Part shown: piece after piece, positions 1-64,000 of the stretch
How positions within the stretch are numbered: the stretch's first letter is position 1
Layout: the number at the start of each line of letters is the position of its first letter
Virus record (IMG/VR): IMGVR_UViG_3300044568_003939
Direction: 5' to 3' (one strand)
DNA from: a virus
DNA length: 64,000 bases
Made by a program: the position numbers and the translations under genes
Notes under the pieces: model-generated
What the model was told of the DNA's origin: nothing
Databases searched by the model: none
Seen by the model: only the letters and a program-made list of their open reading frames with translations

Positions 1-17
1 GGCATCACCACATTTAA

Positions 18-626
18 ATGGAAAGAAAAACAATGAAACCGATTACACTATACCTAATTCGCCATGGGCAGAGCGAAGGCAATGTTAATACTCAAGTCTA
101 TTATGATAAGAATGATTGTGATATCGAATTGACTGCGCTGGGTCACTCTCAAAGTTTAGGCGCCGGTGCAGAGCTAGCACGCATGATTGACCACACTGCA
201 CCAAGGATCATTTGCAGCGCATACATGCGTGCTAAGCAAACTGCAAGCGGTATATACAGTGTATTGGCAGAAGATCATCAACCAAGCCTACAAGAGGATG
301 TATTGCTACGAGAACGAGAGTGGGGTAGCCTGCGAACAGTTGTAGATAATCGACACCTCAAGCGTGAAGAACACTTTAACTTTTATTATCGTGCACAAGG
401 TGGAGAAAGCTTTGCTGATGCCTATACACGTGTAGTGTTATTTTTCCAATGGCTGGAGCTCCGTCGGCTGCGCAATCCACACGATGACAGCCCAATCGTC
501 ATTGTTTCACATGGTGAATGGATCCGCCTTGCATTGATGTATCTGGATGGAAATACTGTTGAGTACTTTACAGTCAACCGTAAGAATCCAAAAAATTGTG
601 TTATTCACACGCGCACACTATCATAA
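18..626 (+). CDS. Histidine phosphatase (phosphoglycerate mutase-like) family protein
   Basis: LYLIRHGQS (RHG motif), SAYMRAKQTA, LREREWG, GGESF, VSHG. Confidence 0.9.
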   Translation: MERKTMKPITLYLIRHGQSEGNVNTQVYYDKNDCDIELTALGHSQSLGAGAELARMIDHTAPRIICSAYMRAKQTASGIYSVLAEDHQPSLQEDVLLREREWGSLRTVVDNRHLKREEHFNFYYRAQGGESFADAYTRVVLFFQWLELRRLRNPHDDSPIVIVSHGEWIRLALMYLDGNTVEYFTVNRKNPKNCVIHTRTLS

Positions 627-631
627 AGTCC

Positions 632-660
632 TTTACATTCTCAAGAAAATATATTATAAT
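632..660 (+). promoter_or_regulatory. Sigma70-type early promoter
   Basis: TTTACA (632-637), 17 nt, TATAAT (655-660); ATG at 669. Confidence 0.75.
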
Positions 661-668
661 AAATCGTA

Positions 669-938
669 ATGAAAATTAAACATACAAAAGAAACTCTAAA
701 AACCGCACTGCAAGCCGGTGCGCACTCTGTAACCTTTACTAAGCTGGATGGTTCTGTTCGCGAAATGATTGCTTCACTGCATGCATCGGATATCCCAGCT
801 GAGCATACACCCAAAGGAACTGGTATGGCCAGTGATGGTGCAGACGCTCCATTGCGTGCATATGATATTCCAAATGCTGGATGGCGCAGTATCAATGTTA
901 GCACAGTTACCAGCGTGATTCCATTCAATAACGCATGA
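669..938 (+). CDS. Small SH3/WYL_2-like (DUF2693-like) phage protein
   Basis: VTFTKLDGSVREMIASL...YDIPNAGWRSI pattern. Confidence 0.7.
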   Translation: MKIKHTKETLKTALQAGAHSVTFTKLDGSVREMIASLHASDIPAEHTPKGTGMASDGADAPLRAYDIPNAGWRSINVSTVTSVIPFNNA

Positions 939-2155
939 GCATTCAATTTAAAGCAGGGCGCGTATTAGCGCCTGACAGCAAATGGACTGGAGAAGAACCG
1001 GATTGGCATGGGTGGGAAAAGTGGGACACTGAAAAGTTCTATCGTACTCGTCAACGTGCATTGCAATTCTATAACTATTATCTTGATGCGACATCAATGA
1101 AGCCGATGGTGTTAGGGTGGATGAAGAAGGAAGGTTACTCCCAAACCGAGATCAGTACAATTAAAGACGCCAGTCCAAATGTATTGCCAAGTACTGTCGG
1201 CAAACTTGTACGCTGTCTTGAGCACGGTATGCCAAGCCTTCATCCTGAAGCGCACCAATACTTTGCGGCATTGCCTTTTCATGAACATCCACCAACCGCT
1301 AAGGATGACCGTATCATAGCAAAAAGTGAAATTAACAATGCTCTTGCCGTATTGAGTAATGCCAAGTATGTTGCTGCTCAAGAAAACAATACACCTAAAG
1401 CATATGTACCGTCTCCATTGGAGCGTATTAAAAATAAAGTTGAAAAGGAAATTGTTGGCGCACTACTTGATCCGCTGCTTGATGCATGGTGCGATACAAG
1501 TGTTGAGGTTGCAACTGTTAATCTTGTAAGTTACTTGCGTGATGGCAAGGTACCAACCCAAGGCTGCAAGTTTATCCTTGAATGGTTGAACGCAGTACAT
1601 GCTGAGTATAATGGTGCTTATACCAAAGAAGACGCACAACTGGTTGAAGGGTATAGTTACCTGTCACGCGCCGATTTGCGCAAGATTGTCAAGAACCTTG
1701 AAGTTATGATTGGAGATGTCAATGCGCATGCCAAGATTAAGGTTAGCATGCGCAAGCCGCGCGTTAAGAAGGTTAAGGATGCAAGCAAACAAGTTGCTAA
1801 ACTTAAGTACCAAACCAACAGCAGCGAATATAACATTGACAGCATCAATCCATCACGTATCCCTACAGCTCAGCGATTGTATGTGTTCAATACCAAGACG
1901 CGTCAACTAGGTGTATACTTTGCAAAAGGAAGTGCTGGTTTTGAAGTTAAAGGCACTAGCATCAATGGTTATGACGCTGCTGCTAGTTATATTGCCACTC
2001 TGCGCAAACCTAAAGACCTGCTAAATGCGGTACTAAGCAATGCACCAAAGGCACTTGATAAAACGATTGAAGCCGCTAAGTTGAAAAAGAGGCCTGCAAA
2101 TGGCCGATTCAACCAACACACTGTCCTACTTAAAGTAGTTGAAAACAAGCTATAA
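935..2155 (+). CDS. Conserved hypothetical T4-like phage protein
   Basis: 406-aa ORF translationally coupled to both neighbours; basic C-terminus. Confidence 0.7.
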   Translation: MSIQFKAGRVLAPDSKWTGEEPDWHGWEKWDTEKFYRTRQRALQFYNYYLDATSMKPMVLGWMKKEGYSQTEISTIKDASPNVLPSTVGKLVRCLEHGMPSLHPEAHQYFAALPFHEHPPTAKDDRIIAKSEINNALAVLSNAKYVAAQENNTPKAYVPSPLERIKNKVEKEIVGALLDPLLDAWCDTSVEVATVNLVSYLRDGKVPTQGCKFILEWLNAVHAEYNGAYTKEDAQLVEGYSYLSRADLRKIVKNLEVMIGDVNAHAKIKVSMRKPRVKKVKDASKQVAKLKYQTNSSEYNIDSINPSRIPTAQRLYVFNTKTRQLGVYFAKGSAGFEVKGTSINGYDAAASYIATLRKPKDLLNAVLSNAPKALDKTIEAAKLKKRPANGRFNQHTVLLKVVENKL

Positions 2156-2394
2156 TGACTGAAGAACTACATATTAAAGTATTAAGCAAGCAAGAATTTG
2201 CATTGCAAATTGAGAGCCGTGTCAAGCGCAAAGAAATGGGTTACCTAGAAGCCATCATTGACTATTGTGACTCCAACGGATTGGAAGCCGCTGATGTACA
2301 CAAGTTGGTGGTTGGCAGTCTTAAGGACAAACTTGAAGCAGAAGCACAGCGCAATAATTTATTACCCAAATCATCTACTGGAATCTTTGCGTGA
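2155..2394 (+). CDS. gp33: Late promoter transcription coactivator
   Basis: YLEAIIDYC...LKDKLEAEA..NNLL; 33-59-32 synteny. Confidence 0.88.
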   Translation: MTEELHIKVLSKQEFALQIESRVKRKEMGYLEAIIDYCDSNGLEAADVHKLVVGSLKDKLEAEAQRNNLLPKSSTGIFA

Positions 2395-3038
2395 TTTGTT
2401 TGTCTACTGAAACTGGAGTTGCACCGTTTGATGTGTGGAGTATCTATACAGCAATCAACCTGCATTTTAAAAAAGGTGGGAGCTATGATGCATTCAAGTT
2501 TAACTTTAAAGGCCCGCGACTAAAGCGCGAAACCTTTATGACTAATCGTAACCGCTACTCCTTTGAAAAATTAGCACGTGCTTATCCCAAAAAGAATGAC
2601 TTGATTTGCTACTTTACGAGCAATGTGATAGCTGGCAATGTATGGATCAACAACATGAATGATAGCGTTTATGCTGAATGGTCTTCACGCATTCAATCAT
2701 TGGACTATCGCTTTAACTCTGAAATGAGCGATGCAGCATTGCTTGCTGAGCGCAATGGTTATTTGTTTGACCAACTCTTTAAGCCGCGTGATAAGAGCGA
2801 GGTGCCTGCAATCTATAAACTATATCAAGCTGAAAAAGTAAGCCTTGAATCATTGGTAATACTAGACAATCTACTCAACTATACTAAGAGTATAAATAAC
2901 AATCTTAGTGATCCGCTCGAAATATCAAGTGATATTTCACACCGCGTCATTAAGTATAAACCTTTTCTACGTTCAGAAATGAATGTAGAAAAACACAAAA
3001 AGGTTGTAATTAATTTGTTTACAAGTGTAAGCAAATAG
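2391..3038 (+). CDS. gp59: Helicase loader
   Basis: YTAINLHF...YDAFKFNFKG...FEKLA; KYKPFL; synteny. Confidence 0.88.
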   Translation: MICLSTETGVAPFDVWSIYTAINLHFKKGGSYDAFKFNFKGPRLKRETFMTNRNRYSFEKLARAYPKKNDLICYFTSNVIAGNVWINNMNDSVYAEWSSRIQSLDYRFNSEMSDAALLAERNGYLFDQLFKPRDKSEVPAIYKLYQAEKVSLESLVILDNLLNYTKSINNNLSDPLEISSDISHRVIKYKPFLRSEMNVEKHKKVVINLFTSVSK

Positions 3039-3046
3039 ATTATAAT
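3018..3046 (+). promoter_or_regulatory. T4-early-like sigma70 promoter of gp32
   Basis: (G)TTTACA 3018-3023, 17 nt, TATAAT 3041-3046; followed by an A/C-rich unstructured leader. Confidence 0.75.
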
Positions 3047-3085
3047 AAAACACAACGCAATACAAAACAACACACTGTAAATAAT

Positions 3086-4021
3086 ATGTCATTTGAACAA
3101 CTAAAACAAAATCGTTCCGCCGCAATTAGCAAACTTGTTAATGCAGCAGAAAAAGTCGGTGGTGCAACCAAAACATATGGCGATGATCGTCTATGGGCAC
3201 CAGCAGTTGATAAAGCAGGCAATGGTTATGCAATCATTCGTTTCCTTCCAGCCAAAGAAGGTGATGACCTGCCATGGGCACGTTTCTGGGATCACGGATT
3301 CAAGGGGCCAACCGGTCGTTGGTATATTGAAAACAGTTTGACTAGCATTGGTCAACCTGATCCCGTTAGCGAAATCAATAGCATTCTATGGAATAGCGGT
3401 AATGAAAAGGACAAGGAAATTGCACGTGACCGCAAGCGTCGCCTGCATTATGTATCCAACATTCTGGTGATTAGTGATCCTGCAAATCCAGCCAATGAAG
3501 GCAAGGTTTTCCTCTATAAGTATGGAAAGAAAATCTTTGATAAAATCATGGATATTATGCAGCCGCAATTCCAAGACGAGACACCAGTCAATCCATTTGA
3601 CTTTTGGGCGGGAGCAAACTTCCGTTTGAAGATTCGCAACTTTGAAGGTTATCGTAACTATGATAAGAGTGAATTTGACAAGGCGAGCGAATTGTATAAT
3701 GGTGATGAAGCGCAACTTGAGGAAACCTATGGGCAACTATACACTTTGAGTGACTTTACCGATCCAAGCAATTACAAGTCATATGCTGAATTGAAGCGTA
3801 AGCTTGTTGAAGTTCTTGGTGCAGAAGCAGCTGGCACATCACATGAAAGTGAAAGTGTCGAAGCTCCAGCACGAAGCGTTGTTGGTCGCACTGTTGAAGC
3901 AGCTGAACCACAACGTACTGTTCAAAGCAGCTATGAAACAACTGAAACTGTTACCAGCTCAGCATCTGATGATGACGACGATGACAGCCTTAGCTACTTT
4001 GCTAAATTGGCTCAAAGCTAA
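3086..4021 (+). CDS. gp32: Single-stranded DNA-binding protein
   Basis: DKAGNGYAIIRFLP, YKYGKKIFDKI, NPFDFWAGANF, YRNYDKSEF; acidic tail ending YFAKLA. Confidence 0.97.
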   Translation: MSFEQLKQNRSAAISKLVNAAEKVGGATKTYGDDRLWAPAVDKAGNGYAIIRFLPAKEGDDLPWARFWDHGFKGPTGRWYIENSLTSIGQPDPVSEINSILWNSGNEKDKEIARDRKRRLHYVSNILVISDPANPANEGKVFLYKYGKKIFDKIMDIMQPQFQDETPVNPFDFWAGANFRLKIRNFEGYRNYDKSEFDKASELYNGDEAQLEETYGQLYTLSDFTDPSNYKSYAELKRKLVEVLGAEAAGTSHESESVEAPARSVVGRTVEAAEPQRTVQSSYETTETVTSSASDDDDDDSLSYFAKLAQS

Positions 4022-4033
4022 TCTATAAAAAAT

Positions 4034-4074
4034 CTAAAATGCGCAAAGGGTTTGTTATCCTTTGCGCATTTTAG
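4034..4074. terminator. Intrinsic terminator, probably bidirectional
   Basis: 16-bp perfect inverted repeat ctaaaatgcgcaaagg / cctttgcgcattttag after gp32. Confidence 0.8.
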
Positions 4075-4082
4075 TATAAATA
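4075..4082 (+). promoter_or_regulatory. T4-type late promoter
   Basis: TATAAATA upstream of the thioredoxin gene. Confidence 0.7.
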
Positions 4083-4094
4083 TGATGAGACTGT

Positions 4095-4358
4095 ATGAAA
4101 CCGTATATTAGAGTATTTAGCATTGGTACATGCAAAGATTGTGCAGCTTATCATCAGATCGTACATGAGTTTGCAATGCAATATGACATTGAATATGCTA
4201 TAGTTGATGTTGACCGTGAAGAAAATTTGCATGAAATATTGCAACGAAAACTGCAATATATTCCTTCTACTCTGATATTCAAAGATGGCGTTTTATCCCA
4301 CCAAGCTGGAGAAATATTAACAAAAGAATCACTATATAAACTTGTGTATGATATTTGA
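4095..4358 (+). CDS. Thioredoxin/glutaredoxin-like protein
   Basis: CKDC motif, VDVD, cis-Pro IPSTLIFKDG. Confidence 0.8.
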   Translation: MKPYIRVFSIGTCKDCAAYHQIVHEFAMQYDIEYAIVDVDREENLHEILQRKLQYIPSTLIFKDGVLSHQAGEILTKESLYKLVYDI

Positions 4359-4596
4359 AGAAGGCTCTTTTGATTTTGGTTTTACTGCGGTTCATGAACT
4401 TGAACTTGAAAGTGTTCAGGCTGCAGCAAATAGCAATGCGGTTGCTCAAAACAAATTAGAGAAAATGTATAAGGCAATACTCCCACTGTTGGATAATCTT
4501 AAAAAGAATCCAGAAAAGGACTATATTTTTTGGCCACAACGAATGGACAAAATAGAAAAGTTTGAGCGGATGATTGAAGAGATATACAACGGCTAG
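4348..4596 (+). CDS. Conserved hypothetical phage protein
   Basis: FDFGFTAV...ILPLLDNLKKNPEKDYIFWP; ATG at 4348 preferred over TTG 4342. Confidence 0.7.
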   Translation: MIFEEGSFDFGFTAVHELELESVQAAANSNAVAQNKLEKMYKAILPLLDNLKKNPEKDYIFWPQRMDKIEKFERMIEEIYNG

Positions 4597-4892
4597 CCTG
4601 CATATACATTGCTACTTGCTACGCATAGAGAAGGAGTAAAAGTACCAGTGTGACTATCAAGTGCATCACCATTACAATGTGCAGGGCGTCCATTTATGAA
4701 TACACTCCCACTGCCAACTATAGCAATTTCTCCGCATAGTGTAGTGTCACCAATTGCTACAGCTTGATAGCCATCAATGTATACCGTATTTCCATTACCG
4801 GCATATGGTGAATTGATATGAGGAGTACCGCCACTAAGCGGCGTATGCGTTGTAGCATAATCAGCACCAACTCTTGCAATACTCTTTCCCAT
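4593..4892 (-). CDS. PAAR spike-tip protein (gp5.4-like)
   Basis: IARVGA, VYIDG..AVAIGD, GSGSVFINGRPAH..GD; His/Cys metal ligands. Confidence 0.85.
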   Translation of the reverse strand: MGKSIARVGADYATTHTPLSGGTPHINSPYAGNGNTVYIDGYQAVAIGDTTLCGEIAIVGSGSVFINGRPAHCNGDALDSHTGTFTPSLCVASSNVYAG

Positions 4893-4894
4893 AA

Positions 4895-6907
4895 TTATAT
4901 GCTAGCAAATCCCATAGCACTGCCAGTCATTATAGGGTCATATGAACTGTTGCTGTTGTTTACTGAACTTTGAGTTGTATTGTTTGTATTGCCACCGTAA
5001 TTATTAACAATCACAGGAGACACTGATATGTTGTTGCTGCTATTCATCAGTTCGGCACCGGTAGTATTGCTTATAGGAGATACCGTTGGCATTTTATATT
5101 TCCATCCTGATGACCTGTAATCATCCCATGACTCATAGCCAGCTTCTTTAGCTTTAAGTGATTTTTGATCTTCCGTTAACGAATCAGCAGCTGGCATGGT
5201 ACTGCTGCTAGTTGCTTCGCCTTCCTTTGCTTTTGCTTTAAGACCAGCATATTCGTAGATACTGTCTGGTATTGCTTTTGCAACCCAAGTCATTGGATTG
5301 AGTACGCCGGCAGCTGCCGGATCTGGCAATACATCTCGCAATACACTTTTTGCAAACCCTTCGGCAAGATTACCAGCACCGCTTACAGCATTGTTAATGG
5401 CCTCGCCCATCTTAGCCGTCAATTCGGTTATAAGAGTTGGAATATTCATTACCCAATCAATGAGGCCGTCTATTGCTTTGCCAATCGCATCAAATACAAA
5501 CGCTAAAGCTTTATTGAGGGTATCGGTAAAAGAAAAATTATCCAATGCAACTGCAAGATCAAACGCTCCAAACATAGTAGCAATCCATGATACTGCTCCT
5601 TTAAGAGTATCCAATATACCACCAACAAGAGTTGCCCATATGCCAGCTAGCCCAAAATTTTCAAAGGCTTTAGAGAATTTTTCAAATGAAAAGATTGATT
5701 TAAACCAGTCAAATGCGTATATGACTGTATCAAAGATTGCATCTACGCCATCCTTAAGAAGCTGTGAGAATGAGAAACTGTCAAGTAATTTTGAAAAATT
5801 TTGAAAGCCTAATTTGTTAGCAACCCATGATACTATATCCTTTGCGAGGTCTGCTATACCACCAACAAGACCAATTAACAATCCACTGATAGCGCCTTTA
5901 ACAGCACCTAGTACGCCACCTTGTTTGTAGCCTTCGATAGCACCCATTACCGTTTCATATAGTGCGGTAATAAAAACTAACGGCTTAGCTAATACTTTCA
6001 ATACACCAAATAATGCTGGTAAAATGCGAGCTATTCCTTTACCTATCGATACACCAGTTTTAAAGCCTGTTACAAATGCTCTAAGTATACCACCTAAACT
6101 TGTAAAAAATTTCGCAATATTTGGAAACATTTTAGCTAGGCGGCCGCCTATAGTCAGGCCTTCATCGGCCGCTCCAAACAATGGACGAATCATATCGCCT
6201 ACAGCGCGCACTGCACCTGTGAATTTGCCCCAGGCTTCGGTTATTTTGGTAATTGTATTTGTTACATATTTGGCGATTGCAGATTCTCTTACAAAAGCAA
6301 CAGCACTTTCTCCAACTAGTTTTATGGTATTGAAAAAAGAAGTTAGTGCAGCGCGTATAGGGTTGAACGCCTTGGCTATAGCTGTTCCGAGTTTAGAAAT
6401 GCCTAAACTTATTTTTTGATATATTGCAGTGTCTTTAATTAGAGCGCTAAACATCGCAGCCGTTTCGGTAACAAATCCTACAACAGTACCGCCAATTAAA
6501 GCTGCAGCAAAAGCAAGAATGCCACCTAAACCAGATGGTGCCTCGCCTGCGCGTGGTGACGGGCGTCGTCTCTCAGTGTCAGGCGGTGGCTCGTTGCGTG
6601 CACGCAATGCGGCAAGAAGATCTCGACGATTTTCTTCTTGCTGCATATCATTGCTGGTAAAGAATTCCAACAACTCTTTATTGCTGCGACTGATATCAGA
6701 TATCAGTCGGCGCATACTAGTGACAACCGCTAACAGCTGACCACCATTATCAACGCGTTCGCCTTCGGCTTGTGAGTTGATTAAAAGACCGCGAGTAACC
6801 AATTGGTTGGTATTGTCTATCGCGTCCATAATAACATCGCCTGAGAAGTTTAAACTTTTCAGTTGTGCGATTACTTCGACTAATTGACTACTTTCTGTAT
6901 TGGCCAT
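4895..6907 (-). CDS. Baseplate hub / tape measure protein (gp29-like)
   Basis: 670-aa helical Ala/Gly/hydrophobic-rich protein with N/S-rich tail; lies after gp26/gp51. Confidence 0.7.
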   Translation of the reverse strand: MANTESSQLVEVIAQLKSLNFSGDVIMDAIDNTNQLVTRGLLINSQAEGERVDNGGQLLAVVTSMRRLISDISRSNKELLEFFTSNDMQQEENRRDLLAALRARNEPPPDTERRRPSPRAGEAPSGLGGILAFAAALIGGTVVGFVTETAAMFSALIKDTAIYQKISLGISKLGTAIAKAFNPIRAALTSFFNTIKLVGESAVAFVRESAIAKYVTNTITKITEAWGKFTGAVRAVGDMIRPLFGAADEGLTIGGRLAKMFPNIAKFFTSLGGILRAFVTGFKTGVSIGKGIARILPALFGVLKVLAKPLVFITALYETVMGAIEGYKQGGVLGAVKGAISGLLIGLVGGIADLAKDIVSWVANKLGFQNFSKLLDSFSFSQLLKDGVDAIFDTVIYAFDWFKSIFSFEKFSKAFENFGLAGIWATLVGGILDTLKGAVSWIATMFGAFDLAVALDNFSFTDTLNKALAFVFDAIGKAIDGLIDWVMNIPTLITELTAKMGEAINNAVSGAGNLAEGFAKSVLRDVLPDPAAAGVLNPMTWVAKAIPDSIYEYAGLKAKAKEGEATSSSTMPAADSLTEDQKSLKAKEAGYESWDDYRSSGWKYKMPTVSPISNTTGAELMNSSNNISVSPVIVNNYGGNTNNTTQSSVNNSNSSYDPIMTGSAMGFASI

Positions 6908-6916
6908 TGTGATGGT

Positions 6917-7099
6917 TTAGTTGCTATTTTTACGTTTTTGTTCTTCTTCTTTAAGGTGTGAAACAAGCAGTGAAATGTATATTTCCCTCTCCCATGGTAT
7001 CATCATATCCAATTCGCTTAATGAGTATTTGTGGTGCTGCATCAATGCAAAGTTAGTTTGGAAATAATTTACTAATGATTCATGTGAGAGGGCTAATCG
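6917..7099 (-). CDS. gp51: gp51-like baseplate hub assembly domain; probable -1 frameshift extension of gp26 (absent from the ORF track)
   Basis: Manual translation RLALSHESLVNYFQTNFALMQHHKYSLSELDMMIPWEREIYISLLVSHLKEEEQKRKNSN*; first ATG only at 7042. Confidence 0.8.
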   Translation of the reverse strand, partial: RLALSHESLVNYFQTNFALMQHHKYSLSELDMMIPWEREIYISLLVSHLKEEEQKRKNSN

Positions 7100-7800
7100 A
7101 AAAAAGCTTTAGTGCCTACCAGTTCCAACGAGTTGTCATGGCCGCAGCCTTTGCATTTGAATTGAACAGTTTGTTTGAGCGCAGGAACTGCTGCAATGAA
7201 CGCTTCAATTTTTTGCATCTGTGAGCGGTTAAGACTGTTGATGAAAACGATCAATTCAGCTTTTGATGAATTCTCAGCTGGATATACCTTCTCAGCATCA
7301 AAGATACTTTCAATACTTGCAATAACAACTTCATTGATAAGATCACCTTGTGTCTTTTTGTCATCAGTCAATCCGCTCATATCTTTAACTCGAATGTAAC
7401 GCATATTGACGCCAACAGTATCAGTAATCATAATTGTCTTTGATACCGAGTCATCAAATTTTACTGCTATTTCATCAAGGTTAATTTCAACTGGGTTTGG
7501 AGCTTCGCACGAGCTGCACTTGACGTTGACGTTGCTAATCTCTCCAACGCTTTTGCTGCGCAACTTAAGGAAAACATATTCAAGGTCAAATGATGTTAAT
7601 GCATTAACATCAACTTTTTCAAATGTGCATGCACGAATAATATCTTTCATTGCGCCTAACATCTCGCGTGAATCTTGTGACTCTTGAGCCATCAGCAAGA
7701 TCTTTTCTTCTTTTACGAGAAATGGGCGATATTCAATAGCCTTCTTTGTGGAAGGAATTTCAACGGTATACTTTGGGGATTCTAGGATTGGTAATGCCAT
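7093..7800 (-). CDS. gp26: Baseplate hub assembly chaperone
   Basis: MALP...YRPFLVKEEKILL, FDLEYVFLKLRSKSVGE, two CxxC pairs, ends AFFD. Confidence 0.88.
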   Translation of the reverse strand: MALPILESPKYTVEIPSTKKAIEYRPFLVKEEKILLMAQESQDSREMLGAMKDIIRACTFEKVDVNALTSFDLEYVFLKLRSKSVGEISNVNVKCSSCEAPNPVEINLDEIAVKFDDSVSKTIMITDTVGVNMRYIRVKDMSGLTDDKKTQGDLINEVVIASIESIFDAEKVYPAENSSKAELIVFINSLNRSQMQKIEAFIAAVPALKQTVQFKCKGCGHDNSLELVGTKAFFD

Positions 7801-7821
7801 AATTTAATTTATAATATATTT

Positions 7822-8337
7822 TTAAGTTAGTTTTCGTGATGACCACGTGTTGTATGTAAACACTATTGTTAATTTTTGAACGCTATTTTCTGAAGAGTTG
7901 TCTAGTTCGATAGAATTAACTCCAACAGGCCATGCATATGGAAGTGTGACTTCATATATTGGTTTGTCTGTTTCATCCAACTGTTGTATTATAACTGTTG
8001 TTGCAAATTTTTTAGTATACTCAACCAAGTATGATACTGGATTTATTATCTTAACAAGCCATTGGTCAAAAAGGTTTTTAACATAATAGTCATTTGTTAA
8101 ATAAAACACACAAGTAACATCCTCATCGCTATAACCAGTTGGTACTTTGTTTTCATTACGCCAAACAGAAAAGTCCGTTGTAAGTATTTGTCTCCCTGGC
8201 AGCGTACAGCTTTCGCACAATAGGTTAAGATCTTTTCCATCATCAATTGGATTGGAAATGATAATATTAAAGCGATTACCACGTGATAAACCGGATCGTT
8301 TTATAATGGTACTTTGTAAGTCTTGTATAGATCCCAT
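7822..8337 (-). CDS. Tail-tube-like protein (gp19/gp54-like tube initiator)
   Basis: LSRGNRF, CESCTLPGR, FDQW, QQLD, AWPVGV..IELD. Confidence 0.75.
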   Translation of the reverse strand: MGSIQDLQSTIIKRSGLSRGNRFNIIISNPIDDGKDLNLLCESCTLPGRQILTTDFSVWRNENKVPTGYSDEDVTCVFYLTNDYYVKNLFDQWLVKIINPVSYLVEYTKKFATTVIIQQLDETDKPIYEVTLPYAWPVGVNSIELDNSSENSVQKLTIVFTYNTWSSRKLT

Positions 8338-8339
8338 GG

Positions 8340-8951
8340 TTAAAATTGTTTAAGAGATTCTTTCCATACACCTGCTTTATCAGAACCAACAAATTTCCAT
8401 GTTGGCAAACATACAGCAATTTCCCAATCCGTTGATGGTACCTCTACAGGCACACTGCGTAAGTGAGCGAAAAGATAGTGTTTAAAACATGGCGCAAAGT
8501 ATTTAAGAACTTGCACACTGCTCAACATATTGTATGTTAGCTTGAACTTTGTGCTTTCATCATACTTATCATTGTTGGTAAATGATAGCAGCTTATCAAA
8601 AAATAGTGCACGCAACTTATTGGGAAGGTAGTGTAGGTTGAGTCCATAGAATCCACCTTTGGCTTTTCCTACCATTATAACAAGTGGAAAATTATCGTAA
8701 TATGGCAATTCTTCCTTTCCTTTTGGATCATAAAAGAACATAAACATGCGACCGGCTAATGGTCGAGCCATAGGATTGAGCGCCTGATCTTTAAGAAGTG
8801 TTTTGCGATCTATGTTGCTAAGTCCTTTTAGCTTTCTAAAAAACCATGCACGTGACTCATCAGTTTTAGCTTCAATTCCGCTAGCAGACAATTTTTCATG
8901 ATACTTTTGAAATGAAAAACCTGTTCTTGTAGTTGGACGTTTAGATGCCAT
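8340..8951 (-). CDS. gp2: DNA end protector protein
   Basis: MFMFFYDPKGKEELPYYDNFPL, GLNLHYL, CFKHYL. Confidence 0.92.
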   Translation of the reverse strand: MASKRPTTRTGFSFQKYHEKLSASGIEAKTDESRAWFFRKLKGLSNIDRKTLLKDQALNPMARPLAGRMFMFFYDPKGKEELPYYDNFPLVIMVGKAKGGFYGLNLHYLPNKLRALFFDKLLSFTNNDKYDESTKFKLTYNMLSSVQVLKYFAPCFKHYLFAHLRSVPVEVPSTDWEIAVCLPTWKFVGSDKAGVWKESLKQF

Positions 8952-8962
8952 AAGCGCAAGTA

Positions 8963-8970
8963 TATTTATA
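8963..8970 (-). promoter_or_regulatory. Late promoter of gp2
   Basis: TATAAATA on the minus strand. Confidence 0.75.
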
Positions 8971-8973
8971 CAC

Positions 8974-9417
8974 TTATGTTAGCAGCTTGATTCCCATACC
9001 ACGAATTGTCTCTTCTGTCCAAACCTCAAATTTCCAGCCACGCTGCTTTGCATATTCATCAGCGCTTTCCCACTTGCTTATATTCTTAACATACTTTAAT
9101 ACCTCAGTAAGATATCCTTTGCTTTTGGTAGCTCTTTTCTTTGGCTCAACTGTTTCTTTCTTTGGCTTTATTTCAACAAGATATGTGTCGCCATTCTTAA
9201 ATGTAATTTTAAGATCAACAAAATATCTGTGTACACGGTTGTCTGTTTTACAACGGTAAGGAACAACTACTTCTTCGCTGCTCCATCGCACAATTGCGTC
9301 ATTGTCATCGCAAAAACGAAAAACCTGTCGCTCCCAAAGGCTGCGATACTCTATGCGACGCCAATCTCCTTCATACTTGTTGAGATTCTTAGGGTTAAAT
9401 TTGCCACGATAAGCCAT
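8974..9417 (-). CDS. gp4: Head completion nuclease (TnsA-like)
   Basis: MAYRGKFNPKN..KYEGD, YRSLWE, WSSEE, HRYFVD, VEIKP; start reassigned to ATG 9417. Confidence 0.92.
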   Translation of the reverse strand: MAYRGKFNPKNLNKYEGDWRRIEYRSLWERQVFRFCDDNDAIVRWSSEEVVVPYRCKTDNRVHRYFVDLKITFKNGDTYLVEIKPKKETVEPKKRATKSKGYLTEVLKYVKNISKWESADEYAKQRGWKFEVWTEETIRGMGIKLLT

Positions 9418-9439
9418 ATAAATAGTTATAGTATTTATA
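9417..9439. promoter_or_regulatory. Overlapping divergent late promoters for gp4 and gp48
   Basis: TATAAATA + at 9417-9424 and - at 9432-9439, within near-palindrome catataaata-gttatag-tatttatatg. Confidence 0.8.
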
Positions 9440-10347
9440 TGCCCGCACAAATATTAGTATACCCACTTGAATTGAATAGCGTTGCAACCTCGGCTGTTGG
9501 CGCACAGGCAGGTCGCCCAATGATTCGGTTTCAAAGCTTTGGTGCTGAACCTGGTTCTAGTGTTGCTATATGTATGCCAATACCACAAAATATATCTTTT
9601 GCTGATGCAGCCACATATAATGATGCTGAGCTTGGATTTGCTGGCGGAGCTGGTATGGCCGCAGCACGGGCTGGACTTGGTGCAGGTGGTAATATAGAAG
9701 CTGGTGTAAATGCTGGATTGGGCGCAATTGGTGGCGGTATACCAAAAAGTTTGGGTAACTTGGTGCAAGGTCTGACAGCTAGCTTTACTTCGGCTGGTGC
9801 CACAGTACAATCAGCCGTAAGTATTGGTGTAGGAGCTACACTAAATAAAAACATAACTACACAATTTACTGGAACTGGCACTCGGCGCTTTTCATTTGTA
9901 TTTAAATTCATTTCGGTATCTTCGGCAGAATCTAACCAAATAAATAAAATTTCAAAAGCATTTCGTTTGGGATTATATCCTAAGGGCAATGCTTATCAAT
10001 TGCAATATCCAGCTACATGGACTATTCAATTTGTTAATGGTGTAACTGGAAATGATATTGAATACTTACCCAAATTGTTTGAATGCTATTTGGAAAGTAT
10101 GACAAGTACATACAATAGCATTGCAAATATATGGAGAACGGATGGCAGTCCATTGGACAGTGAAATAACATTAACGTTTATTGAGTCACGCGCACTTACT
10201 AAAGATGATATTAAATTTCTTGAAGACAAACCTTATGATAAGAGTCGCTTCCTTGCAAATTATAATGTTCCAGACGCAACGGTAAGCGATGTAAACAGCA
10301 ATTCGGCTAATACTACACCAACTCCTGTTGCAAACACACCAGCTTAA
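9439..10347 (+). CDS. gp48: Baseplate tail-tube cap
   Basis: LVYPLE, FTGTGTRRFSFVFKF..S..ES..I, CYLESM..Y, LTFIESRALTK; start reassigned to 9439. Confidence 0.8.
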   Translation: MPAQILVYPLELNSVATSAVGAQAGRPMIRFQSFGAEPGSSVAICMPIPQNISFADAATYNDAELGFAGGAGMAAARAGLGAGGNIEAGVNAGLGAIGGGIPKSLGNLVQGLTASFTSAGATVQSAVSIGVGATLNKNITTQFTGTGTRRFSFVFKFISVSSAESNQINKISKAFRLGLYPKGNAYQLQYPATWTIQFVNGVTGNDIEYLPKLFECYLESMTSTYNSIANIWRTDGSPLDSEITLTFIESRALTKDDIKFLEDKPYDKSRFLANYNVPDATVSDVNSNSANTTPTPVANTPA

Positions 10348-10350
10348 TTT

Positions 10351-11817
10351 ATGGCAACAAATTTCTTTTCACAATTTCCAAAATTATCATATGACATTGA
10401 TGGAGAAGGATCATATGTAAATTTAACTGATATATCACGAAATGTTGATATATCAAATCTTAACGAAGATAAAGGTAGTTACTATACATACTATGATATT
10501 ATGGATGGAGATCGTCCAGATACAATATCACAATTGTTATATCAAACTCCTCAATACTATTGGAGCATTTTCATATTAAATGATTCTCTTAAAGCTGGCC
10601 TTAATAATGCATGGCCGCTGTCTGCATTGGATTTTGAAACAATGATCGGCAATGAATATGACAAATATAGTTCATTTGCGGTAAGTCCACAATTAACGGT
10701 ACCTGGCTCTATTCAACAACAACGCAGCGACTTTTCAGTTGTTCCTTTGAATGAAAAATATTTACCTTATTTGTTTTTGTCTTCAAACGAAACCGAATTG
10801 CGTGCTAATATTTTAAAGTATGACCGCCGTTTGTTACAAGCTGTAGTGTATAATATAACACCGCATGAGCATGCAACCCAATCATATGCAAACACAGCAT
10901 CTTTTGAGCTGCGCAATACATTTTTAAGTAGTAGCGAATATGTTTTGGAATGGATCAACCCGTTCAATTCTGTTACACAAGCCGCTGCATATGCTGCTTG
11001 TGAAGCATTAAAAGAAGAATGGATTGACATTGCAATAGAGCCATTTAAAACCATAGACATTGCTATACCCAATGCTGGCTATAATACTGTTGCAAATGGC
11101 ACATATGCAAAGGAATCATATATGTTCAATAAAAAATATTTGACGGCCGGTGAAGGATTCACTTGGCCATTATATAGAAATGCAGTATATCAATATTTTA
11201 AGTATGACACACTAGATTCTTCAATTACATATCCAGTAAGCGCATTTAATATACTTGAAGAAAAAGCAAATACGATTTATATATCCGGTGATACAAGCCC
11301 AAACGTAAACGGCGCATTAACTTATGTAATGACTAGCGATGGGCAAAACGGTTTATGGACAAATGCTGATATTCAATTTGTTGATGTCTGGTTTAGCGAA
11401 GATCCAAACATAAGCTTCCCACTGCGACCATATGATGTTACTGTATTAAGTTATTTAGATTATCAAGACCCTCCTCATTGGCGTATTAATACATATGCAG
11501 CAAATAGTGAGACTATTATATTTGCAGCTAAATCGGAGTCAACTGATAATTCGTTTTCGCCATTAAATTTAACATACACAACCGAGCTCAGCAGTACTAC
11601 AGTATGTATTGGTAGCGATCCTCCTGTTTGCACAACCACAATACTTAGGTATGGCACCGGAACCCCAATAGTTAGCACTAAATTTATTGGTAATCCAAGT
11701 ATTAGTAATTATGAAAAAGAACAGCTTGAGAACGACACCAAAAGAAAGATAAAAGTTGTCAGACCCGATATAGTGCGGGACTTCACCAGAACATATTTTA
11801 CACTTTTAAACTCTTAA
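10351..11817 (+). CDS. gp53: Baseplate wedge subunit with a large insertion
   Basis: FFSQFP, DGDRPDTIS..LY....YYW, C-terminal SNYEKEQLENDTKRKIKV. Confidence 0.82.
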   Translation: MATNFFSQFPKLSYDIDGEGSYVNLTDISRNVDISNLNEDKGSYYTYYDIMDGDRPDTISQLLYQTPQYYWSIFILNDSLKAGLNNAWPLSALDFETMIGNEYDKYSSFAVSPQLTVPGSIQQQRSDFSVVPLNEKYLPYLFLSSNETELRANILKYDRRLLQAVVYNITPHEHATQSYANTASFELRNTFLSSSEYVLEWINPFNSVTQAAAYAACEALKEEWIDIAIEPFKTIDIAIPNAGYNTVANGTYAKESYMFNKKYLTAGEGFTWPLYRNAVYQYFKYDTLDSSITYPVSAFNILEEKANTIYISGDTSPNVNGALTYVMTSDGQNGLWTNADIQFVDVWFSEDPNISFPLRPYDVTVLSYLDYQDPPHWRINTYAANSETIIFAAKSESTDNSFSPLNLTYTTELSSTTVCIGSDPPVCTTTILRYGTGTPIVSTKFIGNPSISNYEKEQLENDTKRKIKVVRPDIVRDFTRTYFTLLNS

Positions 11818-11823
11818 TTTGTT

Positions 11824-13224
11824 ATGGCTAATAGTTTAAATTCGCCGGTGTCAAGAAATACTCCCAAGGGAATTGGCGCGGATGGTAATGTTGCTCTTAT
11901 ACCATCTGCATATACTGTCAAGTCGTTAAGCATACAAAATTCCAAAGGGGAAGTGCGTGACATACAAACTATAATTACTGCCTTTACCATCACAGAAGAA
12001 TTGTTTTCTCCAGTGGTAGTTTTTAATGCACGCATAAGAGATACAATCAATTTCTTTGAAGATTTTGCAATTAGTGGGCAGGAAATTATAAATGTAAAAT
12101 TGCAAAAAGTTGATGTTGCTCAACAAAAACGAGATCCTGCAAATACATCACAACGCGATGTTGAAATCAATTTTATTGTAAAGGAATATCCAAATTATGA
12201 AAAGACTGTTACCAATATAGGTACACAAGAATACAATTTGATTGCTGTTAGCGACTATGGATACCTAAGCATGCTTAAACGAATTAGCAGAAGCGTCAAA
12301 GGTAACGTAGCAGAAAATATACGAAAGATTTTTGAAAATGATTTGAATGTAACTAAAGTAATTGTGCGCGGCTCATGCAGTACAGCATTTGATGGCATAC
12401 TAACAATTCAAAGCCCACTTAAAGCGGTTGAATGGTTGCGTAAAAAAGCATATGATGTTAATGGTGCGCCATTCTTTGTGTATGTTACCATATCAAGTGG
12501 AGTTGTGTTGATCAGTTCGCTAACAACGCTACTCAAAGGACCATTATATTCAACATACCGCTATCATCAGTTTTTAAAAAATACTGCAGCAACACCAGAG
12601 TCATATGCTGAATCAATGAGTAGAGTGCTCAACATGAAAAGCAATATCAAGTTGGACAAGCTCAAGCAGGCTACTGAAGGTGGATTTGCAAATCGTACCG
12701 ATGTCACCGATTATGCTAAGAAAAGTTTTATTAGTAAGATATTTGATTATAGCAAAGATGATACAGTTGCAAAAAATAGATTGCTTGCGAATACTACATA
12801 TGGGCAAGCCATGAATTTTTTTTCAAAAGGAAAGACTAGCCCAGGCGCAAACTTAACAGGTAGCCCAGATGCTAGTCGCAGTTTGTTGTCAGTAAACACC
12901 GATGCAAACAGTAATGGCGCTCCCAATTCAAGTGGACCGCTGGCAGAGAATATTGGGCGTGCCAAATCATACTTAGCAAATCTTGAAAGTATGAATCATG
13001 AAATTGAAGTGTATGGCGACTTTCGACTTAATCCTGGGCGTAAAATTAAAATAGAAGTTCCTAAGAGTAGTGATCCTACGGAATACAATACAAATATCAA
13101 CAAGTCCAATACTGAAGAATTGGATCTGTCTCTTAGTGGCGAATATTTGGTAGCGGTAGCCGTTCATTCATTTAAAGAAGGCGTATATACTTCACGTTTA
13201 AAAATAATTAAAGATAGTGCATAA
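11824..13224 (+). CDS. Baseplate hub protein (gp27-like)
   Basis: Position before gp5; EELFSP..., IEVYGDFRLNPGRKI, LSGEYLV.AV.H. Confidence 0.65.
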   Translation: MANSLNSPVSRNTPKGIGADGNVALIPSAYTVKSLSIQNSKGEVRDIQTIITAFTITEELFSPVVVFNARIRDTINFFEDFAISGQEIINVKLQKVDVAQQKRDPANTSQRDVEINFIVKEYPNYEKTVTNIGTQEYNLIAVSDYGYLSMLKRISRSVKGNVAENIRKIFENDLNVTKVIVRGSCSTAFDGILTIQSPLKAVEWLRKKAYDVNGAPFFVYVTISSGVVLISSLTTLLKGPLYSTYRYHQFLKNTAATPESYAESMSRVLNMKSNIKLDKLKQATEGGFANRTDVTDYAKKSFISKIFDYSKDDTVAKNRLLANTTYGQAMNFFSKGKTSPGANLTGSPDASRSLLSVNTDANSNGAPNSSGPLAENIGRAKSYLANLESMNHEIEVYGDFRLNPGRKIKIEVPKSSDPTEYNTNINKSNTEELDLSLSGEYLVAVAVHSFKEGVYTSRLKIIKDSA

Positions 13225-14228
13225 TGAATATTAGCAATTGGTTTACTGCTGTAGTTGAAGATGTAAGCGATCCTTTACAGCAAGGTCGTGTGCGAGTGCG
13301 ATGCCTTGGGTATCATACTGATGACACATCCGAATTGCCTAAAGAAGATCTTCCATGGGCTACATGCATTATGCCAGTAACAAGTCCATGCGTAAGCGGC
13401 GTTGGGCAAAGTGCTACTGGTCTTGTCCCAGGGTCATGGGTATTTGGTTTCTTTAGAGATGGATTAGAATTGCAGGATCCAGTTGTAACTGGCAGTATAC
13501 CAAGTGCTGTTGGTTATGATAATGGCTTAGGTACGGTTGGGCAAGGGTTTGGTGACCCGCATGGAGTATTTCCATATAGAGCTGGCAGTGATACTCCAAG
13601 CGGTGCAGGAATATATTCTGGAACTAGTGCTGGCTATGCAACTCAAGCTAGCGGCGCGCAAAATTTTGGAGGATGTGCAGTAGGCACTGGTAGCCCATGC
13701 TCAACACTTGAAAATCCACAAACTCCTATTGTAGTAAACAGTGCAGCTAAAACAAAAATTATTCAAGCCGCTCAAAGTAAAGTAGGCAACACATACGAGG
13801 TTAGTCAAAATCAAGGACCTGGGATAGCTGAGATGTGGAAAGCTACAGATTATTCTGATGGCTACAATGCACGAGCTCCATGGTGCGCAGCATTTGTTAG
13901 TTGGTGTGTGCAACAGAGTGGTGTATTTAGTGAAGCAGATCGCCCAAAAAGCGCGGCTGCATTTAAAGGTGGTGGCTATGAAGCATGGGCACGCAGCAAA
14001 AGCAATGCTGTTAGATTGACAACAAATCCATCTAAGGTGTATGCTGGTGATCTTGTTATATTTTCATTTAGTCATATTGGTATAGCTACAAGTGATAGCG
14101 ATGCTAACGGTAAATTTAATACCATTGAAGGAAATACAAATGCTGCTGGCAGTCGTGAAGGAAATGGTTGTTATGCAAAGACGCGTAGTTTATCTGTTGT
14201 TCGTAGTACTTGTACCATAATTGCTTAA
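13224..14228 (+). CDS. gp5: gp5 N-terminal OB-fold fused to a CHAP peptidoglycan hydrolase
   Basis: WFTAVVEDVSDPLQQGRVRVRCLGYH...LPWA...GSWVFGFFRDG; CHAP motifs PWCAAFVSW, SHIGI, TIEGNT. Confidence 0.88.
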   Translation: MNISNWFTAVVEDVSDPLQQGRVRVRCLGYHTDDTSELPKEDLPWATCIMPVTSPCVSGVGQSATGLVPGSWVFGFFRDGLELQDPVVTGSIPSAVGYDNGLGTVGQGFGDPHGVFPYRAGSDTPSGAGIYSGTSAGYATQASGAQNFGGCAVGTGSPCSTLENPQTPIVVNSAAKTKIIQAAQSKVGNTYEVSQNQGPGIAEMWKATDYSDGYNARAPWCAAFVSWCVQQSGVFSEADRPKSAAAFKGGGYEAWARSKSNAVRLTTNPSKVYAGDLVIFSFSHIGIATSDSDANGKFNTIEGNTNAAGSREGNGCYAKTRSLSVVRSTCTIIA

Positions 14229-14239
14229 TAAATACAATT

Positions 14240-15022
14240 ATGGCAAACAATGAAACATGGAGTGCATCTTTACCAACCGATGGTGCTGTATATCCATTCA
14301 ATAACGTTACTCAAACACGCAGTGGCCACGTTTTTGAAGTTGATGATACTCTTGGTCACGAGCGTTTGCTAAGACAACATAAGAGTGGTACACGTGAAGA
14401 GATTAACCCCACTGGTGATCGTACCATTACTGTATATGGCAATGGTTATAAAGTTGTTCATGGTGAAGACAACATTACGGTTGAAGGAAATGTTAATATA
14501 ACAGTGCTTGGCAATTGCAATACTGTCGTGAATGGAAATTATAATGTTGAAATCAATGGAGACTATAATGAAACTGTAAAAGGAACACGCCGTACTAAAG
14601 TTGGTGGTCAATATGTAATGGAAATATCTGATGAATATGCAATGAACATTGGTGCTGGCGCCAAAGTAACGGTGCATGATGACTATTCATTGCATGCAAG
14701 CGGCAAATATACTCTTTATGTTGGTGGAGAAAGTAAGACTGATGTGTATAGCACCAATACAAGTACGGTTCACGGTATGAACTTAACAACTGTTCTTGGC
14801 GAAAATAAAACAGTATCAACTGGCAAAAGTATAACTGTTGCGGCAACCATTGAAATTGCATCAAGCGGTACAACAAGTATCAATGCAAAAGGAATAAGTG
14901 TAACATCAACTGCTGGCGCGAAATACTCTTCAGAAAGCACTACAAGTATCAGAGGAAAAGGTATTAATGTTGTAAGCATCCGTGATGTGGTAATCATAGG
15001 TAATAAAATTAAACTAAACTAA
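14240..15022 (+). CDS. gp5 C-terminal beta-helix spike, encoded as a separate gene
   Basis: YPFNNV.QTRSGHVFEVDDT.G.ER....HKSGT..EI; VxGN repeats; preceded by AATAAATA at 14227-14234. Confidence 0.85.
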   Translation: MANNETWSASLPTDGAVYPFNNVTQTRSGHVFEVDDTLGHERLLRQHKSGTREEINPTGDRTITVYGNGYKVVHGEDNITVEGNVNITVLGNCNTVVNGNYNVEINGDYNETVKGTRRTKVGGQYVMEISDEYAMNIGAGAKVTVHDDYSLHASGKYTLYVGGESKTDVYSTNTSTVHGMNLTTVLGENKTVSTGKSITVAATIEIASSGTTSINAKGISVTSTAGAKYSSESTTSIRGKGINVVSIRDVVIIGNKIKLN

Positions 15023-15023
15023 T

Positions 15024-17000
15024 ATGCCATCATCCAATGCAAATCTTTCGGCTTTAACCACAAGCGCTGGAGCTTTAACTCCTTTTCCTTTTAATGCATC
15101 CACAACGGCATATACAGTTTATATGCCATACACAGCATATGAAACTCCTACACGAACAGTAACACCAACCGTAGCGGATACTGGATTAGCTACAGTTAAA
15201 GTTAATGGTGTTAGCGTAACTTCAGGATCAGCTAGTGCGGCAACTTTTATAAATGTAGGCAGTAATGTTTTTACAATAGTTGTTACCGCAGAAGATGCAA
15301 CTACAAAAACATATACCGTTAATGTTATACGGGCTGCAGCGTCAACGGTCAGTTCATTATCAGCAATCGGTTTATCAGCTGGACAATTATCTCCAGCCTT
15401 TTCTGCTGAAAACAATTCATACAGCGTTGATGTATCAACCGAAACTACTACATTGGCTATCACTCCAACTAGCACGTCTGCCAATTCAAAGATTGATGTA
15501 GAAGGAAGTGATGTAACCTCAGGAGCATCTAGTATAGCATTAAATCTTATTATTGGTACAAACATATTGGTAATTACATGTACTGCTGAAGATGGCGTCA
15601 GCGCATCAACATACACTCTTACCGTTATGCGCGCAGATTTTTCTGATAGCATTTCAACTTTTGAATCAAAATCAAATGCGCTTGGGTACGGTGTATCGGA
15701 CGTTTCAATACTTGATACTTTTAATGTAAACGACTTGCAACTTGTTAATCAGGTACAAAGTTTAGCAGATTGTGCTAAGAATTTGCCACATCGCTTGATG
15801 GAAATGGGTATCAAGAAAGCTACAGAATTGGTACTCAATAATCCAACAGCCACTTCTTTACTATTACAACTTGATGCTCTTGCAAAAAAATATGATGCTA
15901 TCAAAAAAATAGCTGATCTAGCAAATCCCAAAAAGACTAAACCCGAAACTCTTATTGAAGCATTGCTTGCATCGCAAGGATTGACTGGAATAGCATTGGT
16001 AAATAAAATTAATGCCATAGTAAACAACTTTTCTGATGTCTCTGGGCTATCAGATATACTCAATAATTTAAACAATCTTGATGTTTGTCAAACCGCTAAC
16101 TATTTACCAGGAGGCGCATCCGTTCCCAACCCTACAAACATACCATTAGCAAATCCTCCACCAGCTGTAGGAGGTGTCATATCTCCAGTAGCAAATGCTT
16201 CTTATGATCCTAAACCTAAAGATGAGTATGATGCATTTATCTTCCAATTAAAAGAATATCTTGATAAAGACCCTCAAAGAGTAGCAGCATTAGGTGGCAC
16301 AGATTTGCAAAATTACATACGCATGCTAGCAGTATTAAACACGCTTGCATATTCATATCATGATAATATTAGTCGAACAACCGATGATGGTAAAGACCTT
16401 GAATATAAAGCAACATATCTTAAATTGGTATCAGACGAATTGAGTAAACATCCTGAATGGGACGCTGCAACAAAACTTGATTATAAAGGGCGGAGCGCTG
16501 CAATTGAAAATGAAATAACACGCAATACCAATGCAATTCGTTCTTATTACGCGCGTAATTCTGCAGCTACTGGAGAATGGATAACTATGTATATGACAGT
16601 GTATGGATCTGCTGCCATAGATAAGACTACCGCACAGGATCAGATTAAAGCTGATAGTGGAGTTGGTGGATATGAAGGTTTTAGTCAAAGCAAAGGAGCA
16701 TATGGTGCAACTCTGGTGGAAGGAGTTAGTGTGGCATCCAACTATTGGACTGGTAAAACTGTTCTTGAAATACGTTATGCCGAAGATCAAACACCCGTTG
16801 GGAGTGGGCGCGTAACCGTTCATGACACTGGCGGTATGTCAAACAATGTGATTGATTATTATTGCGGCTCCAATCTGTCTCTATACAAATCAATTCAAAA
16901 TAAAGGCATCAATACTGGTGGAAAAACAAAACCATCATATGCTGTACCAATCCAAGTTCGTGTTGTAAGCGGTGCGCCAAAAGCAGGCAAGACGCTTTGA
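15024..17000 (+). CDS. Baseplate protein with two cadherin-like beta-sandwich domains and a C-terminal 3D (MltA-like) domain
   Basis: Two NANLSAL...VTAED..T.TYTV units; C-terminal MTVYG...VSVAS...VHDTGG....IDYY. Confidence 0.7.
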   Translation: MPSSNANLSALTTSAGALTPFPFNASTTAYTVYMPYTAYETPTRTVTPTVADTGLATVKVNGVSVTSGSASAATFINVGSNVFTIVVTAEDATTKTYTVNVIRAAASTVSSLSAIGLSAGQLSPAFSAENNSYSVDVSTETTTLAITPTSTSANSKIDVEGSDVTSGASSIALNLIIGTNILVITCTAEDGVSASTYTLTVMRADFSDSISTFESKSNALGYGVSDVSILDTFNVNDLQLVNQVQSLADCAKNLPHRLMEMGIKKATELVLNNPTATSLLLQLDALAKKYDAIKKIADLANPKKTKPETLIEALLASQGLTGIALVNKINAIVNNFSDVSGLSDILNNLNNLDVCQTANYLPGGASVPNPTNIPLANPPPAVGGVISPVANASYDPKPKDEYDAFIFQLKEYLDKDPQRVAALGGTDLQNYIRMLAVLNTLAYSYHDNISRTTDDGKDLEYKATYLKLVSDELSKHPEWDAATKLDYKGRSAAIENEITRNTNAIRSYYARNSAATGEWITMYMTVYGSAAIDKTTAQDQIKADSGVGGYEGFSQSKGAYGATLVEGVSVASNYWTGKTVLEIRYAEDQTPVGSGRVTVHDTGGMSNNVIDYYCGSNLSLYKSIQNKGINTGGKTKPSYAVPIQVRVVSGAPKAGKTL

Positions 17001-17008
17001 TATAAATA
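17001..17008 (+). promoter_or_regulatory. Late promoter of gp25
   Basis: TATAAATA, 7 nt before ATG. Confidence 0.8.
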
Positions 17009-17015
17009 GAATGTA

Positions 17016-17453
17016 ATGAGTAATATCTTATCGGATTACAATTCTTCAACCATCACTTCAAGTAATGTTGCAAAGAAGTACATATATTCCGATTTAGATT
17101 TATCATTTATCGTTCATCCGGTTCTTAAAGATATCAGGCCAATTACAGATATTGATGCTGTAAAGAACAGCATAAAAAATATAGTCCTGACAAGTTTTTA
17201 TGATCATCCGTTTCATCCTGAAATTGGAAGTGGTGTTCGCGCTTTACTGTTTGAGCCAGCTAGTATTTTTACTGCTCTTTCGTTAAAGGATGAAATCTTG
17301 CGATGCCTTGGTCAGTTTGAACCAAGAATAAACAATGTGACCGTTCAAATATATGATGATAGCGACAACAATGCATACCGCATAACCATAGGATTTGTTG
17401 TACTATACGATCAAGAAGAAGAAGTTCAATTTTATTTAACCCGTTTAAGATAA
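17016..17453 (+). CDS. gp25: Baseplate wedge subunit
   Basis: YSDLDLSF..HP, AVKNSIKNIVLT, PFHPEIGS, FEPRI. Confidence 0.93.
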   Translation: MSNILSDYNSSTITSSNVAKKYIYSDLDLSFIVHPVLKDIRPITDIDAVKNSIKNIVLTSFYDHPFHPEIGSGVRALLFEPASIFTALSLKDEILRCLGQFEPRINNVTVQIYDDSDNNAYRITIGFVVLYDQEEEVQFYLTRLR

Positions 17454-17460
17454 TCAATAT

Positions 17461-19323
17461 ATGTCAATTTCTAGACAAACACTAAATGTAACCGAATTGG
17501 ATTTTGATGCAATCAAACAAAATCTAATTGATTATTTTACAACAAGCGATTCACCATTTAGTGATTGGAATTATGCTGGCAGCGGATTAAACCAACTGCT
17601 AGATGTATTAGCATACAACACACACTATAATGCAATTTTGGCGCATATGGCACTAAATGAAACATTTATTGACAGCGCCCAATTGCGCAGCAGTGTAGTT
17701 TCAAATGCAAAACTTGTTGGCTATATTCCTCGCAGTAAAGCTAGTGCTTCTGCTTCAATAAATGTTTCATTTGTTGGTGACGGGCGATCAGCCATTACTT
17801 TACCACGCGGAAGCAATTTTAAAACAAGTATCAATGGAAAAACTTATGTGTTTCTAAACCTCGATGAATTGGTTATAAACAAAGACTCTGGGCAAAATTT
17901 ATATACCGAAACAATTAAAGTTCAACAAGGTAGTATTGAGACTAAACGTTTTCAGGTTAATAATGTATCCGAAAAATTAACATATCAAATTGATGATGAA
18001 AATGTTGATATTAGTACACTTATTGTTAGAGTATACAACAGCAGCAGCCAACAAACTGCTGACATCTATACTCCTTTTACTGAAGTAAGCATAGGAAGTA
18101 TAAATGGCGATAGCCAAATTTATCTTCTTAACGAAAATGTTTATGGCAAATATCAAATAGAGTTTGGTAATAATATTTTTGGAAAACGCCCTAACAATTT
18201 AAGCATAATTGAATTTGAATATCTAACAACCGCTGGTGTCGATAGCAACGGCGCAAATTCATTTCAGTACATAGGCACCTTGCCGTCTGGTGCAACCAGC
18301 ATACTTCCTATAATTACTGTTAGCTCCGCAGCAGGTGGTAACAGTAAAGAAGATATTGAAAGTATTCGATTCAATGCGCCCAATTCATTTGTCAGTCAAA
18401 ACCGTGCAGTAACAGCGGATGACTACAAAACAATTATTACTGCTAAATTTCCATCAACCCAAAGTATAGCTGTATGGGGCGGTGAAGATAATGACCCTCC
18501 TCAATATGGTAAAGCTTTCATTTGTGTAAAACCAAAAGATGCATTGTATTTAACAGCTACACAGAAAGCAGAAATACTCAACATTGTTAAATACAAAAAG
18601 GTATTGAGTATTACTCCTGAGTTTGTAGATCCTGAATATATCAACTTAAGCTTGGACGTGTTGTTCAAATATAACAATACCAAAACAAATCTTTCAAAAG
18701 GTGAGCTTGAAGGAAAAATATACACAGCGGTTAATGGTTTTGGTGTTGCATACCTTGAGTCATTTGATGGTGTATTCCGACATTCATCATTGTTAAAAAC
18801 TATTGATACATATAGTCCTGCAATTTTAAACAGTTTGGTGCGTGTATATGTATCCAAATCTTTTGTGGTGGATCCGCAAAATCAGTCAGCGAATACTATA
18901 TACTATGGCACAGCCTTAACTAATGATGAAGATGGTTATGTTATAATTTCTTCTTCATCTTTTAATATCAATGCAACACAGTGTTATTATGGTGATGAAG
19001 CTATAGCTGGTGACCCAACATATCACAGATTGTACGTTTATTATTTGGGCGCTGCCGGTGAGCGAGTAAAAATAAACAGCGATGTTGGTCGTATCAACCT
19101 TGTTACTGGAAAAGTTGAATTGGCTGAATTGTATGTTGATGGCGGAGAGCCATTAACAATCACACTAAACTTATTGCCTGCAAGCAACGATATTGCTCCT
19201 AAGAAAAACCAACTTATAAGAATTGATATGAATTTGGTAAATGTTAGCGGAGAAGTTGACAGCATTGCAATTGGTGGAAGCAGTCGCTCAGTTGACTACA
19301 ACACATTTAAACGAGATCGCTAA
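17461..19323 (+). CDS. gp6: Baseplate wedge subunit
   Basis: ELDFDAIK, LLDVLAYNTHYN, QNRAVTADDY, WGGEDNDPPQYG. Confidence 0.95.
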   Translation: MSISRQTLNVTELDFDAIKQNLIDYFTTSDSPFSDWNYAGSGLNQLLDVLAYNTHYNAILAHMALNETFIDSAQLRSSVVSNAKLVGYIPRSKASASASINVSFVGDGRSAITLPRGSNFKTSINGKTYVFLNLDELVINKDSGQNLYTETIKVQQGSIETKRFQVNNVSEKLTYQIDDENVDISTLIVRVYNSSSQQTADIYTPFTEVSIGSINGDSQIYLLNENVYGKYQIEFGNNIFGKRPNNLSIIEFEYLTTAGVDSNGANSFQYIGTLPSGATSILPIITVSSAAGGNSKEDIESIRFNAPNSFVSQNRAVTADDYKTIITAKFPSTQSIAVWGGEDNDPPQYGKAFICVKPKDALYLTATQKAEILNIVKYKKVLSITPEFVDPEYINLSLDVLFKYNNTKTNLSKGELEGKIYTAVNGFGVAYLESFDGVFRHSSLLKTIDTYSPAILNSLVRVYVSKSFVVDPQNQSANTIYYGTALTNDEDGYVIISSSSFNINATQCYYGDEAIAGDPTYHRLYVYYLGAAGERVKINSDVGRINLVTGKVELAELYVDGGEPLTITLNLLPASNDIAPKKNQLIRIDMNLVNVSGEVDSIAIGGSSRSVDYNTFKRDR

Positions 19324-19328
19324 ATCTT

Positions 19329-21284
19329 ATGTTATTAAGTATTGCAGACGGCCGCCCACGAAATCTTGAAAGTGTACGTACACAATCATTGTTTCCTGAC
19401 AATATACAATCTGGTGCAGCAAATATCATTGCATTTATTCAAGAGTATTATAACTACATCAATACTCATGGATTGCCTTCGGCTGAAATCGGCAGCATAA
19501 TTACAGATAAAGATATTGATGTTGTAAGCAATAACTATCTTGATAGCATAGGCAATCTTATTGCAAACAATATACCCAACAGTACTTCTTTAGATAAAGT
19601 CTCATTGTATAAAATTATTGTAAAGTATTACAATACGCGCGGTAGTGAAGATAGTATAACTGCATTCTTTAAGATATTCTTAAATGAAACCGTTTCAATC
19701 TTTTATCCTAAAGAATACCTGTTTACACCTTCAAGCGGTAAGATCAATTGGGATCCATATGATGTGCCACCATTAGAATTGACGGCGGCTCCAGTCAATG
19801 GAGTAGCTGACACCATTACTATCAATAACAGTGGCTTTGAAAATCTAATAATTGCCGACAGTAACGATTCGCTATTAACATTAAATGATACCACAGTAAT
19901 AACATTAGACCCAGTCCTTACTAGTGAAGGTGTTGTTATAAACTTTCCAACACTAACGTATGCTGGGTTTTATAATGGACGACTTGCATACACCAGTACT
20001 GGCACACTAACGAATTTATTACAGCAACCGTACGCGTTATATTATGATGAGCAATACGCGGCATGGATATTGCGTGGAGGTGTTGGTGCAACCGCTGGCT
20101 ATTGGTATAGCACGCAAATCACTGGTGCCAATCTACTAGCGCCTCCCACAAATCAAGGAGCTGTTTGGGCTCCCAAGTTATCGTCAACAGTAGGTGTTCC
20201 ATTTTTAAATTTTGTTGATGGAGATGCTGCAGCTACACAACCAACAAATGGCAATCTTTATGCACGAACAGGAACCTTTCCAAATCGCACTGTTTACAAA
20301 TGTGTTGATGACGGCAGTTTACCTGGGCATAGTATAATTTGGCAATTGCAAAGCGGTCCAGAATATGTATATGAAGATCATAAAGGATTTGCTTCAGACT
20401 CTTATAAGATTCAGGATAGCAACTATTGGCAAAACTATTCATATGACATACAATCCAACAGCGATGCAACTGTATGGCGTAATGCATTTTTAAAATTTGT
20501 TCATCCAGCTGGTTTAAAACTATTTACTTCGCTACTATTGGAAATACAAAGTCTTAATGTTTGGGATTCGTTTATTTCATACCAATTGCCAAACCCACAA
20601 GATCGTTATAGTTGGTTGGGCGCTTTAAATCCAACAGATACATATCAACGTCATACACCAAAATACCAACCGGGCTGGTTGTCGATTAGTGATCTTGAAT
20701 ACATCTTTACTGTATTATTCGCTGAAGGCAGTATAGCATTATCGCGTGAAGTAATCATGATCTTTCAACTCATTATGTCTTCGGAATATAGTGAAAGACA
20801 GCTAGTTAGCCAAGAGTATGATCTTAATGGAATAAAGTTTAGAGACCCATCATGTTTGGGCGATGGCTTTTTGGGTAGTGACAGAACAATTTCTTCAATG
20901 ATCAATTCAGGTCTTGCAACAGTTATAGTTTCTTCTGTTATTGGAAGTGGAGCTGCAGGGCCCGTTGCAAGCGTTACCATTCTTAATGCAGGTGTTGGAT
21001 ATATTGTTGGTACTGGTAAAGTTACAACTGGTGGATCTGGAAGTAATTTCGCATTAAACATAACTGCGGTTGATAACAATGGAGGAATTACTTCTATATC
21101 AACACCATTGAATACTTTAGGTTTTAATTATAAAGTTGGCGACGTTCTTACAATTACCAATGGAGCATTTAATTATCTACATTCTTATGCTTATAAGATG
21201 TTGAATGTATCTTCCATTGTAAGAAGCGGCTCTGGTAGTGCAACCACACAAACTGAGTTAATAGCCAACTATCCACTCGTATAA
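19329..21284 (+). CDS. gp7: Baseplate wedge initiator
   Basis: FIQEYYNY, YYNTRGSEDS...FFKI, IQDSNYWQNYSY, FVHPAGLKLF. Confidence 0.8.
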   Translation: MLLSIADGRPRNLESVRTQSLFPDNIQSGAANIIAFIQEYYNYINTHGLPSAEIGSIITDKDIDVVSNNYLDSIGNLIANNIPNSTSLDKVSLYKIIVKYYNTRGSEDSITAFFKIFLNETVSIFYPKEYLFTPSSGKINWDPYDVPPLELTAAPVNGVADTITINNSGFENLIIADSNDSLLTLNDTTVITLDPVLTSEGVVINFPTLTYAGFYNGRLAYTSTGTLTNLLQQPYALYYDEQYAAWILRGGVGATAGYWYSTQITGANLLAPPTNQGAVWAPKLSSTVGVPFLNFVDGDAAATQPTNGNLYARTGTFPNRTVYKCVDDGSLPGHSIIWQLQSGPEYVYEDHKGFASDSYKIQDSNYWQNYSYDIQSNSDATVWRNAFLKFVHPAGLKLFTSLLLEIQSLNVWDSFISYQLPNPQDRYSWLGALNPTDTYQRHTPKYQPGWLSISDLEYIFTVLFAEGSIALSREVIMIFQLIMSSEYSERQLVSQEYDLNGIKFRDPSCLGDGFLGSDRTISSMINSGLATVIVSSVIGSGAAGPVASVTILNAGVGYIVGTGKVTTGGSGSNFALNITAVDNNGGITSISTPLNTLGFNYKVGDVLTITNGAFNYLHSYAYKMLNVSSIVRSGSGSATTQTELIANYPLV

Positions 21285-21306
21285 ATAGATTCAAATAATA
21301 TAAAAT

Positions 21307-22698
21307 ATGTCAGCAATTATTACAGACAACTTTCGCAGAAATAGTGCAAAATTATTTTTAAACGATATAGCCGGAGTCACCAATAACTATTACTTGGGAA
21401 TTGGCAAATCTGACAAATGGCCTAATGCAGGTGCTGTAACAGAAGATGCTTCTGGTTATAACGTTGCTGCTCCAGTTGGATCATTTAGCGATGCGTTAGA
21501 AGTGTTGAATAATGTTGCCACATTTAGCAAACTTGGAGCTAGCAATACAACACTAGTAATTCCAAACGTACCATATGCTAGCGGTAACAGATATAAAGCA
21601 TATAATAGTTATGACAGCGGTTGCTTTTATGCAACTGGAAACCTGTTGCCATGTTATGCAACAACGCCAACTGGTATGTATCTTTGCTTAGCTAACAATT
21701 CCGGAGGTCTTACCGCCAGCCCACCATCCGATACATCTACATATGCTCCAGCCCAAGGTGGTGATAATTATGTTTGGATTTTGGTGCAACCTGTAAGTCA
21801 GCTTGGAACGGCATTCATAACTGATCAATTTATTGAGGTAAGTCAGACGCCATTGACTAGTACTCCGTTGGCAAACAGTACAGCTTACGGCGGACTATGC
21901 AGCCCAGTGTTTCACGTGGTGAATGGCGGATCTGGATATACTGGAACGGCTCCAGTAGTAACATTACGAGGAAGCGATGCCGTCGGAACCACAACATATA
22001 CTCAAACGTTGACAGCTACAGTTGTAGGCGGAGTTATTACTGGAGTTATACACAGCCTCACTTTAGCTAACTGGCCAAAAGGATTGCAGGTTGCATCTGT
22101 AGAAGTTACTCATGCTACAGGCACTGGCGCAATTGTTGTTCCGGTCATTGCACCACGTTTAGGATATGGTCATATCCCAGCTGCTGTTATGCCATCTTGG
22201 TATGCTGGTGTATCTGTTGATTTGCCTGATGGTATCAGCTCAGATAACTTTTATACTCCATATCGTCAAGTTTCGATTGTTCGCAATCCGAACACAACGG
22301 CTACAACTGCAAATGCATTGCGATCACTTACTTTACCAACTGGTCATAGTGTTCCTTCTATTACTGACGCTAATGCTTTGATAACTGATGCCAGTGGAGT
22401 ACCATTTGCAGTTGCTGATGCAGTTGTTGGAAATACTTTATATTTCCACCAAAATTACACTTCAGGCTTTAAAGAACTAGCTGCAAGCACTACTTTCCGT
22501 TTATCAACCACAGGATCTACCAATTATACATACACCGCGGTTAATGCTTCAGAATGTACATCAAACTTTAATGGCATTACTGGTGGAGATGGTATATTTG
22601 CACGTACCGTTGGAGAAGTTGTATTTGTTGAGAATCGCAAAAAAATTACACGTAGTGCTGGTCAAACTGAAAAAATCAAAATAATCATTCAATTCTAA
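21307..22698 (+). CDS. gp8: Baseplate wedge subunit
   Basis: MSAIITDNFR, YRQVSIVRNP, GEVVFVENR..ITRSAGQTEKIKIIIQF; TATAAATA at 21280-21287. Confidence 0.88.
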   Translation: MSAIITDNFRRNSAKLFLNDIAGVTNNYYLGIGKSDKWPNAGAVTEDASGYNVAAPVGSFSDALEVLNNVATFSKLGASNTTLVIPNVPYASGNRYKAYNSYDSGCFYATGNLLPCYATTPTGMYLCLANNSGGLTASPPSDTSTYAPAQGGDNYVWILVQPVSQLGTAFITDQFIEVSQTPLTSTPLANSTAYGGLCSPVFHVVNGGSGYTGTAPVVTLRGSDAVGTTTYTQTLTATVVGGVITGVIHSLTLANWPKGLQVASVEVTHATGTGAIVVPVIAPRLGYGHIPAAVMPSWYAGVSVDLPDGISSDNFYTPYRQVSIVRNPNTTATTANALRSLTLPTGHSVPSITDANALITDASGVPFAVADAVVGNTLYFHQNYTSGFKELAASTTFRLSTTGSTNYTYTAVNASECTSNFNGITGGDGIFARTVGEVVFVENRKKITRSAGQTEKIKIIIQF

Positions 22699-25600
22699 TG
22701 CCAATTACAACAGACAACAATATATACCGCGATGATTTTACGGCTTCGAATGTAGATGCAAAAAATTATTTGCGTATCTTGTTTAAAGCAGGATACAGTG
22801 TTCAGGTTCGTGAATTGAATCAGATGCAGAGCATACTGCAAAACCAAATCAATAAATTTGGTCTGAGCGTATGGAAGGATGGAGCTGCAGTTATTGGTGG
22901 CAGTTGTACATATGACCAAACCATTCAATACATTGATGCTACGGTTACTGGTACTAATGTATCAACCGCAATCCTTGCATCAACTAACATACTCCCTTTT
23001 AATGGATTAGCTGCAAGTATATTGGGTGTAAAAAGTTTAGGCGTAAGCGGTGCATACCGCATATTCTTAAGATACAATAATAGCGCAACCGGTGGTGTAG
23101 TTGCAGCATACTCTATCAGCAATGCTTTAAGCACAAACAATGCATTGAATGTTGCTGTGACAGCAACCGGTTATGCAGCTGGCATATTTCTTTCAAAAGG
23201 AGTATTCTTCACAAAAGGAAGTTTTGTTGCAACTGATGCACAAAGTGTTTTCTTTACGCTAGATACTAAAGATGCTAGTGTAAACGGTAAAGCTTACCTT
23301 TACGTAGCTGAAACATTTGTTGACTATACAACTGATGCATCATTAACAGACAATGCAAATGGTACTCCCAATTATAATGCTCCTGGCGCTGATCGTTATG
23401 CTGTAGATTTGACATTAACCTTTGAAGCGGACGGGAGTGCAGCCAACACATCAGATAAAATTTCTCTGTTGACAGTTGTTAATAGCGTACCTGCGGTAGC
23501 AATGCGCGATCGTTATAGCGATCTAGACCGTCAACTTGCACAACGCACATATGAAGAAAGCGGAAGTTATACACTCAATCCGTTTAGGGCTCACATTCGC
23601 GAATTGTATAACAATGGCAGCAACTATGGCCGTTATGTTAGCTCTGAATTGGATAAAGCTGGTTATAGTATTAGTGCAGGCGACTTGCCAGCTAGCATAG
23701 CTGACGCACAAACGCGCTACAGCTTGGGTATTGATCCGTCGGTTGCCTATGTGTATGGCTACCGCGTTGCACCACTCGACAAGAACGAATTGAATGCTCC
23801 CAAGGCACGCACACTTTCACCATTGACACCAGCCAATACATATGCGAATATTGGAAACTATGTGATTGGATCTTTTGAGTCTGGTTCATACTTGCCCATC
23901 ATCACAGAGATCAGTAGTACATACAGAGTTGGACTAACTAAAACATATGATGGATCACTCACAAGCACTGTCACGTCAATTTCGCTACCCAACACAACTG
24001 GCATAACAGTTGGTATGACTATGTATGGATCAACTTCTGGTCCGATGACAACCGGAGTTGTAATTACATCAGTTGGTGCAAATACTATTGGATTTACATC
24101 AACGGCTATTACAATTACTAACAATGAAGTATTAAATTTTGTAGCCGGAACAACCAAAATTAAAGCCGTTGAAGTTGAAGGCGCATCAACATATCGCTTG
24201 TATCTTTATGACACCATCATAACTGCAACTGGAGGATTTAATTTGACTGATATTACACGAGTATGGAATACTGGTAGCACAGCTGTTAAATTTACGGTTG
24301 CAACTGGAGGAGCACTCGCCTTTGCTAGCAATGATACTGCAGTATTCAAATTGCCGTTTGATGCAGTAAGTAGGCTGACTAATATCCAATACAACATCCT
24401 GCATACTAGCAGCCCGGTACCAAGCCCCAATACTAGTGTTACCCAAATTACAGTGGATTGCAGTGGTGGTCGTGTATTTTCGGATACTAGCCCAGGCGGT
24501 ATAATCTTTTTTGTTAATGGAGTTAGAAAAACAGATTTTACTACAAGCGAGCAGCCTGGACAAGTTTTAACATTAAGTTGGACTAGCGGGGCGTTGACCG
24601 GAGCAAACTATACTGTTATTGCACCTGTTACTGTTGGTATTCTTTCTGAGGGTGGCGCAGGCACAATAACAAAGACACTCACAGCAGATAATCAAACAAT
24701 GACTGCAACTAACGCGCAAACGGTATTTACTCTTTCTAAAGCAGAAGTATTTGCATTAACAAAAATAACTATTGGCACTGCCCCCGTATTTGTCCCACCT
24801 CTTACTGACTGGGTTATCAGTGATGATGGGCAACGTGATAATTACTTTACAAACGTTAAGGTTAAATATATTGGTAAGAAAAACTTAGACGGACTAAGTA
24901 TAAAATTCGAGTATACCTATTTCCTGCGGTCGTCATATACCACCGTGTGTGCTGCGGTCAACAGCTATTTACCAAATTCAACAAATCAAACACTAGGGTT
25001 AACATATTCAACCATACCATCATACAAAGGAGTACGCCTTGCTGATTGTATTGATTTCCGCCCCGTGATACTTACAGGTAGCACTGGTGTTGTAGATGTA
25101 TTAAATCCTTATAGTAGCATAAGTGCGGCTGCTCAATTTTATTTGCCTAGAATTGACAAAGTGTGTGTCGATTATAATGGAAACTTTGAAATTACACAAG
25201 GGAATGCGGAATTGAATCCGCGTGTTCCTGAGACACCGCCCAAGTCGATGGCTCTATATACATTAGCGGTTCCAGCATATACACACAATGCTACTGATAT
25301 TGTTTCAACATATATTGATAACCGCCGCTATACTATGCGAGACATTGGCGGATTGGAAAGCCGCATTAAGAATATCGAATACTACACTACACTATCATTG
25401 CTTGAAAAATCAGCAAATGATAAGCCAATTTTTGATAGCACTGGCAGCCGCTTTAAGAATGGTATATTGGTAGATTCATTCTACAATAACAATACTGCAA
25501 ACATTGGCAGTGAAGCTTACGCGGCCTCAATTGACATTACAAAAGGTATACTATACCCACAGTATTCTTCTCGTCGCTTTGACTTCAAAAAAGTTGACAA

Positions 25601-28007
25601 CACACTATCTTCAATTAAGATTAACAGCAATACTGCTACTTTAGCATATTCCGAAACTCCACTAATCTCTCAATCATATGCTACTGAATATGAAAGTGTA
25701 AATCCATATGATCTTGCATCCTTTGTTGGTAATGTTACACTAACACCCGGTTCCGACGAATGGAAGGAAGTAACAAATACTACGGTGTATGCCGCGCTCA
25801 ATACTGCAAATTATGATACAGTAAAAGATACTGCAGTGTTGGGTACAATATGGAATGAATGGACTACAAATTGGACCGGTTCTACAGTCACACGGAGTGC
25901 TCCGCATGTGGTAAGTGCTCCTGACGGTGTGATGCGTCAAGCTGTTATAACTACTGAAACAGGTAGACAATCAAGAGTTGGATTGCAAACACAATTAAAC
26001 TTTACCGATATTACACAAAATAATGGTGAACGAGTAGTTGATGTTACTTTTATTCCATTTATTCGTTCGCGTAAAGTTTATTTTAGCGCAACTGGGCTTA
26101 AGCCAAATACAAAGGTATATCCATTCTTTGACGGCATTGATATAAGTGCATACTCAATGCAATTGGATAGCATCGTTGATTATAAAAATAGTGCTGAAGT
26201 AAAAACTTATAACGGTATCAGTCCAGCCAATACAGCGCTTTCAACAATTGGTATTGTCACTTCAGCGCTGATAACAAATGTTGCTGGTGAAATTAAAGGA
26301 GTGTTTCTTATTCCCAACAATGAAGTTTATAAGTTTAGGACTGGTTCACGCTCATTCCGTTTAGCTGATAGTTCGCGTAACCTACCTAGCGAAATCACGA
26401 CATATGCAGATTCAAATTATGCTGCAAATGGATTAACTCAAACGAACGAAACACTAATAACAAGTACTCGTATTCCTCAATTATCTCAAACAAGAGTTGA
26501 CCAATCGGGAGCTGTTAGTAGAGTTACTAAAGTACAGTATGTAGATCCACTTGCGCAAAGTTTCATGATTGGTGACATTGAAACTGGTGCTTTTGTTACA
26601 AGCCTTGACCTGTATTTCCAAAGCACCAGCGCTACTTTGCCAGTCACCGTTGAAATTGTCACAGTTGAAAATGGTACGCCTACACAAAAAGTAGTACCAT
26701 TCTCACAGGTATCGCTCAATCCTTATACAATTGACGGAAGCGGCGCATATACAACTACACGGGTTGTTCAAATCAGTCAAAATGGTAGCGCAGCTACACG
26801 ATTCACGTTTAGCGATCCTGTGTATCTAAAAGCTGGAGCTGAATATGCAATTGTTGTAAAATCAAATGATCCTGCATACCGCATATATGTTGCGCGCGTC
26901 GGTGGAACTGACCTTGCTACATCTCAAAAGATTACAAAGAATGTATATGCTGGTGTTATGTTTATGAGTCAAAATGCTAGTACATGGACTCCAGATCAAA
27001 CACGAGACTTTAAGTTTGTGCTTAATCGCGCAGCGTTTGTTGGTTCAGGTTCACTGCAATTTAAACCGACATTCTCTACTGGTGTTGAAAGTGTAACAAT
27101 TAGCGCGGGTGGTAGCGGCTTTACTCAAGCGGGAGCAAGCATGACTTTTGCTGCACCGTCAACTGTAAAACCGGGTGATATAGCTGCAACAGGTGTGCCA
27201 ACAGTTGATATATTAACAGGATCAATTGTCAGCGTAAGAGTGACCAACGCTGGCAACGGTTATGCATATAATGAAAGTCCGACGCTAACATTTGCTAACA
27301 CAGGTACAACACCCGTGGCTCCAACGGCAACAGCTAACCTACTGAATGTTCCAGTTACTACATTCAATTTAGCTCAAGAGAATATAACTGTTGAAGGCAC
27401 TGGTATAACCAACACACTTCGCCTTGATAATTTAACGCCAATCATAATTAGTCCTAATGAAAATTACGACTTAAAAACTGCTTTTTCGGTGGATCTTTCA
27501 ACTGCACCAAACACAAGTATGACAACGGTGCTGTCAACTAGAAGTGATTATGTAAGTCCAGTGATTGATTTGGACCGTGTATCATTGCTTACTGTTAAGA
27601 ATGAAATCAATGCATTGGCTGACAACGATACAACCGAAACGACAGCCGACAAAGGAGCTGCAACTTCTCGTTACGTAACAAAAACAGTAAATCTTAACAA
27701 TCCAGCTGATCAGTTAAATATTTACATCAATGCAAATCGCCCAACCGCAGCTGCAAAAATTACACTATATGCAAAATTAGCATATGATGGCGCAAGTGCA
27801 ACTCCGACAAGCTGGGTTAAGATATCACCAGTGAATGCAATTCCTGTGTCGAGCAACTCTGAAGAATACGCTGAAGCAGAATATACACTGTCAAGTCCAG
27901 CAAATGATTTTATTAGCTTTACCATTAAAATTGTGTTTTCATCGGACAACCTGTATGATGTTCCATCTATACGCGATTTCCGCGCTATTGCTACAACTGG
28001 TGTATGA
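22698..28007 (+). CDS. Large virion structural protein (VrlC/DUF4815-like)
   Basis: YRDDF...YLRILFKAGYSVQVRELNQMQ, APGADRY, RTYEESG, NRRYTMRDIG, DPLAQSF, DFRAIA. Confidence 0.85.
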   Translation: MPITTDNNIYRDDFTASNVDAKNYLRILFKAGYSVQVRELNQMQSILQNQINKFGLSVWKDGAAVIGGSCTYDQTIQYIDATVTGTNVSTAILASTNILPFNGLAASILGVKSLGVSGAYRIFLRYNNSATGGVVAAYSISNALSTNNALNVAVTATGYAAGIFLSKGVFFTKGSFVATDAQSVFFTLDTKDASVNGKAYLYVAETFVDYTTDASLTDNANGTPNYNAPGADRYAVDLTLTFEADGSAANTSDKISLLTVVNSVPAVAMRDRYSDLDRQLAQRTYEESGSYTLNPFRAHIRELYNNGSNYGRYVSSELDKAGYSISAGDLPASIADAQTRYSLGIDPSVAYVYGYRVAPLDKNELNAPKARTLSPLTPANTYANIGNYVIGSFESGSYLPIITEISSTYRVGLTKTYDGSLTSTVTSISLPNTTGITVGMTMYGSTSGPMTTGVVITSVGANTIGFTSTAITITNNEVLNFVAGTTKIKAVEVEGASTYRLYLYDTIITATGGFNLTDITRVWNTGSTAVKFTVATGGALAFASNDTAVFKLPFDAVSRLTNIQYNILHTSSPVPSPNTSVTQITVDCSGGRVFSDTSPGGIIFFVNGVRKTDFTTSEQPGQVLTLSWTSGALTGANYTVIAPVTVGILSEGGAGTITKTLTADNQTMTATNAQTVFTLSKAEVFALTKITIGTAPVFVPPLTDWVISDDGQRDNYFTNVKVKYIGKKNLDGLSIKFEYTYFLRSSYTTVCAAVNSYLPNSTNQTLGLTYSTIPSYKGVRLADCIDFRPVILTGSTGVVDVLNPYSSISAAAQFYLPRIDKVCVDYNGNFEITQGNAELNPRVPETPPKSMALYTLAVPAYTHNATDIVSTYIDNRRYTMRDIGGLESRIKNIEYYTTLSLLEKSANDKPIFDSTGSRFKNGILVDSFYNNNTANIGSEAYAASIDITKGILYPQYSSRRFDFKKVDNTLSSIKINSNTATLAYSETPLISQSYATEYESVNPYDLASFVGNVTLTPGSDEWKEVTNTTVYAALNTANYDTVKDTAVLGTIWNEWTTNWTGSTVTRSAPHVVSAPDGVMRQAVITTETGRQSRVGLQTQLNFTDITQNNGERVVDVTFIPFIRSRKVYFSATGLKPNTKVYPFFDGIDISAYSMQLDSIVDYKNSAEVKTYNGISPANTALSTIGIVTSALITNVAGEIKGVFLIPNNEVYKFRTGSRSFRLADSSRNLPSEITTYADSNYAANGLTQTNETLITSTRIPQLSQTRVDQSGAVSRVTKVQYVDPLAQSFMIGDIETGAFVTSLDLYFQSTSATLPVTVEIVTVENGTPTQKVVPFSQVSLNPYTIDGSGAYTTTRVVQISQNGSAATRFTFSDPVYLKAGAEYAIVVKSNDPAYRIYVARVGGTDLATSQKITKNVYAGVMFMSQNASTWTPDQTRDFKFVLNRAAFVGSGSLQFKPTFSTGVESVTISAGGSGFTQAGASMTFAAPSTVKPGDIAATGVPTVDILTGSIVSVRVTNAGNGYAYNESPTLTFANTGTTPVAPTATANLLNVPVTTFNLAQENITVEGTGITNTLRLDNLTPIIISPNENYDLKTAFSVDLSTAPNTSMTTVLSTRSDYVSPVIDLDRVSLLTVKNEINALADNDTTETTADKGAATSRYVTKTVNLNNPADQLNIYINANRPTAAAKITLYAKLAYDGASATPTSWVKISPVNAIPVSSNSEEYAEAEYTLSSPANDFISFTIKIVFSSDNLYDVPSIRDFRAIATTGV

Positions 28008-28231
28008 AGATAAAAGTAAAAGATAGTACGGCATTAGAGCGCGATGTAGGTAGCAATGCTATCATCAATGTTGATGGCTCTGCATATGCGGCTGTGCTTG
28101 CTAAGCGTAAAGCAACTGCTGAAGCACGAATTAAGGTAAATGCTCTTGAAGAAGAAGTATCACATCTTAAAGAATCACAACGCCAATTGCAAGAAACTGT
28201 AAATAAACTAATAAGTCTCCTAGATAAATAA
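28004..28231 (+). CDS. Small conserved coiled-coil protein
   Basis: KVKD...LERD..SNAIIN, typical of the gene after the VrlC-like ORF. Confidence 0.7.
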   Translation: MKIKVKDSTALERDVGSNAIINVDGSAYAAVLAKRKATAEARIKVNALEEEVSHLKESQRQLQETVNKLISLLDK

Positions 28232-28236
28232 CAACA

Positions 28237-29604
28237 ATGGAATCTTCTGAATACAATCTATTTTCAAGCATCTCAACCAACGGTGTTACTGTTGCCGATA
28301 CATTCAACACGTGGCGCAAAAGCACAAATGGTATTATTCAAAAACTTACCGTTGAAGCTGGCAGTCCTACATGGGATACCTCTGGAAAATTAGTCATTGG
28401 TAGTATTGTAGCTGACACTGGTAGTGCTATAGTTGATGTAGGAGTAGCAAGCACTGGAAGCCGTGCCGCAATCTTAAATCTAGGGAGTGCTTCAAATGTT
28501 AATAGCGTTGTAATTAATCGTGCTAGCGGAACAAACGGAAGCTTTAGCGTTACAAATAATGGAACGGGATTGTTTAGCTTAAGCCAAGACGGTGCGGGTG
28601 CTATAAGCATATTGACAAGTGCAACCGAAAGAGTGCGAATATTGTCTGGCGGAAATGTTGGCATAGGCACCGCTACACCTGATTCATTGCTACATGTAAA
28701 TGGTGGTAATTTTAAAGTTAGCGGAACAATCACAAGCGGAGCAATTAGTAGCAGCGGCACCATTGGTGGAACTAATATCACTGCATCAGGATTTCTTAAT
28801 GCCGCTACACTTGGAATAGGAAACAGCAACACGGCATTTACTGTTAGTGCTCTTGGTGCTATTGTAGGAACGGCACTAAATGCTGGTGCTGGAGCAATTT
28901 CTACAACAGGTGCATTAAATGCTGGCACACTTAATGTTGGCACAGTACCGCAATTTACTGTTAGTGCTCTTGGTGCTATTGTAGGAACGGCACTAAATGC
29001 TGGTGCTGGAGCAATTGTTACAACCGGTGCAATATCAGGTGGTGGTTTAAAATCTACAAAAAATTCACAAACTGGATATGGTGATGCAGCTTTAATTAGT
29101 GAAAGTGCAAGCGGAGATGCTGGCATAACATTGCATTGTTTCGGAGCAAATGCGGTGTATCTCAAATGCGCACGAGACGCTATAAGCGGTTATGCAGCTG
29201 GCAGTTTACATATAATAACTCATGTTGGAACCACATCGTATGCTAATATTATAGTTAATCAACTTGATGCAAAAGGCGACATCGTTGCTTATAGTACATC
29301 CGACCGCAAGTATAAAGACAACATAGTAAACATTACAAATCCATTGGACAAAGTGTCTCGTATAAATGGTGTGTCCTTTGACTGGAATAACCAACAGTCT
29401 GCATTCTCTGGTCATGACATTGGTGTAATTGCTCAAGAAGTTGAAGCTGTATTGCCTGAGATTGTAGCTACGCGCGAAGATGGAAGTAAGGCTGTTAAGT
29501 ATGATAGGATTGTAGCACTTCTCATTGAATGCGTTAAAGAACTTAAGGTTAGCAACGAGCAGTTGCATGCTGAAGTAGACGCATTAAAACTTCTTGTTAA
29601 ATGA
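28237..29604 (+). CDS. Tail fibre with C-terminal intramolecular chaperone (peptidase S74-like)
   Basis: DTFNTWR..TN anchor; GNVGIGT; SDRKYKDNI...GVIAQEVEAVLPE...VKYDRIVALLIE. Confidence 0.88.
   Translation: MESSEYNLFSSISTNGVTVADTFNTWRKSTNGIIQKLTVEAGSPTWDTSGKLVIGSIVADTGSAIVDVGVASTGSRAAILNLGSASNVNSVVINRASGTNGSFSVTNNGTGLFSLSQDGAGAISILTSATERVRILSGGNVGIGTATPDSLLHVNGGNFKVSGTITSGAISSSGTIGGTNITASGFLNAATLGIGNSNTAFTVSALGAIVGTALNAGAGAISTTGALNAGTLNVGTVPQFTVSALGAIVGTALNAGAGAIVTTGAISGGGLKSTKNSQTGYGDAALISESASGDAGITLHCFGANAVYLKCARDAISGYAAGSLHIITHVGTTSYANIIVNQLDAKGDIVAYSTSDRKYKDNIVNITNPLDKVSRINGVSFDWNNQQSAFSGHDIGVIAQEVEAVLPEIVATREDGSKAVKYDRIVALLIECVKELKVSNEQLHAEVDALKLLVK
28836..29016 (+). repeat. 64-bp exact direct repeat (117-bp period) in the fibre shaft
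   Basis: atttactgttagtgctc...ggagcaatt at 28836-28899 and 28953-29016. Confidence 0.9.
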
Positions 29605-29616
29605 TACCTTTAATAT

Positions 29617-30171
29617 ATGTCAAAACTTCAATCATCGGGTTTAATATCTTTAGGCAACCTTGCCGACGAATATATAGTATCAAAATCTAATGTCAGCTTC
29701 AATGCATTTCATAAAGTAGCTCCTGGTACAAGCTTAGGACCAGTAAATGGTGTAGTTAAAAGTATAGCAAATAATGCTGCTGTTCCTGCAAGTGGGCAAA
29801 TACGGTTAAGTAATTTTTATGGGTCTGGCTGGTATTACAAAAGAGTTTATTTTCTGTTAACATCCGCAACGGTATTAAGTTCAACCGCTGGTACATATAA
29901 CAGTAACGGTACAATTAGAGTTTATGTTGATGGCTCAAGTTCTAATTATACCGTAAGCGTAACAGGCCGAGCTGGTCAAACATTATCTCAAAACGGATTT
30001 GACGGCTCAGTATACGCACAATTTGATGGATTGGCTGGAGATGTGGCATATACAATAACCGTAACAGATAATCTTTTCGGGACAACTTATACCTTTACCG
30101 CAAACATTTCAAAAGGCGGCACTAGCACCGTAACTGGCTATGCCACAACAACATGGCATAATGTCGGATAA
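29617..30171 (+). CDS. Putative fibre tip/adhesin
   Basis: LQSSG.ISL...VPASGQIRLSNFYG N-terminus typical of genes following S74 fibres; beta-rich C-terminus. Confidence 0.6.
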   Translation: MSKLQSSGLISLGNLADEYIVSKSNVSFNAFHKVAPGTSLGPVNGVVKSIANNAAVPASGQIRLSNFYGSGWYYKRVYFLLTSATVLSSTAGTYNSNGTIRVYVDGSSSNYTVSVTGRAGQTLSQNGFDGSVYAQFDGLAGDVAYTITVTDNLFGTTYTFTANISKGGTSTVTGYATTTWHNVG

Positions 30172-30183
30172 ATTAAAAAGAGT

Positions 30184-30900
30184 ATGAATACACCATTTTT
30201 AGAAATTTTCAAAAAAGATATATGTAATGGGCCTGTGTGTATTACTTATAAAGAACGAGAAGATGTTGTATATACTAAGTTTTTTTACAAAGTAGAAGAT
30301 GTAGATTTTTATGATACAACTAATGATGTTTTTCATCTTGTTTCACATATAGATAATAAAACAAAAACCATTAAAGGTTGTGATATTATCAAGTTTGAAT
30401 CGCTAAAAGAAGATGACACTTTTGATGTTAAAAAATATTTCTTAGATAAAGCAGAAAAAATAAAAGCAGATTATAAAGAAATATTAAATTTTGATTATTC
30501 CGATTCATTTAATAATTTTAATGATTACTTTTTTAATGAAAACGTAAGTTTAAATGATCTTAAGATGGTGTGTATGCTTGGCTTACCATCATTTGATAGT
30601 CTTGAAAGTGGCGGTGAAGATACCTTGATTAGAATAAAAGAAGTATGGAAAGCTCAAATTGAATTGCATAAAGTTGAAATTTTAAAATATCTTAAAAGTG
30701 AAATTGATTTGCCTGATTCTTCATATGATGCAGATACAGTTAAAGAAATTATGAATTTGATCACAGAATTTAATCCTTCATCAACATTAAATTCTATAAA
30801 GTCCAAAGAAGAATTGTTTGAATATTGGCCTAGTATACTATTACCTGCGCCAGATTTTATAAATGAAATACATACATTATATGCAACACGCAACATATAA
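30184..30900 (+). CDS. Hypothetical protein, first gene of the AT-rich island
   Basis: 238-aa ORF, no motif recognised. Confidence 0.55.
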   Translation: MNTPFLEIFKKDICNGPVCITYKEREDVVYTKFFYKVEDVDFYDTTNDVFHLVSHIDNKTKTIKGCDIIKFESLKEDDTFDVKKYFLDKAEKIKADYKEILNFDYSDSFNNFNDYFFNENVSLNDLKMVCMLGLPSFDSLESGGEDTLIRIKEVWKAQIELHKVEILKYLKSEIDLPDSSYDADTVKEIMNLITEFNPSSTLNSIKSKEELFEYWPSILLPAPDFINEIHTLYATRNI

Positions 30901-30924
30901 TGAAAATCTCATTTATTAATTTTC

Positions 30925-31632
30925 ATGTTAAAAAAAATATGTATCATAGGTAATGGTGTAGGTTCTATTAGAAAAGAAAACGGAAAATTTGTTGATTCAT
31001 GCGATGAAGTAGTAAGAATCAAAAATTTTGAAACACGAGGATTTGAAAAATATATTGGAAGTAAAACAACAATATATTCAAGTAAATGGTTTGCATGGTT
31101 TGATCGTAAGATTCGCAATAAGCCATTAAAATTTACTTTTTTAGATGAAGTTCATACATTAATGTTTATGTTTCCAAATGAATTCATTAAAGAAGATCCT
31201 AATAATAACTTTAATGCATACACTCTTTTATACAAACAGCTTCAGCTTAAAAATGAATTGCCTCCAATACCCAATAAAAATTGGAAAGGTCATATTGAAT
31301 GTTTAAATATGTTTGGTGTTGAAAAAAAGAAAGCTATACACTTTTCTTTAAATGATGTTGAACAATTATGCATAAACATATTAAAAATACATAATAAAAA
31401 CTATGTTCGATCTTTAAAAAAAATTATAGAGCCAACGTGCGGGATACGCACTGTTTTTAAAATTTTACAAATCTATCCAGATGCAGAAATATTTTTAACA
31501 GGATTTGATTGTTTTCAAAGCGGCTGGTATTGGGATCAAAGTCATAAAATCAAAGCTGTTCATTATTATTTAGACGAATTGCTTTATTTTGGCCAACTCA
31601 AAAAAATGGAAAATGTTACTTTTTTAGATTAA
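30925..31632 (+). CDS. GT29 sialyltransferase-like glycosyltransferase
   Basis: L-motif ICIIGNG...VDSCDEVVRIKNF...GSKTT; S-motif PTCG...IFLTGFD; WYWD; VS-like HYYLDE. Confidence 0.75.
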   Translation: MLKKICIIGNGVGSIRKENGKFVDSCDEVVRIKNFETRGFEKYIGSKTTIYSSKWFAWFDRKIRNKPLKFTFLDEVHTLMFMFPNEFIKEDPNNNFNAYTLLYKQLQLKNELPPIPNKNWKGHIECLNMFGVEKKKAIHFSLNDVEQLCINILKIHNKNYVRSLKKIIEPTCGIRTVFKILQIYPDAEIFLTGFDCFQSGWYWDQSHKIKAVHYYLDELLYFGQLKKMENVTFLD

Positions 31633-32582
31633 TGCTAAGTACTATTTTAAACAAAAGCATTGCATTTTTGTGTGATGAATCTCTACCAAATTATTTAGAT
31701 AACCCTCAAAGATATGACTACTTAAAAGGTAAGCATAGCGCAACCGGTTACTATTATTGGATATTAAAAAATTTTGGTTTTCATAATGTATCGTTAGTAT
31801 CAGCTGATGATTGTTTAGATCATTATGATGCTGTGGTATTTCATTATGATAATCATGATTGCATAGACATCAACAAAAAGTATAAGACGCTTCAAATCGT
31901 TACCGACCGCCCACAATTACCAGGAGTTGACTTGTATGCAGCATGCAATTTGTCTTCATTCAAACCCATTCTGAATCTAGACATAATAAAAAGCACTGGA
32001 ATTGGTCTTAAACATGTTTTGTGTGGTCCGCTAACATACATACATTATCCAATGGCATTAAATTACACCAAATGTAAAGCAAGTTGGCCACCCAAAGTTT
32101 TTCATTATACTGGAAGAAAGACCACACTTATAGATGAAATATACAGTGATTCCTTTGTAGATCACATGAAAAACAAAGGAGTGAATTTGCGATTTGATTT
32201 TGAAAATGATCATAACTCTGGAGATGAAGATGTTTATTTTTGTGTGCGCAAGAGAACTACTTATTTTTCATTGAAAAGCAAAGGTAATAATGTAGATACA
32301 AAATTAGGTCAAAAGACAGCTAACCGATTGTATCAAGCATGGAAAATGGGTACGCCTCTCATTATAAATGGGAATAGCGCAATGGGTTCTATATACAAAA
32401 ACGAAAACGACTTCCTATTAGCTGATAATGTAGAACAGTTTGAATATCAATGTTTAAGATTATTGCATCATAAAGAGTTGTTTGATGCTATGATTGCTAA
32501 TGGAAATATAAGAAAAGACGAACATACAAACAGTCAAATTGTAAAACAATTCATTGAAGCTTTTCAAATACTTTTTAAATGA
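31632..32582 (+). CDS. Putative GT-B glycosyltransferase
   Basis: C-terminal KTANRLYQAWKMGTPLI...LFDAMIANG resembles a GT1-like C-domain; genomic context. Confidence 0.5.
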   Translation: MLSTILNKSIAFLCDESLPNYLDNPQRYDYLKGKHSATGYYYWILKNFGFHNVSLVSADDCLDHYDAVVFHYDNHDCIDINKKYKTLQIVTDRPQLPGVDLYAACNLSSFKPILNLDIIKSTGIGLKHVLCGPLTYIHYPMALNYTKCKASWPPKVFHYTGRKTTLIDEIYSDSFVDHMKNKGVNLRFDFENDHNSGDEDVYFCVRKRTTYFSLKSKGNNVDTKLGQKTANRLYQAWKMGTPLIINGNSAMGSIYKNENDFLLADNVEQFEYQCLRLLHHKELFDAMIANGNIRKDEHTNSQIVKQFIEAFQILFK

Positions 32583-32602
32583 AACGGAATATATAATATA
32601 AT

Positions 32603-33490
32603 ATGAATGGTGAGTATCACATCAATAAAAGAAATGAGCGATATTATGTTAACAGCTTAAAGGATAGTTTTTTATATAAACTGCAAGGATTAACCACAAT
32701 TGAGTTGAGCGTCACTGAGTTGTGTACACGCAAATGTTCATTTTGCCCTCGCGGTGATTCTACGGTTTACCCAAATCAAAAGCTATTCATGAGCTCGGAA
32801 ACCATTACAAACATTGCAAATAAATGTTTAGCTGAAGGCTTTGAAGGCGATTTTCATATCTCAGGTTTTGGTGAATCATTCACGCATCCAAAGTTTCTTG
32901 AATTGACTTCTACACTAAGAGACACATTACCAAACAATCATTTGGTATTGACAACCAATGGTGACTTTTTAAATGATAAAACAATCAATGAAATAATCAA
33001 AAGAAACTTTAACAAGGTTATTGTTAGTTGTTACGACGGCGCTGAAAGAAAAAAACATTTTACATTGTTGTTTGAAAAGAATGGTTTTCATAATTATGAT
33101 ATAAGAGAATTGTGGTTTAACCCAGAGGAAACTACTGAAGATCTTATGAATCGCAATAACTTTAACAATCGCTCAGGTTCAGTAAATGTTGATTCTCAAA
33201 AAGAAAATCTTAACATCAATTCTCCATGTTACTTGCCTTTTTACAAAGTTATTATTGATTGGAATGGAAATGCTTTATTGTGTTGTAATGATTGGAAAAA
33301 AGCTCATAAAGGATTGGGTAATATCAATACTCATTCGTTAAGTGATATTTGGTATGGTGAAGAATTGGTTAAGGTCCGTGCACAATTAGCAAACGGCAAA
33401 CGTGTTGGGCCGGCGTGCGCAAACTGTAATATCAAAGGAACCTTAATTGGGAAAGAAAGCGTAAATTTACTATCGGATAAAGAGTTATGA
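32603..33490 (+). CDS. Radical SAM protein with SPASM/twitch domain
   Basis: CTRKCSFC; SGFGES; TTNG; CYLPF...GNALLCCND...LGNI...IW...CANC. Confidence 0.9.
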   Translation: MNGEYHINKRNERYYVNSLKDSFLYKLQGLTTIELSVTELCTRKCSFCPRGDSTVYPNQKLFMSSETITNIANKCLAEGFEGDFHISGFGESFTHPKFLELTSTLRDTLPNNHLVLTTNGDFLNDKTINEIIKRNFNKVIVSCYDGAERKKHFTLLFEKNGFHNYDIRELWFNPEETTEDLMNRNNFNNRSGSVNVDSQKENLNINSPCYLPFYKVIIDWNGNALLCCNDWKKAHKGLGNINTHSLSDIWYGEELVKVRAQLANGKRVGPACANCNIKGTLIGKESVNLLSDKEL

Positions 33491-34182
33491 TAAACGCCCA
33501 TGAATATAAATGTTTTGTTGTTCAACCAAATAGGTATTTTAAATCTCTTAAGGAACAAATTAATAATGATACTTTCTATGTACATGGAGGAGGTTGGAAA
33601 TTAAAAGATGAATCTCAATACAATTCTTCAAATAATTTATGGCGGCTTCCTCCGTTTACATATAAACTTATTAAAAAAAATCAAACAATAATTGGGGTTT
33701 TTCCTCCAGACAGATTTGATTATCTTAAAAATGTTAAAAAATATACAATAATTGAAAATCCCGTAGACCGGGTTTATCAATGTTTTTGGTATATGCAGCA
33801 TCAAATTGGAAGTAAAAAACTCAATAAATGCGATAAAATATATGAAGAATATAATGGTGATTTAGATTCATTTATTGATATGTATATTAAAAATCCAGAT
33901 AATGTAACTCTCACCGCCCATTGTAAAAATGTCATATATGAAACACAGTATGACGCATTAAATCAATTTAAGGATTTGTCTCAATTCCAATTTGTTGGTA
34001 CTGTTGAAAAGTTAAAAAAATCAATTGACATAGTCAATGCTGGTTTTAATTTAAACTTAATATATGATGAAAAAATGAAAGCAAAAAAATTGGATTGTTT
34101 TAATCATCGGCGAGATGAATTGGAAAAAGTATTATCACATCAATTAGAATCTTACCATTTTTATAACGATAACATTGATTAA
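33487..34182 (+). CDS. Putative sulfotransferase-like protein (degenerate)
   Basis: TIIENPVDRVYQCFWY (RxPxxRxxS-like) and FQFVGTVEKL; no clear 5'-PSB loop. Confidence 0.45.
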   Translation: MINAHEYKCFVVQPNRYFKSLKEQINNDTFYVHGGGWKLKDESQYNSSNNLWRLPPFTYKLIKKNQTIIGVFPPDRFDYLKNVKKYTIIENPVDRVYQCFWYMQHQIGSKKLNKCDKIYEEYNGDLDSFIDMYIKNPDNVTLTAHCKNVIYETQYDALNQFKDLSQFQFVGTVEKLKKSIDIVNAGFNLNLIYDEKMKAKKLDCFNHRRDELEKVLSHQLESYHFYNDNID

Positions 34183-34190
34183 ATCATAAT

Positions 34191-35480
34191 ATGTCTAGTT
34201 TTATATTTACTGATAAAGATTTAAATGTAGAAAATTTAAATTTTTTCTCCGCCAAAAGAGGACCGGATATTACAAATATATGTACGGTAAATGGATTTAA
34301 TATGATACATAATTTATTGGATGTATCAAAAAAATGTATAACTCAACCAATAAATCATAATAATATAACTGTTTTATTTGATGGTCAAATTTATAGTCCT
34401 ACTTCGGACGATCAGACATCACTGGTAATATCTTTATATGAAAAGTATGGAAAGACTTTCGTTGAAAATATAAACGGCGAATATGCAATAATGCTTATGG
34501 ATAAAACCAATGAAGTTATTTATCTATATAGCGATATTTTTTCAACTAAACCGTTATTTTATAGTATAGAAAATGGAAATGTTGGAATTGCCACGTATGC
34601 GTCTGAATTAAAACTTTTGGGTTTTGCTAATCCAATTAGAGTAAAAGATTCTTCTTTTATAGAATTAAAGTTAAATGACTTATCAATAAAAGAATATAGC
34701 CATAGCAAATTTAACTTAAAAGAATATAAAACTACATACGATGATTGTATCGCTGCTTTAGAAAATGCTATAAAAATACGATGCAATGAAAAATGTGCAA
34801 TACCATTAAGTTCAGGTCATGATAGTGGAGCAATTTTTCAATGGTTTTTGTTAAATAATAAAAAAGAAAACTGTTTTTATTACGTCAAAAACAATAGAGA
34901 AAATGAAATTGTAATGGACGACAGACTTAAAAAGTGTGAAGACCAAAACATGTCGTATAAAATTATTGACTATTACAAAAATAAAAGTGTTAATGATTTG
35001 ATAGAATTTAAAAACATTTCAAACAATATGGAAGATTTTGAAAATTATAAACATGATGTTGTAGTTTTTATGCTTTCTAAATTGGTATCTGTTATTAAAA
35101 AAGATGGGTATGATGTTATTATTTCAGGAAGTGGTGCTGATGCAATAATGTCAAATGATAAAAAAGATGGCGTGTATTTTTATAATTTACAAAAACCATT
35201 TCATTTTTATTCTTACATTACTCAGCATTTTTGCAATGAATTTGAATATATAGTTGGTGCATATGGAGTGCAATTAAGATATCCATTTTTAGATAAAATT
35301 TTTGTTCAGGAATTTTTAAATTTATCTCCTGAGCTAAAAACTCAAAAATATAAATCAGTTATAACGGAATATTTACATATTAATAACTTGATTACTAACA
35401 GTAAAAAAGTAGGAATGAGTTGTTCGCATAACGTTTATACTGAAATAGAACAAAATTTTATTTTACCGCAACATGAATAG
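34191..35480 (+). CDS. Asparagine synthetase-like amidoligase
   Basis: RGPD, FDGQIY, KPLFY, LSSGHDSG, ISGSGAD, RYPFLD; N-terminus MSS, lacking the catalytic Cys. Confidence 0.82.
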   Translation: MSSFIFTDKDLNVENLNFFSAKRGPDITNICTVNGFNMIHNLLDVSKKCITQPINHNNITVLFDGQIYSPTSDDQTSLVISLYEKYGKTFVENINGEYAIMLMDKTNEVIYLYSDIFSTKPLFYSIENGNVGIATYASELKLLGFANPIRVKDSSFIELKLNDLSIKEYSHSKFNLKEYKTTYDDCIAALENAIKIRCNEKCAIPLSSGHDSGAIFQWFLLNNKKENCFYYVKNNRENEIVMDDRLKKCEDQNMSYKIIDYYKNKSVNDLIEFKNISNNMEDFENYKHDVVVFMLSKLVSVIKKDGYDVIISGSGADAIMSNDKKDGVYFYNLQKPFHFYSYITQHFCNEFEYIVGAYGVQLRYPFLDKIFVQEFLNLSPELKTQKYKSVITEYLHINNLITNSKKVGMSCSHNVYTEIEQNFILPQHE

Positions 35481-36024
35481 CCGCATATGTATTGTTGCAA
35501 AAGGCAGTTCACTGTTATCTCATAAAATAGGTTCTCTTATAGATTCACATGACATTATTATAAGAGTTAATCATTTACCAAATGACAACAACCATGATGT
35601 CATTGGACTTAAGACGCATATCTTTTCAACACAGTCTCCTGATAAATTATCTAATCATATTGACGAGTTAAAAAACTTAGACATTTGGATATCTTCAGAT
35701 GATGCTGAATGCTATGAACAGTTTAATTTAATTTTAAAAATGATAAATGAAAATGAAATGTCTTACATTAAAAAGTATTTTGGTAATGTTGCAAATTTAA
35801 ACAATTCATATATGCCAGATGCTGGAATCAGTTCTATATTGTTAGCGTTATTGAGATATCCTTCTCATAAGATAAATGTATGTGGATTTGACTTGTATGA
35901 AAATGGTAATATAAGTATTGATAATGTTAAAAAAGATTCTAGTAATTTTACAACTCCAGTTTTTCAACAAGTTCTTTATTATAAAACTTTAATTAAATCT
36001 GGTACTATTACCCAATTATATTAA
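35473..36024 (+). CDS. Second GT29-like glycosyltransferase
   Basis: ICIVAKG..L....GSLIDSHDIIIRVN...IGLKT; PDAG...INVCGFD. Confidence 0.65.
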   Translation: MNSRICIVAKGSSLLSHKIGSLIDSHDIIIRVNHLPNDNNHDVIGLKTHIFSTQSPDKLSNHIDELKNLDIWISSDDAECYEQFNLILKMINENEMSYIKKYFGNVANLNNSYMPDAGISSILLALLRYPSHKINVCGFDLYENGNISIDNVKKDSSNFTTPVFQQVLYYKTLIKSGTITQLY

Positions 36025-36027
36025 AAT

Positions 36028-36705
36028 ATGAACATACACATCGGATATGACGACTCACAGGACATTGCATATCAAGTATGCAAACATTCCATCATTAAGA
36101 ATAGCAGTTCTAATGCTATCGCCATAAGTAAAATTAACTCTGATACTATAGTTGGCTATGACCGCCCATGCGATCCGCTTGCATCAACTCCTTTCACATA
36201 TGCACGCTTTTATGTGCCATTCATAAATGATTACAAAGGATGGAGTATATTTTGTGACAGCGACTTTTTATTCCTAGAAGATATTCAAAAGCTAATAGAT
36301 CAATGCGATCCTCAATATGCAGTGCAAGTTGTAAAGCATGACTATACTCCATGCAATGCTGTAAAGATGAATGATAAACCTCAAAGTGTTTATCCTAGGA
36401 AAAATTGGAGTAGCTTGATCTTATGGAACAATACTCACCCTAAAAATAAAATTCTTGATGGTGATTTGCTAAACTCTGCGAGTGCTAGTTTCTTACATCG
36501 ATTCCAATGGTTAGACGACTCTGACATTGGTGAAATTTCATATGAGTGGAATTGGCTAGTCGGCTGGTATACCGAAACATCTGAAAAGAAACCAAAGGCA
36601 TTACATTTTACTGAAGGCGGCCCTTGGCTTGGTATAAAATCTGACCTTAAGTATGATGCAGAATGGTGTGCCTATTCTGCATCATTGCAAGACACTTTAA
36701 AATAA
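36028..36705 (+). CDS. GT-A fold glycosyltransferase (GT8-like)
   Basis: IHIGYD, STPFTYARF, DxD in FCDSDFLF, YPRKNWSS, LHFTEGGPW. Confidence 0.85.
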   Translation: MNIHIGYDDSQDIAYQVCKHSIIKNSSSNAIAISKINSDTIVGYDRPCDPLASTPFTYARFYVPFINDYKGWSIFCDSDFLFLEDIQKLIDQCDPQYAVQVVKHDYTPCNAVKMNDKPQSVYPRKNWSSLILWNNTHPKNKILDGDLLNSASASFLHRFQWLDDSDIGEISYEWNWLVGWYTETSEKKPKALHFTEGGPWLGIKSDLKYDAEWCAYSASLQDTLK

Positions 36706-36719
36706 GAATAGTCCTCTGT

Positions 36720-36727
36720 TATAAATA
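36720..36727 (+). promoter_or_regulatory. Late promoter
   Basis: TATAAATA, 6 nt before ATG 36734. Confidence 0.8.
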
Positions 36728-36733
36728 CAGAAT

Positions 36734-37348
36734 ATGGCAATGTATGCAGACTTATATGCGGATCAAGGGTCAAATTTTTCTACAGTTGTTAATGTAGGAA
36801 GTGGTGATGCATTTGATGTAAATCTTACTGGTTATACTGCGCGTGGCAAGATTCGTAAATCTTACACCAGCAGTACGTCATATGATTTTGTTGTGGCTAT
36901 ACCACAACCAACAACTGGACAACTGCAGCTGTCATTGGATTCTGCTACAACAGCGGCTATAAAACCCGGCCGTTACTTGTATGATGTAGAAATAACGCAA
37001 ACATCAACTGGTAAAGTTACAAGAGTGGTTGAAGGCCAAATTGATTTTAATGCTGGCGCCAGCAGCAATCTTTTCAATGCGCAAATATTTACAGTAACTG
37101 CGTCCTACGCTCTTAAAGTAACAGACAATACTGTGCTATGTAATTGTGTAAATAATGCTATAAGTATTACTCTTCCATCTGCAGCAGCAGCACCCAACAA
37201 AATTTTCATAATAAAGAAAATTGATGCTACCGCAAATGTGGTAACAATAGTTGGTACTGTTGATGCCACCGTTAATCCAACAATACTTACGCAATGGCAA
37301 ACAGTAAAAGTTCAAAGTAATGGAGTTAATTGGTACAACATATCATAA
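36734..37348 (+). CDS. Virion structural protein, putative fibre anchor
   Basis: LYADQGSNF...LTGYTA..KIRKSY...GRYLYDVEI...RVVEGQI plus C-terminal ITLP...IKKID...QSNGVNWY fibre domain. Confidence 0.7.
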   Translation: MAMYADLYADQGSNFSTVVNVGSGDAFDVNLTGYTARGKIRKSYTSSTSYDFVVAIPQPTTGQLQLSLDSATTAAIKPGRYLYDVEITQTSTGKVTRVVEGQIDFNAGASSNLFNAQIFTVTASYALKVTDNTVLCNCVNNAISITLPSAAAAPNKIFIIKKIDATANVVTIVGTVDATVNPTILTQWQTVKVQSNGVNWYNIS

Positions 37349-38343
37349 TGGACAACAACTTAACAGTTAGAATCGCACAGCCGCCTGGTATTAATGTGTC
37401 TTTAAGTGCGCCTGGGACTCTGTATGCAAAGAGTTTAAATTATCTTGATTTTGTATTTAGCACAGGCGTAGAAACTCCCAATGCCATTGTAAAACGTGAT
37501 GGGAATGGGTATGCTAATTTTACCACAGCTCGCACAGTTGCAGGAGCTGCAGCAATATATGCAACAGCAACTGGTGGAACCGGTACATTTGCAATAGACG
37601 CAAGCGGAACTAATGGCAGCAATGGTTTTGCAGCGCGTAGTGTGTCTGGTACTGCCGCATTGCTAACCAGTGGGAGCGGCAGCGGCGCTCAAATCAATTC
37701 CAATACTGGCAGTGATATTGCATCATTTCAAAACGCGGCGGCAACAGTATTTGCAGTTGAAAGAGTAAATGGCGTGCTGCGCTGGATTAAAGACGGCAAT
37801 ACTGGGCGATTAACGCCAGCCACATTAACCGCTGCATGTACATGGACACTGCCAGATGGTGGTGGTACAGTTGCAGTCAATTTAGGCAATGTCAACAACA
37901 CAAGCGATGCAAACAAGCCAGTATCGGCTGCGCAGCAAACCGCGTTAAATCTCAAAGCAAATCTAAGTGGTGCAACTTTTACAGGAGCGATCAGCGCAAC
38001 AAATCTAAGCGGTACAAATACGGGAGACCTGACCGCAGGCACAGGCATCAACATCACCGCTGGCGTTGTGTCATCGACCGTCGAAACCACCGTCGAAACC
38101 ACCATCATCGACGGCAGCGCCAACGCGGTCTCCAGCAACGCGGTGTTTGACGCGCTCGCGCTCAAGGCACCGCTCGCCAGCCCGGCGTTCACGGGCTCCA
38201 TCACGGCCGACGGTGTTTCTAACACATTACCCAACCAAACAGCTGCTACGTCAGCTAGTATTCTCACAAGACAACTGGCTGACGATAGATATCTTATAAA
38301 TGATAATGCTAGTTCAATAATTGGTCTAGCTTTATTCCTATAA
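37348..38343 (+). CDS. Tail fibre shaft-like protein
   Basis: IVKRDGNG, LGNVNNTSDANKPVS, LALKAPLASPAFTG; start at 37348 (TAATG overlap). Confidence 0.7.
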   Translation: MDNNLTVRIAQPPGINVSLSAPGTLYAKSLNYLDFVFSTGVETPNAIVKRDGNGYANFTTARTVAGAAAIYATATGGTGTFAIDASGTNGSNGFAARSVSGTAALLTSGSGSGAQINSNTGSDIASFQNAAATVFAVERVNGVLRWIKDGNTGRLTPATLTAACTWTLPDGGGTVAVNLGNVNNTSDANKPVSAAQQTALNLKANLSGATFTGAISATNLSGTNTGDLTAGTGINITAGVVSSTVETTVETTIIDGSANAVSSNAVFDALALKAPLASPAFTGSITADGVSNTLPNQTAATSASILTRQLADDRYLINDNASSIIGLALFL

Positions 38344-38359
38344 CCCTCTAAATAAATTT

Positions 38360-38725
38360 ATGGCAACCTATACAAAACAATTCCTATCACAAAGTGCCCG
38401 CGGTAAATCAATTACTATAACAGCCACTGGGACAAACACTCAAACTATACATACTACACCAGCAAGTTCAGGTATTATAGATGAGGTTTGGCTGTATGCC
38501 TCCAATCCAACATCAGCTGATGTTACGTTTAACCTGTTGTATGGCGGCACAGACTTTACCACAGATATATTATTTGAGGGCGTTATAGAAGCTTATGCTG
38601 GCAGTGTTTTAGTATGCCCAGGGCTTATTGCCCAAGGTGATGGTACGACTGGATTTTCAATATATGGAAATTCACCAACATTAAGTGGAGTTAATGTATT
38701 TGGTTATGTGAATAGAATTAGTTAA
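38360..38725 (+). CDS. Small beta-rich virion protein, putative adaptor
   Basis: TIHTT...IDEVWLYASN...VNVFGYVNRI. Confidence 0.6.
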   Translation: MATYTKQFLSQSARGKSITITATGTNTQTIHTTPASSGIIDEVWLYASNPTSADVTFNLLYGGTDFTTDILFEGVIEAYAGSVLVCPGLIAQGDGTTGFSIYGNSPTLSGVNVFGYVNRIS

Positions 38726-38728
38726 TAT

Positions 38729-48151: not shown

Positions 48152-48435
48152 CCGACTACATTCTAAAATTCGCATCAAAAGCAATAGCCGAGCAGTTCGG
48201 CATCGCCAATGGGTTTGCTGCGCCTGATGATAACGGCGAGGTGCAATCCAATCTTGCGTCACACGAACACGCGCTGTGCGTTGTGGGCGAGTTTGCCGGA
48301 GAGTGGTGGGTGCTATTCCGTGATCTTGTCGGAATCCCGATTCCGGTAGGCGGCGAGCAGTTCGTCCACTGGTCAAGCGCATCGGGCGATCCCCGCCCAG
48401 TTGACGAGTCCGTCCCGAATATCTGGTGGGCATAA
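48148..48435 (+). CDS. Fibre partner/chaperone, paralogue of 45713
   Basis: MTDYILKF...ALCVVGE...WVLFRDL...VPNIWWA. Confidence 0.7.
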   Translation: MTDYILKFASKAIAEQFGIANGFAAPDDNGEVQSNLASHEHALCVVGEFAGEWWVLFRDLVGIPIPVGGEQFVHWSSASGDPRPVDESVPNIWWA

Positions 48436-48451
48436 GTTATAAATACAGTAT

Positions 48452-49198
48452 ATGGCGCGCCCTACTACACGACAAGGATTGGTTGACTATTGCCTACGAG
48501 CATTGGGCGCTCCTGTGCTTGAAATAAACATTGATGACGATCAGATTGAAGACCGACTTGATGAGGCTATTCAATTCTATCAAGAATACCATAATGATGG
48601 TGTGACAAGAGTATTCTATAAACATGTCATTACTCAGACCGACTTTGACAACAGCTATTTTACTCTCCCAGACAGTTTGATTTGCGTGCTACGCGTAATG
48701 AATATCAACCGCGGCGATGCAAGTGATATGTTTAGTGTCAAGTATCAGATGTATCTTAATGACCTGTATGGTCTTCGTCGCCCTGAGAGTATTATTAGTT
48801 ATCAGATGACTAAAGAATATATGGGTTTGCTTGAAATGATTCTTACTGGTTCTAGTCAGCAAATTACTTTTGCACGCCACATGAATCGCTTAAGCATTGA
48901 TGATGACTGGAAGACTACTCTAAAAGTTGGGCAATATATTGTGGTTGAAGCATATCAAACAATTGATCCCAATGCATTTGGCGATGTATACAATGACATG
49001 GTACTTAAGCGTTATGCTACTGCTCTGTTAAAAAAGCAATGGGCTTCGAATATGTTGAAATTCGAAGGTATGCAACTGCCAGGCGGAGTTACACTAAACG
49101 GCCGAGCATTATTTGATGATGCAACGGCTGAAATCCAAAAGATTGAAGAAGACTTTGAGTCTCGTTATCAATTCCCGCCTGACTTTTATTGCGGCTAG
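48452..49198 (+). CDS. gp13: Neck protein
   Basis: DYCLRALGAPVLEINIDDDQIEDR, KKQW..N..KF.GMQLPGGVTLNG; TATAAATA at 48438-48445. Confidence 0.95.
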   Translation: MARPTTRQGLVDYCLRALGAPVLEINIDDDQIEDRLDEAIQFYQEYHNDGVTRVFYKHVITQTDFDNSYFTLPDSLICVLRVMNINRGDASDMFSVKYQMYLNDLYGLRRPESIISYQMTKEYMGLLEMILTGSSQQITFARHMNRLSIDDDWKTTLKVGQYIVVEAYQTIDPNAFGDVYNDMVLKRYATALLKKQWASNMLKFEGMQLPGGVTLNGRALFDDATAEIQKIEEDFESRYQFPPDFYCG

Positions 49199-49235
49199 TA
49201 GAATTCTTTGTCGGTTAAGTTTATAAATAACTCCA

Positions 49236-50153
49236 ATGGCACGCAATGTATATTTTTCCCATGGTACTCGTAGCGAAAAAAGCCTTTATGAAGATTTAAT
49301 AATTGAAGCAATGTCCATTTACGGACATGATGTCTACTATATACCACGCAAGGTGGTGCAATTGGATACCATTTTAAATGAAGACATGCTTTCGCGTTTT
49401 GAGAGTGCATTTAAAATTGAAATGTATGTTGAAAGCGTAGATGGCTTTGAAGGTGATGGTAAGCTAATGAATAAGTTTGGTTTTGAATTCCGAGACCAAG
49501 TTACTTTTGTTGTTGCTAATCGCCGTTGGAATCAGTTGATTGGCCGCTATGGTGTTACTGAAGGTGGTGCGCGCCCACGTGAAGGTGATCTTATCTATGT
49601 GCCATTGACAAAAGGCTTATTTGAGATTCGTTACGTTGAAGATAAAAAACCATTCTATCAAGCTGGTCAAGTTCCCACATTCAAATTGACATGTGAGAAT
49701 TTTGAATATAGCAATCAGGACATTGATACTGGAGTTGGTGAAGTTGATGCTATACAATACACTGCAGCCCAAGCGCAAAGCGTACGCACAACTAGTGTGG
49801 CTGGGCAAACATTTACAGCCGGAGAAACGCTAACTGTTAGTTTGTCTGGCACAAGCGTTACTGGAACGCTCGAATTTCTTGGTTATTATAAAGATAGCAA
49901 CGGTGTAGTGCGCACCAAACTTGGGGTACCTTCTTGGAATGACGCCGACTATCATATTATAGATGCAGGTGATACACTGACTAGCATTGATAACGGTTAT
50001 GTTGTTACAATTCAAGAAGTATATGCAATGAGCAGTACTGATGAAGATGCATTTGAAAACGACATCAATGCTCAAAACGATGTTTTTGAAACCAACGGTG
50101 CAGCGTACATCGACTTTAGCCAAATGAATCCATTTGGCGAACCAGATCAATAA
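49236..50153 (+). CDS. gp14: Neck protein
   Basis: LIIEAMSIYGHDVYYIPR, RPREGDLIYVP, PFYQ.G, NPFGE; TATAAATA at 49222-49229. Confidence 0.93.
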   Translation: MARNVYFSHGTRSEKSLYEDLIIEAMSIYGHDVYYIPRKVVQLDTILNEDMLSRFESAFKIEMYVESVDGFEGDGKLMNKFGFEFRDQVTFVVANRRWNQLIGRYGVTEGGARPREGDLIYVPLTKGLFEIRYVEDKKPFYQAGQVPTFKLTCENFEYSNQDIDTGVGEVDAIQYTAAQAQSVRTTSVAGQTFTAGETLTVSLSGTSVTGTLEFLGYYKDSNGVVRTKLGVPSWNDADYHIIDAGDTLTSIDNGYVVTIQEVYAMSSTDEDAFENDINAQNDVFETNGAAYIDFSQMNPFGEPDQ

Positions 50154-50158
50154 CACAT

Positions 50159-50926
50159 ATGTTGGACAATTCTTACTACTATCATGGAACCATAAAAAAG
50201 ATTGTGTCAGTATTTGGCACTCTTTTTAACAACATTCATACTGGCAAGTTGATTGCTGGTAAGCTAACTGCAGTTACTCGAGTTCCTATTGCATATGGGC
50301 CTAAAGAACATTGGCTTGCGCGTATTCGTCAAAACACCGTTGACCAAAAAGAAACTGAAATTGCTATAAAGGTTCCGCGCATGAGCTTTGAAATAACAAG
50401 TATAACATATGATAGCGCATCCAAATTGAATCGGCTTAATCAGGAAATTGTAAATACCAATACTGCAACAGGTAAAAAAAATTATTATTGGCAAACTGTA
50501 CCATACATAATTGGTATGCAGCTTAGTATATATGCACGCAATCAGGATGATGCATTGCAAATATTTGAGCAAATCATTCCAACATTTCCACCTGAATATA
50601 GCATAACTGTTATTGACTTGGCTGTGCCAGGAACAAATACCGTTGTTCCTATTACTTTAGTTGGAACAACGTTTAGTGATGATTATGAAGGAGACTATCA
50701 GACTAGTCGACGTACTCTAGTCTATACACTTGACTTTAACCTTAAAGTTCAATTTGCTGGTCAAACCAACACATCGAGTATTATCAAAAACATTGATGTA
50801 AACTTTCTTGATACAACTGCAGTCTCGCGCGGATTCCCACTAGACAAAGTTAATGTGAAGCTTGGCAATATGACAACCGACACACCTGACAATTATACTG
50901 TGGTTACTACATTTGGGTTTGAATAA
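50159..50926 (+). CDS. gp15: Tail terminator / sheath stabilizer
   Basis: FGTLFNNI, VPIAYGPK, PRMSFEI, DALQIFEQI.P.F, DDYEGD. Confidence 0.93.
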   Translation: MLDNSYYYHGTIKKIVSVFGTLFNNIHTGKLIAGKLTAVTRVPIAYGPKEHWLARIRQNTVDQKETEIAIKVPRMSFEITSITYDSASKLNRLNQEIVNTNTATGKKNYYWQTVPYIIGMQLSIYARNQDDALQIFEQIIPTFPPEYSITVIDLAVPGTNTVVPITLVGTTFSDDYEGDYQTSRRTLVYTLDFNLKVQFAGQTNTSSIIKNIDVNFLDTTAVSRGFPLDKVNVKLGNMTTDTPDNYTVVTTFGFE

Positions 50927-50934
50927 TTTATAGT

Positions 50935-51399
50935 ATGAGTCTCAAACAAACAAAAACACGACAAGACATACTTGATTCGCTACAAAACAATTTACCAGCG
51001 GTTGTTGCAGAGCCTGTGGTGCAAAGCATCAAAAGTATGTTGCCATCAGCGGATGATATTAGTGTTGATGTAGAGGAAGACTACAACTTTGCACGCGATC
51101 ATATTAAAAAGTTGATTGGAACAAGTGATGAAGCAATTGCAACAATGCATGCACTTGCGGCCGACGCTGAACACCCACGCGCATTTGAAGTGCTAGCTGC
51201 AATGATTAAGAGTGCTGCGGATATGAATAGTCAATTGCTAACATTGCAACGCGACCGTAAGAAACTTGTGATTGAACCTGCGACTCCAAAGAGTCTAACT
51301 GTTGGCTCCAATACCACAAACAACAGTATCTTTGTTGGAACAACCACTGAATTGCAGAAGTTCCTTAAAAGTCAAAGTGAAACAACAGTTGATGTTTGA
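50935..51399 (+). CDS. gp16: Terminase small subunit
   Basis: DYNFAR, EHPRAFEV, TNNSIFVGTTTELQKFL. Confidence 0.92.
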   Translation: MSLKQTKTRQDILDSLQNNLPAVVAEPVVQSIKSMLPSADDISVDVEEDYNFARDHIKKLIGTSDEAIATMHALAADAEHPRAFEVLAAMIKSAADMNSQLLTLQRDRKKLVIEPATPKSLTVGSNTTNNSIFVGTTTELQKFLKSQSETTVDV

Positions 51400-51469
51400 C
51401 CATCCCTTCGGGAACCTTTGGTCGAATGGATATATAATTAGATTGCCATTAGCGGTTTGATCTAAATCA

Positions 51470-51498
51470 ATTGTAACAGGGTTCTGCAAACTTGTAAA
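51470..51498 (-). promoter_or_regulatory. Sigma70-type promoter oriented antisense into gp16
   Basis: Minus strand TTTACA (51498-51493), 17 nt, TACAAT (51475-51470) with extended -10 TG and AT-rich upstream tract. Confidence 0.6.
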
Positions 51499-51546
51499 GG
51501 TAAAAATAAATAAATATGTCGAGTCATCCAAACGGCAATCCTTATG

Positions 51547-51554
51547 TATAAATA
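51547..51554 (+). promoter_or_regulatory. Late promoter of terL
   Basis: TATAAATA. Confidence 0.7.
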
Positions 51555-51612
51555 GATGTAAGAGTCAAAAGTTTAAAGATTGGCAATCTCTTGGAAAAGT
51601 ATTACAATAATT

Positions 51613-53166
51613 ATGAATTCTGGACTTAACTATAATGGCAACCCACACGTGAAGGGCGATGGTGTGCAGCAAAACTTTACCGCTCATGAGATAGTTGAAT
51701 ATCAGCGCTGCATGGCAGATGTTGGTTATTTTTGTGAGCAGTATGTAAAGGTTATTCACTTGGATCATGGGCTTGTTCCTTTTAAGCTGCGTGGTTATCA
51801 AGAAAATATGGTAAAACATTTTAGTGATAACCGTTTCAATATAGTATTAGCATGTCGTCAAAGTGGTAAAAGTATAACAAGTGTGGCATGGCTCCTTCAC
51901 TATGTCATCTTTAATCCTGACAAGACTATTGGTATACTTGCCAACAAAGGTGCAACTGCACGTGAGATGTTGAGCCGCCTTACACTAATGTTGGAGAACC
52001 TGCCATTCTTCCTGCAGCCTGGGTGTAAGGTATTGAACAAAGGTAGTATCAAGTTTAGCAACAACAGCCAAATTATTGCAGCGGCAACTAGCGGTAGTAG
52101 CATTCGAGGCTTGAGTATGAATTGTGTGACAGGTGATACCAAAATTTGCATATATGAAAATGATGCAATTTACTATGTTAAAATAGATGATTATATAAAT
52201 AAAAGTAAACTCATCGAGGAACATATGTATTATACGGTTTATAAAATCACTAATAAAATTAATGGCAAAATCTATGTAGGTTATCATTCTACGTGTAACA
52301 TAGATGATGGATATATGGGATCGGGTAAACTGATAAGAAGAGCTGTTGAGAAGTATGGGGTTGACCAATTTAATAAAGAAATCTTAGCTGTATACAATAC
52401 CAAAGAAGAAGCTGAGGCTGAAGAAAAAAGAATTGTTGATCGTGACTTTACTTTAAGAGAAGACACTTATAATCTATCAGTTGGAGGTAACGTTTGTGTA
52501 CTGCATGGTGAAAATAATGGATTTTACGGAAAGACGCATAGTAAAGAAACTCGTGAAAAATTAAGTAAACAAAAAACCGGACTGCCTACTGGAAATGGTT
52601 ATAAAATAGCACACACTGATGGAAGAATATTCCATACCGTAGAGGATGCAATAAATGAATTGGGTTATCTTAAAGATTGCAATGCCCACGCTGCGCGAGT
52701 AAAAGTAATTTATGAATGCGGCAATCCTAATGGTAATATACAGTATGAATTGCCTGGTATTCAATCCGCAGCCGAAGAATTTTATCATAAAAGAAACCAA
52801 ATGATAGAAGCTTTACCTGAAACGAGAAAATCTAATGGCCGGATTGTATCGCAAAAATTAAAAGGTATGCCAAAGCCAGATGGGTTTGGCGAAAAGATTA
52901 GCAAGGCATTGACTGGTATGAAAAAGAGCGCAGACCACGTTTCAAAAATAAATCATAATCCAGAAAAGATACGTAAGACTGCTGAAAAACACAGAGGTAT
53001 GAAACGTAGCGCAGAATCTAAAGATAAAATGTCACTTGCTAAAAAGGGAATGATTGCTAAGAATAAAGGTAAGAAATACTTCACCGATCCATCAGATGCA
53101 TCCAAAAGAGGATATTACTTTCCGCATGAAGCGCCAACTGGATGGGTTAACACAACTAAGAAATGA
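51613..53166 (+). CDS. gp17: Terminase large subunit N-extein + IntN + in-frame GIY-YIG endonuclease
   Basis: YNGNPHVK, YQ, Walker A RQSGKS, ...SIRGLSMN then intein block A CVTGDTKI; start reassigned to ATG 51613. Confidence 0.92.
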   Translation: MNSGLNYNGNPHVKGDGVQQNFTAHEIVEYQRCMADVGYFCEQYVKVIHLDHGLVPFKLRGYQENMVKHFSDNRFNIVLACRQSGKSITSVAWLLHYVIFNPDKTIGILANKGATAREMLSRLTLMLENLPFFLQPGCKVLNKGSIKFSNNSQIIAAATSGSSIRGLSMNCVTGDTKICIYENDAIYYVKIDDYINKSKLIEEHMYYTVYKITNKINGKIYVGYHSTCNIDDGYMGSGKLIRRAVEKYGVDQFNKEILAVYNTKEEAEAEEKRIVDRDFTLREDTYNLSVGGNVCVLHGENNGFYGKTHSKETREKLSKQKTGLPTGNGYKIAHTDGRIFHTVEDAINELGYLKDCNAHAARVKVIYECGNPNGNIQYELPGIQSAAEEFYHKRNQMIEALPETRKSNGRIVSQKLKGMPKPDGFGEKISKALTGMKKSADHVSKINHNPEKIRKTAEKHRGMKRSAESKDKMSLAKKGMIAKNKGKKYFTDPSDASKRGYYFPHEAPTGWVNTTKK

Positions 53167-53468
53167 TTGAGGTATTAACGCATAAAGGGTTTAAGCAATT
53201 TGATGGAATACTAAATAAGGGTGTTTCAGATAGTCTTCTATATATTACATGTACTGCTGATAAGAGTATCAAATGCACGCCTGATCATGAACTTTTAATG
53301 GATGATGGTGAAACATATATACCTGCAAGATTTTTACAAATTGGAGATGTACTTTACACAAATATCTGTATAGAAAGTATAAATGAAATTGCAAATGAAT
53401 CGGTTTATGATTTGCTAAATGTTAAAGATACTCATGCATATTATACAAATGGATTAATTAGTCATAAC
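52123..53468 (+). mobile_element. Atypically split intein (IntN <=34 aa, 52123-52224; IntC 102 aa, 53163-53468) interrupted by a homing endonuclease
   Basis: C1 CVTGDT; block B CTPDH; block F VYDL; block G YYTNGLISHN/C; inserted just before Walker B CIFLDE. Confidence 0.92.
52225..53166 (+). CDS. GIY-YIG homing endonuclease with NUMOD3 repeats (Seg-like)
   Basis: TVYKITNKINGKIYVG, YMGSG, FNKEIL, YNL..GG, FYGKTHSKETREKLS; own TATAAATA (52194-52201) and GAGGA (52216-52220). Confidence 0.9.
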   Translation: MYYTVYKITNKINGKIYVGYHSTCNIDDGYMGSGKLIRRAVEKYGVDQFNKEILAVYNTKEEAEAEEKRIVDRDFTLREDTYNLSVGGNVCVLHGENNGFYGKTHSKETREKLSKQKTGLPTGNGYKIAHTDGRIFHTVEDAINELGYLKDCNAHAARVKVIYECGNPNGNIQYELPGIQSAAEEFYHKRNQMIEALPETRKSNGRIVSQKLKGMPKPDGFGEKISKALTGMKKSADHVSKINHNPEKIRKTAEKHRGMKRSAESKDKMSLAKKGMIAKNKGKKYFTDPSDASKRGYYFPHEAPTGWVNTTKK

Positions 53469-54551
53469 TGTATTTTTCTTGACGAATTTGCGTTCGTGCA
53501 AAATGCAAATGAGTTTTATACAAGTACCTATCCTGTTATTTCATCTGGTAAAGATACCAAGGTGATCATCACAAGTACACCTAATGGCGTAGGCAATATG
53601 TTTTATCGCTTGTGGGAAGGCGCGGTACAAAAGACAAGCGAATTTAAACCATTCACAATCAAATGGAGCGATGTTCCTGGGCGGGATGAAGCATGGAAAC
53701 GTCAAACAATTGCTAACAGCAGCGAATTGCAGTTTGCCCAAGAATTTGAAGTTAACTTTATTGGCAGCAGCGCTACTCTAATTAGCAGTGAAGCACTACT
53801 AGGTCTAAAAGGCGTTGAGCCAAGCAAGCGCCAATATGGCATACGCTATTATGATGATCCGGTTGAAGGGCATGAGTATATCATGACGGTTGATGTTTGC
53901 AAAGGGAGAGGGCAGGACTATAGTACATTTACAGTTTTCGATGTTAGCACCATGCCATTCAAGACGGTGTGTACTTATCGTGATAATCTAATTAGTCCAC
54001 TGATATATCCAGAATTGATAGTGCGTGCCGCCAAGCAATATAACAATGCAATGGTGGTTATTGAAAATAATGATGCTGGACAAGTTGTTTGTAATGCTGT
54101 ATACTATGAATATGAATATGATAATATGTTTGTATCAAGTGCGGTCAAAAGCAACGGCATTGGCGTGGTAATGACAAAAAGAGTTAAACGAATTGGCTGT
54201 AGTAATCTTAAAGACTTGATTGAAAGCGGTAAGCTGGAAGTATGTGATATAGACACCATTTCAGAACTTAGCAGCTTTGAGCCAAAGGGCGACAGCTATG
54301 CGGCGCGTGGAAGTACGCACGATGACTTGGTAATGAATCTTGTAATGTTTTCATGGTTTGTTAGCACTGATGCATTTGGCGGTATAAGTAATGTTGATCT
54401 TAAGCAACTCTTGTATAGCGAAAAGATACGAGAGATGGACGAAGACGTTCCACTGTTTGGAATCATAAACAACTATGTGTCAGATGCTCCAGAAAGCTCT
54501 CAATACTATGAAGAAGCCCTAGAGCAAAACCGAGAATGGAGCGGCTTATAA
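53163..54551 (+). CDS. gp17: IntC + terminase large subunit C-extein (Walker B and nuclease)
   Basis: SHN/CIFLDEFAF, ITSTPNG, VDVCKGRGQDYS, HDDLVM. Confidence 0.93.
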   Translation: MIEVLTHKGFKQFDGILNKGVSDSLLYITCTADKSIKCTPDHELLMDDGETYIPARFLQIGDVLYTNICIESINEIANESVYDLLNVKDTHAYYTNGLISHNCIFLDEFAFVQNANEFYTSTYPVISSGKDTKVIITSTPNGVGNMFYRLWEGAVQKTSEFKPFTIKWSDVPGRDEAWKRQTIANSSELQFAQEFEVNFIGSSATLISSEALLGLKGVEPSKRQYGIRYYDDPVEGHEYIMTVDVCKGRGQDYSTFTVFDVSTMPFKTVCTYRDNLISPLIYPELIVRAAKQYNNAMVVIENNDAGQVVCNAVYYEYEYDNMFVSSAVKSNGIGVVMTKRVKRIGCSNLKDLIESGKLEVCDIDTISELSSFEPKGDSYAARGSTHDDLVMNLVMFSWFVSTDAFGGISNVDLKQLLYSEKIREMDEDVPLFGIINNYVSDAPESSQYYEEALEQNREWSGL

Positions 54552-54635
54552 AACAGTGTATTTTATAAATAGGATTATTGAAAGTCTTCTTATTATGACA
54601 ACTTATTATAACACAACAACTGAAAATAAAAAAAT

Positions 54636-56738
54636 ATGGCACTAACATCAGCCGGCGTCGAAATTAAAGAAATCGACCTAACAAACATCGTACCTTCACT
54701 TGCTACCAGCTTAGGTGGTTATGCAGGATCATTCAACTGGGGCCCTGCGGGTCAACTGGTTAACGTAAGCTCTGAAAAAGATCTTATTACACTATTTGGT
54801 GCGCCAAATAATACAAACACATTGCAAACAGCAAGCTTTTTCACAGCTGCCAGCTTTCTAAAATATGGCAACAGTCTTAAAGTTTCTCGTTCGGTTGAAA
54901 CAACCGATGTTAATGCAGCTTCACCATTTTTAACCACAGCAACTGGAGTAATTACTGTATTAAATTCGGCGCCTACTGCTGGAGGTACTCTTTATACCGT
55001 AGGCGACATTCTTACCATCACAGGTGGAACTACAGGAAATCTTGCAACTGTAACAGTCACAACTATTGGCGCTGGCGGGGCAGTCACTGGAGTATCACTT
55101 ATTTCAGGTGGTTCGGGTTATACCACTGGTGGTAGCAAACCTACAACTGTTGCATCTGGAACTGGAAGTGGTTGTACATTAAATATAACAACCATTGATG
55201 CTGGTTTTACTTATAGTGCATATAGCCCAGTGCTTATTAAAAACAAAGATGTGTTTGATGCTATTACAGGTACAAATACTCTTAAAAGTGCAATTGTTGC
55301 GCGCTATGCAGGATCATTGGGTAATACACTTAAAGTTGTGATTTGCCGCGCAAATGCATTGGCCGCGGGTGGAACTGGTATTACTGCACGTACTGATGCT
55401 AGCGTGTTTTCATATGTCCCAGGTACAAGTACATATGCTACAGCTGTTGCAACTGCAAATAGCACACCGAGCACATTAGCTACCAACTTGAGCAAAGTTG
55501 TTGATGAAATTCATGTTGCTGTTATTGATAGCGACGGTTCATTTACTGGTACGGCCGGCACAGTCCTTGAAAAATATGAAGGCCTTTCACTGTTCACCGA
55601 TGCAAAAACCGAAAACGGTGCAACCAATTATTATCGTGAGGTAATTAACCGTGCTTCAAATTACATCTATATCAATAAATTAAAAGACTCCCGTATTACA
55701 AGTGGTACTGCTGGCGTTGTTGAAGGTGAATTTGCAGTTACTGATGTTACAGCTTTAAGTGCAATTACAACTCCTCTTGGTGCTAAAGCAAGCACAGGTG
55801 GTGTAACCATTACATTAACTGGTGGTGCAAACGTTGCAATGACTCCTACTGGTATGTCTACTGCATACGACTTGTTTGCTGACTCACAAAGCGTTGACAT
55901 TGGTTTGCTGTTTGGTGAAGTTCACCAAACAACAGCTACTGCAGTTACTAATGATGCTAAACTTTCGGCTATTGTGAATGCTCGAAAAGATTGCGTTGGT
56001 TTCATAAGTGCTCCAATGTCCATCACTGGTCAATCTACTGATACTGGTCGCTTTGGCGAAATTACAACAAAGCTAGGTACAACTGGTTGCCCAGTTAGCA
56101 GTTACATAGTAATGGATTCTTCACCAGTTTACGTGTACAACAAGTATAATGACAATTATCTTTATATTCCTGCTTGCGGCCATGTTGCTGGCTTATGTGC
56201 AAATACTGACGCTGTTGCTGATGCATGGTTTAGCCCAGCTGGGTTTAACCGTGGTCAATTGCAAGATGTAGTTAAACTTGCATACAATCCAAATCAAGCT
56301 GACCGTGATGCTTTGTATACTCAAGGTGTTAATCCAATTAGCGCATTCCCAGGTCAAGGAGTTGTATTGTATGGAGATAAAACACGTTTGGCAAAACCAA
56401 GTGCATTTGATCGCATCAATGTTCGCCGCTTGTTCATTACACTTGAAAAGGCAATTGCTAACGCATCTAAATTTCAATTGTTTGAACAAAACGATGAATT
56501 TACACGTGCAGCATTTAAGAATATTGTTGAGCCATATCTGCGTGATGTTCAAGGTCGTCGTGGTATCACTGACTTCCGCGTTGTTTGTGATGCTACAAAC
56601 AACACTGGGCAAGTAATTGATAGCAATAGTTTTGTTGCTGACATTTATATCAAACCAACTCGTTCAATCAACTTCATTACTCTCAACTTTATTGCTACTC
56701 GCACAGGTGTTGAGTTTAAAACAATTGTTGGTGCCTAA
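54636..56738 (+). CDS. gp18: Tail sheath protein
   Basis: GVEIKEIDLT, FNWGP, WFSPAGFNRG, SAFDRINVRRLF; TATAAATA at 54564-54571. Confidence 0.97.
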   Translation: MALTSAGVEIKEIDLTNIVPSLATSLGGYAGSFNWGPAGQLVNVSSEKDLITLFGAPNNTNTLQTASFFTAASFLKYGNSLKVSRSVETTDVNAASPFLTTATGVITVLNSAPTAGGTLYTVGDILTITGGTTGNLATVTVTTIGAGGAVTGVSLISGGSGYTTGGSKPTTVASGTGSGCTLNITTIDAGFTYSAYSPVLIKNKDVFDAITGTNTLKSAIVARYAGSLGNTLKVVICRANALAAGGTGITARTDASVFSYVPGTSTYATAVATANSTPSTLATNLSKVVDEIHVAVIDSDGSFTGTAGTVLEKYEGLSLFTDAKTENGATNYYREVINRASNYIYINKLKDSRITSGTAGVVEGEFAVTDVTALSAITTPLGAKASTGGVTITLTGGANVAMTPTGMSTAYDLFADSQSVDIGLLFGEVHQTTATAVTNDAKLSAIVNARKDCVGFISAPMSITGQSTDTGRFGEITTKLGTTGCPVSSYIVMDSSPVYVYNKYNDNYLYIPACGHVAGLCANTDAVADAWFSPAGFNRGQLQDVVKLAYNPNQADRDALYTQGVNPISAFPGQGVVLYGDKTRLAKPSAFDRINVRRLFITLEKAIANASKFQLFEQNDEFTRAAFKNIVEPYLRDVQGRRGITDFRVVCDATNNTGQVIDSNSFVADIYIKPTRSINFITLNFIATRTGVEFKTIVGA

Positions 56739-56777
56739 TATAAATAAACTTATAACAATTTAACATAGAAAAATAAT

Positions 56778-57314
56778 ATGGCTGGAATCGAAGATTTTAA
56801 ATCAAAACTAACAGGCGGTGGAGCTCGTCCAAACTTGTTTAGAGTAGTATTAGCATGGCCTGGTGCATCTAGTCTTGATCAAGAAAAAGCAAGCTTCTTG
56901 ATTAAAGGTGCGGGATTGCCTGCAAGTACAATTGGTACTGTTGAAGTACCATTCCGCGGTCGCAAATTAAAAATTGCAGGTGACCGTACATTTGAAACAT
57001 GGACCATTACTGTTATCAATGATAACAATATGACCATTCGTACTGCATTTGAAAATTGGATGAATCTCATCAATGCTCATAGCGAAAATGTATCGGCCTA
57101 CAGCGGCGGAAATTCATTAGGCTACATGGCACAAATGCAAGTTCAACAACTCGACCGCAGTGAAAACGTATTGAAAGAATACACATTCATTGGCGCATAT
57201 CCAATCAACATAAGTCAAATTGAGCTTAGTTATGATACAACGGATGCCATTGAAGAGTTCACTGTCGAAATGAATTATCACTACTGGACTGATATTGTAA
57301 ATAACATTATCTAA
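56778..57314 (+). CDS. gp19: Tail tube protein
   Basis: GGGARPNLF, PFRGRKLKIAGDRTFETW, IEEFTV; TATAAATA at 56739-56746. Confidence 0.96.
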   Translation: MAGIEDFKSKLTGGGARPNLFRVVLAWPGASSLDQEKASFLIKGAGLPASTIGTVEVPFRGRKLKIAGDRTFETWTITVINDNNMTIRTAFENWMNLINAHSENVSAYSGGNSLGYMAQMQVQQLDRSENVLKEYTFIGAYPINISQIELSYDTTDAIEEFTVEMNYHYWTDIVNNII

Positions 57315-57332
57315 ACCATAAAGTGTTTACCT

Positions 57333-57370
57333 GAGCAGGAGCATGTATATATGTGCTCCTGCTCTTATTA
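57333..57370 (+). terminator. Hairpin terminator after gp19
   Basis: gagcaggagca / tgctcctgctc inverted repeat followed by T-rich sequence. Confidence 0.65.
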
Positions 57371-57382
57371 TATATAAACTAT

Positions 57383-58930
57383 ATGAAAATATTTGGATTT
57401 GAAATAACCAAGCGCTTAAGTAAAGATGCACCAGAAGATAAAGATTCTTTGCAAAGCTTTGCTTTACCGGTTGACAATGAAGGTGCAGCATATGTTAGTG
57501 CTGCAAACAGTGCTGCTGGTTATTACGGTCAGATTCTTGATATTGATGGTGGTAGTCTAAACAACGAAAAGGATCTTATCTTACGCTATCGTGCTAGTGC
57601 AGTTCAACCTGAATGCGATGCAGCCATCACGGAAATTGTAAATGGAGCAATTGTAAATGATAGTGACGGCGCACCGGTCAATTTGATTCTTGATAATGTT
57701 GAACTAGCTGATAATATTAAGAAAAAAATTCATGAAGAATTCTCTAATATTCTTCAACTATTAGATTTTACTTATACAGGCTTTGACCTGTTTCGCCGTT
57801 GGTATATTGATGGGCGTATATATTTTTACATGATTATGGATCCCAAAAAGCCTAAGGAAGGCATCAAAGAGATTCAACAAATTGATCCGCTAAAGATCAA
57901 AAAGATTAAAGAAGTTAGTACTCGTATTGATAAAGCTACCGGCATCAAGACGAGCGAAATCACTGATGAATACTTTTTGTATACTGATGATTTTAATAAC
58001 AATGCCGGCATGAACGGATTAAAGATTGATCCTAATGCTATTGTATATGTACCAAGTGGAGTATTGGATGAAAACGGAAAAGTTAGTATCAGTCACCTGC
58101 ACAAAGCCGTTAAACTAGTGAATCAACTGCGCATGATGGAAGATGCATTGGTCATCTATCGTATTGCGCGCGCACCTGAGCGCCGTATTTTCTATATTGA
58201 TATTGGTAACCTTCCAAAAGGTAAAGCCGAAGAATATGTACAAGGCATTATGGCCAAGTACCGCAACAAGCTGATGTATGACGCCAACACTGGTGAAATA
58301 CGTGATGATCGCAAGACCATGAGTATGCTTGAAGACTTTTGGCTCCCGCGTCGTGAAGGTGGCCGAGGTACCGAAATTACAACACTACCAGGTGGTGAAA
58401 ACCTTAGTCAAATTGAAGATGTTATCTACTTTAAGAAAAATCTTTACAAGTCACTAAATGTTCCATCAAGCCGTCTTGAGAGCGAAACCATGTTTAATGT
58501 TGGTCGCAGCACTGAGATTAACCGTGAAGAAGTTAAATTCCAAAAGTTTATCAACCGTCTTCGCCGCAAGTTTAGTACATTGTTTATTGACATGCTGCGC
58601 GTTCAATTGATTCTTAAAGGAATTATTACGCAGGATGATTGGAATCATATACGTCAAAACAGTAGCATTGACTATATTGAAGACAACTTCTTTAGCGAAC
58701 TCAAGGACTTTGAAATTATGAAAGAGCGCCTTGAAATGTTGGGAAGCATTGAAGGTCAGATTGGCAAATACTACAGTGAAAAGTGGGTACGCTCAAATAT
58801 TCTAAATCAGAGTGAAGATGAGGTTGAAAAGATGAATGAGCAAATTAAACTTGAAGCAGCTGAAGCAGAAGCTGGGGCTCCTGCAGATGGAGAAGGCGAT
58901 GGCCCTGATACTGCAGATTTTGGCGCTTAA
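57383..58930 (+). CDS. gp20: Portal protein
   Basis: RRWYIDGR, YRIARAPERRIFYID, MLEDFWLPRREGGRGTEITTLPGG; start reassigned to ATG 57383. Confidence 0.97.
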   Translation: MKIFGFEITKRLSKDAPEDKDSLQSFALPVDNEGAAYVSAANSAAGYYGQILDIDGGSLNNEKDLILRYRASAVQPECDAAITEIVNGAIVNDSDGAPVNLILDNVELADNIKKKIHEEFSNILQLLDFTYTGFDLFRRWYIDGRIYFYMIMDPKKPKEGIKEIQQIDPLKIKKIKEVSTRIDKATGIKTSEITDEYFLYTDDFNNNAGMNGLKIDPNAIVYVPSGVLDENGKVSISHLHKAVKLVNQLRMMEDALVIYRIARAPERRIFYIDIGNLPKGKAEEYVQGIMAKYRNKLMYDANTGEIRDDRKTMSMLEDFWLPRREGGRGTEITTLPGGENLSQIEDVIYFKKNLYKSLNVPSSRLESETMFNVGRSTEINREEVKFQKFINRLRRKFSTLFIDMLRVQLILKGIITQDDWNHIRQNSSIDYIEDNFFSELKDFEIMKERLEMLGSIEGQIGKYYSEKWVRSNILNQSEDEVEKMNEQIKLEAAEAEAGAPADGEGDGPDTADFGA

Positions 58931-58961
58931 TTAAACAAAGAAAAATATAAATAAATACCGT

Positions 58962-59435
58962 ATGAGTAACATTAAAAATTTTATAAAAAGCATTGCATCT
59001 GGTAATACAGCTGCAAGTGCATCGTCGTTGCAGTCACTAATCATTGATAAAGTTAAGACTGTTCTTGACATCAAAAGAATTGAATTGAGTGCTAGCATTT
59101 ACGATCAACCAAAAATTACCGAAAGCATTGTATCCGAGGCCATGGTGAAAAACACAAAAAAGTTTGACTATGCGCATGGTTTAGCAATTGAACGTAAAGA
59201 CCCAAAATTCCGTGAAGCACAAGGCGAAATTTACCGCGCACTTGATGATGAAGACAAACGTGCGCTTTCACGCATTATTCAAATTGATACACGTGATGAC
59301 GACGGTAAGCAATTTGAAAAAGAAATTCGCATGCTATACACAAAGCTGATGAAAAAGTTTAAGAATGTTAGCGTATCTGATGGAGGTAATCCAAAGGTCT
59401 ATGATGCACTAAACTATGTGCTTGATAAAATATAA
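58962..59435 (+). CDS. Prohead core protein (gp67-like N-terminus with extension)
   Basis: Lies between gp20 and gp21; helical N-terminus; TATAAATA at 58946-58953. Confidence 0.55.
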   Translation: MSNIKNFIKSIASGNTAASASSLQSLIIDKVKTVLDIKRIELSASIYDQPKITESIVSEAMVKNTKKFDYAHGLAIERKDPKFREAQGEIYRALDDEDKRALSRIIQIDTRDDDGKQFEKEIRMLYTKLMKKFKNVSVSDGGNPKVYDALNYVLDKI

Positions 59436-59461
59436 GTTTATATAAATAAACTATTATCAAT

Positions 59462-60106
59462 ATGAAGTTAATTACTGAACATTTAGAGGATTTAAATTAT
59501 CTAGTTGAGTCCGCTGCAGATGGCAGTAAGAACTATGTTATTGAAGGGATATTCATGCAGGCTGAGCAGCTTAATCGCAATCGCCGTGTATATCCAAAAA
59601 CAGTTTTAGAAGGAGCAGTTGCAAAGTATGTAACTGACTATGTTAATCGTGGACGAGCTGTTGGTGAATTGAATCACCCAGAAGGCCCTGCGATTAACCT
59701 CGATAAAGTTTCGCATCGCATTACCGCTCTCAAGTGGAATGGTAATGATGTTGTTGGAAAAGCACTCATCCTGAATACGCCAATGGGTAAAATTGTGAAA
59801 GGACTATTGGAAGGCGGATGTCAGTTGGGTGTTTCAAGCCGTGGTATGGGAACCGTTGCAAGCAAGAATGGTCAAACAGTTGTCAATGAAGACTTCGTGT
59901 TGTCCACAGTTGATATTGTGCAAGATCCAAGTGCTCCGTCCGCTTTTGTGAACGGCATTATGGAAGGCGTAGAATGGATCTGGGATAACGGACTACTTAA
60001 GCCGCAACAAATTGAAATGTATGAGACAGAAATTAAGAAGACCTCTTCTGCCAAATTGGCTGAAGCTCAGGAACGTATCTTCAAAGATTTCCTCTCCAAA
60101 CTCTAA
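59462..60106 (+). CDS. gp21: Prohead protease
   Basis: MKLITE, NRNRRVYP, GELNHP, LGVSSRGMG, DIVQDPSAPSAFV; TATAAATA at 59441-59448. Confidence 0.96.
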   Translation: MKLITEHLEDLNYLVESAADGSKNYVIEGIFMQAEQLNRNRRVYPKTVLEGAVAKYVTDYVNRGRAVGELNHPEGPAINLDKVSHRITALKWNGNDVVGKALILNTPMGKIVKGLLEGGCQLGVSSRGMGTVASKNGQTVVNEDFVLSTVDIVQDPSAPSAFVNGIMEGVEWIWDNGLLKPQQIEMYETEIKKTSSAKLAEAQERIFKDFLSKL

Positions 60107-60128
60107 ACAAAATAAAGTAATATAACTC

Positions 60129-61244
60129 ATGAAAACAAAACAAGAAACAATTGAAGATGATATCATTGAAGATATCAGCGAAGAAACATTACTTTCTCTT
60201 GACGAAACTTTAGAGGCGGACGCGGAATCAACTGAGATCGCTGAAGCTAAAGTTAAGGAAGAAGAAGAAGATGAAGATGATATGGAAGATGCTGATGAAA
60301 TGGAAGAAGCAATGGATAAAGTTGGTAAAGAAGATGACGACGTTGATAACGACGGTGATTCCGATGAGACTGACGAATATCTAAAGAATCGCCGCAAGAA
60401 AATTTCAGCAGCTATTGAAAAGCAAAATGAAGAAGTTGAACTTGAAGAAACTCCTGTTGTTAAAGAACAACTTGCAGTTGACTCAAGCGACATTACGCAA
60501 TTGGTTGAAAGCGAAGCTGGACTAACTGAAGAATTCAAAGAAAAAGCAACGCTTATTTTTGAAACTGCAGTTCGCTCTAAAGTTGCTGAAGCTGAAGCAA
60601 CACTTAAGGAAGAATATGCAACACGTTTGACAGAAGAAGTTGAAAGCATTCATGAAGACTTGGTCGAAAAGATCGACGGTTATTTAACGTATGCAGTTGA
60701 AAGCTGGGTAGCTGACAATAAAGTTGCAGTTGAAAGTACATTGCGTACTGAGATTGCAGAAAACTTTATCACTTCTCTTAAGAGCGTATTTGTTGAAAAC
60801 TATATTGACGTACCTGAAGGTAAGACAGATATGGTTGCTGAAATGGAAACCAAGTTGAGCGAAACTCAAGAGCAAGCTGCAAAGCTTGAGCGTATTGCTG
60901 AGAGCCTTGCTGAGAAAGTTGAAACACTGTCTCGCGCAAATGTTCTTGCCGAAACTACTCGTGACCTTGCTGATACTCAAGTTGCCAAATTGCAAGCATT
61001 ATCCGAAGATGTCGAATATGTTGATACAGATTCATTCCGTAAGAAAATTGAAACTCTCAAAGAGTTTTATATCAATAGCCGTCAAAACGTTGAAGAAGAA
61101 ACCATTGAAGAATCTTCATACATCAGTACAGAAACTATCATCGAAAACGAAACCTTTGGTGAAGAAGTTTCACCAAGTATGCAACAATATTTAACCGCAA
61201 TATCTCGCCTCAACAATGCGCAAACTGCAAACACTGTTAGCTGA
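60129..61244 (+). CDS. gp22: Prohead scaffolding protein
   Basis: Acidic coiled coil; LTEEFKEKATLIFETAV, LKSVFVENYIDVP. Confidence 0.93.
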   Translation: MKTKQETIEDDIIEDISEETLLSLDETLEADAESTEIAEAKVKEEEEDEDDMEDADEMEEAMDKVGKEDDDVDNDGDSDETDEYLKNRRKKISAAIEKQNEEVELEETPVVKEQLAVDSSDITQLVESEAGLTEEFKEKATLIFETAVRSKVAEAEATLKEEYATRLTEEVESIHEDLVEKIDGYLTYAVESWVADNKVAVESTLRTEIAENFITSLKSVFVENYIDVPEGKTDMVAEMETKLSETQEQAAKLERIAESLAEKVETLSRANVLAETTRDLADTQVAKLQALSEDVEYVDTDSFRKKIETLKEFYINSRQNVEEETIEESSYISTETIIENETFGEEVSPSMQQYLTAISRLNNAQTANTVS

Positions 61245-61289
61245 TACACGGTTCCCAAAAAACAAACAACAACCTAGAAAATAACTATT

Positions 61290-62675
61290 ATGTTTAATTC
61301 AGAACAACTACAAAAGAAATGGGCTCCAATCTTGGAAGCCAAAGACGCTCCTTCATTCAAGGACAACTATCGTAAAGCAATCACTGCAGTTCTCCTTGAA
61401 AACCAAGAGAAAGCACTTCGCGAAGAAAATGCACAATCATCATTCCTCAACGAAGGAAACAGCATTGGAGCCGGAACTGGCGCAGTTAAGACCTGGGATC
61501 CAGTTCTTATCAGCCTTGTTCGTCGTTCAATGCCTAACATCGTTGCTTATGACATTGCTGGTGTTCAACCAATGACCATGCCTACTGGCTTGATCTTTGC
61601 AATGCGCTCGCAATATCAAAATGCTGCTGGCACAAACACTGCTGAAGCTCTTTTCAACAAGCCTGCAACTAACTTCTCTGGAAGTGTTACTACGGCTCAA
61701 GGAGAAGCACTTACTGGCAATGGTGTTGATGGTAACTACTCTGACCCAGGTGGTTTTGGTATTGGTGCAACTGCAGCTGTTACTGTTAGCATTGGCCGCA
61801 CAACCGGTTCTTCTGGTTTTGGTCAAATGGGCTTCACTGTTGACAAGACCACTGTTACTGCTAAGACACGCGCTCTTAAAGCAGAATACACAATGGAACT
61901 TGCTCAAGACCTTAAGGCTGTTCACGGCCTTGATGCAGAAGCTGAACTTGCAAATATCCTCTCTGTTGAAATCCTTGCAGAAATCAACCGTGAAGTTATT
62001 GAAACTGTTAATCTTAAGGCACAAGTTGGTGGTATTCGCAACGTAATCCTTGCTGGTGCATCTGGTGGTGCTGGTACTGCAACTGTTTCGGCTACTGCAA
62101 GCGGTGCATTTGATATTAATGAAGATGCAGACGGCCGTTGGGCTGTTGAGAAGTTCAAATCACTTCTTTTCCAAATTGAAATTGAAGCCAACTACATTGC
62201 AAAAGCAACACGTCGTGGTAAAGGTAACATCGTTATTTGCTCAAGTAACATTGCATCTGCTCTTGCAGCTGCTGGTGTTCTTGACTATTCCCCAGCGCTT
62301 TCAACCAACCTGAATGTTGATGACACAGGTAACGTATTTGCTGGTGTTCTTAACGGACGCATGAAGGTGTTCATCGACCCATTCGCTGACACTGATTATG
62401 TGACTGTTGGTTATCGTGGAACCAATGCATATGATGCAGGTATCTTCTATTGCCCATATGTTCCATTGACAATGGTTCGTGCCGTTGATCCTAACACCTT
62501 CCAACCAAAGATTGGTTTCAAGACACGTTATGGTCTCGTTGCTAACCCATTTGCATGTTTGCCAGGTGCAACTGACTCGCTTGGAGTTGATGGTCAAAAC
62601 CCATACTTCCGTAAGTTCACAGTTACCGGTCTCGGCGGTGGATCTTATATCCCAACTGAACAATACGCTTCATAA
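61290..62675 (+). CDS. gp23: Major capsid protein
   Basis: KKWAPIL, GVQPM..PTGLIFAMR, RALKAEYTMELAQDLKAVHGLDAE, FQPKIGFKTRYG. Confidence 0.98.
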   Translation: MFNSEQLQKKWAPILEAKDAPSFKDNYRKAITAVLLENQEKALREENAQSSFLNEGNSIGAGTGAVKTWDPVLISLVRRSMPNIVAYDIAGVQPMTMPTGLIFAMRSQYQNAAGTNTAEALFNKPATNFSGSVTTAQGEALTGNGVDGNYSDPGGFGIGATAAVTVSIGRTTGSSGFGQMGFTVDKTTVTAKTRALKAEYTMELAQDLKAVHGLDAEAELANILSVEILAEINREVIETVNLKAQVGGIRNVILAGASGGAGTATVSATASGAFDINEDADGRWAVEKFKSLLFQIEIEANYIAKATRRGKGNIVICSSNIASALAAAGVLDYSPALSTNLNVDDTGNVFAGVLNGRMKVFIDPFADTDYVTVGYRGTNAYDAGIFYCPYVPLTMVRAVDPNTFQPKIGFKTRYGLVANPFACLPGATDSLGVDGQNPYFRKFTVTGLGGGSYIPTEQYAS

Positions 62676-62702
62676 GTTGGAGTAATCCCTTTAGGGAATC
62701 GT

Positions 62703-62736
62703 AAGGTGGGCAATCGAAAGGTTGCCCACCTTTTTT
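62703..62736 (+). terminator. Rho-independent terminator
   Basis: aaggtgggcaatc-GAAA-ggttgcccacctt followed by T run. Confidence 0.9.
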
Positions 62737-62758
62737 ACTTTAATAAATACCTTATAAT

Positions 62759-63211
62759 ATGGCTACCAATTTATTATCATTGACTGGGTTTAAGATGCAG
62801 TTTAATACTGACCAGTTTTCTATGTGTGAGCGTCTTGCAGTATCAGCTTCTTTTCCAAGCATAAGCGTTAGTGAAGTTGCTATCAACTTCTCCAACAAAG
62901 CAGGCTATGTTAGCAGCGGATTCCTTGAGTATGGAGAGTTGAGCGTACGCATTGCTGTTGATGAAGCGCTAGGTGTATATGAAGAATTATACAATTGGAT
63001 AAAGCGCAACAGTGAAGGAGCAGCATTAGAAACATATGGTCTTGTATTAAACTTTGTCACAAGTCATTTTAATGTATCACGCAGTGTGAGTTTTAACAGT
63101 GTATTTGCTAGCAGCATCAGTGGTATAGAATTAAACGCTCAGGCTACAGATGTAGAGTATGCATATATTGATGTGACATTTAAATATGACAGCTTTGATT
63201 TCCTAGATTAA
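62759..63211 (+). CDS. gp3: Tail completion / tube terminator
   Basis: NLLS..GF, LEYGELSV...VDE....YEELYNW, DVTFKY; synteny. Confidence 0.8.
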   Translation: MATNLLSLTGFKMQFNTDQFSMCERLAVSASFPSISVSEVAINFSNKAGYVSSGFLEYGELSVRIAVDEALGVYEELYNWIKRNSEGAALETYGLVLNFVTSHFNVSRSVSFNSVFASSISGIELNAQATDVEYAYIDVTFKYDSFDFLD

Positions 63212-63235
63212 AAACGTATAAATCAATCTAGAACA

Positions 63236-63682
63236 ATGACTCTAGATGATATATTAAAAATGTGGGCTGAGGACATCAAGATTGATGAAGTTAATCTTGA
63301 TGTTACTAGTATGAAGAGTGCTCAGTTGCACTCAAAATATCTTGAGCTATACAGCTTAAGTAAATTGCAATTTAAAAAAGGTGAATTGGGTATGGCTGTT
63401 CTTAAAAAAGATAAATGGTTATACTATAACGGCAAGATGAGTAAAGAAGATATGGACAGCCGTGGATGGAATTACGATCCTTTTGCTGGAATGGCCAAAC
63501 CGCTTAAAAGTGATATGGATCTTTTTTATGAAACTGATGCTGACATTAGCAAACTTCGCATGAAGTTGGACTATCAGCAGGTTATTGTTGATAGTCTTAA
63601 AGATATTCTTGACAACATCAAATGGCGTCACTCACATATTAAAAATATTTTGGATTTTCGAAGATTCACTGCAGGAGTTTGA
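63236..63682 (+). CDS. uvsY: Recombination mediator
   Basis: LHSKYLELY, KWLYYNGK, KWRHSHIKN..DFRRF. Confidence 0.9.
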   Translation: MTLDDILKMWAEDIKIDEVNLDVTSMKSAQLHSKYLELYSLSKLQFKKGELGMAVLKKDKWLYYNGKMSKEDMDSRGWNYDPFAGMAKPLKSDMDLFYETDADISKLRMKLDYQQVIVDSLKDILDNIKWRHSHIKNILDFRRFTAGV

Positions 63683-63683
63683 T

Positions 63684-64000
63684 ATGGCTGACATTACCGT
63701 AAAGAAAGTAAATGAGTGCACTCTAAAAATTTGGAGTGATGACCATGGTATACTCATGGAAGCGCAAGAATACTTTACTTTTTTTGCTGAAGGTTACAAA
63801 TATATGGTGGCATTTAAAAATCGCATGTGGGATGGGCGGGTAAGACTCTTGGATATGCGTAGCCACACATTACCGTATGGACTCCTGTTGGAATTGCTTA
63901 AGTTTGCAGATGCTCGCAAATATACCGTAGAACTTGATCGTGATATACGTGATCGCACTCCTCAAAATAAAACAGGATTGGTTGACTATGCAAAAAGTCT
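63684..64000 (+). CDS. uvsW: DNA helicase, 5' part (runs off the window)
   Basis: Manual translation MADITVKKVNE...YFTFFAEGYKYM...NRMWDGRVRL...LPYGLL. Confidence 0.88.
   Translation, partial: MADITVKKVNECTLKIWSDDHGILMEAQEYFTFFAEGYKYMVAFKNRMWDGRVRLLDMRSHTLPYGLLLELLKFADARKYTVELDRDIRDRTPQNKTGLVDYAKS

Follow-up and report, generated by a model that had tools for sequence, protein, structure and literature searches.

A -1 frameshift in the tail assembly chaperone genes of long-tailed phages was reportedly described as conserved by Xu, Hendrix and Duda in 2004. In E. coli, the -1 frameshift of dnaX takes place on the heptamer A AAA AAG, accompanied by an upstream Shine-Dalgarno-like element and a downstream hairpin. 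A 2016 review describes the G-T frameshift as a conserved feature of long-tailed phages 'except T4' (PMC5009743). The original prediction for the locus studied here stated, for its part, that such a frameshift is conserved in these phages and was not described for T4 itself. The T4 literature counts gp26 and gp51 among the chaperones of hub assembly and notes that the particle contains no gp51; for decades, it has not been clear what the two proteins do in the making of the hub (PMC3004832). Using a full-text literature search, we found no report of a gp26/gp51 frameshift.

The window, by which we mean the whole stretch of DNA that was analyzed, comprises 64,000 nucleotides of the IMG/VR virus record IMGVR_UViG_3300044568_003939, a T4-like marine phage that is uncultured, and the genes considered here lie on its minus strand. 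The gp26-like gene (7093..7800, 235 aa) is a full-length member of PF12322 (E 2.4e-57; 194.6 bits for a gathering threshold of 24.5) and matched PHROG 150 (E 1.3e-63). PF12322 (T4_baseplate) is the Pfam family to which the T4 baseplate-hub proteins gp26 and gp51 belong. Directly upstream, we found a gp19-family tail tube or tube-initiator gene (7822..8337), which matched PHROG 3629 and 45 (tail tube) and scored below the threshold for PF06841. Downstream, a tape-measure-like gene of 670 aa (4895..6907) starts with an ATG at 6907, and the operon ends with a PAAR-repeat spike-tip gene (4593..4892; PF05488 E 8.4e-13). As for lambda G/GT, the gene may sit after tube genes and directly before a tape measure gene, the identity of the latter coming from a weak PHROG hit. 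The original prediction had noted that a gp51-like reading frame ends 9 nt before a tape-measure-like gene. The 9-nt gap was found as described; the tape-measure identity is weak, with an E value of 1.1e-5 for PHROG 5448 (tape-measure) and no significant similarity of the 670-aa protein to T4 gp29 (E 0.16). Since the homology to T4 gp29 is weak, the 'tape measure' label is given from position, size and the weak PHROG hit. In 45 of 75 relatives, a long ORF begins at most 30 nt past the gp51-like (gp51C) segment. An extra ORF of 110-140 aa is present between this segment and the tape-measure-like gene in about 19 of 75 loci, including HTVC008M, phiM12 and P10VF, and is not present in the window. 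Just upstream of the gp26 ATG, we also noticed TATAAATT (7813-7806, minus strand), which is near the T4 late-promoter consensus TATAAATA; a promoter and terminator scan gave nothing informative.

The 3' end of the gp26-like gene reads GCT (7107-7105) TTT (7104-7102) TTC (7101-7099) GAT (7098-7096) TAG (7095-7093) on the minus strand. The slippery heptamer T TTT TTC (7099..7105) is in X XXY YYZ phase, two codons ahead of the gp26 stop, the zero-frame TAG (7093..7095) lying one codon past it. The -1 frame is closed by a TAA at 7111-7109, is open from 7108 and stops at 6919-6917, which leaves an extension of 60 codons and a stop after the slip (6917..7099). Its whole translation, 63 residues beginning SFFRLALSHE, matched PHROG 634 ('baseplate hub assembly catalyst', gp51) with an E value of 3.5e-28 from residue 2, and aligned as well with the gp26 family profile, PHROG 150, at its C-terminal end (positions 230-281, last 50 positions). 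The correctly phased heptamer two codons before the stop and the 60-codon -1 frame with gp51-like sequence had both been announced by the original prediction; the sequence and the ORF confirm the former, the translation and the PHROG 634 match the latter. The window shares with lambda gpG/gpGT a heptamer of X XXY YYZ phase close to the 3' end of the chaperone gene and an extension without its own start.

We consider a programmed -1 ribosomal frameshift on U UUU UUC, leading to products of 235 aa and 294 aa, to be very probable. For most ribosomes on gp26, translation would end at the TAG (7095-7093) with the 235-aa protein. On U UUU UUC, a minority would slip while the P site (UUU) and the A site (UUC) each hold a tRNA-Phe. 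The two tRNAs would re-pair on UUU UUU, one base back, and these ribosomes would then translate 60 codons in the -1 frame to give a predicted gp26-gp51C fusion of 294 aa (gp26 residues 1-234 followed by 60). The short and long products would be the counterparts of lambda gpG/gpGT and of T4 gp26/gp51. The common chaperone-fold N-domain would serve to coat the product of the next gene, the tape-measure-like protein; on the rare long form, the helical 60-residue tail would recruit a hub or tube component, and the finished virion would be expected without either form. These binding partners, tape-measure-like, tube or hub proteins, are proposed because of the lambda analogy (PMC5009743) and the T4 literature (PMC3004832).

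To evaluate the conservation of this arrangement across relatives, as the original prediction had proposed for NNT TTT TTY with a gp51-like -1 frame, we gathered 94 loci: 7 deposited phages (S-CAM1, S-T4, HTVC008M, the KVP40-like phi-pp2, phiM12, S-CRM01 and P10VF), phiAS5, 80 IMG/VR loci and 6 further loci. They cover Kyanoviridae, pelagimyophages, KVP40-like and Chrysonvirus Straboviridae, Emdodecavirus, Pootjesviridae and uncultured marine phages, and 77 representatives with less than 80% amino-acid identity were retained for counts by codon. We observed an in-phase T TTT TTN with a gp51-like segment in the -1 frame of gp26 in 94/94 loci (88/88, then 6 more), as the original prediction had anticipated. 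In the relatives, the gp26 stop is located 0-8 codons past the heptamer, mostly 1. A chance arrangement or a sequencing error would have to be considered here, since homopolymers are error-prone and a few database proteins (P0044, P0081) resemble frame-error fusions. However, 94 independent loci show this frame relation, among them finished genomes of cultured phages, so that such an origin is extremely improbable. A related arrangement was seen in the Salmonella phage Det7 (Ackermannviridae; locus L089:2270-2465), in which a gp26-like gene ends GAG ATT TTC ATT TAA with a gp51C-like segment in the -1 frame; it has no canonical heptamer, and the one event compatible with it would be the slip of a single tRNA on T TTC.

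The codons at the site were compared with those elsewhere in the same loci. The codon ahead of the Phe pair encodes S, D, N, A, G or H and ends in T in all 77 representatives, compared to 25% of the codons before Phe elsewhere in these loci. Likewise, the first Phe codon of the pair is TTT in 77/77, compared to 59 of the 139 other Phe-Phe pairs (42%), and only 13 of these 139 pairs form the heptamer. Over the other 46,142 codons of these loci, an in-phase T TTT TTY was encountered only 13 times. The runs are thus avoided elsewhere in the loci and kept only at the slip site. The wobble positions adjoining the site are saturated, at about 1.4-1.9 bits. Because two synonymous positions are invariant T while such runs are avoided elsewhere, amino-acid conservation is insufficient as the cause.

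This last point bears on the reading of the segment as a separate small gene, in which gp51C would be made alone (42-60 aa), either from TTG 7045 or ATG 7042 or by ribosomes that reinitiate once they have terminated at the gp26 stop, while the T-run would just encode Phe-Phe. Such a reading is the one adopted in all the database records examined, as the original prediction had supposed when it spoke of a usual annotation as two genes: we found no joined CDS or long product in these records, a truncated or arbitrary 'gp51' ORF being called instead. A conserved Phe-Phe pair even in T4 gp26 is also consistent with it, whereas an invariant T at two synonymous positions, with runs avoided elsewhere, argues against it. 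The start codons were examined as well. In the window, TTG 7045 and ATG 7042 are the earliest start codons of the -1 frame, 18-19 codons past the junction, the residues from the heptamer to the first in-frame start being LALSHESLVNYFQTNFALMQHHK. Starting at 7045 or 7042 would lose these 18-19 residues, which are conserved and codon-periodic. Codon-position entropy over -1 codons 0-17 was 1.07/0.78/1.55, and because it is periodic, the codons ahead of the usual ATG are coding in the -1 frame. Together with the PHROG 634 match from residue 2, this substantiates the claim that family-like residues precede the first ATG (7042). By contrast, little weight can be given to the remark that no ribosome-binding site is visible at 7042, since in the window gp26 (start at 7800) and the 670-aa gene (start at 6907) also begin without a Shine-Dalgarno; a separate gene without one would be nothing unusual there.

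In 64 of the 77 representatives, the conserved segment runs for at least 9 codons before its first ATG is reached (18-19 codons in 43; codon 32 in 8). In 58 of the 77, no ATG, GTG or TTG is seen within 4 codons of the junction, and an upstream start in the -1 frame is found in only 4, as a by-product of a Cys codon. These counts are difficult to reconcile with independent initiation in most lineages. On the other side, an ATG is present within 4 codons of the junction in 13/77 representatives, likewise in phi-pp2, phiM12, S-CRM01 and P10VF, and it overlaps the gp26 stop in a minority of lineages, where a free small gp51 could therefore also be made. With the fusion of the segment in T4, presented below, also standing against it, we consider a separate small gene as the source of gp51C in the window to be unlikely.

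The same T-run could act at the level of transcription, with the RNA polymerase stuttering on T6-T7 and adding one U to some mRNAs, which would give the same fusion. The site is indeed a homopolymer run lengthened by the conserved wobble T, and seven T are present in 28/77 representatives. However, the run ends at six T followed by C in 47/77, the commonest form, although TTT is synonymous. Known runs for useful polymerase slippage are usually of 9 or more bases. The exact X XXY YYZ phase was always kept, which would also speak against transcriptional slippage, although the Phe-Phe motif sets the phase anyway. Polymerase stuttering is therefore judged very unlikely, and ribosomal frameshifting is the reading that we retain in the following.

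We then compared the two products expected from ribosomal slippage with gp26 and gp51 of T4. T4 gp26 (208 aa) matched PF12322 with an E value of 8.8e-64. T4 gp51 (249 aa) begins with a complete PF12322 domain (residues 1-201, E 3.9e-52) and continues into a tail, and the gp26 profile aligned to its residues 13-186 with a probability of 93%. Residues 200-244 of T4 gp51 aligned with residues 3-48 of the window -1 segment (BLASTP E 1e-6, 30% identity), and hhalign with a profile of 68 -1 segments gave the same alignment to the T4 gp51 tail (E 2.8e-5). These alignments show T4 gp51 to be an in-frame fusion of a gp26-like domain and a tail homologous to the -1 segment, the very product expected if the one gene of the window were read with a -1 slip. 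Given this gp26-like domain and homologous tail, T4 gp26 and gp51 are paralogues, a short and a long form encoded by two genes. In T4, these forms are divergently transcribed paralogous genes, whereas in the window one gene is predicted for both; cyanophage records possess one PF12322 copy apiece. In addition, T4 gene 51 is in an operon with the tape-measure gene 29. T4 gp26 keeps the Phe-Phe pair, but as the non-slippery TTC TTT, which represents a natural control since T4 has a separate gene 51. Taken together, we regard it as probable that T4 genes 26 and 51 derive from one ancestral frameshifting gene of the lambda G/GT kind, that slippage was kept in most of the T4 superfamily, and that in T-even phages the gene was duplicated and its long form hard-wired as gene 51.

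We also looked for the long form among available proteins. A profile search of 1.84 billion proteins returned 2,124 matches, nearly all of them gene calls of 49-99 aa starting from any available NTG, and one full-length in-frame gp26-gp51C fusion, P0136 (270 aa, junction SEWF-VICLAH). All six closest retrievable relatives of P0136 use the frameshift arrangement, and P0136 may reflect a second hard-wiring of the long form or, alternatively, an error of assembly. The -1 segment is present in at least 565 deposited phage genomes, which, with the long product missing from every record examined, points to an annotation error.

To characterize the fold of the common N-terminal part, we modelled the window gp26 using AlphaFold2 (pLDDT 94.4, pTM 0.87) and compared this model to 48,161 chains with VIA-align. 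The top three matches were all on residues 1-95: 3fgx (Z 8.1; 85 aligned, rmsd 3.9), 3klu (YqbN; Z 6.8) and 2ob9 (HK97 tail assembly chaperone; Z 6.7). These are the three solved phage tail assembly chaperones (PMC9603447). The N-domain fold of the window gp26 thus matches HK97 gp13, YqbN and Rbstp2171. Even if the Z values are moderate, the match is persuasive because ranks 1-3 are exactly the chaperone family and most of each target is covered, and the model points to a tail-assembly-chaperone-like fold for the N-terminal ~95 residues of gp26. Other searches gave no such match: Foldseek of the gp26 model against the PDB returned nothing with E <0.2, a sequence search of the PDB returned nothing relevant, Pfam on the gp26 N-domain showed no chaperone family at E values up to 10, and an NCBIfam search gave no match. 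Unlike members of the Pfam chaperone families, the window protein belongs to PF12322 and has no sequence match to them. It also differs from gpG, as it has 235 aa, about twice the size, and continues into a further C-terminal domain that carries CxxC pairs. In a model of the natural fused relative P0136, the 60-residue tail is predicted to be helical, with a pLDDT of about 90; this model, made from a mixed alignment, is poor overall (pLDDT 65.8, pTM 0.36) and its helical tail alone is usable. The proposal that gp26 and a gp26-gp51 fusion are the G/GT equivalents of this lineage is supported by the conservation, by the make-up of T4 gp51 and by this chaperone fold.

We next considered elements that could stimulate the slip. 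No conserved downstream hairpin was detected in pseudoknot-free 60-nt folds of each sequence or in a consensus fold over 75 loci, which was empty. The 60 nt downstream in the window fold at -3.7 kcal/mol (z 0.65), and the mean z was -0.47 compared to -0.17 for the control. Upstream, many relatives (within L001-L088) have a Shine-Dalgarno-like GAGG(G) 9-10 nt from the heptamer (region 9-14 nt), and the Glu four codons ahead of the heptamer is encoded by GAG in 27/39 compared to a background of 24% (P 3e-9). In the window, neither GGAG nor GAGG was found within 20 nt upstream of the heptamer, where GTA GGC is present (7119-7114). The site therefore resembles dnaX in its tandem-slippage heptamer and, in many relatives, in the GAGG located 9-10 nt upstream, and the window differs from dnaX in having neither a Shine-Dalgarno-like element nor a downstream hairpin. 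Because the window is without the GAGG present in many relatives, the slip efficiency may be low, as in lambda.

The mechanism is of a known kind, and the new part is the PF12322 family and the duplication in T4. These results indicate that the T4 superfamily also has the tail-chaperone frameshift and that T4 itself swapped it for two genes. If this is true, the only stated exception to the universal tail-chaperone frameshift would be removed, and a testable function would be suggested for T4 gp26 and gp51. Many natural frameshift sites of the form U UUU UUY would also be added, from hosts in which Shine-Dalgarno usage is weak.

Two further observations were made on these proteins. The window gp26 has two CxxC pairs, CSSC and CKGC (7516-7507 and 7150-7141, minus strand), which suggests a possible zinc ribbon; the cysteines of these pairs are lost in several cyanophage gp26 homologues, e.g. 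those of S-CAM1 and S-T4. Finally, the Acinetobacter phage Octan (MT409116) has a gp51 homologue of full length, which its record calls a 'tape measure protein assembly chaperone'. No other record encountered names the proposed function, and the chaperone idea is thus already present at the annotation level.
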